Sequence record: PV287714.1
Reading direction: 5' to 3' (one strand)
From: Escherichia phage HMD-9
DNA: 64,000 nucleotides
Shown: positions 1-64,000 of the stretch, piece by piece
Layout: every line of letters starts with the position of its first letter
How positions within the stretch are numbered: the first letter of the stretch is position 1
Made by a program: the position numbers and the translations under genes
The notes under the pieces: generated by a model
The model's database searches: none
Told to the model about the DNA's origin: nothing
Seen by the model: only the letters and a program-made list of their open reading frames with translations

Positions 1-409
1 CGACGATCTGTTTGAAACTGGCGTATGACATTCCGATAAGCTGTTCAAATTCTGCTTGGAAATCTTTACTGCTGGCAGATTCATTAAGACGTGTACCGTT
101 AACGGTGATTTCGAAAACATTTGGTTTTTGTCCTCTTTTGATATAGTACTTTTTCTCATCATATTCCATCCACAGTTCAACTAAAAGCTCTTTCTTATTT
201 GTGCTGTTTATTAATTGGCCTTTCTTTACATCACGGAATGGCTTGCCAAAAAGCCCAAATGTGATGGCTTCTAACATAGTAGACTTACCACCACCATTTC
301 GTCCAGTAATAAGAGTTTTTTGAACCTTATCTAATTGAATGTCAATAGGATTTCCACCTACTGACATTATATTTTGATACCTAACTCGGTTTAGTTTAAA
401 ATTCTTCAC
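1..409 (-). CDS. 46: recombination endonuclease subunit gp46 (SbcC/Rad50-like ATPase), N-terminal 136 codons; gene continues past window start
   Basis: Manual translation VKNFKLNRVRYQNIMSVGGNPIDIQ...GRNGGGKST (Walker A); GTG start at 409 overlaps upstream stop (GTGA); lies downstream of 47 as in T4. Confidence 0.88.
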   Translation of the reverse strand, partial: MKNFKLNRVRYQNIMSVGGNPIDIQLDKVQKTLITGRNGGGKSTMLEAITFGLFGKPFRDVKKGQLINSTNKKELLVELWMEYDEKKYYIKRGQKPNVFEITVNGTRLNESASSKDFQAEFEQLIGMSYASFKQIV

Positions 410-669
410 AAAAGATTCCTTTTAATGTATCTTTTAGACCATTCTATCATATCATCATAATCTAAAAAGTATTCATCAAATTCAGCCATGCAAACAACAC
501 CTTGTGCTGCTTTTGATGTGATATAAATTATTCCAACATATCTAGAATCTTCTTCGGTGTAATCAATATTTGCTATGAATTCATCGTTAATGTCAAATGT
601 CGAAAACTTCACAGTATGCATCCTTAATACAAGATACAGCCATATCTTGTAATGATTTAGGTGTGTCAT
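406..669 (-). CDS. small hypothetical protein (46.x-like); start uncertain (alternative ATG at 621)
   Basis: ORF track 87 aa; stop overlaps gp46 start; sits between 47 and 46. Confidence 0.45.
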   Translation of the reverse strand: MTHLNHYKIWLYLVLRMHTVKFSTFDINDEFIANIDYTEEDSRYVGIIYITSKAAQGVVCMAEFDEYFLDYDDMIEWSKRYIKRNLL

Positions 670-856
670 TATCTAAAATGTTGAAGTTAAAAGATACCGC
701 CCAGTCAGTGCAGACCGTGACCTTTTTAATACAATTATCTTCAACCTCTAGTGGTTCAAACCAATATTCAATAATTTCTTTATGCCCAATATCATCTTTT
801 ACTTCGCATTCAAAATGCTGACTCATCATAACATTTTTAAATTCATCAAAAGTCAT
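593..856 (-). CDS. small hypothetical protein (46.x-like)
   Basis: ORF track 87 aa; ATG overlaps gp47 stop (ATGA coupling). Confidence 0.5.
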   Translation of the reverse strand: MTFDEFKNVMMSQHFECEVKDDIGHKEIIEYWFEPLEVEDNCIKKVTVCTDWAVSFNFNILDNDTPKSLQDMAVSCIKDAYCEVFDI

Positions 857-1872
857 TGTGTTGCCTCTACATATAACTGATTTGCATATTGAATAAGTGC
901 TTCACGGTCAGAATCAGTGATGTCTGGAATTGCATTAATGTATTCTTCCATCAACGTCTGAAGAGATTGAACTTCAACTTCTTCACTATCATCTGACTCG
1001 ACAGAGTTATCAATCTTTGACACAACTCGTAATGAATGCACAACTTTTTCTAGTTCAGATTCGAACTTCGTTAGATTTTTGTCTACTTCAGTTACTATAA
1101 CACGTACTGATAGATTTGTAAAATCTTTATAGTCAATTTTTCCCTTAAATGGATATTGAATTCGACGATGCCAGGTAGTGTTGTTTGGAATAAATTCCAT
1201 TCGTTCTGTTTCTGTATCAAACATCCAGAACCCACGAGGGTCATTCTCGTCACCTGCAGTTAGTGTCCATGGTGTCCCAATATATCTGACGTTAGCAGCC
1301 TCAGAGATAGTATGGAAGTGACCAGACCACACTTCTTTGTAAGTCTTAAGGAAATCAGGTTCAAGACCGTGAGATTTCATTCCTTTATAAAAATAAAATC
1401 CATTCAGTTCCCAGTGACCGACACAAAAAGAAGCAGATGAAGTTTTAATATGTTCAAGAATTTCACCGGTATTTTCTTCACACATCCAAGGAATTAAATC
1501 AATCAAACATCCGTCAAAATCTACAGTAGTAGGCTTATCATATACTTTAACATTAGGATATTTAGCCAAAAGCTCAGTAGAAGCATTTGGATGCATTACA
1601 TTTTTGTAGTGAAGATCGTGATTTCCTACAATAGTATGTAATGTGATTCCAGCGTCATCAAGCATTTGAACTATTTCACGGGCGAATTCCATAGTTTTAT
1701 GTGTGATTGCTTTTCGCACATCAAAAATATCACCATATTGAATCCATACAGTAATTCCATTTTTCTTAGAATATTCTATCGCTTGCTTAATTCCATCAAT
1801 TTGAATACCGCGAATCCACTCATCATCAGCTTTAACGCCTAAATGCCAATCACCCAAGTTTAGTATTTTCAT
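853..1872 (-). CDS. 47: recombination nuclease subunit gp47 (Mre11-like metallophosphoesterase)
   Basis: 339 aa; phosphoesterase motifs GDWHLG, GDIFD, GNHD, GHFH; T4 synteny 47-46. Confidence 0.93.
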   Translation of the reverse strand: MKILNLGDWHLGVKADDEWIRGIQIDGIKQAIEYSKKNGITVWIQYGDIFDVRKAITHKTMEFAREIVQMLDDAGITLHTIVGNHDLHYKNVMHPNASTELLAKYPNVKVYDKPTTVDFDGCLIDLIPWMCEENTGEILEHIKTSSASFCVGHWELNGFYFYKGMKSHGLEPDFLKTYKEVWSGHFHTISEAANVRYIGTPWTLTAGDENDPRGFWMFDTETERMEFIPNNTTWHRRIQYPFKGKIDYKDFTNLSVRVIVTEVDKNLTKFESELEKVVHSLRVVSKIDNSVESDDSEEVEVQSLQTLMEEYINAIPDITDSDREALIQYANQLYVEATQ

Positions 1873-2473
1873 GGTGTCTTTTCCATCCTAATTTAGCTGC
1901 TTTTGAAACCAGTTCTTTAATTTTTCCTTTTGTCCATTCAGGACCAGGAGGTTCATGACATAACATTTGCTTAACTCCGTTATTATACCATTTTTTACCT
2001 TTATTATGTGATGAAGCTTTAAATTTATTTGACCTTCCTTTTACATAACCTTCTGGAATATAAGGCAAAAAGGCAGATTTTCCTGTTAATGGATCATGTG
2101 AATGTATATTTCCTTTACAATTATGAGAACCATATAATGGATGATTTTGTCCTTTATTATCTCTTCCAAATGAACCTTTTGGAGCAGCATATGACATATT
2201 AAAGAATAATGGATTTTTAACTGCATCATGCAATCGTTGATAATATAACTCGCATTTAATAGCTTCTTCACGCGTATCAAATTCAGCTAAAATGCATGAA
2301 TCAAATAAGTGAGGATTATCTGAAAGCTCTTTATTATAAATTTTCTTATACTTTTTAGATAAAACTGAACCATGATATCCAGCTAAATGCCTATCTAAAG
2401 ACGTAGATCCAATATAAAAAGGAGGAAGTTTATCTCCACTATATATTGTTAAATAAGTTATATATTTTTTCAT
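1850..2473 (-). CDS. GIY-YIG family endonuclease-like protein (seg-like homing endonuclease candidate)
   Basis: 207 aa; N-terminal TIY-x8-YIGST, Arg/Glu/Asn in GIY-YIG spacing; C-terminal GxxHSxxxK-type repeats and KKWYNNG motif typical of homing-endonuclease DNA-binding modules. Confidence 0.6.
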   Translation of the reverse strand: MKKYITYLTIYSGDKLPPFYIGSTSLDRHLAGYHGSVLSKKYKKIYNKELSDNPHLFDSCILAEFDTREEAIKCELYYQRLHDAVKNPLFFNMSYAAPKGSFGRDNKGQNHPLYGSHNCKGNIHSHDPLTGKSAFLPYIPEGYVKGRSNKFKASSHNKGKKWYNNGVKQMLCHEPPGPEWTKGKIKELVSKAAKLGWKRHHENTKLG

Positions 2474-2610
2474 ATATCAAGAACCGTCATTGAAATGCAA
2501 AATAAAATTATTGAAATAAATCCATCTGGAGTGCTAAAGAACCCAATCCAACATGCTCTAGTGAATAGATAAAATGCGAGAAAAAGTATCACATATCCAA
2601 GAAATATCAT
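2470..2610 (-). CDS. small hydrophobic ORF (46 aa, MIFLGYVILFLAFYLF...), translationally coupled to the GIY-YIG-like gene
   Basis: Manual translation; GGAG RBS upstream; TGA overlaps downstream ATG (ATGA); below the 60-aa ORF-track cutoff. Confidence 0.3.
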   Translation of the reverse strand: MIFLGYVILFLAFYLFTRACWIGFFSTPDGFISIILFCISMTVLDI

Positions 2611-2629
2611 TATATCAAACTCCGTATAA

Positions 2630-2652
2630 AGCTAAAGGGCCGAAGCCCTTTA
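2630..2652 (-). terminator. GC stem-loop (GGGC-UUCG-GCCC) directly after a-gt stop; weak U-run
   Basis: Inverted repeat gggccgaagccc at 2637-2648. Confidence 0.4.
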
Positions 2653-3852
2653 TTTTGTAATAATGTCAAACTGCTCTTTAAAGCAGAAGCTTGAATCTTG
2701 ATGCTGATACAAAAATTCATAAGCTTTTTCACGTTCACGGTCATAAAGAGCTCGGTCAGATGACAGTTCTTTAATACGTTCAAATGTTGATTCCATGTCA
2801 TTTTCATCAAACCAAACGATACCGCTATCATGAGAAATTAATGGAGTATTATCAACACGGAATTTTAAATTTTCGCCCGTAGATTTCCAAAATACTGGAA
2901 TTGTTCCACATGCACCAAGCTCGAGATGAGTATATTCTAAAGAACGTTGTAGATATTTTTTATCTAATTTACTCAGCTGATAGCCAAATCCGGATTTACT
3001 CATGCGTTCAAGCATTTCGCTATTTACGTAACGGTCAAGAATTTGCGTTGGCAAATTAGGAGCAATTTTAATTTGGTCTACTTGATGAAGACGATAATAC
3101 TCGTATGGAATTCCTTTTTCTTTAATAGGAATGAATGCTGGAGAACGTTCCAGACCTTCCATAATAGTACTTAGTCCTGCAGGTTTAAGATGTTTTTCAT
3201 GAAAATCAAACATCTGATAAAAGCCTTTCCATGTAGTAGTACGACCAATCCAACGGTTGATATTCATGTTAATTTCAGAAACATCTTTCCAGTAGGTTGA
3301 TCGAACCTTCGCAATATCCATAGGAGGCTGAAAGTTATATACGGTCGGTGCTTCTTCAATATCATCAAACAGAGAAACAGTTTCCGGATACCATTCTTTC
3401 ATCAAAACTTTATTAAAGTCACCATTATCAGAATGGCTAAAAATAACATCAGCTCGACGAACAGTTTCTTCTAATCCCAAATTTCGACGCAAAGAAAGAG
3501 AAGAATGGTCATGCTGATAAACTACAACACGAACCGAAGGTTTAATGTTATCAATAATTTTTTTATAGTTATTAATGGTGTCTTCTTCTACTGAAGTAGC
3601 AGGAACTGAATTGATAATTAAAATATCGCAATCATTTACCAGTTTAAGTGTTTTATCGTATTCTTTTGCCAATAAAACCGGAATTGAAAATGACTTATAA
3701 TCATGTGCGCAATTACGAGTAAATGATTTATCTTTAGCATAAACCAAAGTTACTTCATGACCATTTTTAATAAACCAATCACGTTGCTCAAGAGAAAATT
3801 TAGTTACACCGCAACCTTCAAGACCTCGAGCCATAAAAATACATACTTTCAT
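2650..3852 (-). CDS. a-gt: DNA alpha-glucosyltransferase
   Basis: 400 aa; N-terminus MKVCIFMARGLEGCGVTKF matches recalled T4 a-gt; synteny between 47 and 55. Confidence 0.9.
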   Translation of the reverse strand: MKVCIFMARGLEGCGVTKFSLEQRDWFIKNGHEVTLVYAKDKSFTRNCAHDYKSFSIPVLLAKEYDKTLKLVNDCDILIINSVPATSVEEDTINNYKKIIDNIKPSVRVVVYQHDHSSLSLRRNLGLEETVRRADVIFSHSDNGDFNKVLMKEWYPETVSLFDDIEEAPTVYNFQPPMDIAKVRSTYWKDVSEINMNINRWIGRTTTWKGFYQMFDFHEKHLKPAGLSTIMEGLERSPAFIPIKEKGIPYEYYRLHQVDQIKIAPNLPTQILDRYVNSEMLERMSKSGFGYQLSKLDKKYLQRSLEYTHLELGACGTIPVFWKSTGENLKFRVDNTPLISHDSGIVWFDENDMESTFERIKELSSDRALYDREREKAYEFLYQHQDSSFCFKEQFDIITK

Positions 3853-4095
3853 TTAATATCCTCATTGTTTTGGTTTATTTTACCAAAAATTTATAAAGCA
3901 ATATAGGAGCCGAAGCTCCTATCCGCATAATACGCCATACAGAGGCTCATTAGAGCTTCTAAATTTTATACGCTTATATGTTATAGTTCCTTCTGCTTTA
4001 GCTTTATCATGAGACTCTTTAAAGCGTCTCATCATTTCTACTTTAGAGGAACGAATTTTATTATAATCTATTTCAGAAGTCTGGGTGTTCATCTT

Positions 4096-4302
4096 TCACA
4101 GTTGCCACCATTTTTTGACTTGATAAGAATCAACCCACACTTTCATATTAGGGTCTGCTCTTACAATAGGAGGATTAACTTCTTTAATTGAACTATCATG
4201 GTATTCTTTTTCAGAAATTTTCACGCAAAGATGACCATTCAAAGATTCAGTAAATCCTGCATTAATTTTAAGACGCTTGAATTTTACGCGTGTAAGCATC
4301 AA
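4096..4302 (-). CDS. hypothetical small protein
   Basis: ORF track 68 aa; overlaps neighbour by 35 nt. Confidence 0.35.
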   Translation of the reverse strand: MMLTRVKFKRLKINAGFTESLNGHLCVKISEKEYHDSSIKEVNPPIVRADPNMKVWVDSYQVKKWWQL

Positions 4303-4585
4303 TCATATCCTCAATCTGCGATCTAGTAGTCTTCCAAAGAATACTAATGAGTTCATCGTTATATGGCTGTTTTAGAATATCCCGACTTTTCTTGATAGCA
4401 TATTCGTATTGAGCGAAATTATTGTTTTCAGCTGCAATCTGAGCGTGCTTATAAAGACGGTTCAGTTCGCGTTTGTTTTTAGACAATAACTTATTTGCTT
4501 TTCTTTCTGCTTCAAGACGGTTCTTTTCTTCAATAGAAGAAATAAGCTTTTCCACTTCATCATTAATTTCGGGTTTATCAGTCAT
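4268..4585 (-). CDS. hypothetical protein
   Basis: ORF track 105 aa, lysine-rich helical. Confidence 0.5.
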   Translation of the reverse strand: MTDKPEINDEVEKLISSIEEKNRLEAERKANKLLSKNKRELNRLYKHAQIAAENNNFAQYEYAIKKSRDILKQPYNDELISILWKTTRSQIEDMIDAYTRKIQAS

Positions 4586-4586
4586 A

Positions 4587-4805
4587 TTATTTCTCTAATA
4601 TAAAATAAAAATCATCATCTGTTAAATGATACCGATAGTTTAATTCTACACCATTAGATTTAAAAGCGGTATCATACGGATTTTCTGGATCAATATCAAT
4701 GTCAAGAGCTAAAACTTCCCTGAGATACATTTTAAGTAAATAGGGAATAGCTTCAACTTCAGGTATTTCTTCCAAGAATCCGGAGAGGTTAATCGTTAGC
4801 CTCAT
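4587..4805 (-). CDS. hypothetical protein
   Basis: ORF track 72 aa, directly downstream of gene 55. Confidence 0.45.
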
Positions 4806-5346
4806 ATAAAAAATCCAAACTAGGAGAATCGTCTACAACACTTTTCTTTTCAGCCCCTGGTGTTCTATAGGTTGATTCTTCGTAATGCGTCATTTTATCG
4901 TAGATGTCTTGAATAAAAGTTTCATCTACTAACGCAACCATATCGTCGTCACGACTGTCATAGACATTGTGAACGAAGTAACTGTATTTCTTTGCAACTT
5001 CCTTACGTTCTTTTTTAATACGTTGGACGAATGCATTAAAACAAGCTTGAGTTATATATGCATGTGGGTTTTTATATTTCGTTTCATCAAAATTATGAAG
5101 CCCCTTAATAGAAGCTTCTATACCATCTGCAATCATTTCTTGTTTCCAGGATTGGGTGTATCCTGAAAAGTTGAAACGTTTAGATAAGCCTTCTGCAATA
5201 AGCATAATGGCTAATCCGATAGTATCATTCTGACGAACTACTTTATTTGGGTCTTTATTATTTGCTAATTCTGTTTTCCAATCAATAATAGCTTGTAAAA
5301 GCTCTTTATTGTTTACGTAATTATATTTAGGCTTAGTTTCTGACAT
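4789..5346 (-). CDS. 55: late-transcription sigma factor gp55
   Basis: [24 protein letters not shown]... matches recalled T4 gp55; 185 aa from ATG at 5346. Confidence 0.9.
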
Positions 5347-5424
5347 TTTCACCTCTTAGCTCAATTCATAGATCTATTATATCATAATATTTGAAGATCT
5401 ATCTTAAAGCATAGAGGATATCAG

Positions 5425-5694
5425 TTATCTAAGTAAACAGTATGCTTGGAACACTTTCTCCATCATCTTTTTAAATTCATGAATATCTATGTAATGACTA
5501 GTTAAATCAGCATGATATAAAAAGTCTAAAAACTTTTCATGTGTGCTAACATATTCACTTTCATTTAATTCAGAAACATGGCTTTCCCAATATCCAACAC
5601 CAGTCTTATTTGGGAAAAATGAAATTTTCATATATTGGTCAACATAGAAAATTCCATAATTTTCAATAGTAATAGAAATATTAATAAATTTCAT
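5425..5694 (-). CDS. hypothetical protein
   Basis: ORF track 89 aa; ATGA overlap with upstream ORF. Confidence 0.5.
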   Translation of the reverse strand: MKFINISITIENYGIFYVDQYMKISFFPNKTGVGYWESHVSELNESEYVSTHEKFLDFLYHADLTSHYIDIHEFKKMMEKVFQAYCLLR

Positions 5695-5906
5695 ACATTC
5701 ATCAACTTAGCCGCTTCAAGAGCTGCATCTAGTGAATCAAATTGGTCAACGTATTCAATCAATTCGCCATAATTAGCGTATAACCACCATTGGCTAAATT
5801 CATACTCAAGGATGAATCCATTTCCTTCAATTTGAGTTAAACCAATGCCATTTGTATTTACTTCGTATCCGGCAAGACGCAAATCATTGATAAGAGATTC
5901 ATTCAT
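5691..5906 (-). CDS. hypothetical protein
   Basis: ORF track 71 aa. Confidence 0.5.
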   Translation of the reverse strand: MNESLINDLRLAGYEVNTNGIGLTQIEGNGFILEYEFSQWWLYANYGELIEYVDQFDSLDAALEAAKLMNV

Positions 5907-5908
5907 AA

Positions 5909-6235
5909 TTATGCCTTAGTAATTTTCAGATCAGCAAATTTTTTCTTGCGTTGATTTTTCATACGACGAATAGTTTTATCAGAAATTTCATGCTTTTGAT
6001 AAGCTTTAGATTCTACGCCAAAAGCTTTAACATCAAATTCTGACAAGATATATTGAACCAACAATTCACGGACAGTATTGCGTCCAATTTTCTGATCATT
6101 CTGTTTCATCGTCTGATGAAGCTCTTTTTCCCATTTATCCAAAATTTGAGGAGTTACAATATCGCCTTTTTCTAGCAGAGAAACTACTTTATCATATGCG
6201 TAAGAATTGATAGCGTTTTTAATTTGAATAGTCAT
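5909..6235 (-). CDS. hypothetical protein
   Basis: ORF track 108 aa, basic C-terminus. Confidence 0.5.
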   Translation of the reverse strand: MTIQIKNAINSYAYDKVVSLLEKGDIVTPQILDKWEKELHQTMKQNDQKIGRNTVRELLVQYILSEFDVKAFGVESKAYQKHEISDKTIRRMKNQRKKKFADLKITKA

Positions 6236-6268
6236 ACATTATCCTCAATTGCATTAAAATTTTATTAT

Positions 6269-6287
6269 CCAAAAAGGGCCGAAGCCC
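6269..6287 (-). terminator. rho-independent terminator (GGGC-UUCG-GCCC stem, U5 run)
   Basis: gggccgaagccc at 6276-6287 followed on minus strand by UUUUU; directly after the stop at 6288. Confidence 0.6.
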
Positions 6288-6488
6288 TTATTTAAATTGT
6301 TTGGCACCCTTCCAGCCTTCGTACATCATTGCGGCTGATATTAATATTGCCCCTGAACAGCTTGAATATTTGTGATTCCAAAACCAGTTCAGAAAAACTT
6401 CGTCATCAATACCTTGGGCTATCATATTTTCAAAGAACTGACGACGAGCTTCGGCAATTCGTTGTGATAATTTAGATTCAGGATTCAT
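6288..6488 (-). CDS. hypothetical protein
   Basis: ORF track 66 aa. Confidence 0.5.
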   Translation of the reverse strand: MNPESKLSQRIAEARRQFFENMIAQGIDDEVFLNWFWNHKYSSCSGAILISAAMMYEGWKGAKQFK

Positions 6489-6620
6489 TTAAATTTTCCA
6501 GTTACCATTTTCATCAATGAATTTAATCCAGTCATTTACTGACCACTTGGTCGTATCGCCTTTTGGAGCAACATTTAAAGTGTATAATCCTTGTTTAAAA
6601 AGCATTCGTTTGATATTCAT
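6489..6620 (-). CDS. hypothetical small protein (start placed at internal ATG after upstream stop)
   Basis: ORF track frame 6489..6704; ATG at 6620 follows the upstream stop at 6628. Confidence 0.4.
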   Translation of the reverse strand: MNIKRMLFKQGLYTLNVAPKGDTTKWSVNDWIKFIDENGNWKI

Positions 6621-6627
6621 ATTTTCC

Positions 6628-6921
6628 TCAGCTATAACGATAACACTCGTTTGATTTGCGCTTAGCAACTCGTTGAGAAGTATTGTAATCAAAATCGTCA
6701 TCAATGTAAACTGATTTTTTCAACTTTCTTACTTCACTGCGTAATTGACGATTTAGCTCATCTTTAACTTCTGAATCAATGCCTTTCATTCTACGCCATT
6801 TATCTGAGCGAAAAATGTTTTCAACCATATCTTTATGACTTACACCATCAGGAGCTTTACGCTTTCCGAAATAGTCATAATCACGTACTTTTAAATCTTT
6901 ACGACGATACGTTTTACCCAT
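6628..6921 (-). CDS. hypothetical basic protein
   Basis: ORF track frame 6628..6966; start taken at MGKTYRRKD. Confidence 0.45.
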   Translation of the reverse strand: MGKTYRRKDLKVRDYDYFGKRKAPDGVSHKDMVENIFRSDKWRRMKGIDSEVKDELNRQLRSEVRKLKKSVYIDDDFDYNTSQRVAKRKSNECYRYS

Positions 6922-7096
6922 GGAGTTTAATTTCCTTAGCAACTGAACTAAATACAGCACGGTCACAAATCATCTGTTTATGTAACTTAAGTATAAGATA
7001 ATAAACTTCAAAACCGTTTACGTAAGTAACACGAACAACATTACCATTAATAAAATAATATTGTCCCTTTTTAATTTCTTTATCAACCACAACCAT
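6914..7096 (-). CDS. hypothetical small protein
   Basis: ORF track 60 aa; early promoter immediately upstream. Confidence 0.45.
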   Translation of the reverse strand: MVVVDKEIKKGQYYFINGNVVRVTYVNGFEVYYLILKLHKQMICDRAVFSSVAKEIKLHG

Positions 7097-7126
7097 ATCA
7101 AATCCTCAAAGGCAATTCATATGTTA

Positions 7127-7156
7127 ATAATACCATAGTTTGAACTTCTTGTAAAC
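7127..7156 (-). promoter_or_regulatory. T4-type early promoter (GTTTAC-N18-TATTAT)
   Basis: Reverse complement of 7127-7156 reads GTTTACaagaagttcaaactatggTATTAT. Confidence 0.55.
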
Positions 7157-7230
7157 AACTTTGTGAAAACTATTTTAGGGAATGATAAGAAGGGAACGAT
7201 AGCTTAGAATGGTAATATACAGAATGTGAG

Positions 7231-7251
7231 AAAGAAAGGCCCAGAGGGCCC
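7231..7251 (-). terminator. rho-independent terminator after nrdH
   Basis: GGCCC-aga-GGGCC stem followed by UUUCUUUCU on minus strand. Confidence 0.55.
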
Positions 7252-7254
7252 GTC

Positions 7255-7578
7255 TTAGTCTTCTATGATATCTCTATCATATCCAAGTGAAATGAGAGTT
7301 TCTTTGAAGTGTTTAATGTTCTTTTGTCTAGAATCATTGATGAAAATGACTGGATAACGAATGTTAAGAGATGTGAATCCAGCGCGTTTAGCAAGAGATA
7401 CAATCAGCGGACGATCATACTCAATCTTACCATTATTTGTAAGAACTTTATAGAAAGTAAAAGGAGCATTGAGCTCCTTTAGAAGTTTTGTAACTGATTG
7501 ACATCCAGGACAACGACCTACTTCATCTGGAATTCCATAGACTTCAATCTTATTCTTTAAGTTCGAGTTTTGTTCCAC
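7255..7578 (-). CDS. nrdH: NrdH-like glutaredoxin/thioredoxin-fold redoxin
   Basis: CPGC active-site motif; ORF track frame 7255..7707, start placed at GTG 7578 near upstream stop; position next to nrdG as in T4. Confidence 0.6.
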   Translation of the reverse strand: MEQNSNLKNKIEVYGIPDEVGRCPGCQSVTKLLKELNAPFTFYKVLTNNGKIEYDRPLIVSLAKRAGFTSLNIRYPVIFINDSRQKNIKHFKETLISLGYDRDIIED

Positions 7579-7861
7579 GAGAAATAATTCCTTGATAAGC
7601 CCAGTATGGCGGGTTAACAGAATCATCGCCAGAATTTTCTTCAGGAAAATAAACCTGGATAACAAATCCAGATGCATCAAAGGTAAAATAAACCGTAGGT
7701 AATTCACCTAACAATTCAGCACGGTTATTAATTTCTTCGAGTTCTCGTTCTCGTCCAGCCCAAAAACTAGGATTTAGATTACATTCATAGAAATAATAGT
7801 CATTACCGAACATATCAAAACCCTTCCAACTCTCTACCACATACCGCTCAAAACTAATCAT
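7550..7861 (-). CDS. hypothetical protein
   Basis: ORF track 103 aa. Confidence 0.5.
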   Translation of the reverse strand: MISFERYVVESWKGFDMFGNDYYFYECNLNPSFWAGRERELEEINNRAELLGELPTVYFTFDASGFVIQVYFPEENSGDDSVNPPYWAYQGIISRGTKLELKE

Positions 7862-7863
7862 AA

Positions 7864-8103
7864 TTAAGCCTTTTTATCAAGAACAGCATTCAGTTTGTTA
7901 GTAATTTTATCCAGACGCTCATTGAACTCGCTAGAAGACAGTCCTTTTTCTGGAGAAATTAAGCTAATCACGAAAAATATAGCAATAAAAGGAATAAGAA
8001 AAATAGCACCAACTGCCATAAACAAAAAGAACGTCACAGTTGTAAGAAAATCAGCTAAACCTTTACGAAATTTATACATATTTACCCTTAATTTATTAAC
8101 CAA
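7864..8103 (-). CDS. small membrane protein (one TM segment)
   Basis: ORF track 79 aa; hydrophobic stretch FFLFMAVGAIFLIPFIAIFFVISL. Confidence 0.5.
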   Translation of the reverse strand: MVNKLRVNMYKFRKGLADFLTTVTFFLFMAVGAIFLIPFIAIFFVISLISPEKGLSSSEFNERLDKITNKLNAVLDKKA

Positions 8104-8193
8104 GCATTGATAAGTACTAAACTATACTGCGAATAAAATTCTGGACCAAAATGAAAAATCATATCATTTATAGTATCAATAATATAATTCAGT

Positions 8194-8664
8194 TTAATCA
8201 TGTTTCCACACCCCATCGGTATTTGACCAAAGCCGCTGATTATCTGAACCTCGCCACAGCTTTTTGGTCGGAAGATTTTTCTCATACTTCCCATCAATAA
8301 TAACATCAACATATTTAAGCATTTCTAGTTGTTTAATATCTTCAAACTTATATCCTGTCCACAACCAAATGCTTTTATTCGGATAAAGATTTTTTACCGT
8401 TTGAACAATGCAATGAACATCATCTCGGTTATCAGGATAAAGAGGGTCTCCTCCAGTTATAGTTAATCCTTCTATATAATCATTATTCAAACATTCAATT
8501 AATTGTTCTAGTGTTTCACCAGTGAATGGAACGCCATTTCTAGCATTCCATGTTGATTTATTATAACACCCTTCACATTTATGCAAACACCCCGTAACGA
8601 AAAGAACGACCCTGCATCCAGGGCCATTTACAAAATCGCAGGGATAAAATCTATCGTAATTCAT
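8194..8664 (-). CDS. nrdG: anaerobic ribonucleotide reductase activating enzyme (radical SAM)
   Basis: 156 aa; CxxxCxxC cluster motif GCLHKCEGC; directly downstream of nrdD. Confidence 0.9.
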   Translation of the reverse strand: MNYDRFYPCDFVNGPGCRVVLFVTGCLHKCEGCYNKSTWNARNGVPFTGETLEQLIECLNNDYIEGLTITGGDPLYPDNRDDVHCIVQTVKNLYPNKSIWLWTGYKFEDIKQLEMLKYVDVIIDGKYEKNLPTKKLWRGSDNQRLWSNTDGVWKHD

Positions 8665-10478
8665 TGGTGTTTAACCCTATGCATGATTTCTTTATTTTTG
8701 CCGAGATTAAATCCGCGTTCATTCGGATTTCCCAAATAACCACAAGTTCTTCTTATTGTGTTCATCTTTTTAGGATCAGTTTCTCCACAAATAGAACAAA
8801 CAAATCCGTTTTCAGTAGGAGTCATTTCATGGGTACTTCCACATGTAAAACATTTATCTACTGGCATATTAACACCAAAATAATCTAAATGTTGTGCAGC
8901 ATAATCCCATACAGCCTCAAGACCTTTTAGGTTATTTTTCATATCAGGAAGTTCAACATAAGAAATGTGACCACCTGTCGCAATGAAATGATATGGGGCT
9001 TCTCGAGAAATCTTTTCAAACGGAGTGATATTTTCTTCTACTGAAACGTGGAAACTATTAGTGTACCATCCTTTATCAGTAACATCCTTTACACTTCCAT
9101 ATTTCTCGGTATCAAGTTTACAGAAGCGATAACAAAGGTTTTCAGCAGGTGTAGAATACAAGCTAAAAGCAAAACCGGTTCTTTCAGTCCACTGCTTAAG
9201 ACGAGCATTCATTTTAGTTAAAATTTCCTGTCCAATATCACGACCGACAAGAATATTCAATTCGTGAATACCAATGTATCCTAGGGACACTGAACTTCTA
9301 CCGTTTTTAAATAACTCAATTATGTCGTCGTCAGGTTTAAGACGAACCCCGAATGCACCTTCTTGGTAAAGAATAGGAGCAACAGTCGCTTTAACTCCTT
9401 TTAAGGAACTAATTCTACACATCAAGGCTTCAAAACACAGGTCCATTCGCTCATCAAACAATTCAGTAAATTTCTGTTCATTGAACTGTGTTCCAATATA
9501 AGAATCTAACGCGATACGAGGAAGATTCAGTGTTACAACGCCAAGATTATTACGTCCATCAAGAATTTCATTACCGGTTGAATCTTTCCATACGCTCAAA
9601 AAACTACGGCAACCCATTGGAGAAACAGGAACAGATGAACCAGTGATAGCTTTATTATTCTTAACTGAAATAATATCAGGATACATTCTTTTGCTTGCGC
9701 ATTCTAAAGCAAGCTGCTTAATATCATAGTTCGGGTCGTCTTTATAAAGATTAACACCTTCTTCAACGAACATAACAAGTTTAGGGAAAATAGGAGTTAT
9801 CCCATCACGACCAAGACCTTTAATGCGGTTTTTAAGAATTGCTTTCTGAATCATTCGTTCAGTCCAGTCAGTTCCCGTACCAAATGTAATTGTTACAAAA
9901 GGCGTCTGTCCGTTTGAACTAAAGAGAGTATTTACTTCATATTCATAAGCTTGGAACGCATCGTATACGTCTTTTTCTGTTTTAGATTGGGCATAATTCA
10001 ATGCATCTGCGATTTGCCATTTTTCCGCGTCCTCAATATGTTTTGCGTAGGTGCGTTTAACATAAGGAGAAAGTACTTTATCTACATTCGCAAAAGTCGT
10101 TCCGCCATATTGATGAGAAGCAACCTGTGCAGTAATTTGTGCCATAATTGCAGTAGCAACGCCGATTGATTTAGGAGTTTCAATCTGTGCATTACCGAGC
10201 TTAAATCCATTCTCAAGCATTCCTTTTAAATCTACTAAACAGCAATTAGTAAATGGAAGAGCAGGGGAATAATCAATATCATGGAAATGAATAATTCCGC
10301 TTTCATGCGCTTTCATAATAAAAGACGGGACCATATTTTTGGCAATGTGTTTAGACACAATACCAGCCATAAGGTCCCGTTGAGTTGGAAAAACACGAGA
10401 ATCTTTATTAGCATTCTCGTTTAAAAGGTCTTTATTAGTTTTATGAATCAATCCTTCAATTTCTTTTTCAATTGTCAT
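8661..10478 (-). CDS. nrdD: anaerobic ribonucleoside-triphosphate reductase (glycyl radical enzyme), uninterrupted
   Basis: 605 aa; C-terminal Zn-ribbon CFTCGSTHE...CSICG and glycyl-radical motif RRTCGYLG. Confidence 0.93.
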   Translation of the reverse strand: MTIEKEIEGLIHKTNKDLLNENANKDSRVFPTQRDLMAGIVSKHIAKNMVPSFIMKAHESGIIHFHDIDYSPALPFTNCCLVDLKGMLENGFKLGNAQIETPKSIGVATAIMAQITAQVASHQYGGTTFANVDKVLSPYVKRTYAKHIEDAEKWQIADALNYAQSKTEKDVYDAFQAYEYEVNTLFSSNGQTPFVTITFGTGTDWTERMIQKAILKNRIKGLGRDGITPIFPKLVMFVEEGVNLYKDDPNYDIKQLALECASKRMYPDIISVKNNKAITGSSVPVSPMGCRSFLSVWKDSTGNEILDGRNNLGVVTLNLPRIALDSYIGTQFNEQKFTELFDERMDLCFEALMCRISSLKGVKATVAPILYQEGAFGVRLKPDDDIIELFKNGRSSVSLGYIGIHELNILVGRDIGQEILTKMNARLKQWTERTGFAFSLYSTPAENLCYRFCKLDTEKYGSVKDVTDKGWYTNSFHVSVEENITPFEKISREAPYHFIATGGHISYVELPDMKNNLKGLEAVWDYAAQHLDYFGVNMPVDKCFTCGSTHEMTPTENGFVCSICGETDPKKMNTIRRTCGYLGNPNERGFNLGKNKEIMHRVKHQ

Positions 10479-10948
10479 TTTAAACTCTTTCTAAGCTGCT
10501 TCTTAAATGAAGCTATTAATTGTGTTTTGGTGTCAGATTCATTATATTCAAATCCTCTTTGAAGCATCTCAGCCATCATTTCCTCTTTTCCTAAACGAGA
10601 AAATTCCTTTGATTTATCTCCAACAAAGTTAGGGTGAATATTATTTTGGGTGTAATCGGATTTTAAATAAGTAAGTAAATTTTCTAACCATTCAAGATAA
10701 TCAACACCTTGTCCCTTTAAGCCAGAACGATTAAATTTATGCTTCATTTGACCTTCTGCAGCATTACAGAGATTACATAGCAACCCACGTACCTTTCCTG
10801 CTTTTGGTCCATTTAATTCATGGTCATGGTCAAGGTGATTAGCTTGAACATCAGGATTTAATTCTCGTTGGCAAATTAAGCATTTACCGTTTTGTGCATT
10901 ATAAAATTTTTGTTTTTCTTCTTTGTATAATTTGCCAGTCAATAACAT
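10475..10948 (-). CDS. 49: endonuclease VII (Holliday junction resolvase)
   Basis: 157 aa; MLLTGKLYKEEKQKFY...CLICQREL...HLDHDH matches recalled T4 gp49. Confidence 0.9.
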   Translation of the reverse strand: MLLTGKLYKEEKQKFYNAQNGKCLICQRELNPDVQANHLDHDHELNGPKAGKVRGLLCNLCNAAEGQMKHKFNRSGLKGQGVDYLEWLENLLTYLKSDYTQNNIHPNFVGDKSKEFSRLGKEEMMAEMLQRGFEYNESDTKTQLIASFKKQLRKSLK

Positions 10949-10979
10949 AATAAAACCCTTACCTTAAATAGATAAGGGT
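10949..10979 (-). terminator. stem-loop with U-run between small ORF and gene 49
   Basis: ACCCTTA...TAAGGGT inverted repeat followed by UUUUAUU on minus strand. Confidence 0.45.
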
Positions 10980-10991
10980 ATTTATTATTTT

Positions 10992-11168
10992 TCAAGTATT
11001 GTAAAACATTCGATGCAATCGCTTATATTGCCGAATCATCTTTTTAGTAGGACGAGAATAAGTTCCTACACAAGTGGTCATATTAGGGTCTGTAGAATTT
11101 CCTTTAATAAAAAGTTTCCAAACCTTACCACCATTTAACTTTTCAGTATAAATCAATTCAGTTTTCAT
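10992..11168 (-). CDS. small hypothetical protein (58 aa, MKTELIYTEKLNGGKVWKLF...)
   Basis: Manual translation; ATG overlaps stop of upstream ORF (TAATG). Confidence 0.35.
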   Translation of the reverse strand: MKTELIYTEKLNGGKVWKLFIKGNSTDPNMTTCVGTYSRPTKKMIRQYKRLHRMFYNT

Positions 11169-11632
11169 TAAAATGCTCGGTCAGAAAAAGAAATTTGAGT
11201 TTCAAGCCATTCAATATATTCTGCCGCAGCTTGCATCAGGTTACCTTCATAACCATCGTTATTTTCTTGCGCAGCTAATTTAGCTAATGCATATGAAATG
11301 CGTTCACCCTGAAAAGCGGCTTTAGGTTTATGAATAGCTTGATCAACTCGTTCTACGACTTCTTCAATTTCGCCGTTTTCTACTGATTCAGTATTCCATA
11401 GGCACCAATATGTAATTGGCTTATCATAGATGTTAATAACCTTTCCGTCAGAAAGTTCAATTTCAATAATTCCAGTATCAGGTTCTATATCATCTTCACA
11501 TTCTTTCGCAAGTTCACGAACTTTAAAGACAGTACCTGCACTAAGTTCTGGCCAGTAATTACACAACCCTTTATCAGCACGATTAATTCTAAACCACTTA
11601 TCTACTGTAATCATGTCCCATCTCCATATCAA
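11168..11632 (-). CDS. hypothetical protein (position corresponds to T4 49.x/pin region)
   Basis: ORF track 154 aa. Confidence 0.55.
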   Translation of the reverse strand: MIWRWDMITVDKWFRINRADKGLCNYWPELSAGTVFKVRELAKECEDDIEPDTGIIEIELSDGKVINIYDKPITYWCLWNTESVENGEIEEVVERVDQAIHKPKAAFQGERISYALAKLAAQENNDGYEGNLMQAAAEYIEWLETQISFSDRAF

Positions 11633-11736
11633 TTATGTCATTTATTGTAGGTTCATTATATACTGTTTCTTCATCAGTGTAAACCGGTTCTTCCGGCTCT
11701 GGCTCTACAGTTTCCCATCTAACCGCCCACCAGGGT

Positions 11737-11907
11737 TTAACCCCGAAGCTTATTAAGTTCTTCATAATCAATCCAGGATTCTAATCCTGATGGCAAATCA
11801 GATTCAATTTCCCAAAGAAGCTCTTCAATTTTCTGAAGACGATCTAATTCTTCAGCTGGAATAGTAACCATTGACGGAGTTCTTGATACACTAATATCGT
11901 AAATCAT
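11737..11907 (-). CDS. hypothetical small protein
   Basis: ORF track frame 11737..11946; start placed at ATG after upstream stop. Confidence 0.4.
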   Translation of the reverse strand: MIYDISVSRTPSMVTIPAEELDRLQKIEELLWEIESDLPSGLESWIDYEELNKLRG

Positions 11908-11909
11908 AT

Positions 11910-12125
11910 TTACCCCAGTTTGACCATACAATCGCCGTATTTCCATTTAGAAATAGACTTTTCACCATTAGAATAATAAACTTCGAGTTTAGCACGATTA
12001 TTTTTAATTTGAATAACCTTTGCTGTCATCAAAGTTCCATACCCGTAATAAACTGCAACCTCATCACCTACATATACCGCGCTTCCGCGGTAGTCATGGA
12101 TATAATCAGTTCCTTCAAGCATCAT
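11910..12125 (-). CDS. hypothetical protein
   Basis: ORF track 71 aa; ATGA overlap with nrdC stop. Confidence 0.5.
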   Translation of the reverse strand: MMLEGTDYIHDYRGSAVYVGDEVAVYYGYGTLMTAKVIQIKNNRAKLEVYYSNGEKSISKWKYGDCMVKLG

Positions 12126-12385
12126 TTAAAGTATTCCCGCAATTGGTCAAATCCACCAATATGACTTCCATCAGGAGCAAATACCTGAGGCATCGTCAAA
12201 CCAATTTGAGTATCACGACCAAGTTTAGTCAGAAGCTCAGCGATTTTCTCATCATCAAAAACACCTTTTTCTGGCATAATGTTGATAAATTCAAACGGCT
12301 GTTTCTTCACAGTCAAGAGACGTTTTGCATTATCGCAATACACACATTTATGGATGTTGCTATCATAACCATATACTTTAAACAT
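12122..12385 (-). CDS. nrdC: phage thioredoxin/glutaredoxin
   Basis: 87 aa; CVYC redox motif; matches recalled T4 NrdC. Confidence 0.88.
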   Translation of the reverse strand: MFKVYGYDSNIHKCVYCDNAKRLLTVKKQPFEFINIMPEKGVFDDEKIAELLTKLGRDTQIGLTMPQVFAPDGSHIGGFDQLREYFK

Positions 12386-12386
12386 A

Positions 12387-12629
12387 TTATTCCTTAATTC
12401 CTAGTACTTGTTTAAAAGTCTCGTCGTAATCAAGACTTTGGCCCGTTTGTTCTTTATGTTTGTATATAATATCACTTACTTCTGATAGCATATTTTTATA
12501 TGAACGAGTTAAAGCAGATTTAAGCACACTATATCTATCAGGAAATTTACCATGTTCATTATAATAAGCTATTGCTAATTCACGGACTGCCTTTTCAGCA
12601 GTCTCCATATATTCTTTACGCTTTGTCAT
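12387..12629 (-). CDS. hypothetical protein
   Basis: ORF track 80 aa. Confidence 0.5.
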
Positions 12630-12698
12630 TTTCTTCTCGGTTAAATCGGTGTTTGCAATGACGGCATTTATAACGAAGATTACTAGTCTGCCAATGGA

Positions 12699-12932
12699 CT
12701 AATTGAACCTGTTCAGTACCGCATTTTGGACAGTTCGGAACATTCTTAGAAGACCTTTCGCGACGTTCAACCATAGCCATAATAGCATCCAAGCAGGAGG
12801 TTTAAAGTCTAGATCGTCACAACCATGAATCTTTCCGCGCATTTCTAGATCGTCTTCTTCACCAGCCATAATAATTTTAATTAGACTGGAATTACTTGAA
12901 GCTGCAATATCTTCTAATAAACGCTTTTTCAT
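12699..12932 (-). CDS. hypothetical protein
   Basis: ORF track 77 aa; ATGA overlap with upstream gene. Confidence 0.4.
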   Translation of the reverse strand: MKKRLLEDIAASSNSSLIKIIMAGEEDDLEMRGKIHGCDDLDFKPPAWMLLWLWLNVAKGLLRMFRTVQNAVLNRFN

Positions 12933-13855
12933 TTCAGTACCTCAATAGCATCACGTAAACCATTTGCTTTTGCATTAAGAGCTTTTAACAATTTGGTATG
13001 TTCGGCAATCTGGGCTTCAACTTCAATCAAACGGGCACTGAGATATTCGCGTTCTTCTTTCATAGTATCATTCCCATGATTAGGCTTTGGCGTAGGTTTA
13101 AATTTACTAGGGTCCTTTAACTTAATAACAACTTTAGTTTCAAACAGTGAAAGACCATAATTCGTATTATCGTCAAAGGATTCAACTACGTCCATTTTAG
13201 ACAATAACGTACGAAGATTATAAGTCAAAGAACGAATCGTTTTATTATGTTTATTAGCTTCACGCGGTTTCATATATGGAAGATTTTTATATATTTCATG
13301 CGGAGCACAAACAATAATTGACAATTCAAATGGTCCATTCTGTGATGATGGAATAAATTTAGCCGTAACCCAATCTTTTACATTTACATTAATAGTACGG
13401 TCATCGCCATGACAAAACAGTCTACGAGAATGCTTAAAAAGCATATTCACATTATTATTAAATTCATGTGAAAACTCACTAGCAAATTTTTCTTTACTAT
13501 TTTTAGAAAACCATTCTTCTAAATAAGTTCTTTTCACGTCATTAATAATATTAAATGTAACAACATTAGCATTTGATACATTAGTCTCAATGTAGCTTGG
13601 ATACATAAATTTTTTAACATTATTAACAGCTATTACAGAAGATAGTAATCGGGAACGTTTGAACCACTCTAGCAAAGAACCAAGAGAATGTGAATATGCA
13701 TTTTGTGTATCTTTACAAATATGGTTTTCCCATCCAATATAGTCTAAAAAATCACGAAGAATATTATTGATTACTGCTCTATGTCCTATCTGATAATTAC
13801 GATGTTTAGTAATAAGACTGTCAAAATAATCAATATAATGTTTACGAGTTTTCAT
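12929..13855 (-). CDS. paralog family member 1: globular N-domain, KP-rich linker, C-terminal coiled coil
   Basis: 308 aa; shared core motif (SLTYNLRTLLSKMDVV) and C-terminal heptad segment with the three neighbouring genes. Confidence 0.6.
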   Translation of the reverse strand: MKTRKHYIDYFDSLITKHRNYQIGHRAVINNILRDFLDYIGWENHICKDTQNAYSHSLGSLLEWFKRSRLLSSVIAVNNVKKFMYPSYIETNVSNANVVTFNIINDVKRTYLEEWFSKNSKEKFASEFSHEFNNNVNMLFKHSRRLFCHGDDRTINVNVKDWVTAKFIPSSQNGPFELSIIVCAPHEIYKNLPYMKPREANKHNKTIRSLTYNLRTLLSKMDVVESFDDNTNYGLSLFETKVVIKLKDPSKFKPTPKPNHGNDTMKEEREYLSARLIEVEAQIAEHTKLLKALNAKANGLRDAIEVLK

Positions 13856-13907
13856 GTTCTTCTCACTTGGTTAATGATTTATACTCCGAGCCATCCTTGG
13901 CTTTAAA

Positions 13908-14909
13908 TTACTTAATTAACTGTAAAGCTTGTTCAAGACGATCCAGACGATTAACAGATTCTTCCCAAATCCTTTTAGCCTGCTCATATTCTTTCTGCGC
14001 TTTATTAGAAATTTCTAGAACTTCTTTATAAGCCTTTTCTAGTGCAATAACTTCTGGACGAATTTCTACAGGTTCAGGCGAATCATCAAGATTATCCATT
14101 AGTTCCTCAAGTGTAATTTCTTCTTTAGGAGTATTCACAATTTCATCACATTTTTGTTGGTAAATTTCTTTATCAGTCGGTGAGTACGCACATTTCACTT
14201 CACGAAGACTAACTACAATTTTATATCCTTCCCAACCGCATATATTCTTAAAAGGATACGTATGAATATTTTCTACTGTTTCCATACAAAGTAATGCGGT
14301 TTCTAATTGACGAGTTATAGTGCTAGCAATTGAGAAAAATTTATTAATGTTCTTTTGGTTAGTTTCTGGTGTAAAAAATCCATAATTCACAAAAATAGAT
14401 ACTTTATTTTTATCAAGTTCATATTCTTTTATGATAATCATATCAGAAGCCAAAGGATGAATTTGACGATAATCGCCATAACATAATTTAGAAGCTGATT
14501 TTAGAATCTGTCCTTTGAAAAGTCTGAAATTACTAATCCAACGACGAGTAAAAATATTCTCAGGGTCTTCTTTATTATTAAGATGATAAGAATTATCATC
14601 ACCGAACCAATTATATCCTACTACATCTTTGGTTCGTTTAATTTCTTTCCCAAAATTACCAAGAATATCCCGATTAACCAAATATGAAAGAAGACGAGAC
14701 TCTTTAAAGGTTTTCTTGATAACATCTTTATCTACACGACTAGAAATTTTACGAATTTCATGAATAAATTTAGTAGAAGAAACAATACCTGCATCAACAC
14801 TATTGAGCCATTGATTGATAATAGAAATAACGCTATTTTGACCAAACATCGGTATAGCTTTATCATCAATAACACTATTGAATGATTTGATATATTCGTT
14901 ACGAGTCAT
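13908..14909 (-). CDS. paralog family member 2 (start at MTRNEY downstream of early promoter)
   Basis: ORF track frame 13908..14960; ATG 14909 preceded by AGGAG; C-terminal coiled coil. Confidence 0.6.
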   Translation of the reverse strand: MTRNEYIKSFNSVIDDKAIPMFGQNSVISIINQWLNSVDAGIVSSTKFIHEIRKISSRVDKDVIKKTFKESRLLSYLVNRDILGNFGKEIKRTKDVVGYNWFGDDNSYHLNNKEDPENIFTRRWISNFRLFKGQILKSASKLCYGDYRQIHPLASDMIIIKEYELDKNKVSIFVNYGFFTPETNQKNINKFFSIASTITRQLETALLCMETVENIHTYPFKNICGWEGYKIVVSLREVKCAYSPTDKEIYQQKCDEIVNTPKEEITLEELMDNLDDSPEPVEIRPEVIALEKAYKEVLEISNKAQKEYEQAKRIWEESVNRLDRLEQALQLIK

Positions 14910-14937
14910 ATTAATCTCCTCAGTAGAAAGTAAGAAC

Positions 14938-14967
14938 ATTATACCACATCCTTGTGGCAAAGTAAAC
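14938..14967 (-). promoter_or_regulatory. T4-type early promoter (GTTTAC-N18-TATAAT)
   Basis: Reverse complement reads GTTTACtttgccacaaggatgtggTATAAT. Confidence 0.55.
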
Positions 14968-15995
14968 TAGTTCAGTGCATTTAGTGCATTGTTCAGTTTA
15001 GAACGTTGCTTTGTCAGATTTTGAACCCTTGACTGAGCTTGTTCTAACACCTTTTCAGCTTCTAGCACTTCATTGGTCGCTTTAACGAGTTCATCATCTA
15101 CTGCCTTAAGAGACTTCTCAATCGCGTCAGCGTGCCATTTTTCTACAGGTTTAAAATTTGAATTTTCAGTAGGAAGAAAACTCACTTTATTAAGTTTACA
15201 TGCATCTATATTGCTTGAGCTATACATCCAAAATTTAGGATCGTTTGATGAGTAATTGGATAAATTTAAATTTAAGTTATCTTGCACTTCCTGCTTTTTC
15301 TCTTGCGTGACTTCGTCCTTTCTCAAAAAATCGTATTTAAATGAAACGATCATATCAAGTTCATACGTTGTTGTATGTTCCCAATTTCGCTCAAAACGAG
15401 GTAAAATCTTAGATTGAACAGCAGCAACAACATCCATATACTTAAATGCTTCTGTCAGCTGTGATTTAAGACATTCACAAATTGAAAGAGAATTTTTTGT
15501 ATTAGGTTTAAAGCTAATTCGTGCAGTTCTATTATTTTCTTTTAATGGTCTTACTTCCATCTGAAGAGTATAACCATCAAATTTCAGGTTCTTTAAGTTA
15601 ATGTCAGAACCTTTTAATCGACTAGCCGTCGACAAAATTTGCTTTAATTGTCTACGGAACAGAGCAATAAATCTCCATTCAATACGATAATGATTTGGAT
15701 TGAAAAATCCAGATGATAAATCGACCTTACTTTGACCAACGCCTTGAACAAATAGAGGATTTTTATAATCAATAGTTTTACAGAAATCGGTGAGCTGCTC
15801 ACGAGCCGTCATTTGCGTAATATACCCCGCTTTACTAAAATGACGTAACCATTCACTGCTATTCGTATACTTAAAGTGATGAATAACACGATTAACTTTA
15901 TCAGGGTCTAAATTATTTTCACACAAAAATGTCATAACATTACGAGTATAGCTGGCATTACGAACCATATCTTCAATTTGAGAACGAGTTTTCAT
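14967..15995 (-). CDS. paralog family member 3
   Basis: 342 aa; motif LSICECLKSQLTEAFKYMDVV and C-terminal coiled coil. Confidence 0.6.
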   Translation of the reverse strand: MKTRSQIEDMVRNASYTRNVMTFLCENNLDPDKVNRVIHHFKYTNSSEWLRHFSKAGYITQMTAREQLTDFCKTIDYKNPLFVQGVGQSKVDLSSGFFNPNHYRIEWRFIALFRRQLKQILSTASRLKGSDINLKNLKFDGYTLQMEVRPLKENNRTARISFKPNTKNSLSICECLKSQLTEAFKYMDVVAAVQSKILPRFERNWEHTTTYELDMIVSFKYDFLRKDEVTQEKKQEVQDNLNLNLSNYSSNDPKFWMYSSSNIDACKLNKVSFLPTENSNFKPVEKWHADAIEKSLKAVDDELVKATNEVLEAEKVLEQAQSRVQNLTKQRSKLNNALNALN

Positions 15996-16003
15996 GGTGT
16001 TCC

Positions 16004-16909
16004 TTAAGATTTAAGTAAATCAACAATTTTAATTAACTTTTCACGCTCAGATTTAGCTTTACTACTCAATCCAGATAGTCTGAAAATTTCATCGTCATAT
16101 TGTTGAATAGAAATATTCAGCTCTTCAATCTGCTTATTAAAATAATCAATTTGTTCAGAATGTTTTTCGTTACTACGAACTGGTACAGGTTTTGCAGGCA
16201 ATGTAGTTGAACTGGATTCATTCGGGCGATAAATTAAAATACAACTTGAACCAATAGGGCATTTTGCACCAGATGAATATTCTAATGTTCCAGCTTCTTT
16301 TAAAACTTCAAAAGCTAAACAGAGATGATGCCCCATATTAACATAATCTGTAGAGTGAGCTCTGATGTAATAATCATCGCCACGAATACTAAATTTAAAG
16401 CATTTAAGGTCTTCTGTATTATTGGTCTTAAAAATCATTTGTTTATCTAGACCTTTAGCTAATCGAGCGCCCAATGCTAATAATCGTCGTTGATTTTCCC
16501 ACAAATCCGCAATCATTTGATCGAATGATAATTTTGGCATCAGTCGACCATAAAGGTCATATCCTTTATTATAATTACGAAGAATTTCACTCGCATTAAT
16601 ACGAGACAACGCTCCAATTTTATTAAGGGCTTTCATAATGCGATTAGATAAACTCATTCCAGACCCATTTGTTCGCTGTAAATGTTTTTCTAATCCAAAT
16701 CCAATATCAACTTTAAACTTATCTAAAATTTCTGCATGAACATCTCTGTCAATAACATTCAAATCCAAAGTTGGGTTAAATCTATGAAAAAATTTATCTG
16801 GCTCTCCACGGCGAAATACAGTCCATTCATTCATCATTTTTTTATTAGCTAAAGATTTAATTACTGCATTGACATTATTAATTACTACTGACATATTTTC
16901 CTCACTCAA
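16004..16909 (-). CDS. paralog family member 4
   Basis: 301 aa; PAKPVPV linker then coiled-coil C-terminus. Confidence 0.6.
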   Translation of the reverse strand: MSEENMSVVINNVNAVIKSLANKKMMNEWTVFRRGEPDKFFHRFNPTLDLNVIDRDVHAEILDKFKVDIGFGLEKHLQRTNGSGMSLSNRIMKALNKIGALSRINASEILRNYNKGYDLYGRLMPKLSFDQMIADLWENQRRLLALGARLAKGLDKQMIFKTNNTEDLKCFKFSIRGDDYYIRAHSTDYVNMGHHLCLAFEVLKEAGTLEYSSGAKCPIGSSCILIYRPNESSSTTLPAKPVPVRSNEKHSEQIDYFNKQIEELNISIQQYDDEIFRLSGLSSKAKSEREKLIKIVDLLKS

Positions 16910-17303
16910 TTTTACTAATTATGCGGAATATGATTGAACAGACTATATAAGTACCACACACAGATTGAACTAATACCATTCCAAAGAACCAAACAATATT
17001 ATCAAACAATGTCTGTTTTACGTCGAAAGGACGTAAACTTACAGTAATATTATCACCTTTTTCTATTGAAGAATACATCTCTGGGAAAATATATTCACTA
17101 AATCTATAACCGTCTTTGAGTTCATATACGGCAATAAACGATAAACTAGACCCTTTTCCTTGTGTTCCTGTAATGGTATTAACTACAGTAACATCATAAT
17201 CTTTATAATGCATATAATCATTAATAGCATAATAACCGTATGCAACTACTACGCATAAACAACATATCAATAAATTCAATCTTTTAATTATCAACTGTTT
17301 CAT
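16902..17303 (-). CDS. membrane protein (N- and C-terminal TM segments)
   Basis: ORF track 133 aa; hydrophobic termini. Confidence 0.55.
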   Translation of the reverse strand: MKQLIIKRLNLLICCLCVVVAYGYYAINDYMHYKDYDVTVVNTITGTQGKGSSLSFIAVYELKDGYRFSEYIFPEMYSSIEKGDNITVSLRPFDVKQTLFDNIVWFFGMVLVQSVCGTYIVCSIIFRIISKIE

Positions 17304-17358
17304 AATAATCTCAATTAAAAGGGCTTAGAACCATTATACCATCCTTGATATAAAGCGA

Positions 17359-17886
17359 TTATGCGAGTACCGTCTTTAACCGTTCTTCAAACTTCCGAAG
17401 AGTATTTTGGCGTTCAGCTCTTTGCTTTTTGTAAGTTTCAATACGCTCTGAAATGAGAGTGTATCGTTCATTTACTGATTCTTTCATAAAATCAGGAATT
17501 TCACGAGAAGCTTTAATCTCATCAAATTTATCAATAACAGCTTGCTCTTCAGCAATTAAGTTATCATACATTAAAATATCTTTCTCGATGAACTCAATAT
17601 CTTCTTGAGTTACACGAGATAATTTAGATGCTTTATCCTTTTTGTACTGTTCGTTAGTATCACGAGACCAGTGTAATGTACGATTTTTATTCGTATTCTT
17701 GTAAATTTCTACAATACCAATTTCATCAATAATAACGATCCAATTCCAACGGGATTTGTAAATTTGTCCTCCATCAACAGTGATTTCACCTCCGATTGAG
17801 ATGTCGTTAAAGAACTTACTCTGTGCTTCAGATTTAAATTTACCATCGTTGTAATTTACCAAGTTGAAAATATCTTTAGCGTTCAT
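17359..17886 (-). CDS. hypothetical protein
   Basis: 175 aa; GGAGGA RBS and early promoter upstream. Confidence 0.6.
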   Translation of the reverse strand: MNAKDIFNLVNYNDGKFKSEAQSKFFNDISIGGEITVDGGQIYKSRWNWIVIIDEIGIVEIYKNTNKNRTLHWSRDTNEQYKKDKASKLSRVTQEDIEFIEKDILMYDNLIAEEQAVIDKFDEIKASREIPDFMKESVNERYTLISERIETYKKQRAERQNTLRKFEERLKTVLA

Positions 17887-17914
17887 TTTGTGTTCCTCCG
17901 TAGTTGATAGTTGT

Positions 17915-17944
17915 ATAGTACCACAGAGGAACAGTCTTGTAAAC
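17915..17944 (-). promoter_or_regulatory. T4-type early promoter (GTTTAC-N18-TACTAT)
   Basis: Reverse complement GTTTACaagactgttcctctgtggTACTAT; same cassette recurs at 19357 and 36100. Confidence 0.6.
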
Positions 17945-17946
17945 CA

Positions 17947-18261
17947 CTAAAAGAAACTTCTTTCACAATTTTTTCCACTGAACCATGCGCTTACCGCTTT
18001 CTTAGTCTTGGGAGCAGTGTTATCCATAAACCATTCAAAGGCAGCCTTTTTATGATTCTGGAGGGCTTCTCGGGCTTTAATCTGCTCACGGTCTATTAAC
18101 ACTAACATATGAGCCTTTCTTGTCACCATGGGCTTCTTATGATTTTTTGAATACTCCCAGTCATTTGTCCATCGCATTGTTGTTGCGAATTGAAATACAG
18201 CTTCTTTAATTTTAGTTTCGTAAATTTCACGAGCCTTTGAGTATAACATCACTACCTCCAT
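17947..18261 (-). CDS. hypothetical protein
   Basis: ORF track 104 aa. Confidence 0.5.
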   Translation of the reverse strand: MEVVMLYSKAREIYETKIKEAVFQFATTMRWTNDWEYSKNHKKPMVTRKAHMLVLIDREQIKAREALQNHKKAAFEWFMDNTAPKTKKAVSAWFSGKNCERSFF

Positions 18262-18350
18262 TCACCAGTTTAGTTCTAGTCATCTTTTTAATGGCAGTCC
18301 ATATAATCTATTTCTGAACTGCCTTTTTGTCATAGAAGTCCTCTTATGAA

Positions 18351-19331
18351 TTATTTCAGAAGAGTAACCTCAGCAATTTCTTCCCAACCGTTTTTGTCGG
18401 TCATAATAAAGTCAGCAAGATAAAGAGCAGTACGCAGTGAAACATTGCGTAAACGATTAACATTAACTTTCATCCATGATAATGCTTTATAAGTTTCTTC
18501 ACTAGAAAGACCGCGCTTTTGCATCATGTCAGTTGAAAGAATAACATCTTCAACCCTGACCATAATTTCTTCATTAGTGTGAACACCCAAATCCAAATAA
18601 ACTGAGCGGGACACTAATGCTTGTAAGTGTGGAGCAAGTTTAGTACCGCGGTCTAATTCGCGGTCAATGTCAACGTTTGTGATAAAAACAATCGTTCCTT
18701 TAAATTCAAACTCACGGTCAATGCCTTTTTCTTCTAAGTAAGAAGATGCAGTGCTCCAGCAGACTTTACGGGTCTCTCCAGTGTCCAGAGCAGCTTTTAG
18801 AAGATTAAGAATGTCCATATCAGAGAAAACATCCACATCATCAATCAAAAGGACAGAATTCTCTTCACGATTATTCCAAAGCTGTTCATAAAGACCAATA
18901 CCAGAGATTTTACCATTAATGCTTTTATATTCAATGTATCCAATATCATTTGCTTTATTTAAAGCTTTATCTAAAGAATACGTTTTACCAATACCTGCTG
19001 CGCCAGAGATAATTAATGAACGAATATTTCCATTAATAATACCGTTCGTCATCATTCCCATAACATTAAATCTTTTATTAATGCGGGTTTTCATATCTTC
19101 ATATGATTCTTTAACTTCTTCAACTTTTACACCATCATATGAAATATCTGATTTGTAAACCCAAACACCGCGACGTTTACCGTCAATTTCAACAAAAACT
19201 TTACCATCTCCTTGTGCATCTACCGGAGCATTATCTGGGAACCATTCGCCTAAGAGCTCAAAAGTTCCAGAGATTTCTTTACCGAAGTAGATACCCTTAT
19301 TGATAGTTACAGTTTTCATTTTATTCTCCAA
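18351..19331 (-). CDS. AAA+-like P-loop ATPase of unknown function
   Basis: 326 aa; Walker A GAAGIGKT, Walker B VLLIDDVD, sensor-like FITN; own early promoter. Confidence 0.65.
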   Translation of the reverse strand: MENKMKTVTINKGIYFGKEISGTFELLGEWFPDNAPVDAQGDGKVFVEIDGKRRGVWVYKSDISYDGVKVEEVKESYEDMKTRINKRFNVMGMMTNGIINGNIRSLIISGAAGIGKTYSLDKALNKANDIGYIEYKSINGKISGIGLYEQLWNNREENSVLLIDDVDVFSDMDILNLLKAALDTGETRKVCWSTASSYLEEKGIDREFEFKGTIVFITNVDIDRELDRGTKLAPHLQALVSRSVYLDLGVHTNEEIMVRVEDVILSTDMMQKRGLSSEETYKALSWMKVNVNRLRNVSLRTALYLADFIMTDKNGWEEIAEVTLLK

Positions 19332-19356
19332 ATCTGTATCAGTAGTTGATAGTTGT

Positions 19357-19386
19357 ATAGTACCATAAAGCTTTATGCTTGTAAAC
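19357..19386 (-). promoter_or_regulatory. T4-type early promoter (GTTTAC-N18-TACTAT)
   Basis: Reverse complement GTTTACaagcataaagctttatggTACTAT. Confidence 0.6.
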
Positions 19387-19411
19387 CGTTTTGTGAAAAA
19401 ATTTTTGAAAT

Positions 19412-19436
19412 AAAAAAGGGGACCTCTAGGGCCCCC
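19412..19436 (-). terminator. rho-independent terminator
   Basis: GGGGGCCC-taga-GGTCCCC stem followed by U6 on minus strand. Confidence 0.6.
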
Positions 19437-19447
19437 TTTGTGTTGAT

Positions 19448-19933
19448 TTATTCCATTTCTACTATATGCATGTTCTTTTTGCTATCAAAATATATGTTTT
19501 TAACTATTAACTCAGAATTAATTGGCAGTAAAAACTCTCTTTCATAATCTACCATACAAAGGTTATCATAAAGCTTGTTAAGCTTATCATCGTCAATTTG
19601 ACCAGATTCTTCAATTGCGATTAAATTTTCTAAAATGTCAATCATAGCAGTCGAATAGTCGAAAACGTTTGCATTTTTTAACACTACTAAAACATTAGTC
19701 ATATAGCGTTCTGCCGCAAACGTTTCAGCTATATGAGACTCACTGCTAAAGGAAGTTATTCTTTTAAATTTGATTCTCCTATTAACTTCAAACTTATAAG
19801 ATAGCACTTCCTCTATTGTAAGTCCTCTAAAAAGTGTGTCTTTAATCTCAAGTTTGTCTTTAATGTAATCATTAACACGCTTATGATTAAAATCATTAAT
19901 TTTGTTGCCAAGGCATTGCATTAAAATATGCAT
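19448..19933 (-). CDS. hypothetical protein
   Basis: ORF track 161 aa; flanked by its own promoter and terminator. Confidence 0.6.
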   Translation of the reverse strand: MHILMQCLGNKINDFNHKRVNDYIKDKLEIKDTLFRGLTIEEVLSYKFEVNRRIKFKRITSFSSESHIAETFAAERYMTNVLVVLKNANVFDYSTAMIDILENLIAIEESGQIDDDKLNKLYDNLCMVDYEREFLLPINSELIVKNIYFDSKKNMHIVEME

Positions 19934-19979
19934 TGTATTCTCCTCAATTTTTAAAGAGCAATTAATTAACTACACATAT

Positions 19980-20009
19980 ATTATAATATGCTTTGCGGCA
20001 GAAGTAAAC
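19980..20009 (-). promoter_or_regulatory. T4-type early promoter (GTTTAC-N18-TATAAT)
   Basis: Reverse complement GTTTACttctgccgcaaagcataTATAAT. Confidence 0.6.
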
Positions 20010-20030
20010 AACTTTGTGACGTCATTTTAA

Positions 20031-20056
20031 ACAAAAAAGGGAGCCCGAAGGCTCCC
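20031..20056 (-). terminator. rho-independent terminator
   Basis: GGGAGCC-ttcg-GGCUCCC stem plus U6 on minus strand, directly after the stop at 20059. Confidence 0.65.
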
Positions 20057-20058
20057 TA

Positions 20059-21072
20059 TCATTTATAATAACTTCGGTGGTTTTCAAGATAAACCCTCTC
20101 AAGGAAGTCATCCCAGAAACCCATGTCTACTTTTTGCTGCATACCGTTCTTAGAAGCTTCAATGGATGCTGCTTCTACTTGATCGACCACATCTTCCAAA
20201 AACTCTTGAACAGTTTTAAATGGATGTTTACCCAGCTTCACGTCGAGAATAAACGGAGCATCTTGGAGTGGATAAACCAAGTCGCCAGTTTTGTAAATTT
20301 CCAATAGTTGGAGTCCACCACGACAAGCATGACTCAGAGCTTTCCAATCAATGCCTTCGTTAGCTTCAGCTTTACGAGCGCGTTCACCATATTCAGCATC
20401 GAGTTTATTCAAAGACTGCTTAAGCTCAATAAGAGAAAGTGTAGTCTGATATTTACGACCCAACACAGTATAGAACGTTTGCGGGCCTGTTTTCTCATGA
20501 TTATGGAATACCCATTCACAGAATTCGTTTTCTGGAAGACGGTGTTTAATATCTGCAATTTTAGTACGACGTTGTCCTTGTGTTCCATCTTCTCGGTAAT
20601 CAACCCACTGATCGGGGATTTGATTAACTACTTTCAATACATCACGCAATGCGGCCAAACGAGAACCCTTAACACCATATTTAGAAGCTTGCTTGCGGAC
20701 ATATCCTAAATAAGATTTCATGTTAGTTGTATAAAAACGAGAACGATTGTCTTGAATAAACTTCCATACATCAGGCAAATCAGATTTAACTACCAGTTCA
20801 GGTGGAGTGTGGAGCATATCCAATGCTACGGTTTCACCATCTGCTGCTAATTTAAAGAAATACTTAAGACTGTATAGTTCATGGTCAATATCATCTTTAG
20901 TGTTTTTAGATGATGTGTTGTTAGTGTTTTTGCTCATATGCTCTTTAACATTTCCAATAAGAATATCACGAGCAGGAGGAACAAAGATTTCTTTAAAATC
21001 TACATCAGATTCTGGAGTAGAAGTTCCATAAAGATGACTACCAAAATAGCTTTTCATTACTGTTTTCATCAT
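20059..21072 (-). CDS. Pol-beta-superfamily nucleotidyltransferase (NTP_transf_2-like) of unknown substrate
   Basis: 337 aa; N-terminal FGSHLYGTSTPESDVDF fits the hG[GS]x9-13[DE]h[DE]h nucleotidyltransferase signature. Confidence 0.65.
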   Translation of the reverse strand: MMKTVMKSYFGSHLYGTSTPESDVDFKEIFVPPARDILIGNVKEHMSKNTNNTSSKNTKDDIDHELYSLKYFFKLAADGETVALDMLHTPPELVVKSDLPDVWKFIQDNRSRFYTTNMKSYLGYVRKQASKYGVKGSRLAALRDVLKVVNQIPDQWVDYREDGTQGQRRTKIADIKHRLPENEFCEWVFHNHEKTGPQTFYTVLGRKYQTTLSLIELKQSLNKLDAEYGERARKAEANEGIDWKALSHACRGGLQLLEIYKTGDLVYPLQDAPFILDVKLGKHPFKTVQEFLEDVVDQVEAASIEASKNGMQQKVDMGFWDDFLERVYLENHRSYYK

Positions 21073-21452
21073 TCAGCCTTATATTCAATAACAGGACATA
21101 CTTTAGCTTTACGCGCTTTTAAAAATTCGACGATAATAGATTTCTTTGGTTGAATAGGAGGTAAACCTTTATACGCCCTATCAATATTTTCTACATGTAA
21201 AGCATAATCCTTTTTCCATTTATAATCTTTATATTTTTCATGCAGTTGTGCAGGAATAACAAATGAACCGATAATAAGTAAAACAAGCAAAATAGCAAGT
21301 ATAAATGCTGATGGAATAAGAGTCCATAAACTACCAAAAATAAGCCATTTCTGTATGATTTCTGCACAGATGATAGTTAGACCTGCGAGTATAGTACATC
21401 CGAAAAAAGAAACAAAAATGTAGGAATAACAATAGACCAAAAATACGCGCAC
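21069..21452 (-). CDS. membrane protein; probable true N-terminus lies in another frame (ATG 21529), implying a frameshift near A6 tract 21403-21408
   Basis: ORF track 127 aa; the 21529-start ORF (50 aa) continues into this frame; see finding. Confidence 0.45.
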   Translation of the reverse strand: MRVFLVYCYSYIFVSFFGCTILAGLTIICAEIIQKWLIFGSLWTLIPSAFILAILLVLLIIGSFVIPAQLHEKYKDYKWKKDYALHVENIDRAYKGLPPIQPKKSIIVEFLKARKAKVCPVIEYKAE

Positions 21453-21531
21453 AGTGTCTTAGGTCGTTTCCATTCGTCGTTAAACATTTTGAATAATTTA
21501 TAATGCCAAGAGCTTTCATTAATAATCATAA

Positions 21532-22053
21532 TTATCCTTTCATTGAAGGTGTAACAGTTGTTAAATACTTAATCATAGCTTCAGCTTCTGATTTTGATAA
21601 TGAAATTTCTCCATTGTTTTGACGAATAGAAATAAAATCCGGATGACGGTCACCACCAGCTTTTAAAATACACATATAAGTATCAGTTTCATCTTCAATA
21701 TCTGAAATGATTGAAGCAGTTCCGCATGAATGTGGTTTTTGATAAATCAATGCAGCTTTTCTTCCACCGTTTGACTGTTCATAAACTTTTAACACATCAA
21801 ACAAATCACTTCTTTTATCAATAGCTAAGATGTTGTTTTCATCTTCAATGTTAAATCCTTCGGATACTTCATAAAGTGTCACCCATAAATCGCCAATATC
21901 AATGACAGCATTCACCTTTCCATGATTTTCAAGAGCATTACAAATTTTCTTAATTTCATCATAACTCATTTTAATAATATCATCTCCTTGAATAAGGAAG
22001 ATGTCATTTTTAAATTCAACACGAATTAAACCGCTTTCACTTGAAATAAACAT
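21532..22053 (-). CDS. hypothetical protein, paralog of 22060..22617
   Basis: 173 aa; shared C-terminal motif SKSEAEAMIKYLTTVTPSM / TKDEAIALKTYLDSVIPTM. Confidence 0.55.
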   Translation of the reverse strand: MFISSESGLIRVEFKNDIFLIQGDDIIKMSYDEIKKICNALENHGKVNAVIDIGDLWVTLYEVSEGFNIEDENNILAIDKRSDLFDVLKVYEQSNGGRKAALIYQKPHSCGTASIISDIEDETDTYMCILKAGGDRHPDFISIRQNNGEISLSKSEAEAMIKYLTTVTPSMKG

Positions 22054-22059
22054 ATTTCC

Positions 22060-22617
22060 TCACTTTGAAATCATAGTTGGAATGACAGAATCAAGATAAG
22101 TCTTTAGCGCAATAGCTTCGTCTTTGGTAAATGTGACAATATGTGATCGAAAATCGTCAATTTGGCGAATAATTAAGACATCTCCCTCTTCATAACATTT
22201 TGATACATTTAAAAGAGTTTCATCATTCTGATCGCAAGCATTAGTAATAATAGCATTGCAATTTTTGAGCCATTTTAAACTATGTTTTCTTTCATTAGAA
22301 TAATAAAAATATTTAATCTTAGCTATAAAACTATCCCAATGAATAACTGATAAGCACATTGACTCACTTTTAATATTAAATCCTGGGCATGAAGAATAAA
22401 AATGAATTTTGTGCTCATCATTGATGCTTACTATTTTATCAGTATAAGGATATTCAATTTGGGTTAAATGAATGATTTCACTAGGCGTAAAATACAGCAT
22501 ATCGTCTTCTTGCGTCAAACGATACATATTATTTACTTTTTCTATAGCCAATTCACCAAAAAGCGGACTAACTTCTAATACTAATCGTTTCATATTGATT
22601 CTCTTCGACTCACTCAC
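22060..22617 (-). CDS. hypothetical protein, paralog of 21532..22053
   Basis: ORF track 185 aa. Confidence 0.55.
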   Translation of the reverse strand: MSESKRINMKRLVLEVSPLFGELAIEKVNNMYRLTQEDDMLYFTPSEIIHLTQIEYPYTDKIVSINDEHKIHFYSSCPGFNIKSESMCLSVIHWDSFIAKIKYFYYSNERKHSLKWLKNCNAIITNACDQNDETLLNVSKCYEEGDVLIIRQIDDFRSHIVTFTKDEAIALKTYLDSVIPTMISK

Positions 22618-22751
22618 AATTACATACTCCTTTGAATAATATCAATAATGTTGTTCACTAGATTATAAGTAAACATTGGGTGATAATATTGAATCATCAC
22701 ATACACAACAAACAAAATTTTCATTCTCTTCTCCTTGGCAGTTGACAAGAT

Positions 22752-22781
22752 TACTATATCATAACCTTGCCAACTTGTAAA
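22752..22781 (-). promoter_or_regulatory. T4-type early promoter (GTTTAC-N18-TATAGT)
   Basis: Reverse complement GTTTACaagttggcaaggttatgaTATAGT. Confidence 0.5.
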
Positions 22782-22783
22782 CC

Positions 22784-22930
22784 ATTAAATGACGTTTTCA
22801 ATAAAATTCTGAAGCTTTGTGTGAGCATCAACCATGATTTTCATTTCTTCCTTTGCGAAAGCTGTACCTCTTTCACGAGAAGAATACTCATAGTCAGAAA
22901 CTGCATTAGCGTATTCTTCAATTAGCTTCA
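22784..22930 (-). CDS. small hypothetical protein (48 aa, MKLIEEYANAVSDYEYSSRERG...)
   Basis: Manual translation; below ORF-track cutoff. Confidence 0.3.
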
Positions 22931-22947
22931 TTAAAAACATCTGCTTT

Positions 22948-23142
22948 TCAGTTTTCACTATTCCACCTAATCATTTCAAGATATTGAACTAACTTAGCTT
23001 TGGATTTATCCAAATCCTTTTTAGCTGCTTCTATACCATCGTACGAATATCCTTCACAATGCTCAACTGCCAATTGGTATGAATCTATTTCAATATCACG
23101 TGCTAATTTAATGATTTTTTCAAACTGTTCACGTGTTAGCAT
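22948..23142 (-). CDS. hypothetical protein
   Basis: ORF track 64 aa. Confidence 0.45.
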   Translation of the reverse strand: MLTREQFEKIIKLARDIEIDSYQLAVEHCEGYSYDGIEAAKKDLDKSKAKLVQYLEMIRWNSEN

Positions 23143-23144
23143 AC

Positions 23145-23348
23145 TTAAACTCTCGTATTATGATCGATAATTTCATCAAGAAACATATCTAAAGCTTCTA
23201 CAGCATTATCAACTTTAGCTTCAAATTCTTCAATACCTTTATTTGCAATGCCTGACGAAAACCAAGCAAAGTCACTAAGTTCCTCATCTGCTTTGCGAAT
23301 TAAAGCTACCAATTCTTTAATTTTATCTGCTTGTTCTATACTAATCAT
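23145..23348 (-). CDS. hypothetical acidic protein
   Basis: ORF track frame 23145..23384; start at ATG overlapping upstream stop. Confidence 0.45.
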   Translation of the reverse strand: MISIEQADKIKELVALIRKADEELSDFAWFSSGIANKGIEEFEAKVDNAVEALDMFLDEIIDHNTRV

Positions 23349-23581
23349 TATTCCACCACATATGAAAGAGAGAATATTGCACACGCCATATGAATTGCAG
23401 CTTCATCACACATATCATAACGTTTCTTAAGAAGTTCTACAAGTTCTTCACTAGTAACTTCATCCATGTCGACGAAAAAATCACCATTAATGATGACGTA
23501 GATATTTCCTTCTTGATTAAGTGCTTCAATTTTCACGATGTTCTCCTCTTTATCCGATGGTTGTATAGTATCACAGCTCAA
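23348..23581 (-). CDS. hypothetical protein
   Basis: ORF track 77 aa. Confidence 0.45.
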
Positions 23582-23617
23582 ATGGAAATGAAAAAAGTCT
23601 CCCGAAGGAGACTAATG

Positions 23618-24004
23618 TTATTCGAGGGAAAGAAGATATTTACTTTGATAAAACATTCCAGTAATATCATCTATCGTGCTTTGAATGGCTGGAGGCATTT
23701 CTTTGTAAATGCTGTTAGATTGGTCTAGTATGCGATCAATCATTTTAATTGTGTCGGTAGGAAGTTTACTGGCATCTGGAATAGAAGGTGTGTATTTTCT
23801 ACCAGAATACCCCAAATATTGCTCACCAAATTTATCAATCAAATCTGGCAACTCAGAGAAAATAAAATCGTATGCTTTGTGTCTAGCATAACTTTTAGTT
23901 TCAAAATGCGCAGAATGAAAATAAGCTTGTGCAGCCATTAATAAACCTAAGTATTCATCTGCCTTTGAAGGTTTTCCACTTTGTGAAAAGTCGCTGAATT
24001 TCAT
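23618..24004 (-). CDS. hypothetical protein
   Basis: 128 aa; ATGA overlap with rI stop. Confidence 0.55.
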   Translation of the reverse strand: MKFSDFSQSGKPSKADEYLGLLMAAQAYFHSAHFETKSYARHKAYDFIFSELPDLIDKFGEQYLGYSGRKYTPSIPDASKLPTDTIKMIDRILDQSNSIYKEMPPAIQSTIDDITGMFYQSKYLLSLE

Positions 24005-24294
24005 TCAATCTCCAATTTAATGTTCATAATTCTAGCGTATGATTGTGCCATCTCCGCGCCTCGTTCTATACATTCAAAATCGGAAGAGCACGGGTCATTT
24101 TTATAGGTCGTTCGCATAAAACTATAGAACTGTTCAGATGATTCTACGCTTTTATTTTCAAAAAGCGTATAAACATGTCTAATACCAGATTCCATAAATT
24201 TATCAAAATGAGGATCGACATTCGCTTCAATCGATGGAGATAAAACAAATGACAATCCTAGCATGGCAAATAGTGCCGTTGCTTTTAAGGCCAT
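24001..24294 (-). CDS. rI: lysis-inhibition regulator RI (antiholin) with signal-anchor
   Basis: 97 aa; MALKATALFAMLGLSFVLSPSIEANVDPHFDKF... matches recalled T4 RI. Confidence 0.88.
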   Translation of the reverse strand: MALKATALFAMLGLSFVLSPSIEANVDPHFDKFMESGIRHVYTLFENKSVESSEQFYSFMRTTYKNDPCSSDFECIERGAEMAQSYARIMNIKLEIE

Positions 24295-24306
24295 AAAGGC
24301 CTCCTA

Positions 24307-24519
24307 TCATTTTTGCCCTGTATTTACTTTATGCCGATGCACGGCCTTAACTTTATCAAGGTATTTTTCAAAATTTCGCAATCTAGTATAGTCTGCCGGA
24401 GATTGGTTGAGTGATACTTCTCGACGCAAAGCTGAAATGATATTTCCAACTTCCCTACGAATTTCATCTAATTGAAGAACAGTAAGATTGCGAAGTTGCT
24501 TTTCAGTTAATTGTAGCAT
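24307..24519 (-). CDS. hypothetical protein
   Basis: ORF track 70 aa. Confidence 0.5.
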
Positions 24520-24561
24520 ATATACCCCTTTAGTTAGATAAACCTATTTATAACTTTTGCA

Positions 24562-25143
24562 CTAACCGAGCTTTTTAGTTAATTCATTCCAATGTTTTCT
24601 GCACAAAGAAACATAAATTTCATCACCAATACAGATTTGATTACCTTCTTTAACTGGTGTTCCATCTTCCATTAATCGAGCTGTCATAATAGCTTTTTTA
24701 CCACAATGACAAACTGCTTTTAGTTCAATAAGTTTATCTGCAATCGCCAAAAGTTCTTTAGAACCTTCAAATAATTTTCCAGCGAAATCAGTCCTTAGCC
24801 CATAAGCCATAACAGGAACATTATATGTATCAACAATTCGGCTTAATTGATGCACCTGTTCAGTTTTTAAAAACTGAGCTTCATCTACAAATACGCAATG
24901 AATATCTTTTTGTGCTTCAGCCCATTTATAGAACTCAAAAATATCCATATCATCCGTAATAATATTCGCTTCCTGTTTAATTCCAATGCGAGAAACGACT
25001 TCACAAACAGAATCGCGAGTATCAATAGCAGGTTTAAGAACTAATACACCCATTCCGCGTTCTTTATAATTATGCGCAGCAGTTAAAAGAGAAGCAGATT
25101 TTCCAGCATTCATTGCTGCATAAGTAAAAATTAAACTCGCCAT
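24562..25143 (-). CDS. tk: thymidine kinase
   Basis: 193 aa; P-loop AAMNAGKSA, zinc-binding CHCGKKA...C; matches recalled T4 Tk. Confidence 0.92.
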   Translation of the reverse strand: MASLIFTYAAMNAGKSASLLTAAHNYKERGMGVLVLKPAIDTRDSVCEVVSRIGIKQEANIITDDMDIFEFYKWAEAQKDIHCVFVDEAQFLKTEQVHQLSRIVDTYNVPVMAYGLRTDFAGKLFEGSKELLAIADKLIELKAVCHCGKKAIMTARLMEDGTPVKEGNQICIGDEIYVSLCRKHWNELTKKLG

Positions 25144-25152
25144 ATCACCTTC

Positions 25153-25338
25153 TTAAAGCGTATTCACATAAGCTATTAATTCGTTTTCTTTCTTATCAAA
25201 CCGGTTAGCAAATTCTTCTTGCTGTTCGGGAGATAGCGGGCCGTATTCATCATAAAAGGTGTTTGCTTCTGTATGCTCATCTAGAAGTTCATGGATAAGC
25301 TCAAACAATTTATCTTTTTGTTCTTTACTCAGACTCAT
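25153..25338 (-). CDS. hypothetical acidic protein
   Basis: ORF track 61 aa. Confidence 0.45.
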   Translation of the reverse strand: MSLSKEQKDKLFELIHELLDEHTEANTFYDEYGPLSPEQQEEFANRFDKKENELIAYVNTL

Positions 25339-25504
25339 ATATTAATTTCCAGGAGTTTTAAAATAATTCGCTTTTGCTTAAATATTTCCATAGTTAAATG
25401 GTCAGTATCTTTTTGACCGATTCCAATAGCAAAACCTTTATTAACAGCGAGTTCAATTAAATTATCAAGCTCACGTAACACTTCATATTGTAACTCAAAA
25501 CTAT

Positions 25505-25711
25505 TCATTTTGGTTTACCTTCTTTAACGAAATCGGGATAAGGATAAAATCCTGAATAAAATCCTTCACCTTTATGATTGATGCATCCTTTATTAGAACA
25601 ATAGCACCAATAGTCGAAATCACAAGCCATTTCATCATTACATAAAGCAAAAACAACCGGCCATTTACACTTTTCACAATGGGCATTTTTAAGAATACTA
25701 GTTTGGCTCAT
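25505..25711 (-). CDS. Cys-rich small protein (putative Zn-binding)
   Basis: ORF track frame 25505..25732; start at MSQTS (ATGA overlap); 9 Cys plus His in 68 aa. Confidence 0.45.
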   Translation of the reverse strand: MSQTSILKNAHCEKCKWPVVFALCNDEMACDFDYWCYCSNKGCINHKGEGFYSGFYPYPDFVKEGKPK

Positions 25712-25920
25712 AACCATGTAACCTTTAAGCAATATTCTTCTACATGTTGTTTACGACCTTTCCTATCAATAAAGGTATATTCAACGAATGTTCCAATATA
25801 GTCTTTATCTACATCATGAGGACTATTAATTGGGCATTTAGTACGGCAAATGCGTTCCCATTGACGAATAATTTCCACTTTGTTTTTAGGATCAAACGGA
25901 TGCGGGTAATGTACTTTCAT
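25708..25920 (-). CDS. hypothetical protein
   Basis: ORF track 70 aa. Confidence 0.45.
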   Translation of the reverse strand: MKVHYPHPFDPKNKVEIIRQWERICRTKCPINSPHDVDKDYIGTFVEYTFIDRKGRKQHVEEYCLKVTWL

Positions 25921-26371
25921 AATCCACCACTATTAAATCAATATCAGGAGTAAACATGTCGATTAATTTAGAAACCTTATCCCAATCACCGCCAGCAATA
26001 CCACAACCTATGCGTGGAATGTAAATTACTGGTTTAAACAAAAGGGTCTCTGCCTGTAGATTTAATTCTATCATGCAGTTTACTAAAGCACCATAATCAA
26101 GATTAGGACCCGGTTCGTATTGTGTATACAGGTTATAGCATATACCAAATCCTGTAGGATTATGTTTAAAAACAATAGACATATCGCCTAATTTATCACG
26201 AGAACCGTACTCGGTAGTGGTTTTATCTATTTCTAAAATTTTAGGATAGGCCCTTGCTAATTGACCCGCTACACCCGAACCCATAGTATGAAAACAGTTG
26301 CACCCGTGCGCAATAATATTACCTTGAAGAAATAGGGCGACAATATCGCCCTTGATATATTTTACAATCAT
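25892..26371 (-). CDS. macro-domain (ADP-ribose binding/hydrolase-like) protein
   Basis: 159 aa; GDIV...AHGCNC...MGSGVAGQL and IPRIGCGIAGGDW resemble macro-domain Gly-rich loops. Confidence 0.6.
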   Translation of the reverse strand: MIVKYIKGDIVALFLQGNIIAHGCNCFHTMGSGVAGQLARAYPKILEIDKTTTEYGSRDKLGDMSIVFKHNPTGFGICYNLYTQYEPGPNLDYGALVNCMIELNLQAETLLFKPVIYIPRIGCGIAGGDWDKVSKLIDMFTPDIDLIVVDYESTLPASV

Positions 26372-26709
26372 CTAGTACTCAATCCTCGATTATAAGAATC
26401 TACCAAACGGTCAACCATTGAATGACAAGCGGCTTTATCTTTCTCCTCCGCAACTGAACATTCTAAGGTATTCCACTTTTTAGCATATCGTTTTAATAAA
26501 GTATCATTCTTGTATCTACTTGATTTATCTCTTTCTCCGTCTTTATATGCATATATTAATTTCTGCGCAAATTCAGCTTGGCATGCTTTATTTTTTCCGC
26601 AATAATCCGCGGCAGTACGGTTTACATACTCTCTAATTTCAGTATATGATGTATCTGCTAACACAGAAAATGAAATTAATCCTATACATAAAACCAAAAT
26701 TTTAGTCAT
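26368..26709 (-). CDS. secreted/periplasmic Cys-containing protein
   Basis: 113 aa; N-terminal signal peptide MTKILVLCIGLISFSVLA. Confidence 0.5.
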   Translation of the reverse strand: MTKILVLCIGLISFSVLADTSYTEIREYVNRTAADYCGKNKACQAEFAQKLIYAYKDGERDKSSRYKNDTLLKRYAKKWNTLECSVAEEKDKAACHSMVDRLVDSYNRGLSTR

Positions 26710-27247
26710 TTACTATTTCCAAAAGTTTATTATTTTTAAGGTAATTAGCCTTTTCTAGGACTTCAGAAGCATATTTAGAACCTGCTTTAACATTCCATCC
26801 CGAATTATAAGAGGATATTGCTTTTCTTATATCGCCCTTATGTATATTTAACCAATAAGAAAGTTCAATGTACGCCCAGGAAGCTGAATTGGACCGTTTA
26901 TTCAACATTCTTTTTATTTCAGCATCGGTCATATTATAACCAAGTTCCTTAACTCTTGCACGCATGGTCGGCAAATAGTTTTGGAACATTCCGTAGGCAT
27001 GATGCTTTGGTTTAGATTTTAAATTAACTCCGGCAGAGCTTTCTTGCCATAAAATAGCAGCCATTATATGACCTAATCCGCTCTTGTGGATATTTTTATG
27101 TGTTTTATATTTTCCATCCTTGGAAAATTGTTCCCCGAATTGATACGCGTAACGCATGTTATCGAGTTGGACATTACTGAAAGTATGCTCGGAGCTATGT
27201 GCCATCATTGAAATGGCCAATAGACCAGCGAGTAGTGCTTTTCTCAT
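26702..27247 (-). CDS. secreted lytic-transglycosylase-like (SLT domain) protein
   Basis: 181 aa; signal peptide; LWQESSAG...AYGMFQ resembles the SLT catalytic-Glu motif. Confidence 0.55.
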   Translation of the reverse strand: MRKALLAGLLAISMMAHSSEHTFSNVQLDNMRYAYQFGEQFSKDGKYKTHKNIHKSGLGHIMAAILWQESSAGVNLKSKPKHHAYGMFQNYLPTMRARVKELGYNMTDAEIKRMLNKRSNSASWAYIELSYWLNIHKGDIRKAISSYNSGWNVKAGSKYASEVLEKANYLKNNKLLEIVND

Positions 27248-27254
27248 GCTTACC

Positions 27255-27716
27255 TCATTGAGTTTTAATTACTGCTTTAGAAGCCTTTCCTGGTAAACGA
27301 CGACTGTTGATAATTGCCATCCTACACTGAAGTGACGGGTCTTTGAACTTCGCATTAGGTTTACAAACTGTAAATCCAAGCCAAAGATTTCCATCTGTGA
27401 TTTCTAAACGCCCAGGACGATATTCAACCCCATCAATAAAATCTTCGTCAATATCAGGGCGTGGAGGCATACTCAGGAATTCATTAACTTCTAAAACATG
27501 GTCTTTTATTTTGTGGAATAATTCAAAAACATATGTCTCATCAATCTCCCGCTGAATTGCACGATCAAGAAGATGCTGAGAATATTTTAGATGAAACGAT
27601 GAGACTCCTGCTGCTTTTGATGCCTCACGAATCTCATTGTTAATTTGACGAAACTCCGACTCAAAGTGACGACGGAGCTTATTTCGACGGATAAAAACTT
27701 CTGTGTTGATAGTCAT
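27255..27716 (-). CDS. regB: sequence-specific endoribonuclease RegB
   Basis: 153 aa; MTINTEVFIRRNKLRRHFESEFRQINNEIREASKAAG matches recalled T4 RegB. Confidence 0.9.
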   Translation of the reverse strand: MTINTEVFIRRNKLRRHFESEFRQINNEIREASKAAGVSSFHLKYSQHLLDRAIQREIDETYVFELFHKIKDHVLEVNEFLSMPPRPDIDEDFIDGVEYRPGRLEITDGNLWLGFTVCKPNAKFKDPSLQCRMAIINSRRLPGKASKAVIKTQ

Positions 27717-27743
27717 GTTATTCTCCTCTTAACTGATAGAAAA

Positions 27744-27773
27744 ATTATACTACAGTCAAGAGGAAAAGTAAAC
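27744..27773 (-). promoter_or_regulatory. T4-type early promoter for regB (GTTTAC-N18-TATAAT)
   Basis: Reverse complement GTTTACttttcctcttgactgtagTATAAT. Confidence 0.6.
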
Positions 27774-27775
27774 AG

Positions 27776-28054
27776 TTATTCTTTAAATCTAATCAATTTA
27801 TTCATAGACTTTGTAACTTCTGCACGAACCTCATGTAGGTTTTTAAGCTGTTCAAGACGTTGCTCATAGTAAGCAATTTCATCTTCTTCGAGACAGTCCT
27901 GTGAATCTTCTTTAAGATAACGCGCATAGTCCTGGAAAGCTTTACGGACTACTTCCTGGAAGTCATCAAGACTTTGAATTTTCTTAGGAGCAACAGATAC
28001 ACGACGAGGGGCAGTATAATACTCATAACCAAACCCTGCGCTTAATTGAGCCAT
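27776..28054 (-). CDS. hypothetical protein
   Basis: ORF track frame 27776..28096; start at [10 protein letters not shown]. Confidence 0.45.
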
Positions 28055-28320
28055 TAATATTTTTCCTCTGGTTGGAACACAGCACGACAAGCCCACATAC
28101 TGGCTTCTTTGAGTTTCGTTTTAGCAATAGTTAACTGATCAAGACTTTCAGCATAATTCTTCGCGAATTCACAGTCTTCACAATTATCTAGTGCTTCCCA
28201 GAATTCATCATATAAAGCATCAAAGATAAGTCCTAAACGAACTTCAGCATCTTTGATAGCATTCACTTTACCGATTTTCTCTTCAGTATGTGGCTTATAA
28301 CCCTTAATATCTTCAATCAT
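28054..28320 (-). CDS. hypothetical protein
   Basis: ORF track 88 aa. Confidence 0.5.
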
Positions 28321-28534
28321 ATTTTACTTTCTCACCAGTACCCAAATCATATTCAACTAAACGAATAGGTTCATGAATGCCATATCCCTGAACAGAAATT
28401 TCTGTCGTAGGATAAATTCCACTAATATCACCCATATTCCACGCTTCATTAAATTGTTGTTCGCCTGAATTACTAAACCATTCGGCGAAAGCATTTAGCA
28501 CATCTTCAGAACCTTCAATAATTATCTTTGCCAT
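28313..28534 (-). CDS. hypothetical protein
   Basis: ORF track 73 aa. Confidence 0.5.
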   Translation of the reverse strand: MAKIIIEGSEDVLNAFAEWFSNSGEQQFNEAWNMGDISGIYPTTEISVQGYGIHEPIRLVEYDLGTGEKVKYD

Positions 28535-28908
28535 TACAGACTCTCAGTAAAGGTACGAGCGATAACGTCGCGCTGCTGTTCCGGAGTCAGAGAGTTAAAG
28601 CGAACTGCATAACCGGATACACGGATGGTCAGCTGCGGATATTTTTCCGGATGCTTAACTGCATCCTCCAGAGTTTCACGACGCAGAACGTTTACGTTCA
28701 GGTGTTGACCACCTTCAATTTTAACTGTAGGTTGTGTTTCAATTTCAATTTCACGGGCATGTAAACCGTAGAAAATTTCTGGGTCTACAAAAGAGTCCTC
28801 TTTAAAGGTTTTAGAGACAATAATTCGTGCTTGAATACCGTCTTCAAAATAAATAGTACCTTTATGTGTGCCTTCAAGAATTTGATATGCTTTCATATAA
28901 CCTCTCAA
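28534..28908 (-). CDS. autonomous glycyl-radical cofactor (GrcA/YfiD-like; T4 Y06I-type)
   Basis: 124 aa; C-terminal [59 protein letters not shown] matches recalled E. coli YfiD glycyl-radical domain. Confidence 0.85.
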
Positions 28909-29234
28909 TTAGAAAATAAATTTATCCAAGATTGCTCTTTAATTAAAAATGGCTCAGAATCATATGCCATTAAACTTTGGGTAATTAGTCCTTTAAAAGG
29001 CCCATCAATAAATTCCATGGTAAAATATGGAATTTTATTCATTAATCTTGCATTAGGAGCAGTGCACAAAACTCTGCATCCTTTGAATACGCCTTTTTGT
29101 AATTTGTATTGCTTAGGATAAAATTCGCTCAAGACGTTGTTATTTGCCAAAATTTCAAAATGATTCACCAATTTATTTTTAATAGTTTTTGGCGAAAAAT
29201 AAAGATATTCGAAAAGTTGCGTGTCTGTCATCAT
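28905..29234 (-). CDS. hypothetical protein
   Basis: ORF track frame 28905..29285; start at MTDTQ (ATGA overlap). Confidence 0.45.
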
Positions 29235-29806
29235 TGCATTCCGATTACGAAAAACTGCGGACGAGTAATACCACCAATGCAACAATTACTATTGCAACAG
29301 TGGTGCACAGTTTCAATATGAATATCGTAAATTTTATCCATATCAGGAGATTTAACAGGCTCATCAATTATATACAAAATCCGCGAAAGCGATAAACCTC
29401 TGAACTTGCTACCTCTATTACCAACAAAACTACGGACAGAATCAGTAAATAAACGGAATCGAATATCATCGCCAGAATAACGAGAAAATTCTTTTTTAAT
29501 GTGGCCCGCAGAAATTTTAGCATAAGATGAAGTATTAGAAAGAACAATAACCGTTCCGCCGTCATACAACCAATTAACAGCAAAATTAGTTACTGCAGTC
29601 GATTTACCTGATTGTCTGCCACCATCTAAACGAAGTGTACAGTACTGCTTGAGTACGTCTTCAAATGGTGGGGCATAACCGTTCTTACAAATTTCTTCTA
29701 CTCTAGCATCAGAATGGTGTGTAAAAGCATTCATCAGGGATAGATAAGGTCCAGTTAAAAATGTTCTCATATTATTTCTCTTAAGGTTTGGACCATTCCG
29801 TGGCAC
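29231..29806 (-). CDS. small P-loop NTPase of unknown function (start may be internal at MRTFLTG)
   Basis: Walker A GGRQSGKST, Walker B ILYIIDEP. Confidence 0.55.
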   Translation of the reverse strand: MPRNGPNLKRNNMRTFLTGPYLSLMNAFTHHSDARVEEICKNGYAPPFEDVLKQYCTLRLDGGRQSGKSTAVTNFAVNWLYDGGTVIVLSNTSSYAKISAGHIKKEFSRYSGDDIRFRLFTDSVRSFVGNRGSKFRGLSLSRILYIIDEPVKSPDMDKIYDIHIETVHHCCNSNCCIGGITRPQFFVIGMQ

Positions 29807-29948
29807 ATGAATTGTCCATTTCTGTATTTACCCATTACCGCACTTGGGCTCGACCTTATTACAGGTTGGCGGGAATCCCTCATAGAATCATGAGGTCCAG
29901 GTTGTTCCCATGTTATTTGAATGTAAATAGGCCTAAATATAGGCCTTA

Positions 29949-30545
29949 TTAATTACCACGGGCTGCATTAGCAACGGCATAAGCGTACTGAACATTAGCG
30001 TCTTTAAACATACCTTTAGAGGTGTCTATTTCTGCCTTAAAGCCGCCTTTAGCCATAACATCGGCAAATTCTTTACGGAAAGCCATTGCATCAAGACCTT
30101 TCCATGATGATTTGTGCTTGGCGAATTCAAGACCAGCGTAGTTGACAGCCTTAGCTAATTTATTATCAATAACCCATTTACCAGCTTTAGGCACAAACAC
30201 AGGACCTTTCTGTTTAGAGAACAGTTTTAAATTCCAGCGACGAAGGTCAAAGTCAGCTTTAACAAAAGCTGCGTCCAAGTTACTAGCAACAACATCTTCA
30301 ATATGAGCAAATTTAAGTCCGTCAACTTCAATATTTAGGTCGGTACGCCAGCGAAGTCCTTTCCAGGCGAAAGCTTTAAAGTCGGAAGCCTTTGTAGCTA
30401 AATACCGTTCAATAGGAGCTGTTTTAGCGTCAAAACCATTTCCTGGGTTGTCAACGCCGTTTCCTCGGTAAGTCCACTCATCTTTATTAATGCCTTGGAC
30501 CTTTCCTACAGAAGCTTCGGCGATAAATTCTTTATATGTTTTCAT
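29949..30545 (-). CDS. internal-protein-like, capsid-targeting N-terminus (IPIII-like size)
   Basis: 198 aa; N-terminal MKTYKEFIAEA matches the recalled T4 capsid-targeting sequence (MKTYQEFIAE). Confidence 0.7.
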   Translation of the reverse strand: MKTYKEFIAEASVGKVQGINKDEWTYRGNGVDNPGNGFDAKTAPIERYLATKASDFKAFAWKGLRWRTDLNIEVDGLKFAHIEDVVASNLDAAFVKADFDLRRWNLKLFSKQKGPVFVPKAGKWVIDNKLAKAVNYAGLEFAKHKSSWKGLDAMAFRKEFADVMAKGGFKAEIDTSKGMFKDANVQYAYAVANAARGN

Positions 30546-30598
30546 ACGGATTCCTTAAAGGTAAATATTTTAATTGGTATGTTCAAGTAACTGTAGAT

Positions 30599-30627
30599 AT
30601 ACTATCACAATTCTAGGAGATGTAAAC
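30599..30627 (-). promoter_or_regulatory. T4-type early promoter (GTTTAC-N17-TAGTAT)
   Basis: Reverse complement GTTTACatctcctagaattgtgaTAGTAT. Confidence 0.5.
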
Positions 30628-31026
30628 TTATTTGTAGGTTTTCATCCAATTCTTGAACAAAGCCACGACGTCTTTCTCTTTAACGTTCAGTTTAACGTCC
30701 AACATTTTACCACCAGCTGCTCTCGTTTGGCGAATCTTAGCAGTACCGGTTTCGCCATTCCACTCAACATAATATTGTCCAGCGTTCATTGCAATACCAT
30801 CGCCGTAGTCTTCATTTTTAGAAGTGGTGAAGGCCAGCTTCATAGTCTTAGAGACACGAGCCTGCATGCCTGTCTGAAGGGCATTACGAACGCGAATAAC
30901 CTGAGGAGTGGCCTGGGTCAGGTTCTCATTCAGTTCTTCAGTGAACTCTTCAGATTCAAACATAGCCAAAAGTTCTTTAGATGCAGGAATTACATTCTCT
31001 GCGATAAATTCTTGATACGTTTTCAT
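30628..31026 (-). CDS. internal-protein-like, capsid-targeting N-terminus
   Basis: 132 aa; N-terminal MKTYQEFIAEN. Confidence 0.7.
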   Translation of the reverse strand: MKTYQEFIAENVIPASKELLAMFESEEFTEELNENLTQATPQVIRVRNALQTGMQARVSKTMKLAFTTSKNEDYGDGIAMNAGQYYVEWNGETGTAKIRQTRAAGGKMLDVKLNVKEKDVVALFKNWMKTYK

Positions 31027-31056
31027 TTTTGTTTCCTTGTTTGTTTTGATAGAGTA

Positions 31057-31086
31057 ATTATACCATAATAATACTTAAGCGTAAAC
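31057..31086 (-). promoter_or_regulatory. T4-type early promoter (GTTTAC-N18-TATAAT)
   Basis: Reverse complement GTTTACgcttaagtattattatggTATAAT. Confidence 0.6.
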
Positions 31087-31089
31087 TGT

Positions 31090-31350
31090 TTAAGCTTTAC
31101 CGCCAGAAATAATTCCGAAGTTGTTAAAATCATATCCAATATCGTCAACATCTACTTTAGGGCTTGCTACAACATAAGCAATTTCACTACGTTTTGCATA
31201 GGTGTTTATTTCTCTACCATCGCCGCCTAGGAAAGAATACCCATTACGTTTTAATGAGCCAAAGTCTTCCGCATCACCAATGAAAGCTTTAACTTTAAAT
31301 TTAGGACCTTTGGCATCTGCTTCAGCGATAAATTCTTGATACATTTTCAT
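31090..31350 (-). CDS. internal-protein-like, capsid-targeting N-terminus
   Basis: 86 aa; N-terminal MKMYQEFIAEA. Confidence 0.65.
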   Translation of the reverse strand: MKMYQEFIAEADAKGPKFKVKAFIGDAEDFGSLKRNGYSFLGGDGREINTYAKRSEIAYVVASPKVDVDDIGYDFNNFGIISGGKA

Positions 31351-31356
31351 TTTTCC

Positions 31357-31770
31357 TTAGTAAATTGATTTACCATAGTATTTGTACCAAGTAGGACGTT
31401 GAGCAATTTTTTCGTCTAAGCGTGCTTGACTTATCGCAATGGACGCTTCGGACGGGACATAATTATTACGAAATTCGGCAGGGATGTCAGAAATATCCTG
31501 AACAGTCGTGTCCTTGATTTTGAAACCACGTTTCAAGCATTCAGCGATTAGCTCGATTTGACGTAAACGTAAAAATTCGAGTTTGTCGTAAAAGAATGTT
31601 ACGTGTCCTGTGCCTAAGATAAATGTTGGAGAGATTTTAAAATCCTTTACGCGTTTACCGTTTTTAACATGTTTACGGACTGCACCAAATACGCGTGGTA
31701 ATTCACGATACTCAGCCATAAGATGTTGGTCGGTCAGTTCAGAAACAAGTGTTAAATTGATACGAGTCAT
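31357..31770 (-). CDS. denV: endonuclease V (pyrimidine-dimer DNA glycosylase)
   Basis: [34 protein letters not shown]... matches recalled T4 DenV; ATG 31770 preceded by GGAGG. Confidence 0.9.
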
Positions 31771-31797
31771 AATTTCCTCCAAGTAGTTGATGAATGT

Positions 31798-31827
31798 ATA
31801 GTATCAAAACCCTTGGAGGAAGTAAAC
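31798..31827 (-). promoter_or_regulatory. T4-type early promoter for denV (GTTTAC-N18-TACTAT)
   Basis: Reverse complement GTTTACttcctccaagggttttgaTACTAT. Confidence 0.55.
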
Positions 31828-31828
31828 A

Positions 31829-32631
<803 letters not shown>

Positions 32632-33087
32632 TTAAAAGAGGCTGTTCATTATTCGGTAAAGTGAAGGACCCATCACATATTGCCACTGAGTACGAGGAAT
32701 AAGAGCAAAAGCGTCCATCTCTGGAATCATAACGCCATCTTTATTTTCAAAATAAGACTCACAATGGCAATTTCTAAACATCTCATGCTCTACTGGAATC
32801 GTATAATAAAATAACTGTAAGTCTTTATTACTAGAATATTTAAATACACCTAGGTCTTCTAGAAGGTCTGGATTATAATTGCTAAAACCAGTCTCTTCTA
32901 AGCATTCTCTTCGTGCTGCATCTAGTGCGCTTAAATCAGAGTTTTCTACGCGACCCTTTGGAATATCCCAGCGATGTGCCATCATTCCAGGCTTACGAGA
33001 ACCAGTAACCCGACCCATAAATAAATCTTTATCTTCTGTCATAAAGATAATACCAGCTGATAAGGGTTTCATTTTAATTTCCTGCAT
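32632..33087 (-). CDS. nudE: Nudix hydrolase
   Basis: 151 aa; Nudix box GRVENSDLSALDAARRECLEETGF; position upstream of e as T4 e.1. Confidence 0.85.
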   Translation of the reverse strand: MQEIKMKPLSAGIIFMTEDKDLFMGRVTGSRKPGMMAHRWDIPKGRVENSDLSALDAARRECLEETGFSNYNPDLLEDLGVFKYSSNKDLQLFYYTIPVEHEMFRNCHCESYFENKDGVMIPEMDAFALIPRTQWQYVMGPSLYRIMNSLF

Positions 33088-33557
33088 TCAGTGATAAAGT
33101 TATTTAAATTTTGAGCATATTTCTTTTCATCAAAAATCTTTTGCTGTCTGCGTAAACGCCATGGCATTTCAATGAACATACGCCATATTCCTGATAATAC
33201 TGCTGCTGTAAAAATATTAACAAGTATAGTTAAAAGAATCCAATCGCCTATTCTGTCCATTGGATTTTTTATAAAAAAGTAAAATACGAATGATGATATA
33301 GGAAGACTAATGATATACCACAGAAGAACCTTCTTATCTGTGAACCAATCAGCATTTGTTAACTTAGCGCAACCATTTTGAATACACACGAATTTATCAT
33401 CTGTTACAGTAAATGGCTTAGCTGCTTGATATCCCATTCTAAACTCCCTAATTAATCGTTTCTTTGTATCTTCGGAACAACCATTCCAGTCAACTCTATC
33501 AACTGGAATGCCATCATCCCCATCATCTAAATCATACCAGCGAGTTTTTAAAATCAT
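33069..33557 (-). CDS. 2-TM membrane protein, tandem family member (C-terminus ...FITECRKLK)
   Basis: 162 aa; two hydrophobic helices then basic tail. Confidence 0.55.
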   Translation of the reverse strand: MILKTRWYDLDDGDDGIPVDRVDWNGCSEDTKKRLIREFRMGYQAAKPFTVTDDKFVCIQNGCAKLTNADWFTDKKVLLWYIISLPISSFVFYFFIKNPMDRIGDWILLTILVNIFTAAVLSGIWRMFIEMPWRLRRQQKIFDEKKYAQNLNNFITECRKLK

Positions 33558-33916
33558 TTAATTTTCCTACAATCACTCACAAACTCTTTCACTGATTCAT
33601 TTTCAATATAAGACATGTAGTTGTTATATTCTTTTAATTGTATTTTGTAATCCTTTTTTCTTTGCCAATTTATTTTAAAATTATCATAATGAAAATATAA
33701 TATAATACCAAAAAATGAAAACAATGAAATAATTTTGGTATAGTGAAGTTCACTCCAAACTTCTGTTATATTTACTGTGCCGTCGATGTTTAAAATAAGA
33801 CAGTCAATTAACAATCCAAAAAGACTACCCGCAAGAGCTGCAGCCAACGCCACAGCAAAAATTAAAAATGACTCAGGAAGCGAATATTTGACTTTATTTA
33901 GTTTTGGCTTTTGCAT
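33554..33916 (-). CDS. 2-TM membrane protein, tandem family member (C-terminus ...FVSDCRKIK)
   Basis: ORF track 120 aa. Confidence 0.55.
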   Translation of the reverse strand: MQKPKLNKVKYSLPESFLIFAVALAAALAGSLFGLLIDCLILNIDGTVNITEVWSELHYTKIISLFSFFGIILYFHYDNFKINWQRKKDYKIQLKEYNNYMSYIENESVKEFVSDCRKIK

Positions 33917-34311
33917 CGTGATTCCTTAACAAATTTCATAATTTCATCAAATTCATACATATCAAGTTTAAGCTGGTGTTCCTTTTTAATCTTTTTACAC
34001 TGTGCTTTCCAATCACGTACGCGTTTACGATAATGTCTTCCTTGATACCAGTATCCTACCCAATTTACAGGTACTAATAAAAATGGAATTATTAATGGAA
34101 GAATTAGCATTAACACAAGTATTTCACCAGAATCAATATCAGTCATAACATCTAAAACACCTCCAATAATCAATAGAATTACAAATGATATGAGTATAAC
34201 AGGACCTATTAACACATCAGTAGGAATTAGCTGGCGCTTTAGTTCATACTTCAAAGGTTTACTTGGAAGGTATAGTGATGGCTTTGACATATTCTCTACA
34301 TTCCTTAACAA
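33898..34311 (-). CDS. 2-TM membrane protein, tandem family member (C-terminus ...FVKESRCKSQN)
   Basis: ORF track 137 aa. Confidence 0.55.
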   Translation of the reverse strand: MLRNVENMSKPSLYLPSKPLKYELKRQLIPTDVLIGPVILISFVILLIIGGVLDVMTDIDSGEILVLMLILPLIIPFLLVPVNWVGYWYQGRHYRKRVRDWKAQCKKIKKEHQLKLDMYEFDEIMKFVKESRCKSQN

Positions 34312-34867
34312 ATTTTTCTAGTAATAAATCGCTTTCAAAACTAGGATTTTCCACGAATTTATCAAAAAGATCATCAACAATATTCAAGATATTCCTTTTA
34401 CTAAGAATACATTTATTTTCATGCTTCGTTTCAGAGTCAATTATAAGAGTAAAGAAATATTTCTTTCCCTGAAATTTTACTGTAGTATCAATATAAAATA
34501 AATTTGACTTTTGTAAATTACGTTTAAACCATGCGTCGCTTAAACTATAAACACCGAGATAATCAAAATCGTCGTTTAAATAACAAACTGACCATTCAGG
34601 AGAAATGAAATCAGTAAATTCAACATCAAAATCACATGTTAATGAATGAATTGATTCAATACTTTTAATGAGTATTCCAGGGCGTATTAAAGACTTTTTA
34701 CCTCTGGAAAATCTTCCAGAAAGACTTTCATCAGTTTCATATGAAGACCCCCAATAATAATTACGTCCTTCTGCCATACGTTTAAGAGCATTTAGTAATT
34801 GATCTGGAACATCAACATGTCTTTTGAACTCTTCAAACATTGAATTGAAATCACTTTGCATTTTCAT
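34259..34867 (-). CDS. soluble protein sharing the family C-terminal motif (...FVKECREYVK)
   Basis: ORF track 202 aa. Confidence 0.55.
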   Translation of the reverse strand: MKMQSDFNSMFEEFKRHVDVPDQLLNALKRMAEGRNYYWGSSYETDESLSGRFSRGKKSLIRPGILIKSIESIHSLTCDFDVEFTDFISPEWSVCYLNDDFDYLGVYSLSDAWFKRNLQKSNLFYIDTTVKFQGKKYFFTLIIDSETKHENKCILSKRNILNIVDDLFDKFVENPSFESDLLLEKFVKECREYVKAITIPSK

Positions 34868-34888
34868 TCCTATTTACTCCAAGTAATA

Positions 34889-34902
34889 GGGGCCGAAGCC
34901 CC
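34889..34902 (-). terminator. GC stem-loop (GGGGC-UUCG-GCCCC) after coiled-coil gene; weak U-run
   Basis: ggggccgaagcccc at 34889-34902. Confidence 0.35.
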
Positions 34903-34908
34903 TTATCA

Positions 34909-35502
34909 TTATTTCAGAGAATTAATATATTCCTGGACATCGGCAGAGGTAGTTTCAACCCCAGAAATATTGCCGTTAAAAGTTTCAACTCGAGCAAGGG
35001 TATCTTCAATATCAACCTTAGTCAGTGCTGCAATTTCAACTACATCATCGGCAGTACTAATTCCAAGGGCATTTGCCGCACGAGTTTCACGGATATATTC
35101 CAATTTAACTGCAAGTTCTTGGCGAGCATCATCTAACTCAACTACTTTCTTGGCGATTTCAATTCGCATTTCAGCATAACCGTCAGCTTTAGTAGTCAAT
35201 TGCTCAGCTGTTCGACGATATAGCAAACCGAGTTTAGCGTGCATTGTTACATCTTGACCTTCGGAAAGAAGTTTACGAATTTCACGCTCTTTTGATTCGG
35301 CTTGTCGATTCTTTTCAATAACAAGTTCACGAATACGTTTTTCTTCATTAATAGATTTAACAGAAGCAGTTTTTAAGTCTTTAATCTTATCAAGTAGTTT
35401 TGCTGCTGCAGCAGTATACTGTTCTTCAACAGATAGATTTTTAGCCATAGCAGAACCAAGTTTAGTGCGAATAAACTCAACAATTTTCTTCAGTGTGTTC
35501 AT
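34909..35502 (-). CDS. coiled-coil protein of unknown function
   Basis: 197 aa; heptad-rich, E/K/R/A-rich. Confidence 0.55.
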
Positions 35503-35791
35503 AGTATTTCCTTAGGTTAATTAAGATTTAAAAATCCGTGAGAATATTATATTTCAAAGAGTTTATAAACTATTTCAACATCTCCTTTTGCCGCTTTATA
35601 ACCTTCAGCCCAAGATACAACCAAGTTTTTATCTGAAGATTCAAAGTCAGGCATTGGACTTTCATCAATGTTCACACAGTATGTTTCTTCATTTTCGTCA
35701 AACCAAATAGTTAAAATAGTCATTTATTTCTCCGCTTCTGTGATTGTTTTGATAAATCTATAATAACACCGTCCTTGGCGTTTGTACACAA

Positions 35792-36055
35792 TTATTTCAT
35801 ATTATTGAAATATTCTTCTGCGATTTCGTCGTTATCATGGTAAACTTTAGAAGACAGTTTAACATAACCTTCAGCAGTGAACATGTTAATCACAACCTTT
35901 ACAGTATACCACTGACCGTCTTCATTACCCATTACTGCGTAAGTTTCAAACATCGGATGGTCAGGACCGATAACTTTAATATCATTCACTGTACGACCGA
36001 AATCTTCTGAAACGCATTTCATAAAGAAGTTGAACAGTTCGCCGTAATTATCCAT
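35792..36055 (-). CDS. hypothetical protein (start at MDNYGELF, downstream of promoter)
   Basis: ORF track frame 35792..36109; ATG 36055 preceded by GGAGAA and lies downstream of predicted TSS. Confidence 0.5.
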   Translation of the reverse strand: MDNYGELFNFFMKCVSEDFGRTVNDIKVIGPDHPMFETYAVMGNEDGQWYTVKVVINMFTAEGYVKLSSKVYHDNDEIAEEYFNNMK

Positions 36056-36099
36056 TTCATTCTCCAAGTTGTTTTTCTGTATCAGTAGTTGATAGTTGT

Positions 36100-36129
36100 A
36101 TAGTACCACGGAAGAACATGGATGTAAAC
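36100..36129 (-). promoter_or_regulatory. T4-type early promoter (GTTTAC-N18-TACTAT)
   Basis: Reverse complement GTTTACatccatgttcttccgtggTACTAT. Confidence 0.6.
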
Positions 36130-36261
36130 AGTTTTGTGAAAAAAATTTTAAAAAGTTTTGGGGAATTCTAGGGCAGGGAGGGGCAATTAAAGGATAGGAT
36201 AATATATTATAAAGGATAGAAACTAAATGATGCCTAGAGAGGCCCAGAAAGGTCTAGATGC

Positions 36262-36288
36262 CAAAAAAGCCCTATCATTTAGATAGGG
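36262..36288 (-). terminator. rho-independent terminator
   Basis: CCCTATC-uaaau-GATAGGG stem plus CUUUUUU on minus strand, after the stop at 36297. Confidence 0.65.
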
Positions 36289-36296
36289 ATTTAAAA

Positions 36297-36860
36297 TTAT
36301 TTGCTTAGTTTAGTTATTATAGCTTCTGCGGCAGCTTTTAGCTTAGATGCGGTGTTAATACGATTTTTAATTTCAGTATACGCATCGCCAAGAACATCAA
36401 GGCTATCAGAATAAACACTTACACTATTGCGTTCGCTATTTGAAATAGAACCTTTAGTTTTACGATCAAAATCGGTATACACGTCTTGAAGATCGCGGGC
36501 TGCCTTCTTTGCATCATCCAATGCGTCAAGAGCTTTATTCAAAGCATTAACATATTTTTTAGTGTCAAACATATTCTTAGAAATTTTAACAGGTGCACGT
36601 TCAGGAGTAGCTAATGCAGATTTAGGAACCTGAGCGCCAGATGCCAATTTCTTAGAAATTTTGAAAAATGCTTTATTGAATTTATTTTCTTGACTCATTG
36701 TAAAAGAACTATTATCGATGTTGTACATTTCAATAGCTTTAGCTTTCCACTTAAGAAAATCGCCGCGGTCTTTTGGATCCAAGTGGAAGAATACTTTAGT
36801 AAGATCTGCTTCAGATGGTAATTTTGCTGCTTCGGTTAAAAATTCGGCATAGGTTTTCAT
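36297..36860 (-). CDS. internal-protein-like, capsid-targeting N-terminus
   Basis: 187 aa; N-terminal MKTYAEFLTEA. Confidence 0.65.
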   Translation of the reverse strand: MKTYAEFLTEAAKLPSEADLTKVFFHLDPKDRGDFLKWKAKAIEMYNIDNSSFTMSQENKFNKAFFKISKKLASGAQVPKSALATPERAPVKISKNMFDTKKYVNALNKALDALDDAKKAARDLQDVYTDFDRKTKGSISNSERNSVSVYSDSLDVLGDAYTEIKNRINTASKLKAAAEAIITKLSK

Positions 36861-36950
36861 TTAAAATCCTTGAAATAATTTATCGGTTGGTTATTAATTA
36901 TTTATTACTTTGTTATTATCCGTAACAGCATTCTCTATGTGATTCAAACT

Positions 36951-36977
36951 AAAAAGCCCTAACCTTTCGGTCAGGGT
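36951..36977 (-). terminator. rho-independent terminator
   Basis: CCCUGACC-gaaa-GGUUAGGG stem plus CUUUUU on minus strand. Confidence 0.6.
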
Positions 36978-36985
36978 TAAGAATG

Positions 36986-37459
36986 TTATTTGATTTGTTT
37001 AGCAGACCAAATGCGGTCTTTAATAATTTTTTGGATGTCTTCAACATACTCTAGGTCATGAGCATGTGGGTTGTCTTTGAAACTATAAGCACGGGCTAAC
37101 TTTTGGCCTTCGGTTTTGATTACTAAAAGCTCTTTAAGGATAGCTTCATATTTAGCGATAATTCCTTTAACAATATTTTTTTCTTGTGCAGCTTTAGGAT
37201 CCGCTTTAGGAGCAGGTTTACCGGAAGGTTTTTCGAAAGCCGCACCAGTAGCAACCAGGCTTTTCCAGGCGGTGGTAACATAGTTACCCACAAAGCCTTC
37301 AGCTCTCATATCGTCGTAGAACTTGTACCGGGATTCGTCAGAAGCATCTTTATAAGAATATTTACCAGCTTTAATAGCAGCAGTTGCTACAGCGCGAACA
37401 TCTGAAGCGGATGCTTCATTTAACGCCACTTCATTTAAAAATTGAGCATATGATTTCAT
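36986..37459 (-). CDS. internal-protein-like, capsid-targeting N-terminus
   Basis: 157 aa; N-terminal MKSYAQFLNEVA. Confidence 0.6.
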   Translation of the reverse strand: MKSYAQFLNEVALNEASASDVRAVATAAIKAGKYSYKDASDESRYKFYDDMRAEGFVGNYVTTAWKSLVATGAAFEKPSGKPAPKADPKAAQEKNIVKGIIAKYEAILKELLVIKTEGQKLARAYSFKDNPHAHDLEYVEDIQKIIKDRIWSAKQIK

Positions 37460-37497
37460 CTTATTTCCTGTTTTAATTCGTGATTTAATACACTACT

Positions 37498-37505
37498 ATA
37501 TTTAT
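37498..37505 (-). promoter_or_regulatory. T4 late promoter box TATAAATA
   Basis: Plus tatttata at 37498-37505, immediately after terminator U-run and upstream of 36986..37459. Confidence 0.45.
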
Positions 37506-37508
37506 ACT

Positions 37509-37535
37509 AAAAAGCCCCAACCTTTCGGTCGGGGC
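37509..37535 (-). terminator. rho-independent terminator ending the tRNA/small-RNA transcript
   Basis: GCCCCGACC-gaaa-GGUUGGGGC stem plus U5 on minus strand. Confidence 0.6.
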
Positions 37536-37536
37536 T

Positions 37537-37846
37537 AAGCCTTGCGGCAACCTTGTCGGGGTTCCACCTGCTAAGGCAAGTGTTTGTACGAAACGCCGGG
37601 ATTCGAACCCGGTTATTAAGCAGTTGACGCTACTCAATATTTTAAAAGGCCATATCTCGACCATATCCGAACGTTCCGTCAAAAACGCTACTCGGCTTAC
37701 GGCAAAGATATTTCCTCGAATCGATAATTCGGTGCGCCGTTTCAGCTGTGATAGTAAAGAACCAGAACACAGTAAAACTGTGGGAGGAACTATACTCCAT
37801 GGAACATCAGTCCGACGACTTACCGGTAGCGACCCGGTTTCTTGTT
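37537..37846 (-). ncRNA. putative stable small RNA(s) downstream of tRNA-Arg (T4 species-1/2 RNA-like), with tRNA-like T-arm/acceptor element at 37588-37678
   Basis: No ORF; T-arm-like CCGGGTTCGAATCCCGG and 7-bp acceptor-like pairing but no canonical D/anticodon arms. Confidence 0.4.
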
Positions 37847-37922
37847 TGGTCGAGGCAGTAGGGGTCGAACCTACGACCTAGGACTTAGAAGGTCCTTGCT
37901 CTTCCTTCTGAGCTATGCCTCG
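37847..37922 (-). tRNA. tRNA-Arg (anticodon TCT), CCA encoded
   Basis: Manual fold: acceptor CGAGGCA/TGCCTCG, D-arm GCTC..GAGC, anticodon loop CTTCTAA, T-loop TTCGACC. Confidence 0.8.
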
Positions 37923-37926
37923 GATT

Positions 37927-38001
37927 TGGCGGACATGCATGGATTCGAACCATGGACCAATTGATTAACAGTCAACTGCTCTACCACTGAGCTACACATC
38001 C
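37927..38001 (-). tRNA. tRNA-Asn (anticodon GTT), CCA encoded
   Basis: Manual fold: acceptor with two G-U pairs, D-arm GCTCAGTGGTAGAGC, anticodon loop CTGTTAA, T-loop TTCGAAT. Confidence 0.7.
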
Positions 38002-38005
38002 AAAT

Positions 38006-38092
38006 TGGTGGGGAGTGATGGAGTCGAACCACCCGAGTCGCAATGACAATGGATTTACAGTCCACACCGCTACCTCTACGGGATAACTCCCC
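38006..38092 (-). tRNA. tRNA-Tyr (anticodon GTA), long variable arm, CCA encoded
   Basis: Manual fold: acceptor GGGGAGT/ACTCCCC, anticodon loop CTGTAAA, T-loop TTCGACT. Confidence 0.7.
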
Positions 38093-38101
38093 TAATTAAT
38101 T

Positions 38102-38176
38102 TGGTGGCCCTGGGTGGAATTGAACCACCATCTGGCGATTATGAGTCGCTTGCTTGAACCTTCCAGCTACAGGGCC
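38102..38176 (-). tRNA. tRNA with CAT anticodon (Met, or Ile if lysidine-modified), CCA encoded
   Basis: Manual fold: acceptor GGCCCTG/CAGGGCC, anticodon loop CTCATAA, T-loop TTCAATT. Confidence 0.7.
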
Positions 38177-38177
38177 T

Positions 38178-38253
38178 TGGTGCTGATTGACGGAATCGAA
38201 CCGCCGACCTTCTCATTACAAGTGAGTTGCTCTACCTACTGAGCTAAATCAGC
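38178..38253 (-). tRNA. tRNA-Thr (anticodon TGT), CCA encoded
   Basis: Manual fold: acceptor GCTGATT/AATCAGC, anticodon loop CTTGTAA, T-loop TTCGATT. Confidence 0.8.
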
Positions 38254-38258
38254 AAAAC

Positions 38259-38348
38259 TGGCGGAGGCGATAGGATTTGAACCTATGAGTCGCCGGAGCG
38301 ACTGCCGGTTTTCAAGACCGGTGCATTAAACCACTCTGCCACGCCTCC
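38259..38348 (-). tRNA. tRNA-Ser (anticodon TGA), long variable arm, CCA encoded
   Basis: GGAGGCGTGGCAGAGTGG...anticodon loop CTTGAAA...TTCAAATCC; matches recalled T4 tRNA-Ser. Confidence 0.85.
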
Positions 38349-38350
38349 AG

Positions 38351-38424
38351 TCTCCGTGGCAGGATTTGAACCTGCGACATTCTGCTCCCAAAGCAGACGC
38401 TCTACCAAACTGAGCTACACGGAG
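38351..38424 (-). tRNA. tRNA-Pro (anticodon TGG), no encoded CCA
   Basis: Manual fold: acceptor CTCCGTG/CACGGAG, anticodon loop TTTGGGA; 2-nt spacer to tRNA-Ser. Confidence 0.8.
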
Positions 38425-38434
38425 TAAATTAAAT

Positions 38435-38508
<74 letters not shown>

Positions 38509-38513
38509 AAATT

Positions 38514-38600
38514 TGGTGCGAGAAGTGGGACTCGAACCCACAAGGAAATCATTCCGCAGCATTTTAAGTGCTGTGCCTTTACCAATTTGACCATTCTCGC
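38514..38600 (-). tRNA. tRNA-Leu (anticodon TAA), long variable arm, CCA encoded
   Basis: GCGAGAATGGTCAAATTGGTAAAGGCACAGCACTTAAAATGCTG... matches recalled T4 tRNA-Leu. Confidence 0.88.
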
Positions 38601-38601
38601 G

Positions 38602-38674
38602 CTGGGAATAAAGGACTCGAACCTTTGCATCTAGCAGTCAAAGTGCTATGCCTTACCAACTTGGCTAATTCCCA
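38602..38674 (-). tRNA. tRNA-Gln (anticodon TTG), no encoded CCA, 1-nt spacer to tRNA-Leu
   Basis: TGGGAATTAGCCAAGTTGGTAAGGCATAGCACTTTGACTGCT...; Gln-Leu dimer arrangement as recalled for T4. Confidence 0.85.
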
Positions 38675-38771
38675 ATTATTAACAAAGGCTCTCAAACAAG
38701 AACCCTTGATGATAGAGGGTATTAATCGGTGCGATATGAGTTAATAATAACAAATAATTCTTAAAGCATAT

Positions 38772-39059
38772 TTACCATTTATGATAATACATATTTACGA
38801 TGCATTCAAGACCCAAAGGATTCTTGAAAATATCATATTCAAGAGGACCTTTTTCTGTTTCAATAAAGAAATCAAAATTTACTGTATTAAATTTACGGTC
38901 TTCCTTCACTAATTTAACTTGAGAAGATGAACGGTCAATGTAAACCTTTTCAACTTCAAAACATGTTAAAATGCCATAATCATCAATCAAGGCTTTCGCC
39001 GCGTCTTGATCATATTTATATCCATTTTCAATGGATGATACTTTCGCATAAAGAATCAT
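38772..39059 (-). CDS. hypothetical protein
   Basis: ORF track 95 aa. Confidence 0.5.
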   Translation of the reverse strand: MILYAKVSSIENGYKYDQDAAKALIDDYGILTCFEVEKVYIDRSSSQVKLVKEDRKFNTVNFDFFIETEKGPLEYDIFKNPLGLECIVNMYYHKW

Positions 39060-39061
39060 TA

Positions 39062-39454
39062 TCAGCCTTCATCAACAATAGTATGCGTATTGGCATTTAC
39101 GATTTGCCACCAATCAAAGCGATTAGAACCATAATCTGGTTTGTTTTCATTTTCTTTGATAATGTCACGAAGTTCATCTTCAGTAGCGGCTTTCGCGATT
39201 AAATCAGCATATCCACCACGAGGATAATAATTATCACCTGCAAAAAGTAAAAAGTTTGGTTTAATATTATTGAACTCTTCAAGAGTAATAACTTTTCCTG
39301 ATGGTAGTTGAACAATCTCTACATATTTATATCCTAATTTTTGAGCAGCATCTACTGCTTCAAGCAAAGTATCATGAGCCCATCCAATTTGACAACCTGG
39401 CTTTTCAGATGGATTAGCCTGATAATCCGCGTACACTTTATACATTCTATTCAC
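39062..39454 (-). CDS. hypothetical protein
   Basis: ORF track 130 aa. Confidence 0.55.
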   Translation of the reverse strand: MNRMYKVYADYQANPSEKPGCQIGWAHDTLLEAVDAAQKLGYKYVEIVQLPSGKVITLEEFNNIKPNFLLFAGDNYYPRGGYADLIAKAATEDELRDIIKENENKPDYGSNRFDWWQIVNANTHTIVDEG

Positions 39455-39632
39455 CTTTAGAAATTTTATCCATAACGATAGCGATTAAACCAATTAAAAA
39501 TGCTACTACAAGTGAAAAAACATTTTCTGCTGTAGTCAATAATCCGCATATAAATCCAACAAACATTGAAAAACTAAAAGCGGAAGCAGAAATTGCAATA
39601 GCAACATTTCGAATTAATTCACAACGTTTCAT
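39447..39632 (-). CDS. small membrane protein (two hydrophobic segments)
   Basis: 61 aa; early promoter directly upstream. Confidence 0.5.
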   Translation of the reverse strand: MKRCELIRNVAIAISASAFSFSMFVGFICGLLTTAENVFSLVVAFLIGLIAIVMDKISKGE

Positions 39633-39660
39633 TTTATTCTCCTCTGTAGTTGATAGGGTA

Positions 39661-39690
39661 ATAGTATCACTACCCTATCTAAAAGTAAAC
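39661..39690 (-). promoter_or_regulatory. T4-type early promoter (GTTTAC-N18-TACTAT)
   Basis: Reverse complement GTTTACttttagatagggtagtgaTACTAT. Confidence 0.6.
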
Positions 39691-39702
39691 TGTTTTTATA
39701 AA

Positions 39703-40011
39703 CTATTTTATTCCGCGTGATGCAATTGTATTCTGTCGTTTAGCACCAGTTTGTTTAAAGTCATGATTGTCGATTTGATCGGTACGAGCAACTCCGAATG
39801 ATGATTTAATCTTAGCTTTAGATCCTTTAGTTATAGAAATAAACATCTCGGAAGCCCCTTTCTTAAAGTCCGAAGCAATTACTTCAACACCGTTCTTAGC
39901 AAGTGACTTCAGAATTGCCTCCGCGTACTCATCATCAAGACTCGCTTGAGTATTAATAACGAATGTCTTTGGTGCAGCCGCTTCATTGATAAATTCTTTA
40001 AATGTTTTCAT
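39703..40011 (-). CDS. internal-protein-like, capsid-targeting N-terminus (IPI-like position next to 57B)
   Basis: 102 aa; N-terminal MKTFKEFINEAA. Confidence 0.65.
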   Translation of the reverse strand: MKTFKEFINEAAAPKTFVINTQASLDDEYAEAILKSLAKNGVEVIASDFKKGASEMFISITKGSKAKIKSSFGVARTDQIDNHDFKQTGAKRQNTIASRGIK

Positions 40012-40041
40012 TTTATTTTCCTAATTAATTTTGATGAGATA

Positions 40042-40071
40042 ATAGTATCACTACCCTATCTAAAAGTAAAC
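40042..40071 (-). promoter_or_regulatory. T4-type early promoter (GTTTAC-N18-TACTAT)
   Basis: Reverse complement GTTTACttttagatagggtagtgaTACTAT (near-identical to the cassette at 39661). Confidence 0.6.
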
Positions 40072-40344
40072 TCATTTTAAATAAATTGCGTATTTTTTAT
40101 AGCCACCAGGCTCGTGTCGAAGACCCCTATCATTAGCAAAACGCTCAATGTTGTTAATTTGATTCTGGTCAAGTTCAGAGATGTCAAACACGAAATAGTT
40201 ACGTTTGTTACCAACTGTTACATAGTCAGTTAAATCAATACCATATAGGTAATTGATGTCAGCAATCATAGTCTTGACAGCTTTGCTAATTTTTACTTTT
40301 TCGTTAAAAGTAGCTTCATTGATAAATTCTTTAAATGTTTTCAT
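40072..40344 (-). CDS. internal-protein-like, capsid-targeting N-terminus
   Basis: Start at MKTFKEFINEAT (ORF track frame 40072..40356). Confidence 0.65.
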   Translation of the reverse strand: MKTFKEFINEATFNEKVKISKAVKTMIADINYLYGIDLTDYVTVGNKRNYFVFDISELDQNQINNIERFANDRGLRHEPGGYKKYAIYLK

Positions 40345-40380
40345 TTTATTCTCCAATCACTCATTTGTTTTGATAGGGTA

Positions 40381-40410
40381 ATAGTATCACAACTAAAACC
40401 CCGTGTAAAC
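40381..40410 (-). promoter_or_regulatory. T4-type early promoter (GTTTAC-N18-TACTAT)
   Basis: Reverse complement GTTTACacggggttttagttgtgaTACTAT. Confidence 0.6.
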
Positions 40411-40422
40411 AACTTTGTGAAA

Positions 40423-41119
<697 letters not shown>

Positions 41120-41120
<1 letters not shown>

Positions 41121-41845
41121 TATAGTACCTTTAGTGTATTTTTAATTTTAGAAAAAAGTTCTTCAAGAGAACCATCGTTTGTAATTACTAAATCGCCATC
41201 ACGAATTGGCAATCCAGCTTCTGTAATATGAGTATCATTGGATTTTTGACCAGGACGAACTACATGAATTACTGTAGCACCCATCGCCCTAGCCGCATCC
41301 ATTTCATGATCTTGACGAGTATCAGGAACGATATAGTAATCATAGCCTGAGTTAAATTTATCAAGATAATCTAAAGCAAATAATTTTACCCAATACATGC
41401 GGTCGAAGTTATTAACAATCAAATCCGTACCTAGGGCTTGCATCAGACGACGGACTGACCATTGATCTTCAATATTATTTATAACGTCAGCAATCTTGTT
41501 AAATGCTACGAAAGTAACTGATTCTTTTCCTTCGTCATCAAAAACAAACACGCCTTTAATTGGGCTTTTACTATTAAGATAGCAAAATGCTTGTTCCATA
41601 ATCGTAATTACTTCTAATTTAGTCAGATTCAAATTAGTCTCACGATCATAGTCAATTCCTTCAAATTCTTTACGAGTTAAGCAAGGATAGTCAGTGTTTG
41701 TTGCAAATACTCCCCATGCATAAGCCAATGCATCTTTAATAGGACCAGCAAGTTGATATTTAACTGCAGAATAATTTTCCATGATAAAATCTGCGGTAGT
41801 ATCTTTTCCACTACGCTTTACACCACTTAAAAAGATTAGTTTCAT
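41120..41845 (-). CDS. 1: deoxynucleoside monophosphate kinase
   Basis: 241 aa; MKLIFLSGVKRSGKDT P-loop; matches recalled T4 gp1. Confidence 0.92.
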
Positions 41846-41894
41846 ATGTTTCTCCTCAAATTTAGTTAAGATTATAACACATGAAACTTAAGCA

Positions 41895-42425
41895 TTAAAC
41901 TTCTGCTATAATTTTACCATCTTTTTCTACTTGAAAATACGTATAAGGAATCGTTGCTGTACATACTAAAGCTGGGTCTGAATCTTCTGTGTAGCTAAAT
42001 TCTACTTCGGACAGGTCAGAAACCCAGGGCTTATAAAAATTTATTGACATCACGATTTCAGTTTTACTATTATCTAAAATGTAAAGCGTAATGTATTCAG
42101 GACCTGTTTTTTGGGCAGTATTTTCGCCTATAAGATAGTTACTAGTTCCTAGCATCCATTCATACATTCCTATCCACGACTTAAGCTCTTCATCAACTAT
42201 AAATCTCACGATGAGTGGGTCGTACTCAAATGTAACTCCTGGACGTTGTGCTCTGCCCAGTCCAAACGGCCCAGTCACGGTATCAGTAACAGGTATCCTA
42301 ATTCCCGGAATAGGAACTGACTGAGCATTTAAAGTAAAAGCAGATGTAGTATTACTATGCGGTATTGATACTACAAAGTTAGTTGTATTTGCTTGGTTAA
42401 AAATTTGTTGTAGCGCTTGCGACAT
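41895..42425 (-). CDS. 3: tail tube terminator / sheath stabiliser gp3
   Basis: Start at MSQALQQIFNQ (176 aa) with GAGGA RBS; ORF track frame 41895..42506; T4 order 1-3-2-4. Confidence 0.8.
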   Translation of the reverse strand: MSQALQQIFNQANTTNFVVSIPHSNTTSAFTLNAQSVPIPGIRIPVTDTVTGPFGLGRAQRPGVTFEYDPLIVRFIVDEELKSWIGMYEWMLGTSNYLIGENTAQKTGPEYITLYILDNSKTEIVMSINFYKPWVSDLSEVEFSYTEDSDPALVCTATIPYTYFQVEKDGKIIAEV

Positions 42426-42531
42426 ATATTCCTCATAATGCTTTATAAGTGTTGGTGGTATAATGGGTCTAAGTCCCTTCCATTCAATTCCAATTAGAAC
42501 AAACAATAGAAAAGAATGGAAGATAATAGAA

Positions 42532-43356
42532 TTAGATATTTGACCAGACTTTGTTTGCAGAGAAACGTTTTCCTTTTGAAACGAACTGCTGAAGTGGCAT
42601 TAACACAACGTTCGCCCAGTCTTTCGGGGCGATTTCAACAAGGCTACCCATAATATTACCAGGTATATATGCCTTAATCATTTGGTCTGCACCCCTAAAT
42701 CCTTTCACTTGACTCCAATCAATTTTTAATTTCGTTTTATTAGTAATAGTAGGTGTATTTGAATATTGCTTTAAAAGCTCTTCTAGAAATTGCTGACGAG
42801 CTTTAGGTGGAATATAGTGCAAGTTTAATCCGTACATTAAATTATGCTTACCTAAACCAAGGTAAATTATCAAAGGAAATTTATCCCAGTAAGGAAGAGT
42901 TTCTTTGTGTTTAGCATCGTAAGCAAAAGCATATATTCGTCCCGGCTGCGGGCGAACAACTTTATGTCCTTTTACTTGCTTAATAGTTTCAGCAAACCAC
43001 TTTCTGGTTTTATTATTAATTGCTGCACCTTCATTACGAATTTTATCACGCAACGTTTGCCTGAATGAATTTATCATAAGCAGTTGTCTTTCTTGCTTAT
43101 TGAGTTTATTCATTGGTTTTGATTCAAGCTTTTGAATCTTTTCAGCCGTTTTAATTCCTGAAGCATATTTTGACATTGCCGAAGTAAACGTAGAATATTT
43201 AATTCCTCTTTCTTCAGCAAATTGCTTTCCTGTCATTCCTTTTGCTTTGGCCTTTTTGTATTCAAGACCTATCTGAATCCATTTCTTTTCGTTTAATGAT
43301 TGCTTAACCTTTGGAACTTGGGGAGTGCTTTCATTAATTATTTGAAAAATAGCCAT
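42532..43356 (-). CDS. 2: DNA end-protector protein gp2
   Basis: 274 aa; T4 synteny and size. Confidence 0.85.
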
Positions 43357-43808
43357 TATGCCCCCTTAAAGCCAAGAGCTCGTAATCCATCTTCTGTTAG
43401 AATTCTAAATTTTATTCCACGCTTTTCAGCTAAAGCTTGAGCTGCTTTCCATTTATCAGTATTAACGGAATATGTATAAATTTCATTCATAAATCTTTTC
43501 TTCGCTGCAGTTGTTAGATGTGCCGGTTTAACTGGTGGTTGTGTTTCTTTTTTAGGTTTTATTTCAATAAAAAATTCTTGCCCAGAAGAATCTTTCATCC
43601 AAATATCCATGAAGTATCTACGTTTTTTCCCTTCTGCATTACAAAAATAAGGAATTACTGCTGTTTCACTACCCCATGCAATAATTTCTGGATTTTTATC
43701 TAACCATTCAAAAAAGAATTTTTCCCAATTTGATCTATACGTAATTTTTTTAGGGTCACCTCTATATTTTGATATATTTTTAGGAACCCATTTTCCAGAA
43801 TATGCCAT
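43356..43808 (-). CDS. 4: head completion protein gp4
   Basis: 150 aa; T4 synteny and size; late promoter upstream. Confidence 0.85.
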
Positions 43809-43819
43809 TGGATTCTCCT

Positions 43820-43827
43820 TATAAATA
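43820..43827 (+). promoter_or_regulatory. T4 late promoter box TATAAATA for gene 53
   Basis: tataaata at 43820-43827, about 28 nt upstream of ATG 43856 with AGGAGGG RBS. Confidence 0.65.
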
Positions 43828-43834
43828 TATTATC

Positions 43835-43842
43835 TATTTATA
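43835..43842 (-). promoter_or_regulatory. T4 late promoter box TATAAATA for gene 4 (divergent partner)
   Basis: Plus tatttata at 43835-43842 = TATAAATA on minus; AAGGAG RBS then ATG 43808. Confidence 0.6.
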
Positions 43843-43855
43843 AACAGGAGGGCCC

Positions 43856-44446
43856 ATGCTCTTTACATTTTTTGATCCGATTGAATATGCGGCCAAAACG
43901 GTGAATAAAAACGCGCCGACTATTCCTATGACAGATATTTTTAGAAACTATAAAGACTATTTTAAACGCGCTCTTGCGGGATACCGCTTACGTACTTATT
44001 ATATTAAAGGTTCACCACGCCCAGAAGAATTAGCAAATGCTATATATGGAAATCCGCAGTTGTATTGGGTTTTATTGATGTGTAATGATAATTATGATCC
44101 GTATTATGGATGGATTACTTCACAAGAAGCTGCTTATCAAGCATCTATACAAAAATACAAAAACGTAGGTGGAGACCAAATAGTATATCATGTGAATGAG
44201 AACGGTGAAAAATTTTATAATTTAATATCATACGATGATAATCCATATGTTTGGTATGACAAAGGTGATAAAGCTAGAAAATATCCTCAATATGAAGGAG
44301 CACTTGCTGCGGTCGATACGTATGAAGCGGCTGTTCTTGAAAATGAAAAACTTCGTCAAATAAAAATAATAGCAAAATCAGACATCAATTCATTTATGAA
44401 CGACCTTATACGTATAATGGAGAAATCTTATGGAAATGATAAGTAA
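43856..44446 (+). CDS. 53: baseplate wedge protein gp53
   Basis: 196 aa; T4 synteny and recalled sequence. Confidence 0.9.
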   Translation: MLFTFFDPIEYAAKTVNKNAPTIPMTDIFRNYKDYFKRALAGYRLRTYYIKGSPRPEELANAIYGNPQLYWVLLMCNDNYDPYYGWITSQEAAYQASIQKYKNVGGDQIVYHVNENGEKFYNLISYDDNPYVWYDKGDKARKYPQYEGALAAVDTYEAAVLENEKLRQIKIIAKSDINSFMNDLIRIMEKSYGNDK

Positions 44447-46157
44447 TAACCTTAATTGGTTTGTTGGTGTTGTTGAAGATAGAATGGACCCATTAAAATT
44501 AGGTCGTGTTCGTGTTCGTGTGGTTGGTTTGCATCCACCTCAAAGAGCGCAAGGCGACGTAATGGGTATTCCAACCGATAAATTACCATGGATGTCAGTT
44601 ATTCAACCTATAACTTCTGCAGCAATGTCTGGAATTGGAGGTTCTGTTACTGGACCGGTAGAAGGAACTAGAGTTTATGGTCATTTTTTAGACAAATGGA
44701 AAACTAATGGAATTGTCCTTGGCACGTATGGTGGAATAGTTCGCGAAAAGCCTAATAGACTTGAAGGATTTTCTGACCCAACTGGACAGTATCCTAGACG
44801 TCTAGGAAATGATACTAACGTATTAAACCAAGGCGGAGAAGTAGGATATGATTCGTCTTCTAATATTATCCAAGATAGCAATCTAGACACTGCGATAAAT
44901 CCTGATGATAGACCGCTATCAGAGATTCCAACTGATGATAATCCAAATATGTCAATGGCTGAAATGCTTCGCCGTGATGAAGGATTAAGACTAAAAGTTT
45001 ATTGGGATACTGAAGGATATCCGACAATTGGCATTGGTCATCTTATCATGAAGCAGCCAGTTCGTGATATGACTCAAATTAATAAAGTTTTATCAAAACA
45101 AGTTGGTCGTGAAATTACCGGAAATCCAGGTTCTATTACAATGGAAGAAGCGGTAACTTTATTTGAACGTGATTTGGCTGATATGCAACGTGACATTAAA
45201 TCACATTCTAAAGTTGGCCCAGTTTGGAAAGCAGTTAATCGTTCTCGTCAAATGGCATTAGAAAATATGGCATTTCAGATGGGTGTTGGCGGTGTAGCTA
45301 AATTTAACACAATGTTAACAGCTATGTTAGCCGGAGATTGGGAAAAAGCATATAAAGCTGGTCGTGATTCATTGTGGTATCAACAAACAAAAGGCCGTGC
45401 ATCTCGTGTTACCATGATTATTCTTACAGGGAATTTGGAATCATACGGTATTGAAGTGAAAACACCGGCTAGGTCTTTGTCTGCAATGGCTGCTACTGTA
45501 GCAAAGTCTTCTGATCCAGCTGACCCTCCTATTCCGAGTGATTCGAGAATTTTATTTAAAGAACCTGTTTCTTCATATAAAGGTGAATATCCGTATGTTC
45601 ATACAATGGAAACTGAAAGCGGTCATATTCAGGAATTTGATGATACCCCTGGGCAAGAACGATACAGATTAGTTCATCCGACTGGAACATATGAGGAAGT
45701 ATCACCGTCAGGAAGAAGAACAAGAAAAACTGTTGACAATTTGTATGATATAACAAATGCTGATGGTAATTTTTTGGTAGCTGGCGATAAAAAGACTAAC
45801 GTCGGTGGATCAGAAATTTACTACAACATGGATAATCGTCTTCACCAAATAGATGGAAGCAACACAATATTTGTCCGCGGCGATGAAACTAAGACGGTTG
45901 AAGGTAATGGAACTATCCTAGTCAAAGGTAATGTTACTATTGTAGTTGAAGGTAATGCTGACATTACAGTTAAAGGGGATGCTACTACTTTAGTTGAAGG
46001 AAACCAGACTAATACAGTAAATGGAAATCTTTCTTGGAAAGTTGCTGGGACAGTTGATTGGGACGTTGGTGGTGATTGGACAGAAAAAATGGCATCTATG
46101 AGTTCTATTTCATCTGGTCAATACACAATTGATGGATCGAGGATTGACATTGGCTAA
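44430..46157 (+). CDS. 5: baseplate hub and tail lysozyme gp5 (OB domain, lysozyme domain, C-terminal beta-helix)
   Basis: 575 aa; lysozyme segment MAEMLRRDEGLRLKVYWDTEGYPTIGIGHL; VxGxxxxx beta-helix repeats. Confidence 0.95.
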   Translation: MEMISNNLNWFVGVVEDRMDPLKLGRVRVRVVGLHPPQRAQGDVMGIPTDKLPWMSVIQPITSAAMSGIGGSVTGPVEGTRVYGHFLDKWKTNGIVLGTYGGIVREKPNRLEGFSDPTGQYPRRLGNDTNVLNQGGEVGYDSSSNIIQDSNLDTAINPDDRPLSEIPTDDNPNMSMAEMLRRDEGLRLKVYWDTEGYPTIGIGHLIMKQPVRDMTQINKVLSKQVGREITGNPGSITMEEAVTLFERDLADMQRDIKSHSKVGPVWKAVNRSRQMALENMAFQMGVGGVAKFNTMLTAMLAGDWEKAYKAGRDSLWYQQTKGRASRVTMIILTGNLESYGIEVKTPARSLSAMAATVAKSSDPADPPIPSDSRILFKEPVSSYKGEYPYVHTMETESGHIQEFDDTPGQERYRLVHPTGTYEEVSPSGRRTRKTVDNLYDITNADGNFLVAGDKKTNVGGSEIYYNMDNRLHQIDGSNTIFVRGDETKTVEGNGTILVKGNVTIVVEGNADITVKGDATTLVEGNQTNTVNGNLSWKVAGTVDWDVGGDWTEKMASMSSISSGQYTIDGSRIDIG

Positions 46158-46167
46158 TATACTTCCA

Positions 46168-46686
46168 ATGAGCGCTGATTTAGGAGAATCCATGGAAGGT
46201 TCTTCTATCGACGTCACCTTTACCGCTCAATTAGAAACAGGTGAAACGTTAGTATCTATAAATATAACTAGTTACGAAGAAACTCCTGGGGTTTTAGTAG
46301 AAGAAAATCGTTTATATGGAACGTATGAATCTGTGTTTGGATTTGGAAATGATGCATTGAAATATCGTTTAGATGATGAATTTAAAACTGCTGCTTCATG
46401 GGAAGACCTTCCAACTGATTCTAATACTCAGTTATATCTATGGAAAGCTCCTCAAAACCTTCAGAAGACATTCACTTACGAAGTAACATTAATATATGAC
46501 TACCAAGAACAAAGTGAATCTGGAGGTTCTGGCAGTAATTCTAGGTCATCTTCTGATACTACTGAACCAACCGATCCTCCAGCTCCAATAAGAAAAACTC
46601 TTGTTAAAAATTACACAAAAACTATAGTTGGAAATTGGAGTCGTTGGGCTAATAAATTGAGAAGCTACGTATATGAGAGGCAATAA
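46168..46686 (+). CDS. gp5.1-like protein of unknown function
   Basis: ORF track frame 46129..46686; first ATG after gp5 stop at 46168. Confidence 0.6.
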
Positions 46687-46979
46687 TGTCAGGATTAAGT
46701 TATGATAAGTGTGTTACTGCTGGCCATGAAGCGTGGCCTCCAACAGTTGTGAATGCTACACAAAGTAAAGTATTCACTGGAGGAATTGCTGTTCTCGTAG
46801 CAGGTGATCCAATTACAGAACATACAGAAATTAAAAAGCCATATGAAACACATGGCGGAGTGACACAACCTAGAACTTCTAAGGTATATGTCACTGGAAA
46901 GAAAGCTGTTCAAATGGCTGATCCAATATCATGCGGTGATACTGTAGCTCAGGCATCATCTAAAGTATTCATTAAATAG
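46686..46979 (+). CDS. 5.4: PAAR-repeat spike-tip protein gp5.4
   Basis: 97 aa; size and position between 5 and 6. Confidence 0.8.
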
Positions 46980-46987
46980 GATTTAAA

Positions 46988-48970
46988 ATGGCAAATACCC
47001 CTGTAAATTATCAATTAACAAGAACAGCAAATGCTATTCCCGAGATATTCGTCGGGGGTACATTTGCTGAAATAAAACAAAACCTCATTGAATGGCTTAA
47101 TGGCCAAAATGAATTTTTGGATTATGATTTTGAAGGCTCAAGATTAAACGTTCTGTGTGACCTTTTAGCTTATAATACGCTGTACATTCAACAGTTTGGT
47201 AATGCTGCTGTGTATGAAAGCTTTATGCGTACTGCTAACTTACGTAGTTCAGTAGTTCAAGCGGCGCAAGATAATGGATATTTACCTACTTCAAAATCCG
47301 CTGCGCAGACCGAAATTATGTTAACATGCACCGACGCATTGAATAGAAATTACATTACTATTCCTCGCGGTACTCGCTTTTTAGCATATGCAAAAGATAC
47401 TTCCGTTAATCCTTACAACTTTGTATCTACCGAAGATGTTATTGCTATTCGCGATAAAAATAACCAGTATTTTCCGCGTTTAAAATTGGCCCAGGGACGT
47501 ATAGTAAGAACTGAAATCATTTATGATAAATTAACACCTATTATCATTTATGATAAAAATATTGATAGAAACCAGGTTAAATTATATGTTGATGGAGCGG
47601 AATGGATTAACTGGACGAGAAAGTCAATGGTTCATGCTGGTTCAACATCAACGATTTACTATATGCGTGAAACTATTGATGGAAACACTGAATTCTATTT
47701 TGGTGAAGGTGAAATTTCTGTTAATGCTTCTGAAGGAGCTTTGACCGCTAATTATATCGGAGGTCTTAAACCTACTCAGAACTCTACGATTGTTATTGAG
47801 TACATCAGTACTAATGGTGCTGACGCGAACGGAGCAGTCGGATTTTCATATGCAGATACATTAACAAATATAACTGTCATCAATATTAATGAAAATCCAA
47901 ACGATGACCCAGATTTTGTTGGGGCAGATGGCGGCGGTGATCCGGAAGATATTGAGCGTATTCGCGAATTGGGTACTATTAAACGCGAAACCCAGCAACG
48001 CTGCGTAACTGCAACTGACTATGATACATTCGTTTCAGAAAGATTTGGTTCTATTATTCAAGCAGTTCAGACTTTCACTGATTCTACTAAACCTGGCTAT
48101 GCATTTATTGCTGCTAAACCTAAATCAGGTCTGTATTTAACTACCGTACAGCGCGAAGATATTAAAAATTATCTCAAAGACTATAATTTAGCTCCTATTA
48201 CGCCATCAATTATTTCTCCTAATTATCTTTTTATTAAGACTAATTTAAAAGTCACATATGCTTTAAATAAGCTGCAAGAATCCGAACAGTGGCTCGAAGG
48301 TCAAATAATTGATAAAATTGATCGTTATTATACCGAAGATGTAGAAATTTTTAATTCGTCTTTCGCTAAATCTAAGATGTTGACGTATGTAGATGATGCA
48401 GATCATTCTATCATTGGTTCATCAGCGACAATTCAAATTGTTCGTGAAGTACAAAACTTCTATAAAACGCCTGAAGCGGGTATTAAATACAATAATCAAA
48501 TAAAAGATCGTTCTATGGAATCTAATACGTTTTCATTTAATTCTGGACGAAAAGTTGTAAATCCTGATACTGGTTTAGAAAAAGATGTATTATATGACGT
48601 TCGCATAGTATCAACAGACCGAGATTCTAAAGGAATTGGTAAAGTTATTATTGGTCCATTTGCTTCTGGCGATGTTACAGAAAATGAAAACATTCAGCCG
48701 TATACAGGCAACGATTTTAACAAATTAGCAAATTCTGATGGACGCGACAAATACTATGTTATCGGTGAAATAAATTATCCAGCTGATGTGATTTATTGGA
48801 ATATCGCTAAAATTAATTTAACATCTGAAAAATTTGAAGTTCAAACTATTGAATTATATTCTGACCCAACCGATGATGTTATCTTTACTCGCGATGGTTC
48901 ACTGATTGTATTTGAAAATGACTTACGTCCACAATACTTAACTATCGATTTGGAGCCTATATCACAATGA
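46988..48970 (+). CDS. 6: baseplate wedge protein gp6
   Basis: 660 aa; T4 size and synteny. Confidence 0.93.
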   Translation: MANTPVNYQLTRTANAIPEIFVGGTFAEIKQNLIEWLNGQNEFLDYDFEGSRLNVLCDLLAYNTLYIQQFGNAAVYESFMRTANLRSSVVQAAQDNGYLPTSKSAAQTEIMLTCTDALNRNYITIPRGTRFLAYAKDTSVNPYNFVSTEDVIAIRDKNNQYFPRLKLAQGRIVRTEIIYDKLTPIIIYDKNIDRNQVKLYVDGAEWINWTRKSMVHAGSTSTIYYMRETIDGNTEFYFGEGEISVNASEGALTANYIGGLKPTQNSTIVIEYISTNGADANGAVGFSYADTLTNITVININENPNDDPDFVGADGGGDPEDIERIRELGTIKRETQQRCVTATDYDTFVSERFGSIIQAVQTFTDSTKPGYAFIAAKPKSGLYLTTVQREDIKNYLKDYNLAPITPSIISPNYLFIKTNLKVTYALNKLQESEQWLEGQIIDKIDRYYTEDVEIFNSSFAKSKMLTYVDDADHSIIGSSATIQIVREVQNFYKTPEAGIKYNNQIKDRSMESNTFSFNSGRKVVNPDTGLEKDVLYDVRIVSTDRDSKGIGKVIIGPFASGDVTENENIQPYTGNDFNKLANSDGRDKYYVIGEINYPADVIYWNIAKINLTSEKFEVQTIELYSDPTDDVIFTRDGSLIVFENDLRPQYLTIDLEPISQ

Positions 48971-51900
48971 CAGTAAAAGCACCTTCAGTCACTAGTCTCA
49001 GAATTTCCAAGTTATCCGCAAATCAGGTGCAAGTACGCTGGGATGACGTTGGTGCTAATTTCTACTATTTTGTAGAAATCGCTGAGACAAAAACAGACTC
49101 GGGGGAAAATCTCCCGAGTGATCAATATCGTTGGATTAATTTAGGGTATACAGCAAATAATAGTTTCTTTTTTGATGATGCTGATCCACTGACATCATAT
49201 GTTATTAGAGTAGCTACGGCGGCTCAAGATTTTGAGCAGTCTGACTGGATTTATACCGAAGAGTTTGAAACTTTTGCTACGAATGCTTACACATTTCAAA
49301 ATATGATTGAAATGCAATTAGCTAATAAATTCATTCAGGAAAAGTTCACTCTTAATAATTCTGATTATGTTAATTTTAATAATGACACCATAATGGCTGC
49401 ATTGATGAATGAATCATTCCAGTTCAGCCCATCGTATGTTGATGTCTCATCAATTAGTAATTTTATTATTGGTGAAAATGAGTATCATGAAATACAAGGT
49501 TCTATTCAGCAAGTATGTAAGGATATTAACCGAGTTTATTTGATGGAATCAGAAGGGATTCTATATCTTTTTGAGCGTTATCAACCTGTAGTTAAAGTAT
49601 CTAATGATAAAGGACAAACTTGGAAAGCTGTAAAGCTCTTCAATGACCGCGTAGGATATCCTTTATCTAAGACTGTATATTACCAATCTGCGAACACAAC
49701 ATATGTTCTAGGATACGACAAGATTTTCTACGGCCGCAAATCTACTGATGTTAGATGGTCAGCTGATGATGTCAGATTTAGTTCGCAGGATATAACATTC
49801 GCTAAACTTGGAGATCAACTTCATTTGGGATTTGATGTTGAAATATTTGGTACTTATGCTACATTACCAGCGAATGTATACCGCATTGCAGAAGCTATTA
49901 CTTGCACTGATGATTACATTTACGTTGTCGCCAGAGACAAAGTTAGATACATAAAAACGAGTAATGCACCTATAGATTCTGACCCATTATCTCCAACATA
50001 TTCGGAAAGGCTATTTGAACCTGATACGATGACTATAACTGGAAATCCTAAAGCAGTATGTTATAAAATGGATTCTGTCGGTGATAAAGTTTTTGCTCTT
50101 ATTATTGGTGAAGTTGAAACATTAAATGCTAATCCTAGAACATCAAAAATAATTGATTCTGCTGATAAAGGAATATATGTTTTAAATCATGACACGAAAA
50201 CATGGAAAAGAGTTTTTGGCAACACTGAAGAAGAAAGAAGACGTATTCAACCGGGATATGCGAATATGTCAACTGATGGTAAATTAGTTTCTCTATCTTC
50301 GAGTAATTTTAAATTTTTAAGTGATAATATTGTTAATGACCCTGAAACTGTGGTGAAGTATCAGTTAATCGGTGCTGTTAAATATGAATTTCCTCGTGAA
50401 TGGCTAGCTGATAAGCATTATCATATGATGGCATTTATAGCAGATGAAAAATCTGATTGGGAAACTTTTACACCTCAGCCGATGAAATACTATGCAGAAC
50501 CATTCTTTAACTGGTCTAAAAAATCTAACACACGCTGTTGGATAAACAACTCTGATAGAGCTGTAGTAGTTTATGCTGATTTAAAATACACCAAAGTTAT
50601 AGAAAATATTCCGGAAACATCACCAGATAGATTAGTTCATGAATACTGGGATGATGGTGATTGCACGATAGTAATGCCAAATGTTAAATTCACGGGATTT
50701 AAAAAATACGCGTCTGGGATGCTTTTTTATAAATCTTCTGGTGAAATAATTTCTTACTATGATTTTAACTATCGAGTGAGAGACACGGTTGAAATAATTT
50801 GGAAGCCAACTGGAATATTTTTAAAAGCATTTTTACAAAACCAAGAGCGTGAAACTCCTTGGTCGCCTGAAGAAGAGCGTGGATTAGCTGACCCTGATTT
50901 AAGACCATTGATTGGCACAATGATGCCTGATTCTTATTTGTTACAGGATTCGAATTTTGAGGCATTTTGCGAAGCATATATTCAGTATCTTTCTGATGGA
51001 TATGGAACTCAGTATAACAATTTACGAAATTTAATTCGTAACAAATATCCACGAGAAGAGCATGCGTGGGAATATTTGTGGTCAGAGATATATAAAAGAA
51101 ACATTTATTTAAATGCTGACAAACGTGATGCTGTTGCAAGATTTTTCGAATCACGTAGCTATGATTTTTATTCTACTAAAGGAATTGAAGCATCATATAA
51201 ATTTCTTTTTAAAGTTCTTTATAATGAAGAAGTTGAAATTGAAATCGAATCTGGGGCTGGTACTGAATATGATATAATCGTTCAATCCGATTCTTTGACT
51301 GAAGATTTAGTAGGACAAACGATTTATACAGCCACAGGAAGATGTAATGTTACTTATATAGAAAGAAGTTATTCTAACGGTAAATTGCAATGGACCGTAA
51401 CTATTCATAATCTTTTGGGAAGATTAATTGCCGGTCAAGAAGTTAAAGCAGAAAGACTTCCTAGTTTTGAAGGCGAAATTATTCGTGGGGTTAAAGGAAA
51501 GGATTTGCTTCAAAATAATATAGACTATATTAATAGAAGTAGATCATACTATGTAATGAAAATTAAATCCAATTTACCTTCTTCCCGCTGGAAATCTGAC
51601 GTTATTCGTTTTGTTCATCCAGTAGGATTTGGATTTATAGCAATTACTCTTTTAACAATGTTTATTAATGTTGGTTTAACTCTTAAACATACAGAGACTA
51701 TAATTAATAAATACAAAAACTATAAATGGGATTCTGGATTGCCTACTGAATATGCTGATAGAGTAGCTAAATTAACTCCAACCAGTGAAATTGAGCATGA
51801 TTCAGTAACAGGCGAAGCAATTTATGAACCTGGCCCAATGGCTAGTGTAGAATATCCTCTTCCTGATGACTATAATGCTGAAAATAATAATTCAATATTT

Positions 51901-52065
51901 CAAGGTCAATTGCCGTCTGAACGACGTAAATTAATGAGTCCTCTATTTGATGCATCTGGAACAACATTTGCGCAATTTAGGGATTTAGTTAATAAGCGTC
52001 TAAAAGATAATATAGGAAATCCAAGAGACCCTGAAAATCCAACACAGGTTAAAATAGATGAATGA
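48967..52065 (+). CDS. 7: baseplate wedge protein gp7
   Basis: 1032 aa; T4 size and synteny; ATGA overlap with gp6. Confidence 0.93.
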   Translation: MTVKAPSVTSLRISKLSANQVQVRWDDVGANFYYFVEIAETKTDSGENLPSDQYRWINLGYTANNSFFFDDADPLTSYVIRVATAAQDFEQSDWIYTEEFETFATNAYTFQNMIEMQLANKFIQEKFTLNNSDYVNFNNDTIMAALMNESFQFSPSYVDVSSISNFIIGENEYHEIQGSIQQVCKDINRVYLMESEGILYLFERYQPVVKVSNDKGQTWKAVKLFNDRVGYPLSKTVYYQSANTTYVLGYDKIFYGRKSTDVRWSADDVRFSSQDITFAKLGDQLHLGFDVEIFGTYATLPANVYRIAEAITCTDDYIYVVARDKVRYIKTSNAPIDSDPLSPTYSERLFEPDTMTITGNPKAVCYKMDSVGDKVFALIIGEVETLNANPRTSKIIDSADKGIYVLNHDTKTWKRVFGNTEEERRRIQPGYANMSTDGKLVSLSSSNFKFLSDNIVNDPETVVKYQLIGAVKYEFPREWLADKHYHMMAFIADEKSDWETFTPQPMKYYAEPFFNWSKKSNTRCWINNSDRAVVVYADLKYTKVIENIPETSPDRLVHEYWDDGDCTIVMPNVKFTGFKKYASGMLFYKSSGEIISYYDFNYRVRDTVEIIWKPTGIFLKAFLQNQERETPWSPEEERGLADPDLRPLIGTMMPDSYLLQDSNFEAFCEAYIQYLSDGYGTQYNNLRNLIRNKYPREEHAWEYLWSEIYKRNIYLNADKRDAVARFFESRSYDFYSTKGIEASYKFLFKVLYNEEVEIEIESGAGTEYDIIVQSDSLTEDLVGQTIYTATGRCNVTYIERSYSNGKLQWTVTIHNLLGRLIAGQEVKAERLPSFEGEIIRGVKGKDLLQNNIDYINRSRSYYVMKIKSNLPSSRWKSDVIRFVHPVGFGFIAITLLTMFINVGLTLKHTETIINKYKNYKWDSGLPTEYADRVAKLTPTSEIEHDSVTGEAIYEPGPMASVEYPLPDDYNAENNNSIFQGQLPSERRKLMSPLFDASGTTFAQFRDLVNKRLKDNIGNPRDPENPTQVKIDE

Positions 52066-53062
52066 TTCAAGTGTTATCTATCGTGCGATAGTTACTTCAA
52101 AATTTAGAACAGAAAAAATGTTGAATTTTTATAATTCAATTGGAAGTGGTCCGGATAAAAACACTATCTTTATTACATTTGGAAGATCAGAACCGTGGTC
52201 ATCAAACGAAAATGAGGTGGGATTTGCCCCACCTTATCCCACCGATTCTGTGTTAGGTGTAACTGACATGTGGACTCATATGATGGGAACCGTGAAGGTT
52301 CTTCCATCTATGCTTGATGCAGTTATTCCTCGTCGAGATTGGGGAGATACTAGATATCCAGATCCATACACATTTAGAATTAACGATATTGTAGTGTGTA
52401 ACTCAGCTCCTTACAACGCTACCGAATCAGGCGCAGGCTGGTTAGTATATCGTTGTTTAGATGTTCCTGATACTGGAATGTGCTCAATTGAGTCTTTAAC
52501 TAATAAGGATGAATGCCTTAAGCTAGGTGGAAAATGGACTCCTTCTGTTAGGTCAATGACTCCTCCTGAAGGTCGAGGAGACGCGGAAGGAACAATCGAA
52601 CCTGGAGACGGGTATGTATGGGAATATCTTTTTGAGATTCCGCCTGATGTATCTATAAATAGATGCACGAATGAATATATCGTGGTTCCTTGGCCGGAAG
52701 AATTAAAAGAAGACCCGACTAGATGGGGGTATGAAGATAACCTCACTTGGCAACAAGATGATTTTGGATTAATTTACCGGGTTAAGGCAAATACTATTCG
52801 TTTTAAAGCATACTTAGATTCAGTTTATTTTCCTGAAGCTGCATTGCCAGGAAATAAAGGATTTAGACAAATATCGATAATCACGAATCCTCTTGAAGCT
52901 AAAGTTCATCCAAATGACCCAAACGTTAAAGCTGAAAAGGATTACTATGATCCGGAAGATTTAATGAGGCATTCGGGCGAAATGATTTATATGGAAAATA
53001 GGCCACCTATTATTATGGCAATGGATCAAACGGAAGAAATCAATATTCTGTTTACATTTTAA
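52058..53062 (+). CDS. 8: baseplate wedge protein gp8
   Basis: 334 aa; T4 size and synteny. Confidence 0.92.
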   Translation: MNDSSVIYRAIVTSKFRTEKMLNFYNSIGSGPDKNTIFITFGRSEPWSSNENEVGFAPPYPTDSVLGVTDMWTHMMGTVKVLPSMLDAVIPRRDWGDTRYPDPYTFRINDIVVCNSAPYNATESGAGWLVYRCLDVPDTGMCSIESLTNKDECLKLGGKWTPSVRSMTPPEGRGDAEGTIEPGDGYVWEYLFEIPPDVSINRCTNEYIVVPWPEELKEDPTRWGYEDNLTWQQDDFGLIYRVKANTIRFKAYLDSVYFPEAALPGNKGFRQISIITNPLEAKVHPNDPNVKAEKDYYDPEDLMRHSGEMIYMENRPPIIMAMDQTEEINILFTF

Positions 53063-53067
53063 ATTAA

Positions 53068-53093
53068 GGGAGCCCATGGGCTCCCTTTTTCTT
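53068..53093 (+). terminator. rho-independent terminator after gene 8
   Basis: GGGAGCCC-au-GGGCUCCC stem followed by UUUUUCUUU. Confidence 0.65.
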
Positions 53094-53101
53094 TATAAAT
53101 A
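53094..53101 (+). promoter_or_regulatory. T4 late promoter box TATAAATA for gene 9
   Basis: tataaata at 53094-53101, 24 nt upstream of ATG 53126. Confidence 0.65.
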
Positions 53102-53125
53102 CTATAAACTCATAAGGAAACCGCT

Positions 53126-53992
53126 ATGTTCATTCAAGAACCAAAGAAATTGATTGATACCGGCGAAATTGGTAACGCTTCTACTGGTGATATCTTATTC
53201 GACGGTGGTAATAAAATTAATAGTGATTTTAATGCAATTTATAACGCGTTTGGCGATCAGCGTAAAATGGCAGTAGCAAATGGTACTGGTGCTGACGGCC
53301 AAATTATTCATGCTACTGGATATTATCAAAAGCATTCTATCACAGAGTACGCAACTCCGGTGAAAGTTGGTACTAGACATGATATTGATACCTCTACTGT
53401 TGGTGTTAAAGTTATCATTGAAAGAGGAGAACTCGGTGACTGTGTTGAATTCATTAATTCTAACGGATCAATATCAGTTACTAATCCTTTAACAATTCAA
53501 GCCATTGATTCAATTAAAGGTGTTTCGGGTAATTTGGTAGTAACTAGACCATATAGTAAAGTAACTTTGCGCTGTATTTCATCTGATAATTCTACGTCAG
53601 TTTGGAATTATTCTATTGAAAGTATGTTTGGCCAAAAGGAATCACCGGCTGAAGGTACATGGAATATTTCTACATCTGGGTCAGTTGACATTCCATTATT
53701 TCATCGTACTGAATATAACATGGCTAAATTGTTAGTTACTTGCCAATCGGTAGATGGAAGAAAAATTAAAACATCAGAAATAAATATTCTTGTAGATACT
53801 GTTAATTCAGCGGTCATTTCTTCTGAATATGCTGTCATGCGGGTTGGGAATGAAACCGAAGAAGACGAAATCGCTAATATTGCATTTAGTATTAAAGAAA
53901 ATTATGTAACGGCGACTATAAGTTCTTCAACTGTCGGTATGAGAGCAGCAGTTAAAGTTATCACTACGCAGAAAATCGGGGTGGCTCAATAA
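53126..53992 (+). CDS. 9: baseplate wedge / long-tail-fibre socket protein gp9
   Basis: 288 aa; MFIQEPKKLIDTGEIGNASTGDILFDGGNKINSDFNAIY matches recalled T4 gp9. Confidence 0.93.
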   Translation: MFIQEPKKLIDTGEIGNASTGDILFDGGNKINSDFNAIYNAFGDQRKMAVANGTGADGQIIHATGYYQKHSITEYATPVKVGTRHDIDTSTVGVKVIIERGELGDCVEFINSNGSISVTNPLTIQAIDSIKGVSGNLVVTRPYSKVTLRCISSDNSTSVWNYSIESMFGQKESPAEGTWNISTSGSVDIPLFHRTEYNMAKLLVTCQSVDGRKIKTSEINILVDTVNSAVISSEYAVMRVGNETEEDEIANIAFSIKENYVTATISSSTVGMRAAVKVITTQKIGVAQ

Positions 53993-55797
53993 TGAAACAA
54001 AATATTAATATCGGTAATGTTGTTGATGATGGTACCGGTGACTACCTGCGTAAAGGTGGTATAAAAATAAATGAAAACTTTGATGAACTTTATTATGAAC
54101 TTGGTGATGGAGATGTTCCATATTCAGCCGGTGCCTGGAAAACTTATGATGCTTCATCTGGACAAACACTAACGGCAGAATGGGGAAAATCATACGCTAT
54201 TAATACCTCTTCTGGAAGAGTAACTCTACAACTTCCTAAAGGAACTGTTAATGATTACAACAAGGTAATTAGAGCCAGGGATGTATTTGCAACGTGGAAC
54301 ATCAATCCAGTTACACTAGTAGCTGCTTCCGGAGATACAATTAAAGGGTCGTCATCGTCAGTTGAAATTAATATTCAATTTAGTGATTTAGAGCTCGTTT
54401 ATTGCGCTCCAGGACGTTGGGAATATGTCAAAAATAAACAAATTGACAAAATTATTAGTTCAGATATTAGTAATGTAGCTCGCAAAGAATTTTTAGTCGA
54501 AGTTCAAGGGCAAACAGACTTTTTAGATGTTTTCAATGGAACTAGTTATAATGTCAATAACATCAGAGTAAAACATCGTGGTAACGAATTGTATTACGGT
54601 GATGTATTTAGCGAAAATAGTGACTTTGGCTCTCCTGGAGAAAATGAAGGTGAATTAGTTCCTCTTGATGGATTTAACATTCGATTAAGACAGCCTTGTA
54701 ATATTGGTGACACCGTTCAAATTGAAACATTTATGGATGGTGTATCACAATGGAGAAGTTCATATACAAGACGCCAAATAAAAGTACTGGATTCAAAACT
54801 AACGTCAAAGACTTCTTTAGAAGGAAGTATTTACGTTACTGATTTATCGACGATGAAATCAATTCCATTCTCTGCATTTGGATTAATTCCTGGTGAACCC
54901 ATTAATCCTAATTCTCTTGAGGTTCGTTTTAATGGAATTTTACAGCAGCAGGCTGGAACCGCTGGACATCCTCTGTTTTTGTGTGAAGGCGCTAGTTCAG
55001 ATACGCGAGAAGGTTGTATATCTCTTGGTGGTGAATGGAAAGAATCAAACACAGATTATTCTATAGAATATGAAGATGGAAAACCTACCAGTCTTTTATT
55101 TGATAGAAAATTTGAATCAGGTGATATAATCGTTATAACGTGGTTCAATAATGATTTAGGAACTCTTTTAGAAAAAGATGACATTATTGAATTAACGGAT
55201 GACCGTTATGTTAGCAAAGGATCATCCACCGAAGTTACTGGTGATGTAGCCTTAACAGATTTTGATAAAATCGGTTGGCCAAATGTTGAAAAAGTTGATT
55301 CTTATACTAGAATGTATAATTCAATATCATCTATTTTCGACAGCATTTATCCTGTTGGTTCAATTTATGAAAATGCTATAAATCCAAATAATCCGGTGAC
55401 TTATATGGGATTTGGTTCATGGAAATTATTTGGTAAAGGACAAGTTTTAGTAGGATGGAATGATGATGTTACGGATCCAAACTTTGCTTTAAACAATAAT
55501 GATTTAGATTCTAGCGGAAATCCTTCACATACTGCCGGTGGAACAGTTGGAACAACATCAGTAACGCTTGAAAACGCAAATCTTCCTGCGACTAAAACCG
55601 ATGAAAGAGTTTTAATTGAAGATGAAAACGGATCAGTTATTATTGGAGGTTGCCAATATGACCCAGATGAAACTGGTCCTATATATACAAAATACCGTGA
55701 AGATTACGCAACAACAAACTCTTCACATACTCCTCCTGCTAATATTAGTAATATTCAACCGTCTATTACTGTATACCGTTGGATAAGGATTGCATAA
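53992..55797 (+). CDS. 10: baseplate wedge protein gp10
   Basis: 601 aa; T4 synteny. Confidence 0.92.
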
Positions 55798-56456
55798 TGA
55801 GTTTACTTAATAATAAAGCGGGAGTTATTTCCCGCTTAGCAGATTTTCTTGGTTTTAGAACTAAGAAAAATGATATTTCGGTTATGAATAATCAGCCAGT
55901 AGGCGCTGTAACAATTTCACAAATAGCAAAAGGGTTTTATGACCCAAATGTAGAATCTGCTATCAATGATGTTAGAAATATGGCAGAGCAACAAGTTGGA
56001 GCTGTATTAGTTAATATAAGCGGCGTATCTCCTACTGGCGTGCAGCAAACAGACTATTGGTCATTTGAAGGAACTGTTACTGATACTTCAGCCAAACCGG
56101 GTGACCCAGTTATTGTTAACATGTTTGGCATTCCTGTTAAAGCTACTAACGGAATGACTTCAATCGAATTTACCAGTGCCGTTAGAACAGCTCTGCAGGA
56201 AATGGTTGCAAAATTTATTGCAATTGATTCATTTGAAGACCATCCTACCATAGGAAATAAAATACAAGTTAAGTATTTAGATAACCAAGAACATATCTTA
56301 GAACAATACTCTGATAAAGGAATTACTTTCAAACAAGAAATAATTTCTCCTTCTAAACCTGGATACGGAACTTGGCAATTATTAGGTGCGCAAACTGTTA
56401 CGCTAGATAGTCACACACAACCTACAGTATTTTATTATTTTGAGAGAATAGCATGA
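55797..56456 (+). CDS. 11: baseplate wedge / short-tail-fibre attachment protein gp11
   Basis: 219 aa from ATG 55797 (TAATG overlap with gp10 stop); ORF track frame 55779..56456. Confidence 0.88.
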
Positions 56457-58009
56457 GTAACAATACATATCAGCACGTATCAAATGAATCAAAATATGTT
56501 AAATTCGATCCAGTAGGATCGAATTTTCCTGACACTGTCACGACAGTGCAGTCTGCATTATCAAAAATAAGTAATATCGGCGTAAATGGTATTCCTGATG
56601 CAACTATGGAAGTTAAAGGAATAGCAATGATTGCGTCAGAGCAAGAGGTTTTAGATGGAACTAATAATTCTAAAATCGTTACACCAGCTACATTAGCAAC
56701 AAGACTATTGTATCCAAATGCTACTGAAACTAAGTATGGTTTAACGCGCTATTCAACAAATGAAGAAACATTAGAAGGCTCAGATAATAATTCATCAATA
56801 ACGCCGCAAAAACTGAAATACCATACTGACGATGTGTTCCAAAATAGATATTCGTCTGAGTCATCAAACGGGGTTATTAAAATATCATCTACACCTGCAG
56901 CTTTAGCTGGAGTTGATGATACTACGGCAATGACTCCATTAAAAACGCAAAAACTTGCAATAAAATTAATTTCACAAATAGCTCCTTCCGAAGATACTGC
57001 ATCAGAATCTGTGAGAGGTGTAGTTCAATTATCTACTGTTGCGCAAACTCGTCAAGGAACTCTCCGCGAAGGATATGCAATTTCTCCGTATACCTTTATG
57101 AATTCTGTTGCAACACAAGAATATAAGGGTGTTATACGTTTAGGAACACAATCGGAAATTAACAGTAATTTGGGAGATGTTGCAGTAACGGGCGAAACAC
57201 TAAATGGTCGAGGAGCTACTGGTTCTATGCGTGGAGTAGTTAAATTAACGACGCAAGCCGGTATTGCCCCTGAAGGTGATAGCTCTGGAGCATTAGCATG
57301 GAACGCAGATGTAATTAATACTCGTGGTGGACAAACTATTAATGGTTCTTTAAATTTAGACCATCTTACAGCAAATGGAATTTGGTCACGCGGCGGTATG
57401 TGGAAAAATGGCGATCAACCTGTTGCCACTGAAAGATATGCGTCCGAAAGGGTTCCAGTTGGAACTATTATGATGTTTGCGGGTGATTCAGCACCTCCGG
57501 GTTGGGTTATGTGCCACGGCGGAACCGTGTCAGGAGATCAATATCCTGATTATAGAAACACAGTTGGAACAAGATTTGGTGGTGATTGGAATAACCCTGG
57601 CATTCCTGATATGCGAGGTCTTTTCGTCAGAGGAGCTGGCACAGGAGGTCATATTTTAAATCAACGAGGACAAGATGGTTACGGGAAGGATAGACTTGGT
57701 GTAGGATGTGACGGAATGCATGTTGGTGGTGTTCAGGCACAACAAATGTCATACCATAAACATGTTGGTGCCTGGGGGGAAAATGGAAATAACAGAGGTT
57801 ATGCACCGTTTGGCGCATCTAATGGCAATGGATATTTAGGCAATGGTAGAAGCGCCGACTGGGACAACCATTTGTTCTTTACTAACGACGGATTTGAAAT
57901 GGGTGGTGCTCGTGACTCGTTTGGCACGTTAAACCGTGAAGGATTAATTGGTTATGAAACTAGACCATGGAATATATCATTAAACTATATTATTAAAATT
58001 CATTACTAA
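56453..58009 (+). CDS. 12: short tail fibre protein gp12
   Basis: 518 aa; N-terminus [13 protein letters not shown] matches recalled T4 gp12, C-terminal half diverged. Confidence 0.93.
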
Positions 58010-58018
58010 GGATTACAA

Positions 58019-59476
58019 ATGATTGAATTAAAAGAGTTACCTTTTGTTGATAGCGTTCCTGGCGAAGGCCAGGAACGTATTTCATGGATTAAAAACGGTG
58101 AAGAAATACTAGGAGCTAGTACTAAGTATGGAAGCGATGGGTCAATGAATAGACCAACTGTTTCCGTGTTTAAAAATGTCGAGGTTCTCGATGAAAATGT
58201 AGGAATTCTTAAAACTGCCATTGAAACATCTCAGGAAGATATTAAAACCATTCAAGGCATTTTAGATGTATCAGGAGATATAGAAGCACTATCACAGATC
58301 AGCATTAATAAAAATGATATATCAAATTTAAAGACACTCACGAATGAACACACTGATATATTAAATGGTACAAATACCACGGTTGATAATATTCTTTCTG
58401 ATATTGGTCCATTTAATTCGCAAGCAAATTCAGTTTATAGAACGATTAGAAATGATTTGTTATGGATTAAAAGGGAATTAGGACAATATACTGGGCAAGA
58501 CATTAATGGTCTTCCTGTTGTAGGAAATAGCAGCACGGGGATGAAGCACCGTATCATTAATAATACAGATGCTATAACTTCCCAAGGAATACGTCTAAGT
58601 GATTTGGAAGAAAAATTTATTGAATCTGATGTAGGTTCACTGACAATTGAAGTCGGAAATCTTAGACAAGAACTTGGACAAAGACCATCTTCATTCAGTG
58701 AAAGCATATATTCACGTGTGCATAATTTAGATCAATCTCAGATTAATCTTAGTTCCGAAATTAAATCTATCAAAACTTCTATTGGATATCCAGGAAATAC
58801 TTCAATAATCACAGATGTTAACACTAATACACGAGAAGTTTCAGCTTTAAATGATGAACTAAATAAAAGCGGAGGTATTAAACAACGATTGACTGTCATT
58901 GAAACGTCAATTGGCTCAGATGATATTCCTTCTAGTATTAAAGGTCAAATTAAAGATAATACCACATCAATTGAGTTTTTAAATGGAATTGTTGGTGAAA
59001 ACACTTCATCTGGACTACGAGCAAACGTTTCATGGCTAAACCAAATCGTTGGAACTGATTCTAGTGGAGGTCAGCCTTCTCCTCCTGGGTCTCTTTTAAA
59101 TAGGGTTTCAACTGTTGAAACTTCAGTTAATAGACTGAACAATGATGTTCAAAACTTACAAGTTGAAATTGGTAATAACACTACTGGAATTAAAGGCCAA
59201 GTTGTTGCACTAAATAAACTAGTAAGCGGCACAAATCCAAATGGTTCAACAGTAGAAGAGCGCGGATTAACTAATTCAATAAAAGCTAATGAAACTAACA
59301 TTTCTTCTATTAATCAAGAAATGCGTAATATTAAAAGTAATGTATCTTCATTACAGGGGGATGTTCAGACTTTACAGGAAGCAGGTTATATCCCTGAAGC
59401 TCCAAAAGATGGCCAAGCTTACGTTCGTAAAGACGGCGAATGGGTACTACTTTCTACCTTTTTATCACCAGCATAA
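58019..59476 (+). CDS. wac: fibritin (whisker antigen control)
   Basis: 485 aa coiled coil; C-terminal foldon [27 protein letters not shown]. Confidence 0.93.
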
Positions 59477-59480
59477 CATG

Positions 59481-59494
59481 GGGCCGCAAGGCCC
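59481..59494 (+). other. GC stem-loop between wac and gene 13 (possible attenuator/RNA-stability element)
   Basis: GGGCC-gcaa-GGCCC; weak downstream U-run. Confidence 0.35.
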
Positions 59495-59508
59495 TAAAGG
59501 ATTTTTAA

Positions 59509-61210
<1,702 letters not shown>

Positions 61211-61251
61211 TAAATATTATAAACTAATTAAAGCCCAGATTAGGAGAAATC

Positions 61252-64000
<2,749 letters not shown>

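Follow-up and report, generated by a model that had tools for sequence, protein, structure and literature searches.

We analyzed a 64,000-nt stretch of Escherichia phage HMD-9 DNA (sequence record PV287714.1; hereafter the window), which is part of a T4-like (Tequatrovirus) genome. Between genes 47.1 and 47 lies a 207-aa open reading frame (ORF), which, by the criteria testable here, is best read as one of the T-even homing endonuclease genes of the Seg-like kind. The original prediction had taken this ORF for a free-standing mobile endonuclease gene, a reading that our analysis supported, and we consider it likely that the gene is a functional homing endonuclease gene of the GIY-YIG, Seg-like type. 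From comparisons of sequences and models we infer that the 207-aa protein cleaves DNA and homes, where its target lies, and what immunity is based on.

Gene organization and the 601-bp insertion

The 207-aa ORF with its ATG start, the 46-aa hydrophobic ORF upstream, and the ATGA overlap between the two were all found where the original prediction had placed them. The flanking genes were likewise those named in it, namely gene 47 and a-gt. The features of the region are listed below.

Up to ~408, minus strand: gene 46, 5′ end
Between genes 46 and 47, minus strand: 46.1 and 46.2
853..1872, minus strand: gene 47, Mre11/SbcD-like recombination nuclease subunit (Pfam Metallophos; annotation in relatives; adjacency in other genera)
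1850..2473, minus strand: 207-aa ORF, probable GIY-YIG (Seg-like) free-standing homing endonuclease gene with an ATG start (ORF list; Pfam, PHROG, and fold matches; dN/dS ~0.05)
1850..1872, minus strand: 23-nt overlap of the endonuclease ORF end and the gene 47 start
1855..1866, minus strand: gene 47 codons 3–6, with four synonymous differences from T4-type genomes (positions 1864, 1863, 1858, and 1855)
1865..2113, minus strand: putative DNA-binding region, aa 121–203 (secondary structure and pLDDT of the model)
1873..2473: 601-bp insertion relative to T4, RB14, T2, T6, and PP01 (alignment with T4 and RB14; population alignment)
2189..2464, minus strand: predicted GIY-YIG catalytic domain, aa 4–95 (TIY9–11, YIG20–22, R28, R68, E75, N92)
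2470..2610, minus strand: gene 47.1, 46-aa predicted membrane protein, hydrophobic (PHROG 6693; annotated 47.1 in RB14, PP01, and T2)
2650..3852, minus strand: a-gt, DNA alpha-glucosyltransferase, upstream neighbour in the same direction (Pfam AGT, E 2e-236)
Beyond a-gt, minus strand: a-gt.2 to a-gt.5, then gene 55 at 4789–5352

As shown, the endonuclease ORF is flanked by 47.1 and 47, which lie on its strand and are both intact, and it is not contained in an intron or intein. The predicted 23-nt overlap with the start of gene 47, which is an essential recombination-nuclease gene, follows directly from the coordinates of the two ORFs. Within this overlap, the endonuclease stop codon TGA falls inside GGTGAT, which encodes the Gly-Asp of the GDWH motif of gp47.

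Alignment against T4 and RB14 indicated that the ORF is a clean 601-bp insertion, whose boundary is ambiguous within the 7-nt sequence ATGAAAA at the start of both the endonuclease ORF and gene 47. A target-site duplication was considered for the ATGAAAA at both ends and rejected; the repeat is the Met-Lys start common to both ORFs. An endonuclease gene of T6, located upstream of gene 46, was unrelated to the 207-aa ORF.

The original prediction had also called the small hydrophobic ORF coupled to the endonuclease gene. This holds for the ATGA overlap but not for a role as partner, since the ORF is the resident T4 gene 47.1. In empty-site genomes, the 47.1 stop and the gene 47 start overlap by the same ATGA. 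T4 and RB14 have the small ORF annotated as 47.1 and coupled to 47 by ATGA, which marks it as a resident gene whose coupling was taken over by the insert. A partner function, such as an immunity or membrane factor, was rejected, as every empty-site Tequatrovirus genome has 47.1 and its ATGA coupling to 47.

Signals for expression were also searched for. In the interval from a-gt to gene 47, neither a T4 late TATAAATA nor a MotA box was detected, and matches to sigma-70-like sites were below the shuffled expectation. A MotA-box-like element and hairpins flank a-gt, and no promoter or terminator belonging to the endonuclease gene itself was found. Therefore, the gene is probably co-transcribed with 47.1, 47, and 46, and its translation probably depends on ATGA coupling to 47.1.

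Domains and predicted fold of the 207-aa protein

Every element of the degenerate GIY-YIG signature described in the original prediction was found, i.e., TIY (9–11), YIG (20–22), R28, E75, and N92. The GIY motif is degenerate in that Thr replaces Gly, and an 8-residue spacer leads to YIG. Pfam GIY-YIG matched aa 4–84 with E 3e-4; the score of 21.4 bits narrowly missed the PF01541 gathering cut-off of 22.6. Matches were obtained with two PHROGs, phrog_10820 (‘HNH endonuclease’, E 1e-94) and phrog_314 (‘homing endonuclease’, E 5e-18), and no meaningful one with NCBIfam. A single-sequence search of PDB chains returned only chance matches to ribosomal proteins, and a 51-sequence profile detected no relative in the PDB. 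No paralogue or other family member was detected elsewhere in the 64-kb window by phmmer and the family HMM.

A large protein collection yielded 170 homologues at E≤1e-3, many of them with NUMOD3 and a few with GIY-YIG Pfam domains. Together with a dN/dS of ~0.05 (see below), these homologues indicate that the 207-aa reading frame has not arisen by chance. Of 51 relatives that were aligned, 14 matched Pfam GIY-YIG at E≤0.01, 26 carried NUMOD3, and only one touched Pfam SegE_GIY-YIG. The invariant residues were Y7, Y11, G13, P17, Y20-I21-G22-S23, Y33, G35, S39, L56, F57, A71, E75, and N92, and R68 was nearly invariant. Position 28, after YIG, was R or K throughout, being Arg in the window protein and Lys in most homologues (R27 in I-TevI). 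The catalytic Glu, Asn, and Tyr were thus unchanged across the 51 homologues, down to ~35% identity. When the family profile was aligned with I-TevI by hhalign, E75 came opposite E75 of I-TevI, in a weak match (E 0.34) made with an approximate I-TevI sequence.

An AlphaFold model was built from the 51-relative alignment. The model was confident at aa 1–95 (pLDDT 91–98), where the elements run in the order strand-strand-helix-helix-strand-helix and the three-stranded sheet flanked by helices, characteristic of the GIY-YIG fold, is present. Foldseek against the PDB ranked the catalytic domain of I-TevI first (probability 1.0, E 0.02, target TM 0.61), which bears out the fold that had been proposed as a test of the original prediction. 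The fold matches were GIY-YIG nucleases, i.e., I-TevI, PD-T4-3, the UvrC N-domain, Eco29kI, and T4 EndoII. Similarly, a viral structure library gave 69 matches at E≤1e-3, mostly to GIY-YIG, Seg-like, or NUMOD proteins. The predicted fold of the 207-aa protein is, in terms of this model, GIY-YIG.

A low-confidence linker (aa 100–120) joins the nuclease domain to the C-terminal region, which is modelled as two beta-hairpins and a terminal helix (pLDDT 64–95). The hairpins correspond to two predicted repeats, HSHDPLTG..IPEGYVKGR and KKWYNNG..PGPEWTKGK. The original prediction had assigned NUMOD-type repeats to this region. No confirmation of this assignment was obtained for the 207-aa protein itself, whose C-terminal 108 aa matched no Pfam family, including NUMOD, zinc finger, and helix-turn-helix; among the aligned relatives, 26 of 51 carry NUMOD3. 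By analogy with the modular architecture of these relatives, aa 121–203 may represent a DNA-binding region.

Distribution of the insert in Tequatrovirus and gene 47 junction codons

The presence of the gene had been expected to vary between strains, and comparison of the junction across relatives confirmed this. A 50-nt probe across the right junction identified a filled junction in 68 records of the GenBank phage collection. The junction probe for the empty site was matched at full coverage in 448 records, including T4, T2, T6, RB14, and PP01, and ~450 records align at 60% coverage (900/1501 nt). The insert is therefore carried by ~13% of Tequatrovirus records (68 of 516), counted per record in a collection that holds RefSeq/GenBank duplicates, so that some phages appear twice. 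As IMG/VR gave few close Tequatrovirus loci, the GenBank phage collection is the basis of all population counts. The interior of the ORF was at least 99% identical in 50 of the 68 filled records and 95–99% identical in the remaining 18.

Eleven filled and nine empty genomes were then aligned. The filled genomes contained two groups of alleles. One differs from the window at 0–2 of 597 nt (PaulHMueller, ECO4, NBG2, fPS-90, and ERS-1), the other at 17–24 nt (Killian, BP32, SH-2, GEP001, and P922), and the PhiZZ23 allele is intermediate. Between the two groups, 14–19 synonymous and 3–5 non-synonymous changes gave a dN/dS of 0.05–0.06 (0.03–0.06 between alleles overall), comparable to the values for genes 47 and a-gt (0–0.04). 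Nine of the eleven copies were intact; the GEP001 copy carries a nonsense mutation (G183*), and the ERS-1 copy, from an ‘UNVERIFIED’ record, contains frameshifts.

The genomic background of the insert was mosaic. PaulHMueller and ECO4 showed no differences from the window over the 597-nt insert interior and the first 172 nt of gene 47, and ~3% divergence in 47.1, a-gt, and the remainder of gene 47. In fPS-90, the insert lies beside a T4/T6-type a-gt allele that is ~15% diverged from that of the window, and the window-type a-gt is present in several empty genomes. Thus, whether a genome carries the insert is not tied to its background at a distance of a few hundred nucleotides. Given the free recombination among T-even phages, a mosaic background does not by itself prove homing. 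An identical insert with a ~170-nt tract of gene 47 in diverged backgrounds would fit co-conversion, and linkage as well.

Near the insert, the only feature that consistently set filled genomes apart from empty ones was a cluster of four single-nucleotide differences abutting it. Codons 3–6 of gene 47 read ATA CTA AAC TTG in the window versus ATT TTA AAT TTA in T4. All sampled genomes had the last ~55 nt of 47.1 in common and were nearly identical over the ~30 nt that follow in gene 47. The junction types were distributed over the records as follows.

Filled, same junction as in the window: 61 of 68 records
Filled, 1–2 mismatches: 6 records
Filled, T4-type codons: 1 record (ERS-1, disrupted ORF)
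Empty, T4 type including the RB14 variant: ~425 of 448 records (~95%)
Empty, insert-type codons: 9 records, 8 phages (e.g., PBM-1, Ec_YwIITB1, and SHFML-26)
Empty, more diverged (e.g., Gaprivervirus): 13 records

This distribution could be that expected of target-site immunity or of tight co-conversion, and simple linkage could produce it too. Accordingly graded, the four synonymous changes are a candidate marker of immunity at the target site or of co-conversion; by itself, a cluster of four such differences is not statistically exceptional in genomes as mosaic as these. The nine empty sites with changed codons could be traces of repair events in which the insert was not transferred, or could have arisen by its precise loss between the ATGAAAA repeats.

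Homologues at gene 47 in other genera

Full-length homologues with 48–76% identity were found directly upstream of gene 47 in QL01, KPV15, L9-6, and several metagenomic T4-like contigs. QL01 is a JS98/IME08-like coliphage, KPV15 a Klebsiella phage, and L9-6 an Aeromonas phage. Homologues linked to gene 47 are represented by Klebsiella KP185/KPV15 (annotated ‘homing endonuclease’), Escherichia QL01/IME08, Serratia LC53, Erwinia FBB1, and Aeromonas L9-6; in the loci that were read, namely KPV15, QL01, L9-6, and the metagenomic loci L051 and L130–L135, the position and orientation are those of the window gene.

The mode of attachment to gene 47 was also similar. The last 4–7 endonuclease codons are read from the first codons of gene 47, and the stop usually lies in the invariant Gly-Asp codons. 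Six of the metagenomic loci (L130–L135) have exactly the 23-nt overlap, with TGA inside GGTGA(Y), the Gly-Asp of the GDxH motif, and in QL01 and KPV15 the ORF ends earlier, 14 nt into gene 47. As a consequence of the overlap with the gene 47 start, the conserved C-terminal ‘(H/N/Y)-E-N’ of the family is encoded by gene 47's own ATGAAAAT. Furthermore, in the Aeromonas loci a clear gene 47 Shine-Dalgarno sequence, AGAGGA, lies within the 3′ end of the endonuclease homologue.

The upstream neighbours vary, being 47.1 in the window, a DUF5486 gene in two metagenomic loci (L131/L132), and a DUF2654 gene in Aeromonas-type loci. No 47.1 homologue was detected upstream in nine filled loci of other genera, and 47.1 is present in many empty-site genomes. 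Since the upstream neighbour varies and the 5′ end of gene 47 is constant, the target is expected at the 5′ end of gene 47. The identities of the endonuclease and of gp47 to the window's copies were 72/75, 64/67, 61/70, 50/50, and 48/51%. This tracking suggests that the gene has long resided at the site in each lineage and has not recently jumped from one genus to another, and it fits long vertical residence as well as repeated homing.

Other C-termini, often with NUMOD3 repeats, occur in relatives whose similarity is confined to the nuclease domain; those checked were not adjacent to gene 47, and several copies occur on some single contigs. The ‘GIY-YIG homing endonuclease’ of Yersinia phage TG1 and a NUMOD protein of IME281 are 45–70% identical in the nuclease domain and have the signature TYLTIYSG..PPFYIGST in common with the 207-aa protein, but they carry NUMOD3 C-termini and occupy other loci, e.g., near 4.7 kb in TG1. 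These differences are consistent with DNA-binding modules having been swapped to reach new targets. Judged from the sequences, the variety of C-termini is the domain shuffling usual among homing endonucleases.

Discussion

The closest structural match, I-TevI, is the endonuclease of the T4 td intron (catalytic domain 1LN0/1MK0). Whereas I-TevI is intron-encoded, the 207-aa protein is the product of a free-standing gene, is only 17–20% identical in sequence, and has TIY-X8-YIG in place of GIY-X10-YVG; Pfam detected neither a zinc finger nor NUMOD3 nor a helix-turn-helix in its C-terminus. A nearer counterpart is provided by T4 SegA–G, for example SegB (PMC2330249), which are likewise free-standing GIY-YIG genes between conserved T-even genes. 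The Seg genes are likewise patchy among close relatives, and carriers show sequence differences beside the insertion. Unlike them, the 207-aa gene is absent from T4, and also from T2, T6, and RB14. By analogy with Seg proteins, its product would be expected to cleave the allele lacking the gene and to co-convert flanking markers.

We propose the following course of events. The endonuclease ORF would be transcribed together with 47.1, 47, and 46 on the same strand, and its translation would rely on the ATGA coupling to 47.1, which serves gene 47 in insert-free genomes and which the insert has taken over. During mixed infection, the C-terminal modules would bind an insert-free co-infecting genome, either at the 47.1/47 junction or at the start of gene 47, and the tethered GIY-YIG domain would introduce a double-strand break there. 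Recombination repair (gp46/47 and UvsX) would then use the donor genome as the template from which the 601-bp insert and the markers next to it are copied. The carrier would be protected because the insert splits the site, by the four synonymous changes in codons 3–6, or by both.

The name under which the family is often filed raises a different identity. Many RefSeq records and PHROG 10820 label it ‘HNH endonuclease’; some GenBank records name the ORF ‘putative homing endonuclease’. An HNH nuclease has next to no chance of being correct. No HNH Pfam match was obtained at E≤1, the fold matches were GIY-YIG nucleases with no HNH structure among the top matches, and the HNH identity was thus refuted by the fold search; as the fold matches GIY-YIG, the widespread RefSeq label is wrong for this family. 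It might also be argued that the protein binds specific DNA as a regulator rather than cutting it. The modular architecture with a separate, putative DNA-binding region at the C-terminus would permit this, and the autorepression by I-TevI described in PMC10448857 offers a precedent. However, selection has preserved the catalytic residues, nothing resembling an operator repeat was identified, and the pattern of presence and absence is that of a mobile element, which makes a chiefly regulatory protein a highly improbable explanation. Scarcely more credit, and still very little, is due to the view that the ORF is an inactive, decaying remnant hitch-hiking beside gene 47. The degenerate TIY with its 8-residue spacing to YIG, the Pfam score under the cut-off, G183* in GEP001, and the ERS-1 frameshifts are what such a remnant might display, but they stand against a dN/dS of 0.03–0.06 between alleles, invariant catalytic Glu, Asn, and Tyr in 51 homologues, and 9 intact copies out of 11.

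A more serious question is whether the nuclease is kept mainly for the benefit of the phage, by cutting gene 47 of competing T-even phages during mixed infection, as marker exclusion or interference, or by supplying a translation start region for gene 47, with self-copying secondary. Strong purifying selection (dN/dS ~0.05), the old association with gene 47 in which the ORF end is embedded across genera, the parallel identities of endonuclease and gp47, and the gene 47 Shine-Dalgarno AGAGGA inside the Aeromonas homologues would all agree with it, and exclusion by phage homing endonucleases has published precedents. Nevertheless, only 13% of Tequatrovirus records carry the insert, gene 47 is expressed without it in the others, and the same data fit ordinary homing. 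We regard a primary role of this kind as unlikely, although both readings can hold together. Of similar flavour, and also rather unlikely though somewhat easier to entertain, is the idea of a semi-domesticated element whose residence at the start of gene 47 predates the split of several T4-like genera. Such an element would be hard to delete cleanly, would provide the translation start of gene 47, and might tune the Mre11-like nuclease that repairs its own breaks, with the four codon changes as the immunity determinant. A functional Seg-like homing endonuclease gene is the reading that we prefer.

The kind of element described here is already known, and no new mechanism is revealed. The review by Petrov et al. 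counted one ‘seg-like GIY-YIG’ gene in KP15 (PMC2993671), and our literature searches found no paper that characterizes or names the gene of the 207-aa ORF. What is modestly new is that the gene keeps a fixed place at the start of gene 47 in different genera, that its stop codon is embedded there, that differences which are candidates for immunity come with natural control alleles in public genomes, and that the family is mislabelled.

Free-standing homing endonucleases shape gene exchange and exclusion of T-even phages in mixed infections, and, to our knowledge, only T4's own free-standing homing endonucleases have been tested so far. The natural filled, empty and putatively sensitive, and empty and putatively ‘resistant’ alleles, together with the homologues in other genera, would therefore offer a ready system for mapping a Seg-type target and the determinants of immunity.

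Integrity of the insert and the region upstream of gene 47

Some copies of the inserted endonuclease gene were damaged. The GEP001 copy (locus L140) carried a nonsense change, G183*, and the ERS-1 copy (L047, an UNVERIFIED record) carried frameshifts; ERS-1 was also the only genome with the insert that had the T4-type codons in gene 47 (ATT TTA AAT TTA, codons 3-6). In the KPV15 record (L045/L052), the reading frames of the endonuclease gene and of gene 47 were both broken, probably through sequencing errors.

An extended -10-like element was observed within the ORF of the 207-aa protein, where TGG TAT AAT encodes Trp-Tyr-Asn of the WYNNG motif. No matching -35 or MotA box was found for this element.

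1979-1987, - strand: extended -10-like TGGTATAAT, ~115 nt ahead of the start of gene 47

Outside Tequatrovirus (loci L021-L026, L038, L041 and other gp47 loci), no locus was found in which gene 47 was preceded by both a 47.1 homologue and the endonuclease gene. Other genomes, which had neither gene, showed in their place an intergenic stretch containing a strong Shine-Dalgarno sequence.

Endonuclease sites near a-gt and gene 46

An annotated homing endonuclease gene was present directly upstream of a-gt, at the mobB position, in T4 and fPS-2, while a-gt directly adjoined a-gt.2 in the window, RB14, T2, and PP01.

T4, L001 3311-3900: annotated homing endonuclease gene upstream of a-gt
fPS-2, L146 3441-4124: annotated homing endonuclease gene upstream of a-gt
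Window 3853-3918: equivalent site, without an endonuclease gene

The mobB position is a second site polymorphic for an endonuclease gene, ~1.5 kb or less from the 207-aa ORF insert. The a-gt gene itself (window 2650-3852) occurred as two alleles ~15% apart, one in the window, RB14, T2, and PP01 and the other in T4, T6, and fPS-90; their distribution was independent of the endonuclease insert.

An ORF of 204-284 aa was inserted between 46.1 and gene 46 in T6, PP01, PhiZZ23, and T2, annotated as a homing endonuclease in most of them; the window, T4, and RB14 lacked it.

T6, L150 2490-3344: ORF between 46.1 and 46; also in L147 (T2), L149 (PP01), and L141 (PhiZZ23)
Window ~405: equivalent of the insertion point

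Kinship of this ORF with the 207-aa protein was rejected, the two being unrelated (BLASTP E 0.04, no Pfam match). Each of the two genes for the gp46/47 nuclease subunits is therefore immediately preceded by a site of endonuclease insertion.

Follow-up and report, generated by a model that had tools for sequence, protein, structure and literature searches.

The closest described counterpart of the locus studied here is the NrdC.5 protein of phage T4 (Srikant et al., 2022, eLife, PMC9391042). Supplied in trans, it was enough to defeat Dsr1, a sirtuin defence of E. coli ECOR17. T4 nrdC.5 is a host-range determinant, its phenotype is specific to Dsr1-carrying hosts, and it has been termed an "early gene" (PMC9391042). 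The TPR sensor of Dsr1 reportedly recognises the major capsid protein, which is made late (PMC12803255). In the searchable literature, we found no functional test of NrdC.3, NrdC.4 or NrdC.6 and no mention of their kinship with NrdC.5.

T-even phages carry other accessory clusters of this general kind: the internal proteins IPI-IPIII, with IPI directed against GmrSD and IPIII against an ECOR17 defence, and the dmd-tifA-adfA anti-toxin island (PMC9391042). Like nrdC.3-nrdC.6, these are dispensable host-range clusters that are shuffled or lost between close relatives and that sit in plastic regions bounded by promoter/stem-loop elements. Unlike them, NrdC.3-NrdC.6 are much larger (~300 aa), share a distinctive head-linker-helix architecture, and have diverged from one another far more (12-23% identity); in contrast to the internal proteins, they are presumably not packaged. 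DSAD1, the SPbeta-encoded inhibitor of the DSR2 sirtuin defence, likewise inactivates a SIR2-type NADase with a sensor for a late structural protein, but the analogy is functional only; neither sequence nor fold similarity to NrdC.3-NrdC.6 was detected.

Layout and conservation of the nrdC.3-nrdC.6 slot

The window, a 64,000-nucleotide stretch of Escherichia phage HMD-9 (PV287714.1), belongs to a Tequatrovirus (T4-like phage), with 96% identity to Tequatrovirus genomes. Four consecutive minus-strand genes are the orthologs of T4 nrdC.3 (12929-13855, 308 aa, 95% identity to T4 NrdC.3; phrog_1435, E 5e-101), nrdC.4 (13908-14909, 333 aa; phrog_1435 and PF26897), nrdC.5 (14967-15995, 342 aa; phrog_2351) and nrdC.6 (16004-16894, 296 aa; phrog_2257 and PF26899). 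The order and the first three sizes agree with the initial annotation, which had read the fourth frame from a TTG at 16909 (16004-16909, 301 aa). The frame is indeed open that far, but the start is most likely the ATG at 16894, which lies behind a GAGGAA Shine-Dalgarno sequence and gives the same 296-aa length as homologs. The nrdC.5 product matched DUF7235 (PF23882) over its full length with 401 bits (E 4e-120; gathering score 30 bits) and is thus a Pfam member; in the same scan the other three had no PF23882 match at E<=1 and fall outside DUF7235 by the Pfam definition. Relative to T4 NrdC.5, these three are remote homologs that have the same architecture and occupy the same genomic slot.

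In T4-like phages (Straboviridae), the position of these genes is fixed between nrdC.2 and nrdC.8-nrdC.10. We observed the slot, between nrdC/nrdC.2 and nrdC.8-nrdC.10, in T4, RB69, JS10, two Gapriverviruses, Acj61, PM2 and four Kanagawaviruses, with one to four copies depending on the genus, and natural deletion, frameshifts, split genes and fusions were common at these genes. The nrdC.6 family is more widely distributed than the others (741 records), while only 9 relatives of the NrdC.3/NrdC.4 family were present among 1.84 billion representative proteins.

A T4-type early promoter lies upstream of nrdC.4 (14938-14966, minus strand). Its (G)TTTACT and TG-n-TATAAT elements, separated by 17 nt, match the consensus TTTACW-N17-TAYWAT (PMC4122927), and the nrdC.4 start codon (ATG at 14909) follows both this promoter and a GAGGAG Shine-Dalgarno sequence. 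Directly upstream of the promoter, at the 3' end of nrdC.5, is a stem-loop (14973-14991, minus strand) that forms a PeSL-like element with it.

Homology among the four proteins

Pairwise BLASTP picked up only the NrdC.3-NrdC.4 relationship, and PHROGs and Pfam split the four genes into three families, which is what would be expected if only NrdC.3 and NrdC.4 were true paralogs and NrdC.5 and NrdC.6 were unrelated neighbours with convergent, low-complexity coiled-coil tails. Profile comparison (HHalign) argues otherwise. NrdC.3 and NrdC.4 matched at 98% (E 1.4e-13), and removal of the tails left the score essentially in place (E 1.7e-13). Their homology extends from residue 2, and the N-terminal 110 aa alone gave 93% (E 3e-7). 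NrdC.4 and NrdC.5 matched at 84% (E 7.6e-6), or 75% (E 2.5e-5) without tails, with homology beginning at about residue 50-65.

Direct comparison of NrdC.6 with the other three gave no significant similarity (E 0.02-0.2), and its membership is therefore transitive, resting on a bridging family, on fold and on synteny. This bridging family (phrog_26858) comprises PM2_092 and Kanagawavirus proteins, from Pectobacterium and Kanagawavirus phages. It matched NrdC.6 at 96.8% (E 2.5e-10; 88%, E 3e-6 without tails) and NrdC.5 at 95.2% (E 2.9e-8), the latter weakening to E 8e-4 without tails. Separate PHROG and Pfam HMMs tie it to the families of both NrdC.6 (7e-6) and NrdC.5 (1e-6), and the NrdC.4 and NrdC.5 proteins match phrog_26858 weakly. 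Reversed-sequence control profiles (E 0.15-0.7; 0.15-0.6 when set against the tail-free matches) and the neighbouring nrdC.2, nrdC.7, nrdC.8, nrdC.9 and nrdC.10 products (E 0.03-0.65) scored as noise. These neighbours include NrdC.8, another protein with a helical tail; tail-only profiles scored weakly between the paralogs themselves (E 0.0008-0.23).

Three core motifs are collinear in the alignments of all families, and the strings quoted in the initial annotation were present and in register. Motif 1 is a helix, WFKRSRLLSSVIAVNNVKKF in NrdC.3 (13607-13666, minus strand), with counterparts in NrdC.4 (14652-14711), NrdC.5 (15783-15842) and NrdC.6 (16571-16630). Motif 2 is NMLFKHSRRLFCHGDD in NrdC.3 (13400-13447, minus strand; verified coordinates, aligned profile columns), QILKSASKLCYGD in NrdC.4 (14472-14510), QILSTASRLKGSD in NrdC.5 (15603-15641) and RLLALGARLAKGLD in NrdC.6 (16445-16486). 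Motif 3 is the previously quoted SLTYNLRTLLSKMDVV in NrdC.3 (13184-13231, minus strand), aligned by profile columns with NrdC.4 (14274-14324), NrdC.5 (15426-15488) and HHLCLAFEVLKEAGTLEY in NrdC.6 (16277-16330).

The tail-free matches, the collinear motifs, the NrdC.8 control, and the structural neighbours that NrdC.4 and NrdC.6 share within the same slot largely refute the convergent-tail explanation, which we regard as very improbable despite the insignificant direct scores of NrdC.6 and the tail dependence of the bridge to NrdC.5. NrdC.3-NrdC.6 are true paralogs, members of one diverged family whose likeness reaches beyond the coiled coil, as the significant head-only profile matches show. 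The earlier view that the N-terminal 150-200 residues differ was wrong for NrdC.3 and NrdC.4: the heads are homologous rather than swapped domains, and the pattern is one of overall divergence of a single architecture, not of variable heads grafted onto a common tail.

Architecture and selective constraint

AlphaFold2 models cover NrdC.4 (pLDDT 83) and NrdC.6 (pLDDT 76) and place secondary-structure elements in identical order; the order for NrdC.3 and NrdC.5 was taken from the alignments. The two models have common full-length Foldseek neighbours (E 1e-8 to 5e-4), and those in the distant T4-like phages Acj61, PM2 and four Kanagawaviruses are encoded in the same nrdC-nrdC.10 slot. The predicted common architecture begins with a bundle of helices at the N-terminus. 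An alpha/beta core follows, in the order helix pair, beta-hairpin, helix, beta-hairpin, and then a linker that is flexible and varies greatly; an amphipathic helix of approximately 45-60 residues forms the C-terminus. The linker preceding the helix was modelled with low confidence (pLDDT <50 at residues 275-282 of NrdC.4 and 232-247 of NrdC.6). It had been described as Lys/Pro-rich throughout, but NrdC.3 is the only clear case: the linker is acidic in NrdC.4, Asn/Ser-rich in NrdC.5 and Pro/Ser-rich in NrdC.6.

A long C-terminal helix, as initially proposed, is present in all four proteins, and the heptad scan found at least four heptads in a continuous helix in each. It spans residues 263-308 of NrdC.3 (12932-13069, minus strand; heptad scan and terminal signature), ending GLRDAIEVLK; 285-333 of NrdC.4 (13911-14057, minus strand; modelled helix 285-332), ending RLEQALQLIK; 284-342 of NrdC.5 (14970-15146, minus strand; heptad scan), ending KLNNALNALN and aligning with the tails of NrdC.4 and the bridging family; and 246-296 of NrdC.6 (16007-16159, minus strand; modelled helix 251-300 in the 301-aa numbering), ending KLIKIVDLLKS. 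In the NrdC.4 and NrdC.6 models, the tail is a single helix of 48-50 residues. What the tails have in common is helix length, heptad pattern and the terminal signature [KR]L-x-x-A-[LI]-x-x-L-K; their sequence is not the part conserved between paralogs. Judging by the monomer models and the heptad pattern, the helix most likely mediates coiled-coil oligomerisation.

Pfam, NCBIfam and PADLOC HMM scans returned no enzyme, defence or transmembrane family for the four proteins. The sole PADLOC match, NrdC.4 to BrxC (E 0.011), was of the coiled-coil type and did not qualify as a defence-protein assignment. A thioredoxin or glutaredoxin identity was rejected, given that no such Pfam or NCBIfam family matched and the modelled topology is not a thioredoxin fold; the true glutaredoxin is nrdC itself (12122-12385). 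The "thioredoxin" label on NrdC.3-NrdC.6 in many GenBank records is a widespread mis-annotation, corrected here.

Gene-wide dN/dS of the four genes was 0.06-0.33, 3-10 times that of neighbouring genes and below 1, so the diversifying selection suggested earlier was not borne out. Omega was 0.13-0.33 in nrdC.3-nrdC.5 versus 0-0.1 in the neighbours; nrdC.6, at about 0.1, is far more conserved than the other three. When orthologs are compared, constraint is strongest in the C-terminal helix of NrdC.4 (omega 0.04) and NrdC.6 (omega 0.02), with most change falling in the head and linker. Within the ortholog groups of NrdC.4 and NrdC.6, this agrees with the idea of a conserved module beneath variable heads; between paralogs the heads are homologous and the tail is only weakly alike. 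The pattern is one of relaxed or heterogeneous constraint, with no positive codon-level sign of an arms race.

A putative role in countering host defence

We consider it probable that the four genes arose by ancient tandem duplication of a single gene and are early, dispensable accessory genes, whose products most likely neutralise host immune proteins by binding them. NrdC.3-NrdC.6 would be soluble, non-enzymatic proteins of ~300-340 residues that act stoichiometrically through direct contact, with each paralog adapted to a target of its own. NrdC.5 would be directed at Dsr1, a SIR2-type NADase. The Dsr1 sensor reportedly recognises a late protein, and therefore an early-made binder such as NrdC.5 could occupy or lock Dsr1 ahead of its trigger. 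The anti-Dsr1 role is published for T4 NrdC.5 only, and the window allele, with 93% identity to it, is a candidate for the same activity. Because their paralog disarms Dsr1, NrdC.3, NrdC.4 and NrdC.6 are good candidates for new anti-immunity factors, each with a putative role of its own. The initial annotation had suggested host-range, exclusion or anti-defence functions; the published T4 ortholog supports the host-range and anti-defence readings for nrdC.5, and for the other three they are putative.

Two further explanations take the proteins to be mimics of virion components. The alpha/beta core may derive from, or imitate, a tail-terminator/tail-completion fold, so that the proteins would serve as early decoys saturating host pattern-recognition sensors of conserved late virion proteins. 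In a broader version, NrdC.3-NrdC.6 would be Straboviridae-wide, expandable early "sensor blockers" with a core exapted from a tail-terminator-like virion protein, each paralog occupying in advance a different host pattern-recognition receptor that would otherwise sense a late structural protein: NrdC.5 would engage Dsr1/Avs7-type TPR sensors, the others would engage other Avs-like sensors, and the C-terminal coiled coil would give the avidity to compete with multimeric triggers. Fold scores to the lambda gpU-like fold of tail terminators and tail completion proteins are marginal, there is no sequence signal, and NrdC.3-NrdC.6 are early, lie outside the tail module, and have extra N- and C-terminal modules that terminators lack. 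We consider the decoy version unlikely, and the broader version equally so. The proteins might instead serve phage physiology, as scaffolds or regulators of the surrounding nucleotide-metabolism complex or by modulating host transcription early in infection. NrdC.5 could then rescue infection on Dsr1 indirectly, for example via NAD+/nucleotide pools or late-gene timing, and the conservation and breadth of NrdC.6 would be compatible with a more housekeeping function as well. Against this stand the absence of any thioredoxin or enzyme domain, because of which the nrdC-type label is best seen as name carry-over; the dispensability of the genes in the laboratory, their loss or breakage in natural isolates and their varying copy number; the scarcity of NrdC.3/NrdC.4 relatives, typical of fast-evolving host-interaction genes; and the restriction of the NrdC.5 phenotype to hosts with Dsr1. 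We regard a physiological role as unlikely and prefer direct neutralisation of immune proteins.

NrdC.5 is one of few known inhibitors of SIR2-type, NAD+-depleting defence. Should NrdC.3, NrdC.4 and NrdC.6 be divergent versions of the same protein, three anti-defence candidates that already have names and are easy to test would be added in T4, the best-studied phage. What is conserved (the trio of core motifs, and the terminal helix ending in L-x-x-A-L-x-x-L-K) could then be told apart from what varies (the linker and the head surface), which would help to direct mutagenesis and structural studies of how NrdC.5 and Dsr1 interact. Moreover, four PHROGs (phrog_1435, 2351, 2257 and 26858) and three Pfam families would become one superfamily. 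T4-like phages that infect Escherichia, Enterobacter, Edwardsiella, Pectobacterium and Acinetobacter would carry 1-4 copies of it, and the number of copies in this slot may thus serve as a readable marker of host-defence pressure and host range, which would be relevant to the choice of therapeutic phages.

The nrdC.3-nrdC.6 cluster and its start signals

With gene names taken from alignment to the annotated T4 reference, the four tandem ORFs on the minus strand correspond to nrdC.3 (12929-13855, 308 aa), nrdC.4 (13908-14909, 333 aa), nrdC.5 (14967-15995, 342 aa), and nrdC.6 (16004-16894/16909). They are flanked by nrdC.2 and nrdC on one side and by nrdC.7, nrdC.8, nrdC.9, and nrdC.10 on the other, and the 4.2-kb region was matched by 508 phage genomes at 90-96% DNA identity, nearly all of them Tequatrovirus. 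Initiation of nrdC.6 from the TTG at 16909, which underlies the 301 aa of the initial annotation, is unlikely; the ATG at 16894 follows GAGGAA and yields a protein of 296 aa, the same length as its homologs. Numerous GenBank phage records label all ORFs from nrdC.1 to nrdC.11 (12387-19331 in the window) as "thioredoxin." We rejected this reading, as the label was carried over from the gene names and only nrdC itself (12122-12385, minus strand) is a true glutaredoxin.

A promoter scan of the region returned a count no higher than the shuffled expectation, and we retained only the site upstream of nrdC.4 (14966-14938, minus strand; GTTTACT, 17 nt, TGgTATAAT) because both its sequence and its distance from the Shine-Dalgarno sequence and ATG fit the published T4-type consensus. 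The nrdC.4 start, ATG at 14909, is preceded by GAGGAG and a T4-type early promoter. We also observed that this site lies in a PeSL-like composite (14938-14991, minus strand), in which a stem-loop, CAATGCACTAAATGCACTG, is followed by TTTACT-N17-TATAAT, the Shine-Dalgarno sequence, and the ATG, and that the promoter spacer contains a second hairpin, GCCACAaggaTGTGGT. It has been proposed that PeSL elements mediate the shuffling of cassettes within plastic parts of T4-like genomes (PMC4122927). A TATAAAT (13874-13880, minus strand) that resembles the T4 late-promoter core TATAAATA is located some 25 nt ahead of the nrdC.3 start codon, with an imperfect hairpin, CCAAGGATGGCTCGG, before it. The first 12 nucleotides of nrdC.3 and nrdC.5 are identical (ATGAAAACTCGT, MKTR; 13844-13855 and 15984-15995), NrdC.4 begins with MTR, and divergent members of the NrdC.4 and NrdC.5 families begin with MTRIEYI and MITREEF; these like starts hint that homology may reach the extreme N-terminus.

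Probable common ancestry of NrdC.3-NrdC.6

Pairwise alignment recovered little of the relationship: BLASTP related NrdC.3 to NrdC.4 alone (23% identity over 274 residues) and left the remaining pairs at noise level, and single-family HMMER was too insensitive beyond that pair, giving nothing more than weak collinear hints. Existing classifications likewise place NrdC.3 and NrdC.4 together in phrog_1435 (PF26897), NrdC.5 in phrog_2351 (DUF7235, PF23882), and NrdC.6 in phrog_2257 (PF26899). For profile-profile comparison, we aligned each family using homologs from databases together with the genes in syntenic position in T4, RB69, JS10, and two Gapriverviruses. NrdC.3 and NrdC.4 aligned over residues 2-231 (98% probability, E 1.4e-13), and NrdC.4 and NrdC.5 were collinear across 235 columns (84%, E 7.6e-6), with the core motif that had been noted by eye in register and two further motifs in common.

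The initial annotation had described divergent N-terminal domains on a common C-terminal helix. When everything from the linker onward was cut, both relationships still held (E 1.7e-13 for NrdC.3-NrdC.4 and 2.5e-5 for NrdC.4-NrdC.5; reversed-sequence controls, E 0.26-0.5), and the first 110 residues of NrdC.3 and NrdC.4 alone gave E 3e-7. The tandem family is real, and its homology, which the annotation had understated, extends into the heads, the parts before the linker; the annotation overstated their difference in treating them as divergent domains. The shared C-terminus is borne out in form, as all tails, including those of the PM2, Kanagawavirus, and Acj61 proteins discussed below, have the same length, heptad pattern, and terminal signature [KR]L-x-x-A-[LI]-x-x-L-K. 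Between paralogs, however, tail sequence is no more conserved than the head (tail-only comparisons, E 0.0008-0.23), and the linker is Lys/Pro-rich in NrdC.3 but not in the other three.

NrdC.6 was harder to place. Its profile comparisons with the other three families were non-significant with or without tails or secondary structure (E 0.009-0.2), and adding DSSP secondary structure to the NrdC.4 and NrdC.6 profiles left that pair at E about 0.1; the best alignments were nonetheless collinear and fell on the same motifs. AlphaFold2 models of NrdC.6 (47-sequence alignment, mean pLDDT 76) and NrdC.4 (26 sequences, mean pLDDT 83) agreed in the order of their elements. In both, a helical bundle at the N-terminus is followed by a helix pair and a beta-hairpin, then by a further helix and a further beta-hairpin, and finally by a low-confidence linker and a single terminal helix of 48-50 residues. 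When used to query predicted viral structures, the two models retrieved a common set of full-length proteins of 300-375 aa (E 1e-8 to 5e-4) from the T4-like phages Pectobacterium PM2, Enterobacter IME523, Acinetobacter fHyAci03 and Acj61, Erwinia Cronus, Klebsiella Mineola, and Yersinia fHe-Yen9-01, and the NrdC.4 model additionally matched an NrdC.3. In Acj61, the retrieved proteins are encoded by two adjoining genes between nrdC and nrdC.10; single Acj61 sequences were not significant against the profiles, and these proteins are tied to the family through fold and synteny only. In PM2, the gene of the retrieved protein, PM2_092, lies directly upstream of nrdC.2, in the nrdC.3 position, and has BLAST-level relatives in Kanagawavirus phages, a single gene apiece in the same position.

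PM2_092 and its Kanagawavirus relatives (phrog_26858) bridge the gap. Their profile matched that of NrdC.6 over 161 columns (96.8%, E 2.5e-10), including an identical LALGAR hexapeptide, and that of NrdC.5 over 233 columns (95.2%, E 2.9e-8), with reversed controls at E about 0.5. Without tails, the match to NrdC.6 persisted (88%, E 3e-6) and that to NrdC.5 fell to E 8e-4 with collinearity kept, making the latter the weakest link in the chain from NrdC.3 through NrdC.4, NrdC.5, and the bridging family to NrdC.6. Curated PHROG and Pfam HMMs independently gave the same cross-hits. We also considered nrdC.2, nrdC.7, nrdC.8, nrdC.9, and nrdC.10 as cryptic members and rejected them, since all five were at noise, including nrdC.8 with a helical tail of its own. 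Together, the chain of profile matches, the shared fold, and the shared genomic slot make common ancestry of all four genes the clear best reading, and we hold it with high confidence.

Constraint, allele replacement, and gene loss

Variable heads on a conserved module had been taken to suggest diversifying selection. Nei-Gojobori comparison with 12 Tequatrovirus loci did not demonstrate it: dN/dS was 0.12-0.33 for nrdC.3, 0.13-0.25 for nrdC.4, 0.13-0.27 for nrdC.5, and 0.06-0.15 for nrdC.6, and 0-0.16, mostly below 0.1, for endoVII, nrdC, nrdC.1, nrdC.8, nrdC.9, and nrdC.10. By region, the tail was most constrained in nrdC.4 (0.04) and nrdC.6 (0.02), heads ranged from 0.06 to 0.30, and linkers were least constrained; the sole value above 1, 1.9 in the 22-codon linker of nrdC.6, comes from too few sites. 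We considered positive selection, but the pattern is one of relaxed or heterogeneous constraint.

Tequatrovirus phages carry two NrdC.3 allele classes, one sharing about 95% identity with the window gene and the other about 63% (12929-13855, compared with phage loci L008 and L013-L016). Between classes, identity is 51% in the head core, 31% in the linker, and 86% in the tail, and dS is 0.26 in the tail and 0.8 to about 1.3 in the head and core, with a breakpoint before the C-terminal helix. This unevenness along the gene indicates that the head and linker were replaced by mosaic recombination.

A tblastn search of 50,697 phage records placed nrdC.3 in 653, nrdC.4 in 553, nrdC.5 in 530, and nrdC.6 in 741, all Tevenvirinae of enterobacteria. 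Among 1.84 billion representative proteins, an exhaustive search using the NrdC.3-NrdC.4 profile found 9 only and no bacterial or distant sequence-level relatives, and a related-locus search with NrdC.3 returned two near-identical loci and no more. Copy number is one in Kanagawavirus and Mosugukvirus, two in Acj61, three in Mosigvirus, Dhakavirus, and Gaprivervirus, and four in Tequatrovirus.

Losses of family members are frequent. ACG-C40 carries a deletion running from within nrdC.5 to within nrdC.3 (L009 5802-6213), nrdC.4 and nrdC.6 are each split into two ORFs in a T2 record (L011 4597-5536 and 6684-7574), and Kha5h has no annotated nrdC.5 (L015 5613-6684). A metagenomic protein, P0112, is a fusion in which the middle of NrdC.5 runs out of register into the C-terminal half of NrdC.3; the junction is a short NKV/NV microhomology, and the fusion implies deletion of nrdC.4. 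NrdC.6 of Shigella phage Sf25 (P0114) has an internal duplication of ~80 residues spanning core and linker. The RB69 gene annotated nrdC.5 (L004 4973-5875) matches DUF7235 at model positions 1-232 of 307 only and ends in unrelated basic sequence where the coiled coil is expected, which suggests a frameshifted or truncated allele. In the T4 reference (L001, NC_000866, 9997-10066 and 10067-10894), nrdC.6 lacks 1 nt that is present in the window and in other phages (GAGCTGAATATT to GAGCTG-ATATT), a deletion that puts 21 unrelated residues in place of the C-terminal helix (window 16004-16159), which is readable intact in the next frame. As nrdC.6 aligns full-length in another T4 record, OL964735, this deletion is a strain variant or a reference sequencing error.

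The surrounding region is also plastic. In RB68, nrdC.9 and nrdC.10 are separated by a segE homing endonuclease (L012 9039-9758). In T2 (L011 10120-10605) and ACG-C40 (L009 1385-1870), a modB-like ADP-ribosyltransferase separates nrdC.10 from nrdC.11, and RB69 has nrdC.7 between nrdC.2 and nrdC (L004 7247-7660), away from nrdC.6. The highly conserved nrdC.8 (17359-17886; omega about 0.04) occurs in the same number of phage records as nrdC.6 (16004-16894), 741 each, and the two are neighbors in most inspected genomes, with only nrdC.7 between them in Tequatrovirus; a functional pairing is possible. Use of nrdC.8 as an anchor toward distant genera failed because it is restricted to the same 741 records.

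A putative role against host immune sensors

Searches of Pfam, NCBIfam, PADLOC, and PDB sequences returned no informative family, solved structure, or enzyme, defense, or membrane signature for any of the four. The anti-defense role proposed from the sequence is published for T4 NrdC.5, which counteracts Dsr1, the SIR2-type defense of E. coli ECOR17: ECOR17 could be infected again once dsr1 was deleted, and MG1655 gained protection against the clone from cloned dsr1 (PMC9391042). That study reports neither tests of nrdC.3, nrdC.4, and nrdC.6 nor a mechanism for nrdC.5, and our literature search found no later papers on these genes. According to a 2026 preprint, the TPR sensor of Dsr1, common to Avs7, recognizes phage major capsid proteins (PMC12803255).

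The published result, the mode of Dsr1 sensing, and the absence of enzyme, defense, or membrane signatures best support a model in which NrdC.3-NrdC.6 would be soluble binding proteins, expressed early and probably oligomeric, that neutralize host immune sensors, with Dsr1 as the putative target of NrdC.5. We infer both direct binding by NrdC.5 and the roles of the other three. A further idea, which we consider improbable, is that the family core was exapted from a virion-protein fold and serves as a decoy.

The four genes were already known as T4 ORFs, one with a published anti-defense function, and a new kind of system is not demonstrated here. What appears to be new is the unification of NrdC.3-NrdC.6 and the bridging family into a Straboviridae-wide superfamily of one to four tandem copies. 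This unification nominates NrdC.3, NrdC.4, and NrdC.6 as anti-defense candidates, and the unified family offers directly testable hypotheses in the model phage T4.

Follow-up and report, generated by a model that had tools for sequence, protein, structure and literature searches.

In the window, the stretch of 64,000 nucleotides of Escherichia phage HMD-9 (PV287714.1) that was analysed here, it is highly probable that a set of repeated sequences represents the cores of T4-type early promoters, and that genes bracketed by promoter/stem-loop composites (PeSLs, promoter-early stem-loops) are cassettes exchanged via short homology patches. This mechanism has already been published as PeSL cassettes and the finding is therefore real but known: it matches the published PeSLs and T4 early promoters, and supplies extra examples and no new principle. 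The window is Tequatrovirus (T4/T2-like) DNA with genes on the minus strand; the features discussed below are collected in Table 1.

Table 1. Repeated 24-mers, predicted early promoters and terminators, and associated genes in the window.
Feature	Position	Strand	Remarks
24-mer copy 1	17900..17923	-	exact match; TGGTACTAT and leader ACAACTATCAACTAC of predicted nrdC.8 early promoter
P_nrdC.8 core	17915..17944	-	GTTTAC, 17 nt, TGGTACTAT; -35 directly after nrdC.9 stop codon
nrdC.9 homologue (DUF7203)	17947..18261	-	
nrdC.10 homologue (AAA/STAND-like NTPase)	18351..19319	-	
PeSL_B	19320..19439	-	predicted hairpin 19415-19439, T-run, UP TTTCACAAAACG, GTTTAC 19386-19381, spacer, TGGTACTAT, leader
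24-mer copy 2	19342..19365	-	exact match; within predicted nrdC.10 promoter
ORF161	19448..19933	-	161 aa; small Mod-like ADP-ribosyltransferase (phrog_832, E=6.5e-24); PeSL on each side
PeSL_A	19934..20057	-	predicted hairpin GGGAGCCTTCGGGCTCCC 20038-20057, T-run, UP, GTTTAC 20009-20004, spacer, TATAAT, leader
Predicted early promoter upstream of denV	31798..31827	-	holds closest inexact 24-mer copy (4 mismatches); breakpoint 31827/31828
24-mer copy 3	36085..36108	-	exact match; within predicted e.8 promoter, core 36100-36129 (families D3, D11)
Predicted terminator hairpin upstream of P_e.8	36270..36288	-	deletion endpoint in T4, T2 and phiD1
Predicted GAAA-tetraloop terminator between IP-like genes	36957..36976	-	putative homology patch for deletions (family D5)
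Predicted GAAA-tetraloop terminator	37513..37536	-	paralogous to 36957-36976; deletion endpoint (family D5)
Predicted early promoter of trna.4 homologue	39661..39690	-	left edge of swappable internal-protein cassette(s) (family D2)
Predicted early promoter of internal head protein gene 39703-40011	40042..40071	-	
Predicted early promoter of internal head protein gene 40072-40344	40381..40410	-	(family D1)

Repeated cores of probable early promoters

The 24-mer GTAGTTGATAGTTGTATAGTACCA is present in three exact copies, all on the plus strand when written this way, in agreement with the sequence-only reading, which had placed near-identical sequence at 17900, 19341 and 36085; the second copy really starts at 19342. 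The chance expectation is 0, as no match is found in 100 dinucleotide-preserving shuffles even with three mismatches allowed, and a chance origin of the repeat is ruled out. Read on the minus (coding) strand, the 24-mer corresponds to a TGG-TACTAT extended -10 followed by the first ∼15 nt of a T4-type early promoter leader. The TACTAT proposed earlier as the -10 is correct on this strand, in the arrangement GTTTAC, 17 nt, TGGTACTAT, and the repeats, described as promoter-proximal, appear from their anatomy to be promoter cores, some of them within promoter/stem-loop cassettes. Three further sites (39661, 40042 and 40381) had been taken as copies with small changes; they are related promoters, but their likeness was overstated, with mismatches at 5 of 24 positions at 39646, 9 of 24 at 40366 and 11 of 24 at 40027. 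A closer copy that was overlooked starts at 31783, with four mismatches, upstream of a gene which we take to be denV on the basis of its encoded N-terminus, MTRINLT.

At 17900 and 36085 the 24-mer is fixed at orthologous positions throughout the seven genomes under comparison and coincides with no breakpoint; the copy at 17900 is identical in T4, T2, G29, F25, Shfl2 and phiD1. Because of this fixation, the different spacers of the copies and the absence of terminal repeats and target duplications, an origin by recent duplication of a segment or from a small mobile element was rejected. At copy 2 the allele of the window (leader ACTACTGATACAGA) differs from that of T4 and T2 by a 3-nt indel and one SNP, both of which match the paralogous promoters P_e.8 and P_motA. 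The e.8 cassette around copy 3 is a paralogue of PeSL_B (∼95 nt at 81%) with a decayed stem. In T4-like phages the 24-mer precedes at least six unrelated genes, and a promoter core of ∼60 nt is reused ahead of an unrelated gene in one genome.

Because a generic σ70 scan barely exceeds the background (21 sites, against 15.8 and 16.9 expected from shuffles), the phage-specific pattern GTTTAC-N17-TAnnAT was used instead. It identifies 14 sites, all on the minus strand between 7 and 40.4 kb and none in the late-gene half of the window. Each of the 14 directly precedes a Shine-Dalgarno sequence and its ATG, with ∼55 nt between the site at 30626 and the ATG, and their consensus is a..tt..aa....t.tc..aAAa..GTTTAC..TG.TA.tAT.....TATcAActac. 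The family has the UP block aaaaTTTTTCACAAA in common, a TG precedes the -10 in 12 of the 14 promoters, and in about 10 the -10 is followed by a prominent conserved block, TATCAACTAC. The genes served include nrdC.8, nrdC.10, e.8, regB, denV and the internal-protein (IP) genes, as well as motA in related contigs. The core of 29 nt of the trna.4-homologue promoter is identical to that at 40042-40071. A search of the literature for maps of transcription starts across the T4 genome returned nothing directly usable; the sequence anatomy suggests that these sites are active promoters.

One block, TGGTACTATACAACTATCAACTAC(TGATACAGA), keeps every letter across promoters that are not orthologous (nrdC.8, nrdC.10, e.8, motA and others), amid drifting spacers and stems. 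Beyond its recognition by σ70, this block might be a start-site/leader signal to which a phage or host factor responds, kept uniform through concerted evolution, that is, by gene conversion between copies many kilobases apart; such a signal, which is distinctly unlikely, could serve Alt-dependent stimulation, early shut-off, or the stability or translation of early mRNA.

Stem-loop cassettes and their exchange

Predicted terminator hairpins in the window contain UUCG or GAAA loops followed by U-runs, with folding energies of -14 to -20 kcal/mol and z-scores of about -3.5, from which terminator activity seems likely. Two of them directly precede an early promoter: the PeSL_B hairpin (-16.5 kcal/mol) the promoter at 19385, and the PeSL_A hairpin (-16.2 kcal/mol) the promoter at 20008. 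No stem-loop adjoins the promoter at 17943 (P_nrdC.8), the UP region of which lies inside the nrdC.9 coding sequence; at 36128, next to the 36085 copy, only a decayed half-stem is left, the real hairpin being located ∼140 bp upstream; and the promoters at 39689, 40070 and 40409 have no adjacent stem of the terminator type. The earlier suggestion that several repeats are paired with GC-rich terminator hairpins thus holds for the promoters at 19385 and 20008, but not for the others; as a neighbouring hairpin is found at just two sites out of 14, the majority are ordinary early promoters and not complete PeSLs. Both PeSLs continue with a GGAG Shine-Dalgarno sequence, followed by the ATG of nrdC.10 in PeSL_B and that of ORF161 in PeSL_A. 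PeSL_B shares identical blocks of 40 and 33 nt with P_motA.

The two PeSLs bracket ORF161, for which a Pfam search gave no family (PHROGs gave one) and which occurs in 43 phage records at ≥90% amino acid identity. At the nrdC.11-nrdC.10 junction an allelic series is observed: PeSL-ORF161-PeSL in the window and T2, one PeSL only in T4, IME340, Shfl2 and F25, which lack ORF161, two more ORFs with an extra promoter in G29 and SYGD1, and a different ORF in phiD1 and EH2. The single PeSL of T4 combines the window's hairpin A with the T-run, UP, -35, -10 and leader of PeSL_B, and is an exact chimera of both cassettes with a junction overlap of 17–54 bp between the two parts. In the comparison of the window and T2 with T4, IME340, Shfl2 and F25, the PeSLs of ORF161 flank a variable ORF and are replaced by a single chimeric element where this ORF is absent. 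ORF161 lies between nrdC.11 and nrdC.10 in every context examined, a subset of the 43 carriers that includes Citrobacter phage Moon, and these contexts give no evidence of re-insertion at other genomic positions. In addition, phage PST contains a 100% identical copy of the nrdC.10 promoter of the window, the window P_nrdC.10 contains a conversion-like patch, and comparison of the promoters reveals a 41-bp tandem duplication in Shfl2.

Phage Moon contains the ORF161 cassette at 91–94% nucleotide identity, whereas the flanking genes are only 67–72% identical. Going from upstream to downstream, identity to the window is 66.6% in nrdC.11, 48% in hairpin A and UP, 90.7% from the -35 to the ATG, 93.8% in ORF161, 80.6% in hairpin B and UP, 59% in the next promoter core and 71.6% in nrdC.10. 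The segment of high identity begins at the -35 of the upstream cassette, where identity in PeSL_A rises from 48% to 91%, and stops in the UP/-35 region of the downstream cassette. This identity profile documents passage of the ORF161 cassette between genera, from Tequatrovirus to Moonvirus or the reverse.

Cassette swapping of the same kind is observed at the internal-protein locus at 39.6–40.4 kb, where related phages have swapped IP genes at 39.7–40.3 kb. All IP swaps observed share a right edge at 40324, where a conserved block of promoter, Shine-Dalgarno, ATG and targeting codons ends; on the opposite side they are bounded by the following early promoter, at 39642-39700. The window has two tandem IP cassettes and T4 ipI alone; T2 departs from the window between 40054 and 40324.

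Crossover positions and alternative explanations

Breakpoints were mapped by comparison with six long loci from related genomes (T4, T2, G29, F25, Shfl2 and phiD1). They occur at 19313-19331 and 19420-19437 at the 19342 cassette, at 20004-20025 at PeSL_A, at 39642-39700 at the 39661 cassette, at 40054 at the 40042 cassette, and at 40323-40325, in the first codons downstream, at the 40381 cassette; P_nrdC.8 shows none in these loci. Of the six sites named in the sequence-only reading, which had proposed this comparison, four thus have breakpoints at their cassettes. Its idea that the repeats act as homology patches for modular exchange is supported for the cassettes, but not for the exact 24-mer. 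Crossing over does not take place at the 24-mer (-10 and leader) itself, but in the T-run/UP/-35 stretch, in the stretch from the Shine-Dalgarno to the first codons, or in hairpins, and other junctions have overlap homology in IP targeting-sequence codons and terminator hairpins. Recombination at the exact 24-mer was also rejected by a search with a synthetic junction of nrdC.10 promoter and nrdC.8 leader, which found no recombinant among 499 matching records; for the predicted 17900/19342 deletion two records have ≥80% junction coverage, of which EH2 was inspected and is parental in its arrangement.

Promoter cassettes make up 5.6% of the sequence, yet contain 11 of the 52 breakpoint sites (p=1.3e-4), and a breakpoint is found at 10 of 14 gene boundaries with a promoter as compared to 26 of 71 without (p=0.0175). 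When the comparison is confined to intergenic regions of ≥30 bp, however, this enrichment loses significance (10/13 versus 11/23, p=0.087), and 47 of the 52 sites fall at gene boundaries anyway. All 14 promoters lie in the early-gene half, a placement in hyperplastic regions as for PeSLs, with modest statistical support. This loss of significance, the high share of breakpoint sites at gene boundaries, the lack of a breakpoint at two of the three exact 24-mer copies and the failure to find the 24-mer-to-24-mer deletion among the 499 matching records (one of two candidates inspected) would also be expected if the repeats were conserved only as a constraint on strong promoters and had no causal role, indels and promoters both surviving only between genes; the identity of the RNA-polymerase contact elements, against variable spacers and hairpin stems, points the same way. 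This explanation is nevertheless unlikely. The overlap homology at the junctions (17–55 bp) maps exactly onto shared cassette parts, the steps in identity to Moon are found at the -35 and the next UP/-35 and not at gene ends, chimeric promoters and a conversion-like patch exist, and PeSL-PeSL recombination circles have been shown experimentally in RB49/phi1 (PMC2839356).

Outside the promoter cassettes lie 41 of the 52 breakpoint sites, several of which (8654, 9941 and 18357) are homing-endonuclease or intron insertions. A free-standing endonuclease gene of 720 bp is located at 18344/18370, just downstream of nrdC.10, in N2, F25 and SYGD1, mobD is found beside nrdC.11 in T4 and F25, and T4 has mobC, I-TevII and segB insertions at 8654, 9941 and in the tRNA region. 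The mosaicism might then result mainly from double-strand-break repair that co-converts nearby DNA, with the promoters as bystanders. ORF161 is, however, independent of the nearby endonuclease, the window and T2 containing ORF161 only and F25 the endonuclease only, and the cassette edges consist of promoter/terminator sequence with overlap homology instead of endonuclease targets, which makes this origin very unlikely. A dedicated site-specific recombinase or DNA-binding protein, recognising the cassettes in an integron-like manner in place of general homologous recombination, was suggested by the PeSL authors because of GGGG...CCCC stems (PMC2839356), and the hairpins of the window are of the same type. 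Since crossover positions vary between T-run/UP, Shine-Dalgarno-ATG, targeting-sequence codons and hairpins, the cassettes have no associated recombinase gene, and short homology patches are reported to be sufficient for T4 recombination (PMC2839356), such an enzyme is extremely improbable.

In the preferred reading, that of early promoters and exchangeable cassettes, the promoters would be read by unmodified host σ70 RNA polymerase straight after infection, with a layout of A/T-rich UP element, GTTTAC, a 17-nt spacer, TGnTAnnAT, the conserved block TATCAACTAC at the start site and leader, and then the GGAG Shine-Dalgarno and the ATG. The repeats would be identical mainly because very strong promoters are functionally constrained, and now and then patches would be converted between copies. 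A promoter directly after an intrinsic terminator hairpin would constitute a PeSL, a composite of ∼100–120 bp, and a gene between two PeSLs would be a transcriptionally self-contained cassette. Efficient homologous recombination of the phage could use the T-run/UP/-35, the stretch from the Shine-Dalgarno to the first codons and the terminator stems as short homology patches, through which cassettes may be lost, gained or replaced with neighbouring genes undisturbed. The recombination pathway is presumably homologous, possibly proceeding through excised circles.

Relation to known systems

The raw sequence confirms a published route of accessory-gene gain and loss in T4-like phages, in which promoter/terminator linkers serve as landing pads for cassettes. 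What is new is incremental: a sharply bounded cassette, encoding a third Mod-like ADP-ribosyltransferase and common to two genera, a hot spot with four alleles at the nrdC.11-nrdC.10 junction, and evidence that crossovers take place in the flanks of the promoter core and not in its -10/leader part. Existing knowledge is unchanged, and the results are of use for annotation of the window and for choosing engineered insertion sites in T-even phages.

T4 early promoters are of the UP/-35/TGn/-10 type with additional consensus regions (Hinton 2010, PMC2988021). The UP element, -35, TGn, -10 and further consensus positions are all present in the promoters of the window, and the genes served are likewise early (regB, denV, the IP genes and nrdC.x, and motA in related contigs). 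The swapping of IP genes resembles, with no difference of substance, the polymorphic internal-protein loci of T-even phages (Repoila et al. 1994, as cited in PMC2839356 and PMC4122927). Morons of lambdoid phages are units of promoter, gene and terminator, and ORF161 is likewise a self-contained unit inserted between two genes; morons, however, are not thought to move via conserved flanks (PMC2839356), whereas the flanks of ORF161 are repeated and mark junctions.

The closest known system is formed by the PeSLs of T4-like phages, described for RB49/phi1 (Arbiol et al. 2010, PMC2839356) and for PST/T4 and nt-1/KVP40 (Comeau et al. 2014, PMC4122927); promoter and terminator activity and excised mini-circles have been demonstrated only for RB49/phi1 (PMC2839356). 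The promoters of the window fit the PST/T4 PeSL consensus, TTTACW-N17-TAYWAT (PMC4122927). PeSLs combine a stop codon, an AT-rich region, a σ70-type early promoter, a stem-loop terminator, a Shine-Dalgarno sequence and an ATG, and the composite in the window is built alike. They cluster in hyperplastic regions and flank ORFs that differ between close relatives, and single chimeras mark deletions, again as in the window. Nothing essential differs, although in the window just 2 of the 14 promoters have an adjacent stem-loop; added here are the placement of crossovers in the T-run/UP/-35 stretch and one transfer of a cassette between genera.

The repeat and the anatomy of the early promoters

The 24-mer GTAGTTGATAGTTGTATAGTACCA occurs in three exact copies in the window (17900-17923, 19342-19365 and 36085-36108), whereas no match, even at 3 mismatches, was found in 100 dinucleotide-preserving shuffles, confirming that the recurrent near-identical sequence described in a sequence-only reading is real. 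In a repeat search the copies fall in families of 48-49 nt, with weaker members at 39643, 40031, 40370, 31046, 31787, 23547 and 7109. Three sites described as having small changes (39661, 40042 and 40381) are indeed related, but have mismatches at 5, 11 and 9 of the 24 positions; an overlooked copy at 31783 is nearer, with 4 mismatches.

All copies have the form TGG-TACTAT-ACAACTATCAACTAC on the minus strand. On this strand the assignment of TACTAT as the -10 element is borne out by a GTTTAC hexamer 17 nt upstream; each copy is followed 10-30 nt downstream by a GGAG Shine-Dalgarno (SD) sequence and an ATG. On the minus strand, a phage-specific pattern search yields 14 such promoter sites, spanning 7.1-40.4 kb; the late-gene part of the window has none. 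Aligned on the -10, their consensus is a..tt..aa....t.tc..aAAa..GTTTAC..TG.TA.tAT.....TATcAActac. Early promoters of T4 are of the UP/-35/TGn/-10 type with further consensus regions (PMC2988021), and a PST/T4 consensus TTTACW-N17-TAYWAT has been described (PMC4122927). Judged by sequence, the window sites have the anatomy of T4 early promoters, and the PST/T4 consensus also fits. The genes served are classical early genes, i.e., regB, denV, nrdC.x, e.8 and internal head protein (IP) genes. The names regB and denV are assigned from N-terminal sequences; in related contigs the 24-mer likewise heads two further ORFs and what is, from its N-terminus, presumably motA. The promoters at 39661-39690 and 40042-40071, 381 bp apart, share an identical 29-nt core including the spacer (GTTTACTTTTAGATAGGGTAGTGATACTAT), suggesting that an IP cassette was recently duplicated in tandem.

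A strong intrinsic terminator lies directly before only 2 of the 14 promoters (hairpin z-scores approximately -3.5 each). The pairing of several copies with GC-rich terminator hairpins holds for these two, but not for copy 17900, which has no hairpin, nor for copy 36085, which retains only a decayed half of the 19415-19439 stem and has a separate hairpin ∼140 bp upstream of its -35.

Features of the window (nrdC genes and ORF161 from comparison with T4 and T2 annotation)
Feature	Position	Strand	Remarks
nrdC.8	17359-17886	-	T4/T2 annotation
nrdC.9	17947-18261	-	T4/T2 annotation
nrdC.10	18351-19319	-	T4/T2 annotation
ORF161	19448-19933	-	extra 161-aa ORF; T4/T2 comparison
nrdC.11	20059-21072	-	T4/T2 annotation
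Hairpin GGGAGCCUUCGGGCUCCC	20038-20057		-16.2 kcal/mol; tail U6
Hairpin AAAGGGGGCCCUAGAGGUCCCCUUU	19415-19439		-16.5 kcal/mol; U-run tail
IP-like gene	36297-36860
IP-like gene	36986-37459
SD-ATG-first-codons block	30514-30555
SD-ATG-first-codons block	30995-31036
SD-ATG-first-codons block	31319-31360
SD-ATG-first-codons block	36829-36870
SD-ATG-first-codons block	37428-37469
SD-ATG-first-codons block	39601-39642
SD-ATG-first-codons block	39980-40021
SD-ATG-first-codons block	40313-40354

Breakpoints and the promoter core

Comparison of the window with six long loci (T4, T2, G29, F25, Shfl2 and phiD1) identifies 52 separate breakpoint sites in the interval 4.5-44.4 kb. Promoter cassettes, 5.6% of the sequence, contain 11 of them (binomial p=1.3e-4), and 47 lie at gene boundaries regardless. 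A breakpoint is carried by 10 of 14 boundaries with a promoter versus 26 of 71 without (Fisher p=0.0175), and by 10 of 13 versus 11 of 23 when only intergenic regions of at least 30 bp are taken (p=0.087). The breakpoints at 8654, 9941 and 18344/18370 have nothing to do with promoters, being insertions of a homing endonuclease or an intron; at 18344-18370, between nrdC.10 and nrdC.9, a site with no promoter association, N2, F25 and SYGD1 carry a free-standing 720-bp endonuclease gene.

The 24-mer itself was rejected as a crossover site. Copies 17900 and 36085 do not vary among the seven compared genomes and carry no breakpoint. No deletion between copies 17900 and 19342 was found: a synthetic junction representing its product was covered to at least 80% by only 2 of 499 matching phage records, and EH2, the one examined, is parental. 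The mapped crossovers lie in the T-run/UP/-35 part, the SD-ATG part or the hairpins. Since crossovers map elsewhere than the 24-mer, the identity of the core reflects mostly constraint on the promoter; signs of patchy conversion are also present. The proposal that the repeats act as homology patches for gene exchange is supported, though the exact repeat corresponds to the core of the promoter rather than to the point of exchange.

The nrdC.10 leader (19342-19356) reads ACTACTGATACAGA in the window and ACTGATACGGA in T4, T2 and F25, a 3-nt indel and one SNP apart. Both differences agree with the e.8 and motA promoters and both alleles are widespread; the window allele resembles a patch left by gene conversion between two promoters that lie 16.7 kb from each other. 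To the 100-nt nrdC.10 promoter region of the window, 52 records are at least 99% identical and 315 are 95-99% identical. In Shfl2 (∼6945-7030 of its locus) the -10 plus leader, 41 bp, is duplicated in tandem upstream of nrdC.10 (TGGTACTATACAACTATCAACTGATACGGATTTGGA twice). Chimeric promoters are present in related contigs; in IMG/VR contig 2974742932_000001 an unrelated ORF, small and membrane-protein-like (MKKIIKAIWNVV...), is preceded by a second copy of the entire nrdC.8 promoter core (-35 to SD with spacer, ∼60 nt). The leader CTATCAAAACAAATGAGTGATTGGAGAATAAAATG, of a second type, occurs in an IP promoter of the window (40345-40380), the extra nrdC.10 promoter of G29 (∼22320-22360) and phiD1 (∼6500-6535), where, as in EH2, it belongs to the promoter of an alternative ORF; leaders therefore appear to be shuffled between promoters independently of spacers.

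At the IP locus, the differences between the window and any divergent relative are bounded by two edges. The left edge, 39642-39700, corresponds to the early promoter of the trna.4 homologue, except in T2, where it lies in the next promoter, at 40054; the right edge, 40323-40325, coincides with the end of the conserved promoter-SD-ATG-targeting-codon block. IP loci are already known to show this pattern (Repoila 1994, as cited in PMC2839356 and PMC4122927). Eight genes share an SD-ATG-first-codons block, MKT(Y/F)(Q/K)EFI..., reminiscent of the sequence that targets internal head proteins to the capsid, and two of the eight blocks contain deletion or swap endpoints (30545/30998 and 40324). The overlap-homology junction 30545/30998 falls in the IP targeting-sequence codons, and junctions 36288/37504, 36313/36948 and 36981/37500 fall in the paralogous GAAA-tetraloop terminators that part the two IP-like genes. 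Relatives lack one or both of these genes, which lie in the region 36270-37540, with overlaps of 30-55 bp at the hairpins. A TATAAATA box directly after hairpin 37513-37536 resembles a late promoter.

The nrdC.11-nrdC.10 junction and ORF161

The 4-kb region is 95-98% identical to hundreds of Tequatrovirus (T4/T2-like) genomes, and its nrdC.11-nrdC.10 junction is a hot spot where four or more alleles occur: a single hairpin-promoter unit without ORF (T4, IME340, Shfl2, F25), ORF161 between two units (window, T2), two further ORFs with an extra promoter (G29, SYGD1) and a different 66-aa ORF (phiD1, EH2). The T4-type unit is exactly the window's upstream hairpin joined to its downstream T-run/UP/-35/-10/leader, with BLAST segments overlapping by 17-54 bp, the geometry that homologous exchange between the two flanking units would produce.

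ORF161 matches phrog_832 (E=6.5e-24) and has no match in Pfam. It is predicted to be a small Mod-like ADP-ribosyltransferase, with an R-S-ExE pattern (LFRG, SFSSES, EREF) read by eye. At 90% or more amino acid identity it is present in only 43 phage records; remoter relatives (26-33%) are modB-type genes of other T4-like genera. It occupies the same junction in Citrobacter phage Moon (genus Moonvirus). The ORF161 cassette (2416-3050 of the Moon locus, window 20018-19386) is 91-94% identical between the two phages at the nucleotide level, against 67-72% for the flanking genes. Segment by segment, nucleotide identity between Moon and the window is 66.6% in nrdC.11, 48% in the upstream hairpin and UP, 90.7% from -35 to ATG of the ORF161 promoter, 93.8% in ORF161, 80.6% in the downstream hairpin and UP, 59% in the next promoter's core and 71.6% in nrdC.10. 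These sharp changes, one at the upstream cassette's -35 and one within UP/-35 of the downstream cassette, indicate that a promoter-gene-terminator unit moved recently between Moonvirus and Tequatrovirus.

Relation to known promoter/stem-loop elements

PeSLs (promoter-early stem-loops) are ∼100-bp early-promoter/stem-loop composites in hyperplastic regions, flanking ORFs that vary among close relatives; loci without the ORF retain one chimeric element, and recombination between PeSLs, including excised mini-circles, has been demonstrated in RB49/phi1 (PMC2839356). The concept was later extended to PST/T4 (PMC4122927), and the nrdC.10 promoter region of the window has a 100% identical counterpart in phage PST. 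Most other window promoters differ from PeSLs in being plain early promoters without stem-loop, but both units flanking ORF161 have the PeSL features that can be tested in silico. All observations in the window match the PeSL concept, and its promoter/stem-loop cassettes are an already known phenomenon.

Follow-up and report, generated by a model that had tools for sequence, protein, structure and literature searches.

The window, that is, the whole 64,000-nucleotide stretch of Escherichia phage HMD-9 DNA that was analysed, carries on its minus strand a genuine gene orthologous to T4 nrdC.11. The positions of this gene, its signals, its neighbours and the segments of its product are collected in Table 1. 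The open reading frame encodes 337 aa when read from its first ATG (21072) and 336 aa from its second (21069); the T4 annotation of nrdC.11 uses the second ATG (336 aa).

Table 1. Features of the nrdC.11 region in the HMD-9 window. Residue numbers refer to the 337-aa reading of NrdC.11.
Feature	Position	Strand	Basis or remark
nrdC.11 orthologue CDS, long-form RlaP-family nucleotidyltransferase	20059..21072	(-)	ORF, Pfam, PHROG, T4 alignment
hG[GS]...DxD motif, G11-S12 to D23-V-D25	20998..21042	(-)	ORF, 116-sequence alignment
D63, candidate third catalytic carboxylate	20884..20886	(-)	predicted strand 62-68, at least 90% conserved; assignment inferred
K244-x3-H248-x2-R251, invariant, in C-terminal helical domain	20320-20343	(-)	alignment
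Minimal Pol-beta NTase core, residues 1-100	20773..21072	(-)	model; strands 3-10, 24-31, 45-49, 62-68; helices 69-87
Beta-rich insert, residues 155-209	20446..20610	(-)	model; outside Pfam RlaP model match
C-terminal helical domain, residues 214-337, HEPN/KNTase_C-like	20062..20433	(-)	model; includes P268
AAGG Shine-Dalgarno	21077..21080	(-)	4 nt before first ATG, 7 nt before second; inside upstream ORF 3' end
Intrinsic terminator	20030..20057	(-)	8-bp GC-rich stem, UUCG loop, U-run; directly after stop codon
Best upstream sigma-70-like promoter, TTTACA-17-TATAGT with TG	22753..22781	(-)	consensus match only; candidate start of nrdC.11 unit
Membrane-protein gene upstream of nrdC.11	21069..21529	(-)	frameshifted in T-run; stop overlaps nrdC.11 start
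y05I/MobD.1-type paralogue	21532-22053	(-)	PF24449 + PF24448; nrdC.11 unit
y05I/MobD.1-type paralogue	22060-22617	(-)	PF24449 + PF24448; nrdC.11 unit
ModB-like ADP-ribosyltransferase ORF, 161 aa	19448-19933	(-)	PHROG 832, E=6.5e-24; no Pfam match
NrdC.10, 326 aa	18351-19331	(-)	Walker A GAAGIGKT

The window is that of a T4-like Tequatrovirus, and over the 2.1-kb nrdC.11 region its identity to the 15 phage records that matched best was 93.8-97.3%. The T4_ev240 protein is 100% identical to HMD-9 NrdC.11. T4 NrdC.11 (NP_049709 / UniProt P39242, Y05H_BPT4; RefSeq product name 'nucleotidyltransferase') has the same length and shares 324 of 337 residues (96%) with the HMD-9 protein, the differences being one additional N-terminal Met in HMD-9 and 12 substitutions, 7 of them within residues 154-173. 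The gene position is also shared, downstream of mobD.1-type genes and upstream of nrdC.10. Unlike T4, HMD-9 carries the ModB-like ORF between nrdC.10 and nrdC.11, which is absent from reference T4, and the T4 mobD homing endonuclease is missing from the HMD-9 window. Judged from these comparisons, the HMD-9 gene is T4 NrdC.11 in a close relative of T4.

Both candidate ATGs of nrdC.11 overlap the TGA stop codon (21071-21069) of the upstream ORF, in the arrangement A-TGA-TG, and the second is better spaced from the Shine-Dalgarno sequence than the first. No terminator-like site was found on the minus strand from 23596 to 20057. This start/stop overlap, the internal Shine-Dalgarno sequence, the lack of an intervening terminator-like site and the upstream promoter-like site together indicate that a multi-gene unit ends with nrdC.11; it is made up of a small ORF, two y05I-like genes, the membrane-protein gene and nrdC.11 itself. 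Thus nrdC.11 is not the 'stand-alone' gene described in an earlier note on this DNA. The terminator which that note had placed directly downstream was recovered: its stem, AGGGAGCC-UUCG-GGCUCCCU, occupies 20057..20038 and is followed by UUUUUUGUUU, with a folding dG of -18.3 kcal/mol (z=-4.1).

Several features of the neighbouring genes were also recorded. The membrane-protein gene is frameshifted in a T-run (~21,440) relative to T4_ev240 and UFV-AREG1, and reads as a 50-aa ORF (21377..21529) and a 127-aa GTG-started ORF (21069..21452); its N-terminal frame differs in all three phages. The two genes upstream of it are tandem paralogues of the T4 y05I/MobD.1 type, annotated as 'putative transcription factor'. 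On the other side of nrdC.11, the ModB-like ORF forms a small transcription unit of its own, with a promoter-like site at 20008..19980 and a terminator at 19439..19415. The AAA and novel-STAND NTPase matches of NrdC.10 were all sub-threshold, and NrdC.10 is no recurrent neighbour of RlaP in bacteria.

A single Pfam family matched NrdC.11 significantly, PF10127 (E=3.6e-11; 43.7 bits for a gathering cut-off of 23). This is RlaP, the RNA-ligase-associated Pol-beta family, with the Pfam title 'RNA repair pathway DNA polymerase beta family'. The match spans residues 7-135 of NrdC.11 and positions 23-142 of the 249 in the profile, that is, the N-terminal half only. PHROG 388 ('nucleotidyltransferase') matched end to end, with E=8e-136. 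Clustered at 50% identity, the relatives fell into 3432 groups when E<=1e-3 was allowed and into 822 when E<=1e-30 was required; among the 150 matches listed, nearly all were 300-350 aa long and aligned end to end. The RlaP Pfam match was present in 115 of the 116 homologues aligned. NCBIfam and PADLOC gave zero matches to NrdC.11, and nothing was found in sequence and profile searches of the PDB. These results, with the modelled fold described below, confirm the Pol-beta-type nucleotidyltransferase call of the earlier note, and place NrdC.11 among the long forms of RlaP (PF10127), a branch of the DNA-polymerase-beta nucleotidyltransferase superfamily.

The earlier note had also listed other nucleotidyltransferase profiles to be compared. 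One of them, NTP_transf_2, was recovered at a sub-threshold level on residues 10-27, as the sole other nucleotidyltransferase signal in Pfam at E<=10; no CCA-adding, CD-NTase or antibiotic nucleotidyltransferase profile matched. CCA-adding enzymes and poly(A) polymerases (PF01743 and relatives) gave no Pfam match at E<=10 and none among the 116 homologues. No SMODS/CD-NTase match to CD-NTase or cGAS-like synthases was found in Pfam or PADLOC. Likewise, there was no sequence-family match to the antibiotic nucleotidyltransferases (KNTase, ANT, LinB) in Pfam or among the 116 homologues.

Residues 10-26 of NrdC.11, FGSHLYGTSTPESDVDF, contain the catalytic motif. In the model, F10-G11-S12 sits at a strand-helix turn, where strand 3-10 ends and helix 12-15 begins, and D23-V-D25-F starts 11 residues past S12, at the start of predicted strand 24-31. 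This is the Gly-Ser and the acidic pair about 11 residues on that had been noticed before (G11-S12, D23-x-D25). Conservation of the motif was established in the 116-member alignment, where G11, S12, Y132, K244, H248, R251 and P268 are invariant, and D23, D25, N57, D61, D63, D85, K131, K279 and G281 are conserved in at least 90% of members. The candidate third carboxylate, D63, was paired by visual comparison with the D that is invariant in canonical RlaP, the hhalign alignment being shifted by one residue, and D61 and D85 are conserved carboxylates besides it. The segments that bear the motifs (residues 11-30, 121-140 and 231-250) were almost invariant across close Tequatrovirus orthologues.

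The structure of NrdC.11 was predicted with AlphaFold2. From the single sequence the model reached a pLDDT of 40 and was set aside for the model based on the 116-sequence alignment (pLDDT 95.2, pTM 0.85). The predicted fold is a minimal Pol-beta nucleotidyltransferase followed by a HEPN/KNTase_C-like helical domain. Helices accompany the nucleotidyltransferase sheet up to about residue 113, and a long helix is modelled at 119-150. The roughly 300 residues to which the earlier note could give no function are thus accounted for, in the model, by the rest of the nucleotidyltransferase fold, the helical domain and the beta insert. Foldseek gave no match below E=1e-3 against the PDB, and the PDB copies searched contained no solved RlaP-family structure, including the PfRlaP crystal structure. 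Variation among close Tequatrovirus orthologues was greatest in the beta-insert region (residues ~141-209; 20446-20650), at about residues 141-190.

Canonical RlaPs (P. fluorescens/P. aeruginosa RlaP, B. subtilis YcgL-like) belong to the same Pfam family as NrdC.11. They share with it the GS...DxD...D core, its last D being the candidate D63 in NrdC.11, the succession of an N-terminal nucleotidyltransferase and a C-terminal helical domain, and, for the relatives of NrdC.11, the association with RtcB and Pnkp operons. However, canonical RlaPs are 252-286 aa long, and NrdC.11, with its 337 aa and its beta-rich insert, is ~50-85 residues longer. Short RlaPs match the entire PF10127 model (E 1e-62 to 1e-79), whereas their long neighbours match only positions ~20-157. 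Alignment of the long and short profiles by hhalign covered only the nucleotidyltransferase core (residues 6-94, probability 75%). For the C-terminal parts, the hhalign alignment was not significant (E=0.34) and placed K244/H248/R251 opposite K166/Y170/R173; P268 with P189, and K279 with K216 of canonical RlaP, were paired by eye. K-x3-[H/Y]-A-x-R and the Pro are invariant and colinear in NrdC.11 (H248) and in canonical RlaP (Y170). On these alignments we interpret NrdC.11 as built on the scaffold of canonical RlaP, into which up to ~90 residues have been inserted, with a putative homology of the two C-terminal domains. The short form is present in phiKZ-like and Caulobacter jumbo phages; it was found in no T4-like phage record of the phage collection, nor in the HMD-9 window.

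The gene neighbourhood of the subfamily was analysed outside phages by scanning one genome per species, which gave full-length relatives of NrdC.11, at 32-54% identity, in 80 loci of bacteria and archaea. Neighbouring ORFs were clustered, HMMs were built from the clusters, and the assignments were confirmed with Pfam. RNA-repair genes lay within 8 kb at 20 of the 80 loci, and none was found nearby at the other 60. They were RtcB (11 loci), Pnkp, recognised as kinase plus phosphoesterase plus PNKP_ligase or RNA_lig_T4_1 (9 loci), Hen1 (8 loci), Ro60/TROVE (6 loci) and RtcA (2 loci). The immediate upstream gene was often Pnkp, RtcB, RtcA or Ro60, in several cases on the same strand. In a Nitrosospira locus (L038), the order was Ro60 - RtcB - RtcA - long RlaP - short RlaP - Hen1 - ... 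- Pnkp. The bacterial RNA-repair neighbourhood is thereby established for the subfamily of NrdC.11 itself, to which the association with ligases, after which RlaP was named, can be extended.

As in the Nitrosospira locus, a second, shorter RlaP was detected by HMM search at 26 of the 80 bacterial/archaeal loci, nearly always directly downstream of the long form and on the same strand. These pairs (for example at loci L010, L021, L036, L038, L053, L055, L060, L066, L069-L071, L075, L076, L081 and L083) often sit inside Pnkp/Hen1 or RtcB/RtcA/Ro60 cassettes.

A search of the 64-kb window for RNA-repair genes (Rnl1, Pnkp, RtcB, Hen1, Ro60, RtcA) or a second, canonical RlaP found none, the only signal being a weak P-loop match at 54729-55190. 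In T4, pseT and rnlA lie ~80 kb from nrdC.11, and neither T4 nor the HMD-9 window has an adjacent ligase or kinase. The relatives of nrdC.11 in the distant Klebsiella phage Miami and Vibrio phage phi-Grn1 have no conserved neighbour. Counts of phage-collection records carrying NrdC.11, Rnl1 and Pnkp were near-identical within each Straboviridae host genus: 608, 636 and 635, respectively, for Escherichia, 286, 287 and 286 for Klebsiella, 83 of each for Shigella, 75, 77 and 77 for Aeromonas, and 69, 69 and 70 for Acinetobacter. These matching counts are consistent with a joint function, but they are confounded by common descent.

RNA repair was first exemplified by the Pnkp-Rnl1 pathway of T4, which RloC-type nucleases have been proposed to overcome through excision of the wobble nucleotide. 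RlaP has been predicted to refill the nucleotides lost to such nucleases before ligation, according to Iyer et al. 2021 (PMC7824862), where the prediction is cited from Burroughs & Aravind 2016; in jumbo phages, RlaP and RNA ligases have matching distributions (Iyer et al. 2021, PMC7824862). Biochemical data come from the preprint by Carruthers, Fatma and Huang (bioRxiv 10.64898/2025.12.29.696909) on two canonical Pseudomonas enzymes, PfRlaP and PaRlaP. Both extend an RNA 3'-OH by one or two NMPs (or dNMPs), work best with Mn2+ and are inactive on DNA and protein. They favour mimics of broken tRNA, namely the 5' half of a nicked tRNA mimic, and aminoacylation of a tRNA lacking one anticodon-loop nucleotide was partly regained with canonical RlaP. 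In the same study T4 NrdC.11 is listed as an RlaP of unknown function in network cluster 5, and the biochemistry comes from sub-cluster 1a. Hence the remark in the earlier note that no substrate was evident can be revised, since canonical RlaP acts on RNA 3'-OH ends (10.64898/2025.12.29.696909) and the long-form bacterial relatives occur in RNA-repair operons.

On balance, and with modest confidence, we consider NrdC.11 to be a template-independent RNA 3'-terminal nucleotidyltransferase which fills in damaged tRNA before sealing by Pnkp and Rnl1, and thereby acts against nucleotide-excising anticodon nucleases. We infer that the long form shares the chemistry of canonical RlaP, and that such tRNA is its target in vivo. 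G11-S12 and the carboxylates D23, D25 and D63 would hold two divalent metals, probably Mn2+, and the NTP. RNA or NTP would be bound in a cleft formed by the C-terminal helical domain, with K244/H248/R251, and by the beta insert. NrdC.11 would then move one or two NMPs, without a template, onto the 3'-OH of a broken RNA. Made early in infection, it would partner the phage polynucleotide kinase-phosphatase (PseT) and RNA ligase 1: nucleotides excised from tRNA by host RloC-type anticodon nucleases would be put back, so that ligation could give a functional tRNA. Expression of the T4 orthologue bears out the earlier description of an early gene, its RNA being classed as early and its protein, which was detected, as middle (PMC9697503 supplement). 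The T4 nrdC.11-mobD.3 block can be deleted and the gene is dispensable in the laboratory (PMC9825161), as would be expected of a counter-defence gene. Several results weigh against the repair reading: the Pfam match confined to half of the profile, the core-only alignment with canonical RlaP, the absence of an adjacent ligase or kinase gene in T4 and in the HMD-9 window, the 60 bacterial/archaeal loci that showed no RNA-repair gene, and the frequent company of a canonical RlaP.

NrdC.11 is already annotated as a nucleotidyltransferase, belongs to the Pfam family RlaP and has been singled out in the literature. Should it refill the wobble nucleotide, NrdC.11 would supply the third enzyme that has been missing from the phage RNA-repair pathway, and would add another layer to the tRNA-cleavage arms race. 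This proposal has been published before (Burroughs & Aravind 2016, quoted in PMC7824862; the RlaP preprint of 2025), and with the gene already annotated the finding adds no new category. The long/short split, the tandem arrangement in bacteria, the variable insert and the restriction of T4-like phages to the long form may go beyond what has been published; no mention of the long and short pairing was found in the papers available.

The accompaniment of canonical RlaP by the long form at 26 of the 80 loci suggests that the activity of the latter is non-redundant and possibly different. The long form could be a functionally distinct partner of the short one, of which T4-like phages would have captured only the long half for use against RloC-type nucleases, a possibility that we put forward tentatively. 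Given the pairing in cassettes and the variable insert, the long RlaP may differ in the RNA end or nucleotide that it chooses, or form a heteromer with the short form.

The chemistry assumed for repair by NrdC.11 would be identical if the enzyme were offensive, extending the 3' ends of host RNA or tRNA so as to block aminoacylation or mark them for decay during early host shut-off. Such a role would fit the early expression of the T4 orthologue (PMC9697503 supplement), and the active tRNA pool would shrink if RlaP worked on tRNA that is intact or has been cut in the ordinary way (10.64898/2025.12.29.696909). However, the bacterial relatives adjoin repair enzymes and not toxin-antitoxin partners, and the MenT/AbiEii toxins belong to a different nucleotidyltransferase family, unmatched by NrdC.11 in Pfam at E<=10. 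We regard offensive tailing as unlikely.

Repair or maturation of the tRNA 3' end, in which the phage enzyme would rebuild nuclease-trimmed CCA tails of host or phage tRNAs, appears improbable. T4-like phages do have tRNA genes, and by family analogy a Pol-beta nucleotidyltransferase could act on an RNA 3'-OH. However, T4 tRNAs without an encoded CCA have it added by the cca enzyme of the host, and this speaks against a CCA enzyme of the phage's own. Besides the missing CCA-adding and poly(A) polymerase matches, the model has no head-neck-body-tail arrangement. Canonical RlaP also labels full-length RNAs of tRNA size, but shows little NTP specificity (10.64898/2025.12.29.696909).

Equally doubtful is nucleotidylyl transfer to a protein or small molecule, after the manner of KNTase/ANT/LinB or the MNT antitoxins, for instance to AMPylate a host factor or a HEPN toxin. 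The architecture, a nucleotidyltransferase with a HEPN-like helical domain, is indeed that of KNTase, ANT and MNT-HEPN. However, kanamycin nucleotidyltransferase / ANT(4') and LinB have antibiotic substrates, lie in unrelated genomic contexts and have no sequence-family match to NrdC.11, whose bacterial relatives lie in RNA-repair contexts; moreover, canonical RlaP left E. coli proteins unlabelled (10.64898/2025.12.29.696909).

Finally, it is very improbable that NrdC.11 is a primer-independent synthase of the HalB or CD-NTase type, making an oligonucleotide that serves as a signal or as a decoy, such as one that prevents a Hailong-type defence from switching on. The oligodeoxyadenylate synthase Hailong HalB (9dbh), a defence-system component with a HalA partner, has 217 aa, is 16% identical to NrdC.11 and is without the insert and the C-terminal domain, and the top fold matches contain no CD-NTase or cGAS-like structures.

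Among the 80 loci, four (L006, L007, L056 and L073) consist of many short same-strand ORFs and have the appearance of phage or prophage DNA, and not of chromosomal repair operons. The closest non-T4 relatives of NrdC.11, found in such phage-like loci, come from a Bacilli MAG and Flagellimonas marina and are 52-54% identical to it.

Follow-up and report, generated by a model that had tools for sequence, protein, structure and literature searches.

A TARG1-like macrodomain gene, tk.4/adfM, in Escherichia phage HMD-9: an exchanged allele of a probable eraser of DarT2 thymidine marks

The window analysed here, a stretch of 64,000 nucleotides from Escherichia phage HMD-9 (sequence record PV287714.1), carries between the thymidine kinase gene and regB a short macrodomain gene, whose surroundings are listed below together with the identity of each neighbour to its counterpart in phage T4.

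24562..25143: thymidine kinase (tk), 99% identical to T4
25708..25920, minus strand: tk.3 (DUF7202), downstream neighbour, 91% (91.4%) identical to T4
25892..25920, minus strand: 29-nt out-of-frame overlap of the 3' end of tk.4 with the start of tk.3 (translation check)
25892..26371, minus strand: tk.4/adfM orthologue, 159-aa single-domain macrodomain protein, an ORF running from ATG to TGA
26368..26371, minus strand: ATGA start/stop overlap of the vs stop codon and the tk.4 ATG (direct reading of the sequence)
26368..26709, minus strand: vs (valyl-tRNA synthetase modifier), upstream neighbour, 96.5% identical to T4
26702..27247: vs.1, 99.4% identical to T4
27255..27716: regB, 99% identical to T4

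The original prediction had placed a 159-aa ORF at 25892-26371 in the interval between tk and regB. The ORF is real and its placement is right, tk (24562..25143) and regB (27255..27716) both being 99% identical to T4, but its strand has to be corrected to minus. The gene order regB, vs.1, vs, tk.4, tk.3 is common to HMD-9 and T4, with flanks that are 91-99% identical; the tk.1/tk.2 interval (from tk.3 to tk) of HMD-9 is unlike that of T4. Over about 16 kb around tk.4, the sequence shows about 96% identity to several Tequatrovirus genomes. The ATGA junction suggests translational coupling of tk.4 to vs, and at the other end of the gene the overlap with tk.3 encodes most of a poorly ordered tail, ...YESTLPASV (25892..25921 including the stop codon).

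A scan for sigma-70-like sites upstream of tk.4 yielded 12 sites against 14.4 expected from shuffles, that is, no excess, and the MotA-box pattern had no match between regB and tk.4, its sole match lying inside tk.4 itself (26065..26090). A dedicated tk.4 promoter was rejected on these grounds. A promoter-like site was recognized upstream of regB (27772..27744), and, since no dedicated promoter was found upstream of the gene, tk.4 is most simply read as a member of the overlapping vs.1-vs-tk.4-tk.3 run that would lie behind that site.

By sequence and position, the HMD-9 gene is the orthologue of T4 tk.4 (60922..61389 of NC_000866; 155 aa, product NP_049723). The two proteins are about 58% identical over 155 aa (BLASTP E-value = 1e-70), and because both genes lie between vs and tk.3, at one and the same place in the Tequatrovirus backbone, the HMD-9 gene is the positional orthologue; the ATGA coupling to vs and the single-domain size (155 versus 159 aa) are shared as well. 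RefSeq labels T4 tk.4 as "phosphatase; contains A1pp phosphatase motif", near-identical GenBank copies of the HMD-9 gene are called "macro domain protein", "tk.4" or "phosphatase", and tk.4 orthologues have had an A1pp/macro assignment in print since 2006 (PMC1524935), for about 20 years. In a bioRxiv preprint of November 2025 describing HIDEN-SEQ, when a transposon library of T4 was put under DarTG2 in E. coli, the only significant hit was tk.4, and T4 became sensitive to DarTG2 once tk.4 had been cleanly knocked out; the authors gave the gene the new name adfM (anti-DarT factor Macrodomain). This evidence is genetic, and of hydrolysis by Tk.4 they said only that it "seems likely" (10.1101/2025.11.20.689424). 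The original prediction gave no characterised T4 counterpart, but there is one: tk.4 is about 58% identical, sits in the same vs/tk.3 slot and is now adfM. Its suggestion of a role against host ADP-ribosylating defence toxins agrees with the transposon hit and the knockout of the T4 orthologue under DarTG2, and the knockout challenge on DarTG-type hosts that it proposed had been carried out by others for T4 tk.4, with the outcome predicted (10.1101/2025.11.20.689424). The feature is thus already known, both through public macro-domain annotation and through the genetic characterisation of its T4 orthologue as the anti-DarTG2 factor AdfM, and finding tk.4 in HMD-9 is annotation, not discovery.

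The HMD-9 protein matched the Pfam Macro profile PF01661 with 33.1 bits (E-value = 5.8e-8; profile positions 2-117 of 118), above the gathering cut-off of 22 bits, and PHROG 335 with an E-value of 1.6e-71. Its homologues number 795 in the protein collection (E-value of 1e-3 or less), and tblastn located the family in 2777 of 50,697 phage records, the hosts of which include Klebsiella, Pseudomonas, Vibrio, Acinetobacter and Campylobacter. Matches of this strength and number lie well outside what chance would give. When searched as a single sequence against solved structures, it was closest to BT1257 (E-value = 1.6e-10), Poa1p (1.5e-9) and SCO6735 (8.5e-8), followed by Mycobacterium tuberculosis DarG (4.8e-5) and human TARG1 (0.01), and a profile of 56 family sequences gave 8.9e-19 for BT1257, 1e-16 for TARG1, 2.9e-15 for SCO6735, 5e-14 for Poa1p and 1.6e-11 for DarG. 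The AF2 model (pLDDT 94.4; mean of 64 for the last block, residues 151-159) shows the three-layer alpha/beta/alpha macro fold, and its best Foldseek match is TARG1 (E-value = 6.6e-10, TM 0.72-0.82). The pocket motifs of macro domains are present as well: the Asp behind strand beta-1 (D9), the Asn that precedes the GxG of loop 1 (N25 and G31/G33) and the G-x-G of loop 2 (G122/G124) align with the corresponding pocket residues of TARG1 and BT1257. The macro-domain call of the original prediction was thus borne out by profile search, structure prediction and fold comparison, the significant PF01661 match being the first check that it had named, and Tk.4 of HMD-9 is a stand-alone macrodomain of the ALC1/TARG1-like class.

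The call had been made on three Gly-rich segments, GDIV, MGSGVAGQL and IGCGIAGG, all of which are present in the claimed order (residues 8-11, 30-38 and 121-128). When the family profile is aligned with TARG1 and BT1257, they coincide with the three elements that contact ADP-ribose, as had been proposed. The pocket elements, including the strand at the catalytic position, are as follows.

26339..26350, minus strand: G8-D9-I10-V11, end of strand beta-1, KGD motif (translation check)
26258..26308, minus strand: H22-G23-C24-N25-C26 and M30-G-S-G-V-A-G-Q-L38, loop 1, distal-ribose/phosphate-binding element, which includes MGSGVAGQL
26120..26134, minus strand: N80-L-Y-T-Q84, catalytic-position motif (profile and MAFFT alignments)
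25982..26017, minus strand: P119-R-I-G-C-G-I-A-G-G-D-W130, loop 2, diphosphate-binding loop, which includes IGCGIAGG (residues 121-128)

In the profile alignment, the GDIV segment corresponds to "YVKGDLF" of TARG1 and "YIKGDAT" of BT1257; the Asp of the macro-domain KGD motif contacts adenine, and 90% or more of the Tk.4 family keep G8. In loop 1, H22 aligns with His23 of Poa1p and G23 with Val25 of SCO6735. Loop 2 aligns with PRIGCGLDRLQW of TARG1 and PRIGCGLAGGKW of BT1257, and Ala126 takes the position of TARG1 Asp125. The column of Gln84 holds Lys84 in TARG1 (LITK), Lys80 in DarG and the Lys of PhiKZ gp104 (both FPTK), and Gln85 in SCO6735. NLYTQ is matched by NMIGQ of BT1257, whose Gln corresponds to residue Q105 of the SCO6735 chain, that is, native Gln85; for BT1257 the profile alignment was used, the seven-sequence MAFFT alignment having misplaced this protein near the catalytic motif. 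Among 56 homologues down to 38% identity, 14 positions are invariant (H22, G23, N25, C26, G33, A35, D49, N80, Y82, Q84, P119, G122, G124 and W130). Most of them lie in the catalytic strand and in the two loops that bind ADP-ribose, a pattern that argues for a conserved enzyme over a mere binder. Every family-invariant pocket residue is kept in HMD-9, and T4 Tk.4 shares all 14, including Gln84.

Since Gln84 stands where DarG and TARG1 have their catalytic Lys, the Tk.4 family would be mechanistically SCO6735-like, not DarG-like, and it is a candidate thymidine-ADP-ribose hydrolase of the former type. SCO6735 of Streptomyces coelicolor and BT1257 of Bacteroides (PDB 5E3B and 2FG1) share with Tk.4 the Gln in the catalytic column and the stand-alone state with no toxin partner, although their identity to Tk.4 is only about 26-29%; SCO6735 removes the thymidine-linked ADP-ribose made by DarT, an activity for which Tk.4 is a candidate. 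Two features of SCO6735 differ in Tk.4: the mobile loop, which in Tk.4 is about six residues shorter and has no equivalent of Lys89 and Lys94, and Val25 (AHVCND), which in Tk.4 is the invariant Gly23 (AHGCNC). The extended Lys-bearing loop and a Val or Ile at position 25, both characteristic of the SCO6735 type, were thus not seen in Tk.4. BT1257, for its part, has a six-residue insertion after the catalytic Gln relative to the Tk.4 family in the profile alignment. The Lys-bearing loop of SCO6735 is thought to be used for DNA binding, and its absence counts against reading Tk.4 as a hydrolase.

The DarG macrodomain of DarTG2 (PDB 5M3I, 5M31 and 7OMU) is presumed to have the same substrate, thymidine-ADP-ribose on single-stranded DNA, but it has a catalytic Lys80 (Thermus aquaticus numbering, FPTK) in place of Gln84 (LYTQ), and it is a weaker sequence match to Tk.4 than BT1257 or TARG1. 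The NCBIfam DarG model NF048014 scored 27.8 bits with HMD-9 Tk.4 against a cut-off of 250, and only its positions 2-142 of 338 were covered. The C-terminal DarT-binding domain is absent from the 159-aa, macro-only protein, and no darT lies beside tk.4 in HMD-9, the neighbours being vs and tk.3. An orphan antitoxin of the DarG type was rejected, given the missing catalytic Lys, the missing DarT-binding domain and a DarG score far under the cut-off. Likewise, a bacterial homologue, from Pelagimonas, has no DarT gene alongside and stands alone in a housekeeping neighbourhood; another homologue, of metagenomic origin, shares a phage-like contig with genes for UvsY and RNA ligase.

The macrodomain gp104 of phage PhiKZ, also called AdfM, is like Tk.4 a stand-alone phage macrodomain that counters DarTG2, and its thymidine-ADP-ribose hydrolase activity has been shown biochemically (Cell Rep 2026; PMC13309987). 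In our comparisons it was of the DarG type, with the FPTK Lys motif and an E-value of 9.4e-25 to M. tuberculosis DarG, and its relation to the Tk.4 family was at the profile level only (hhalign probability 95.9%, 20% identity), so that gp104 was rejected as a Tk.4 orthologue. The shared name therefore does not denote orthology, and the T4-type and PhiKZ-type AdfM were recruited independently, each from its own branch of one macro class. Human TARG1 (OARD1; PDB 4J5S) shares with Tk.4 the KGD motif, loop 1 and the PRIGCG loop 2 (profile E-value = 1e-16), and it too can reverse DarT damage (PMC9411070). The Lys84/Asp125 dyad of TARG1, however, is replaced by Gln84/Ala126 in Tk.4 according to the profile alignment. 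The missing catalytic Lys of DarG and TARG1, the missing Asp125 of TARG1 and the missing DarT-binding domain have all been counted against a hydrolase reading. Poa1p, the yeast ADP-ribose-1''-phosphate phosphatase (PDB 6LFQ), shares the HxCNC motif with its His (HSCNC, versus HGCNC in Tk.4); H22 is invariant in the Tk.4 family, and the structure of the Poa1p H23A mutant is among the fold matches, although the sequence alignment of the two proteins covers the N- and C-terminal thirds only. Poa1p is also the source of the "Poa1p-like" and "phosphatase" labels on phage homologues.

In contrast to its neighbours, tk.4 itself differs from T4 at 42% of the residues. Windows of 45 nt are fully identical to T4 (45/45) across vs and the first ~40 nt of tk.4; identity then drops from about 26333 to 25921, and it recovers in tk.3.

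25921..26333, minus strand: segment diverged from T4, a swapped allele cassette (sliding identity, 17-38 of 45 nt per window)

Gene by gene, the amino acid identity of HMD-9 to T4 and to the Dhakavirus JS98 is as follows.

tk: 99.0% to T4, 69.4% to JS98
tk.3: 91.4% to T4, 72.9% to JS98
tk.4: 56.6% (up to 58%) to T4, 93.1% to JS98
vs: 96.5% to T4, 45.8% to JS98
vs.1: 99.4% to T4, 67.4% to JS98
regB: 99.3% to T4, 57.5% to JS98

The tk.4 row is opposite to those of all other genes. A 13-nt indel relative to T4 gives the HMD-9 allele its 9-residue tail overlapping tk.3, and tk.4 of JS98 likewise encodes 159 aa with a 29-nt overlap into tk.3. Within Dhakavirus, the flanks of JS98 and phage FB are 85-100% identical, whereas tk.4 is only 77% identical. 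These comparisons indicate that tk.4 has been exchanged between genera and that its divergence outpaces that of the adjoining genes, as a counter-defence gene would be expected to show. They also mark it as a hotspot of recombination, and at least two of its alleles, about 57% identical, are common in Tequatroviruses. The DarTG2 phenotype is known for the T4 allele only. In loop 2, however, it is the HMD-9 allele that keeps the family consensus IAGG, from which the validated T4 allele deviates (IGKG), and its sequence gives no reason to doubt that it is active.

The DNA ADP-ribosylation carried out by DarT is a widespread anti-phage defence. In single-stranded DNA, DarT2 attaches ADP-ribose to the second thymidine of TNTC, which stops replication, and the thymidine-ADP-ribose linkage is hydrolysed by DarG, TARG1 and SCO6735 (PMC9411070); PhiKZ gp104 also takes ADP-ribose off the TNTC thymidine (PMC13309987). 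We consider it probable that the HMD-9 gene is tk.4/adfM encoding an ALC1/TARG1-class macrodomain that removes the thymidine marks of DarT2. Tk.4 would be produced early in infection from the regB-vs.1-vs-tk.4-tk.3 run, the host toxin DarT2 would mark thymidines at TNTC motifs in the single-stranded phage DNA, and Tk.4, as an ADP-ribosylglycohydrolase, would strip the ADP-ribose off those thymidines, so that replication would be restored. The HMD-9 allele, though only 58% identical to the tested T4 allele, would by assumption do the same as T4 Tk.4. In SCO6735, the Q85A substitution abolished all activity, and it was proposed that Gln85 holds the distal ribose by its ring oxygen and that the Val25 backbone positions the water (PMC9411070). 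By analogy, the distal ribose in Tk.4 is probably kept in place by Gln84, and the water probably by the loop 1 backbone at the G23 position, a chemistry that would set Tk.4 apart from the Lys-based DarG and TARG1. That the T4-type AdfM belongs to the Gln-type (SCO6735-like) class, and that it is no orthologue of PhiKZ AdfM, bears on which catalytic mutants to choose and on the "orphan antitoxin" story of its origin. AdfN (30.3) of T4 is a NADAR enzyme acting on the guanine marks of DarTG1 (PMC11825919), and T-even phages thus appear to carry one eraser per flavour, AdfN for DarTG1 guanine and Tk.4/AdfM for DarTG2 thymidine.

Other readings of the same protein were given little credence. Tk.4 might be a metabolite enzyme similar to Poa1p (an Appr-1''-p phosphatase or O-acetyl-ADP-ribose deacetylase) that clears NAD-derived small molecules and takes no part in DNA repair, as the RefSeq label of T4 tk.4 and the HxCNC motif in common with its close neighbour Poa1p, with His22 at the place of His23, would suggest. 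This is quite improbable, however: the label derives from domain naming (smart00506 A1pp) and from neither an assay nor a phenotype, and the sole known phenotype of the T4 orthologue is DarTG2 sensitivity. To our knowledge, T4 RNA repair (Rnl1/Pnk chemistry) does not generate Appr-1''-p, and the two activities can in any case coexist in the macro class, TARG1 having both. It is highly improbable that Tk.4 is a non-enzymatic or dual inhibitor, mainly binding DarT2 or ADP-ribosylated DNA rather than hydrolysing the mark. Such inhibition is conceivable because catalytically dead macrodomains of SCO6735 (Q85A), DarG (K80A) and TARG1 (K84A) still inhibit DarT in vitro (PMC9411070), and if tk.4 were co-evolving with a partner protein, the rapid turnover of its alleles relative to the flanks would be in keeping with that; but the pocket (Gln84, Asn25 and both Gly loops) is invariant in very distant homologues, which argues for selection on catalysis, Tk.4 lacks the DarT-binding C-terminal domain, and homologues in phages of many unrelated hosts are hard to fit with toxin-specific binding.

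The least probable of these readings is that Tk.4 erases another mark, namely ADP-ribose on RNA (for example that left by toxins of the CmdT type, or that carried on phosphate ends) or on Asp/Glu of proteins, including that placed by the ADP-ribosyltransferases (ARTs) of the phage itself. The ARTs named in this connection are Alt, ModA and ModB together with an extra ModA-like ORF (19448..19933). The TARG1 class does act on Glu/Asp-linked ADP-ribose (PMC9411070) and on phosphate-linked ADP-ribose of nucleic acids (PMC11833690), and in HMD-9 the extra ART-like gene lies only about 6 kb away. On the other hand, SCO6735 was scored inactive on 5'-phosphate ADP-ribose and on 2'-OH ADP-ribose of RNA, although the Discussion of that paper is partly inconsistent on this point (PMC11833690). 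T4 has tk.4 without the extra ART, so the two are not an obligate pair. The T4-type ARTs are Arg-specific R-S-E enzymes, and we know of no ALC1-like macrodomain, nor of any macrodomain, that cleaves Arg-linked ADP-ribose. Action of Tk.4 on the phage's own ADP-ribose marks or on RNA has no direct support here, and the regulation of phage ARTs, which the original prediction had offered as another role, has no support in these data.

The exchange of tk.4, with a Dhakavirus-type allele in a Tequatrovirus backbone, and its fast divergence might reflect alleles tuned to different toxins or linkages (DarT2 variants, or ARTs that target RNA or protein), or alternatively alleles that evade recognition or inhibition of the macrodomain by host factors. 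That tk.4 is an arms-race cassette whose alleles are functionally non-equivalent seems rather unlikely; if it were true, the Gln-type phage family would be a mechanistic branch of its own among nucleic-acid de-ADP-ribosylases, with an origin separate from that of the DarG antitoxin. The HMD-9-type allele, carried for example by phages HY01 and FL33, was found at 90% identity or more in 312 phage records and the T4-type in 224, so that in sequenced phages the former is no rarer than the latter.

Several public annotations take an internal methionine as the start of tk.4 (adfM; 25892..26371, minus strand), giving products of 130 or 127 aa, and such starts are used for the copy in phage WL-3 (4001..4393 of its locus, L002) and in the protein clusters P0002 and P0061. 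Since the 159-aa form is homologous to the macrodomain relatives TARG1, BT1257 and Poa1p from residue 2-3 onwards, sequence comparison supports the ATG at 26371, which overlaps the vs stop codon, as the tk.4 start.

The name AdfM has been given in the literature to two non-orthologous phage macrodomains, PhiKZ gp104 and T4 Tk.4. When compared with the ORF at 25892..26371, PhiKZ gp104 (12518..13006 of the PhiKZ locus, L003) was found to be of the DarG type, with the catalytic Lys present, whereas T4 Tk.4 and the window ORF are of the Gln type, as is SCO6735.

Two possible regulatory features lie within tk.4:

26334..26352, both strands: G+C-rich hairpin, perfect over 8 bp (AGGGCGAUAUUGUCGCCCU), at codons 7-13
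26065..26090, minus strand: TGCTTTAGTAAACTGCATGATAGAAT, which fits the T4 middle-promoter pattern (MotA-box/-10), within the coding sequence

The hairpin, located just inside the 5' end of the gene, was flagged as terminator-like, and a 'terminator' is annotated under tk.4 in two GenBank records. Its sequence falls in a stretch identical between the window and T4, and a 56-nt RNA containing it has a folding energy of -14.3 kcal/mol (z = -2.7). Such a structure could attenuate transcription reading through from vs, or affect translation initiation. The MotA-box/-10 match is directed towards tk.3, and the T4 allele has CGCTT in its place. The whole window contains 16 matches to this pattern versus 7.3 expected, and therefore any single one of them may be due to chance.

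The tk/tk.3 interval (25153..25711, minus strand) differs from T4 tk.1/tk.2 and is a second variable cassette, close beside tk.4. The differences in vs.5 and vs.3 are further small mosaic patches of the same early region, in which the neighbouring vs.4 is 100% and vs.6 95% identical to the T4 counterpart.

Within 25153..25711, minus strand, three small ORFs:
DUF7438/PHROG 653 protein, 54% identical to T4 Tk.2
PHROG 3452 protein
Cys-rich protein of 68 aa with a match to PF23895, 'Phage zinc binding domain' (E-value = 2.3e-29)
Beyond this interval, in vs.5 and vs.3:
28313..28534, minus strand: vs.5 homologue, 34% identity to T4 Vs.5
27776..28096, minus strand: vs.3 ORF as listed, GTG start, 106 aa versus 92 aa in T4

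A 161-aa ORF (19448..19933, minus strand), flanked by the homologues of nrdC.10 and nrdC.11 and some 6 kb away from tk.4, looks like an additional ModA-like ADP-ribosyltransferase. It matches PHROG 832 'RNA polymerase ADP-ribosylase' (E-value = 6.5e-24); searches of Pfam and NCBIfam gave no match. Its counterpart in phage ECO07P1 is annotated modA_2, and T4 is without an ORF of this type at the corresponding nrdC.10/nrdC.11 position. By eye, the R-S-ExE-like motifs FRG, TSFSS and YEREF were recognized in this ORF.
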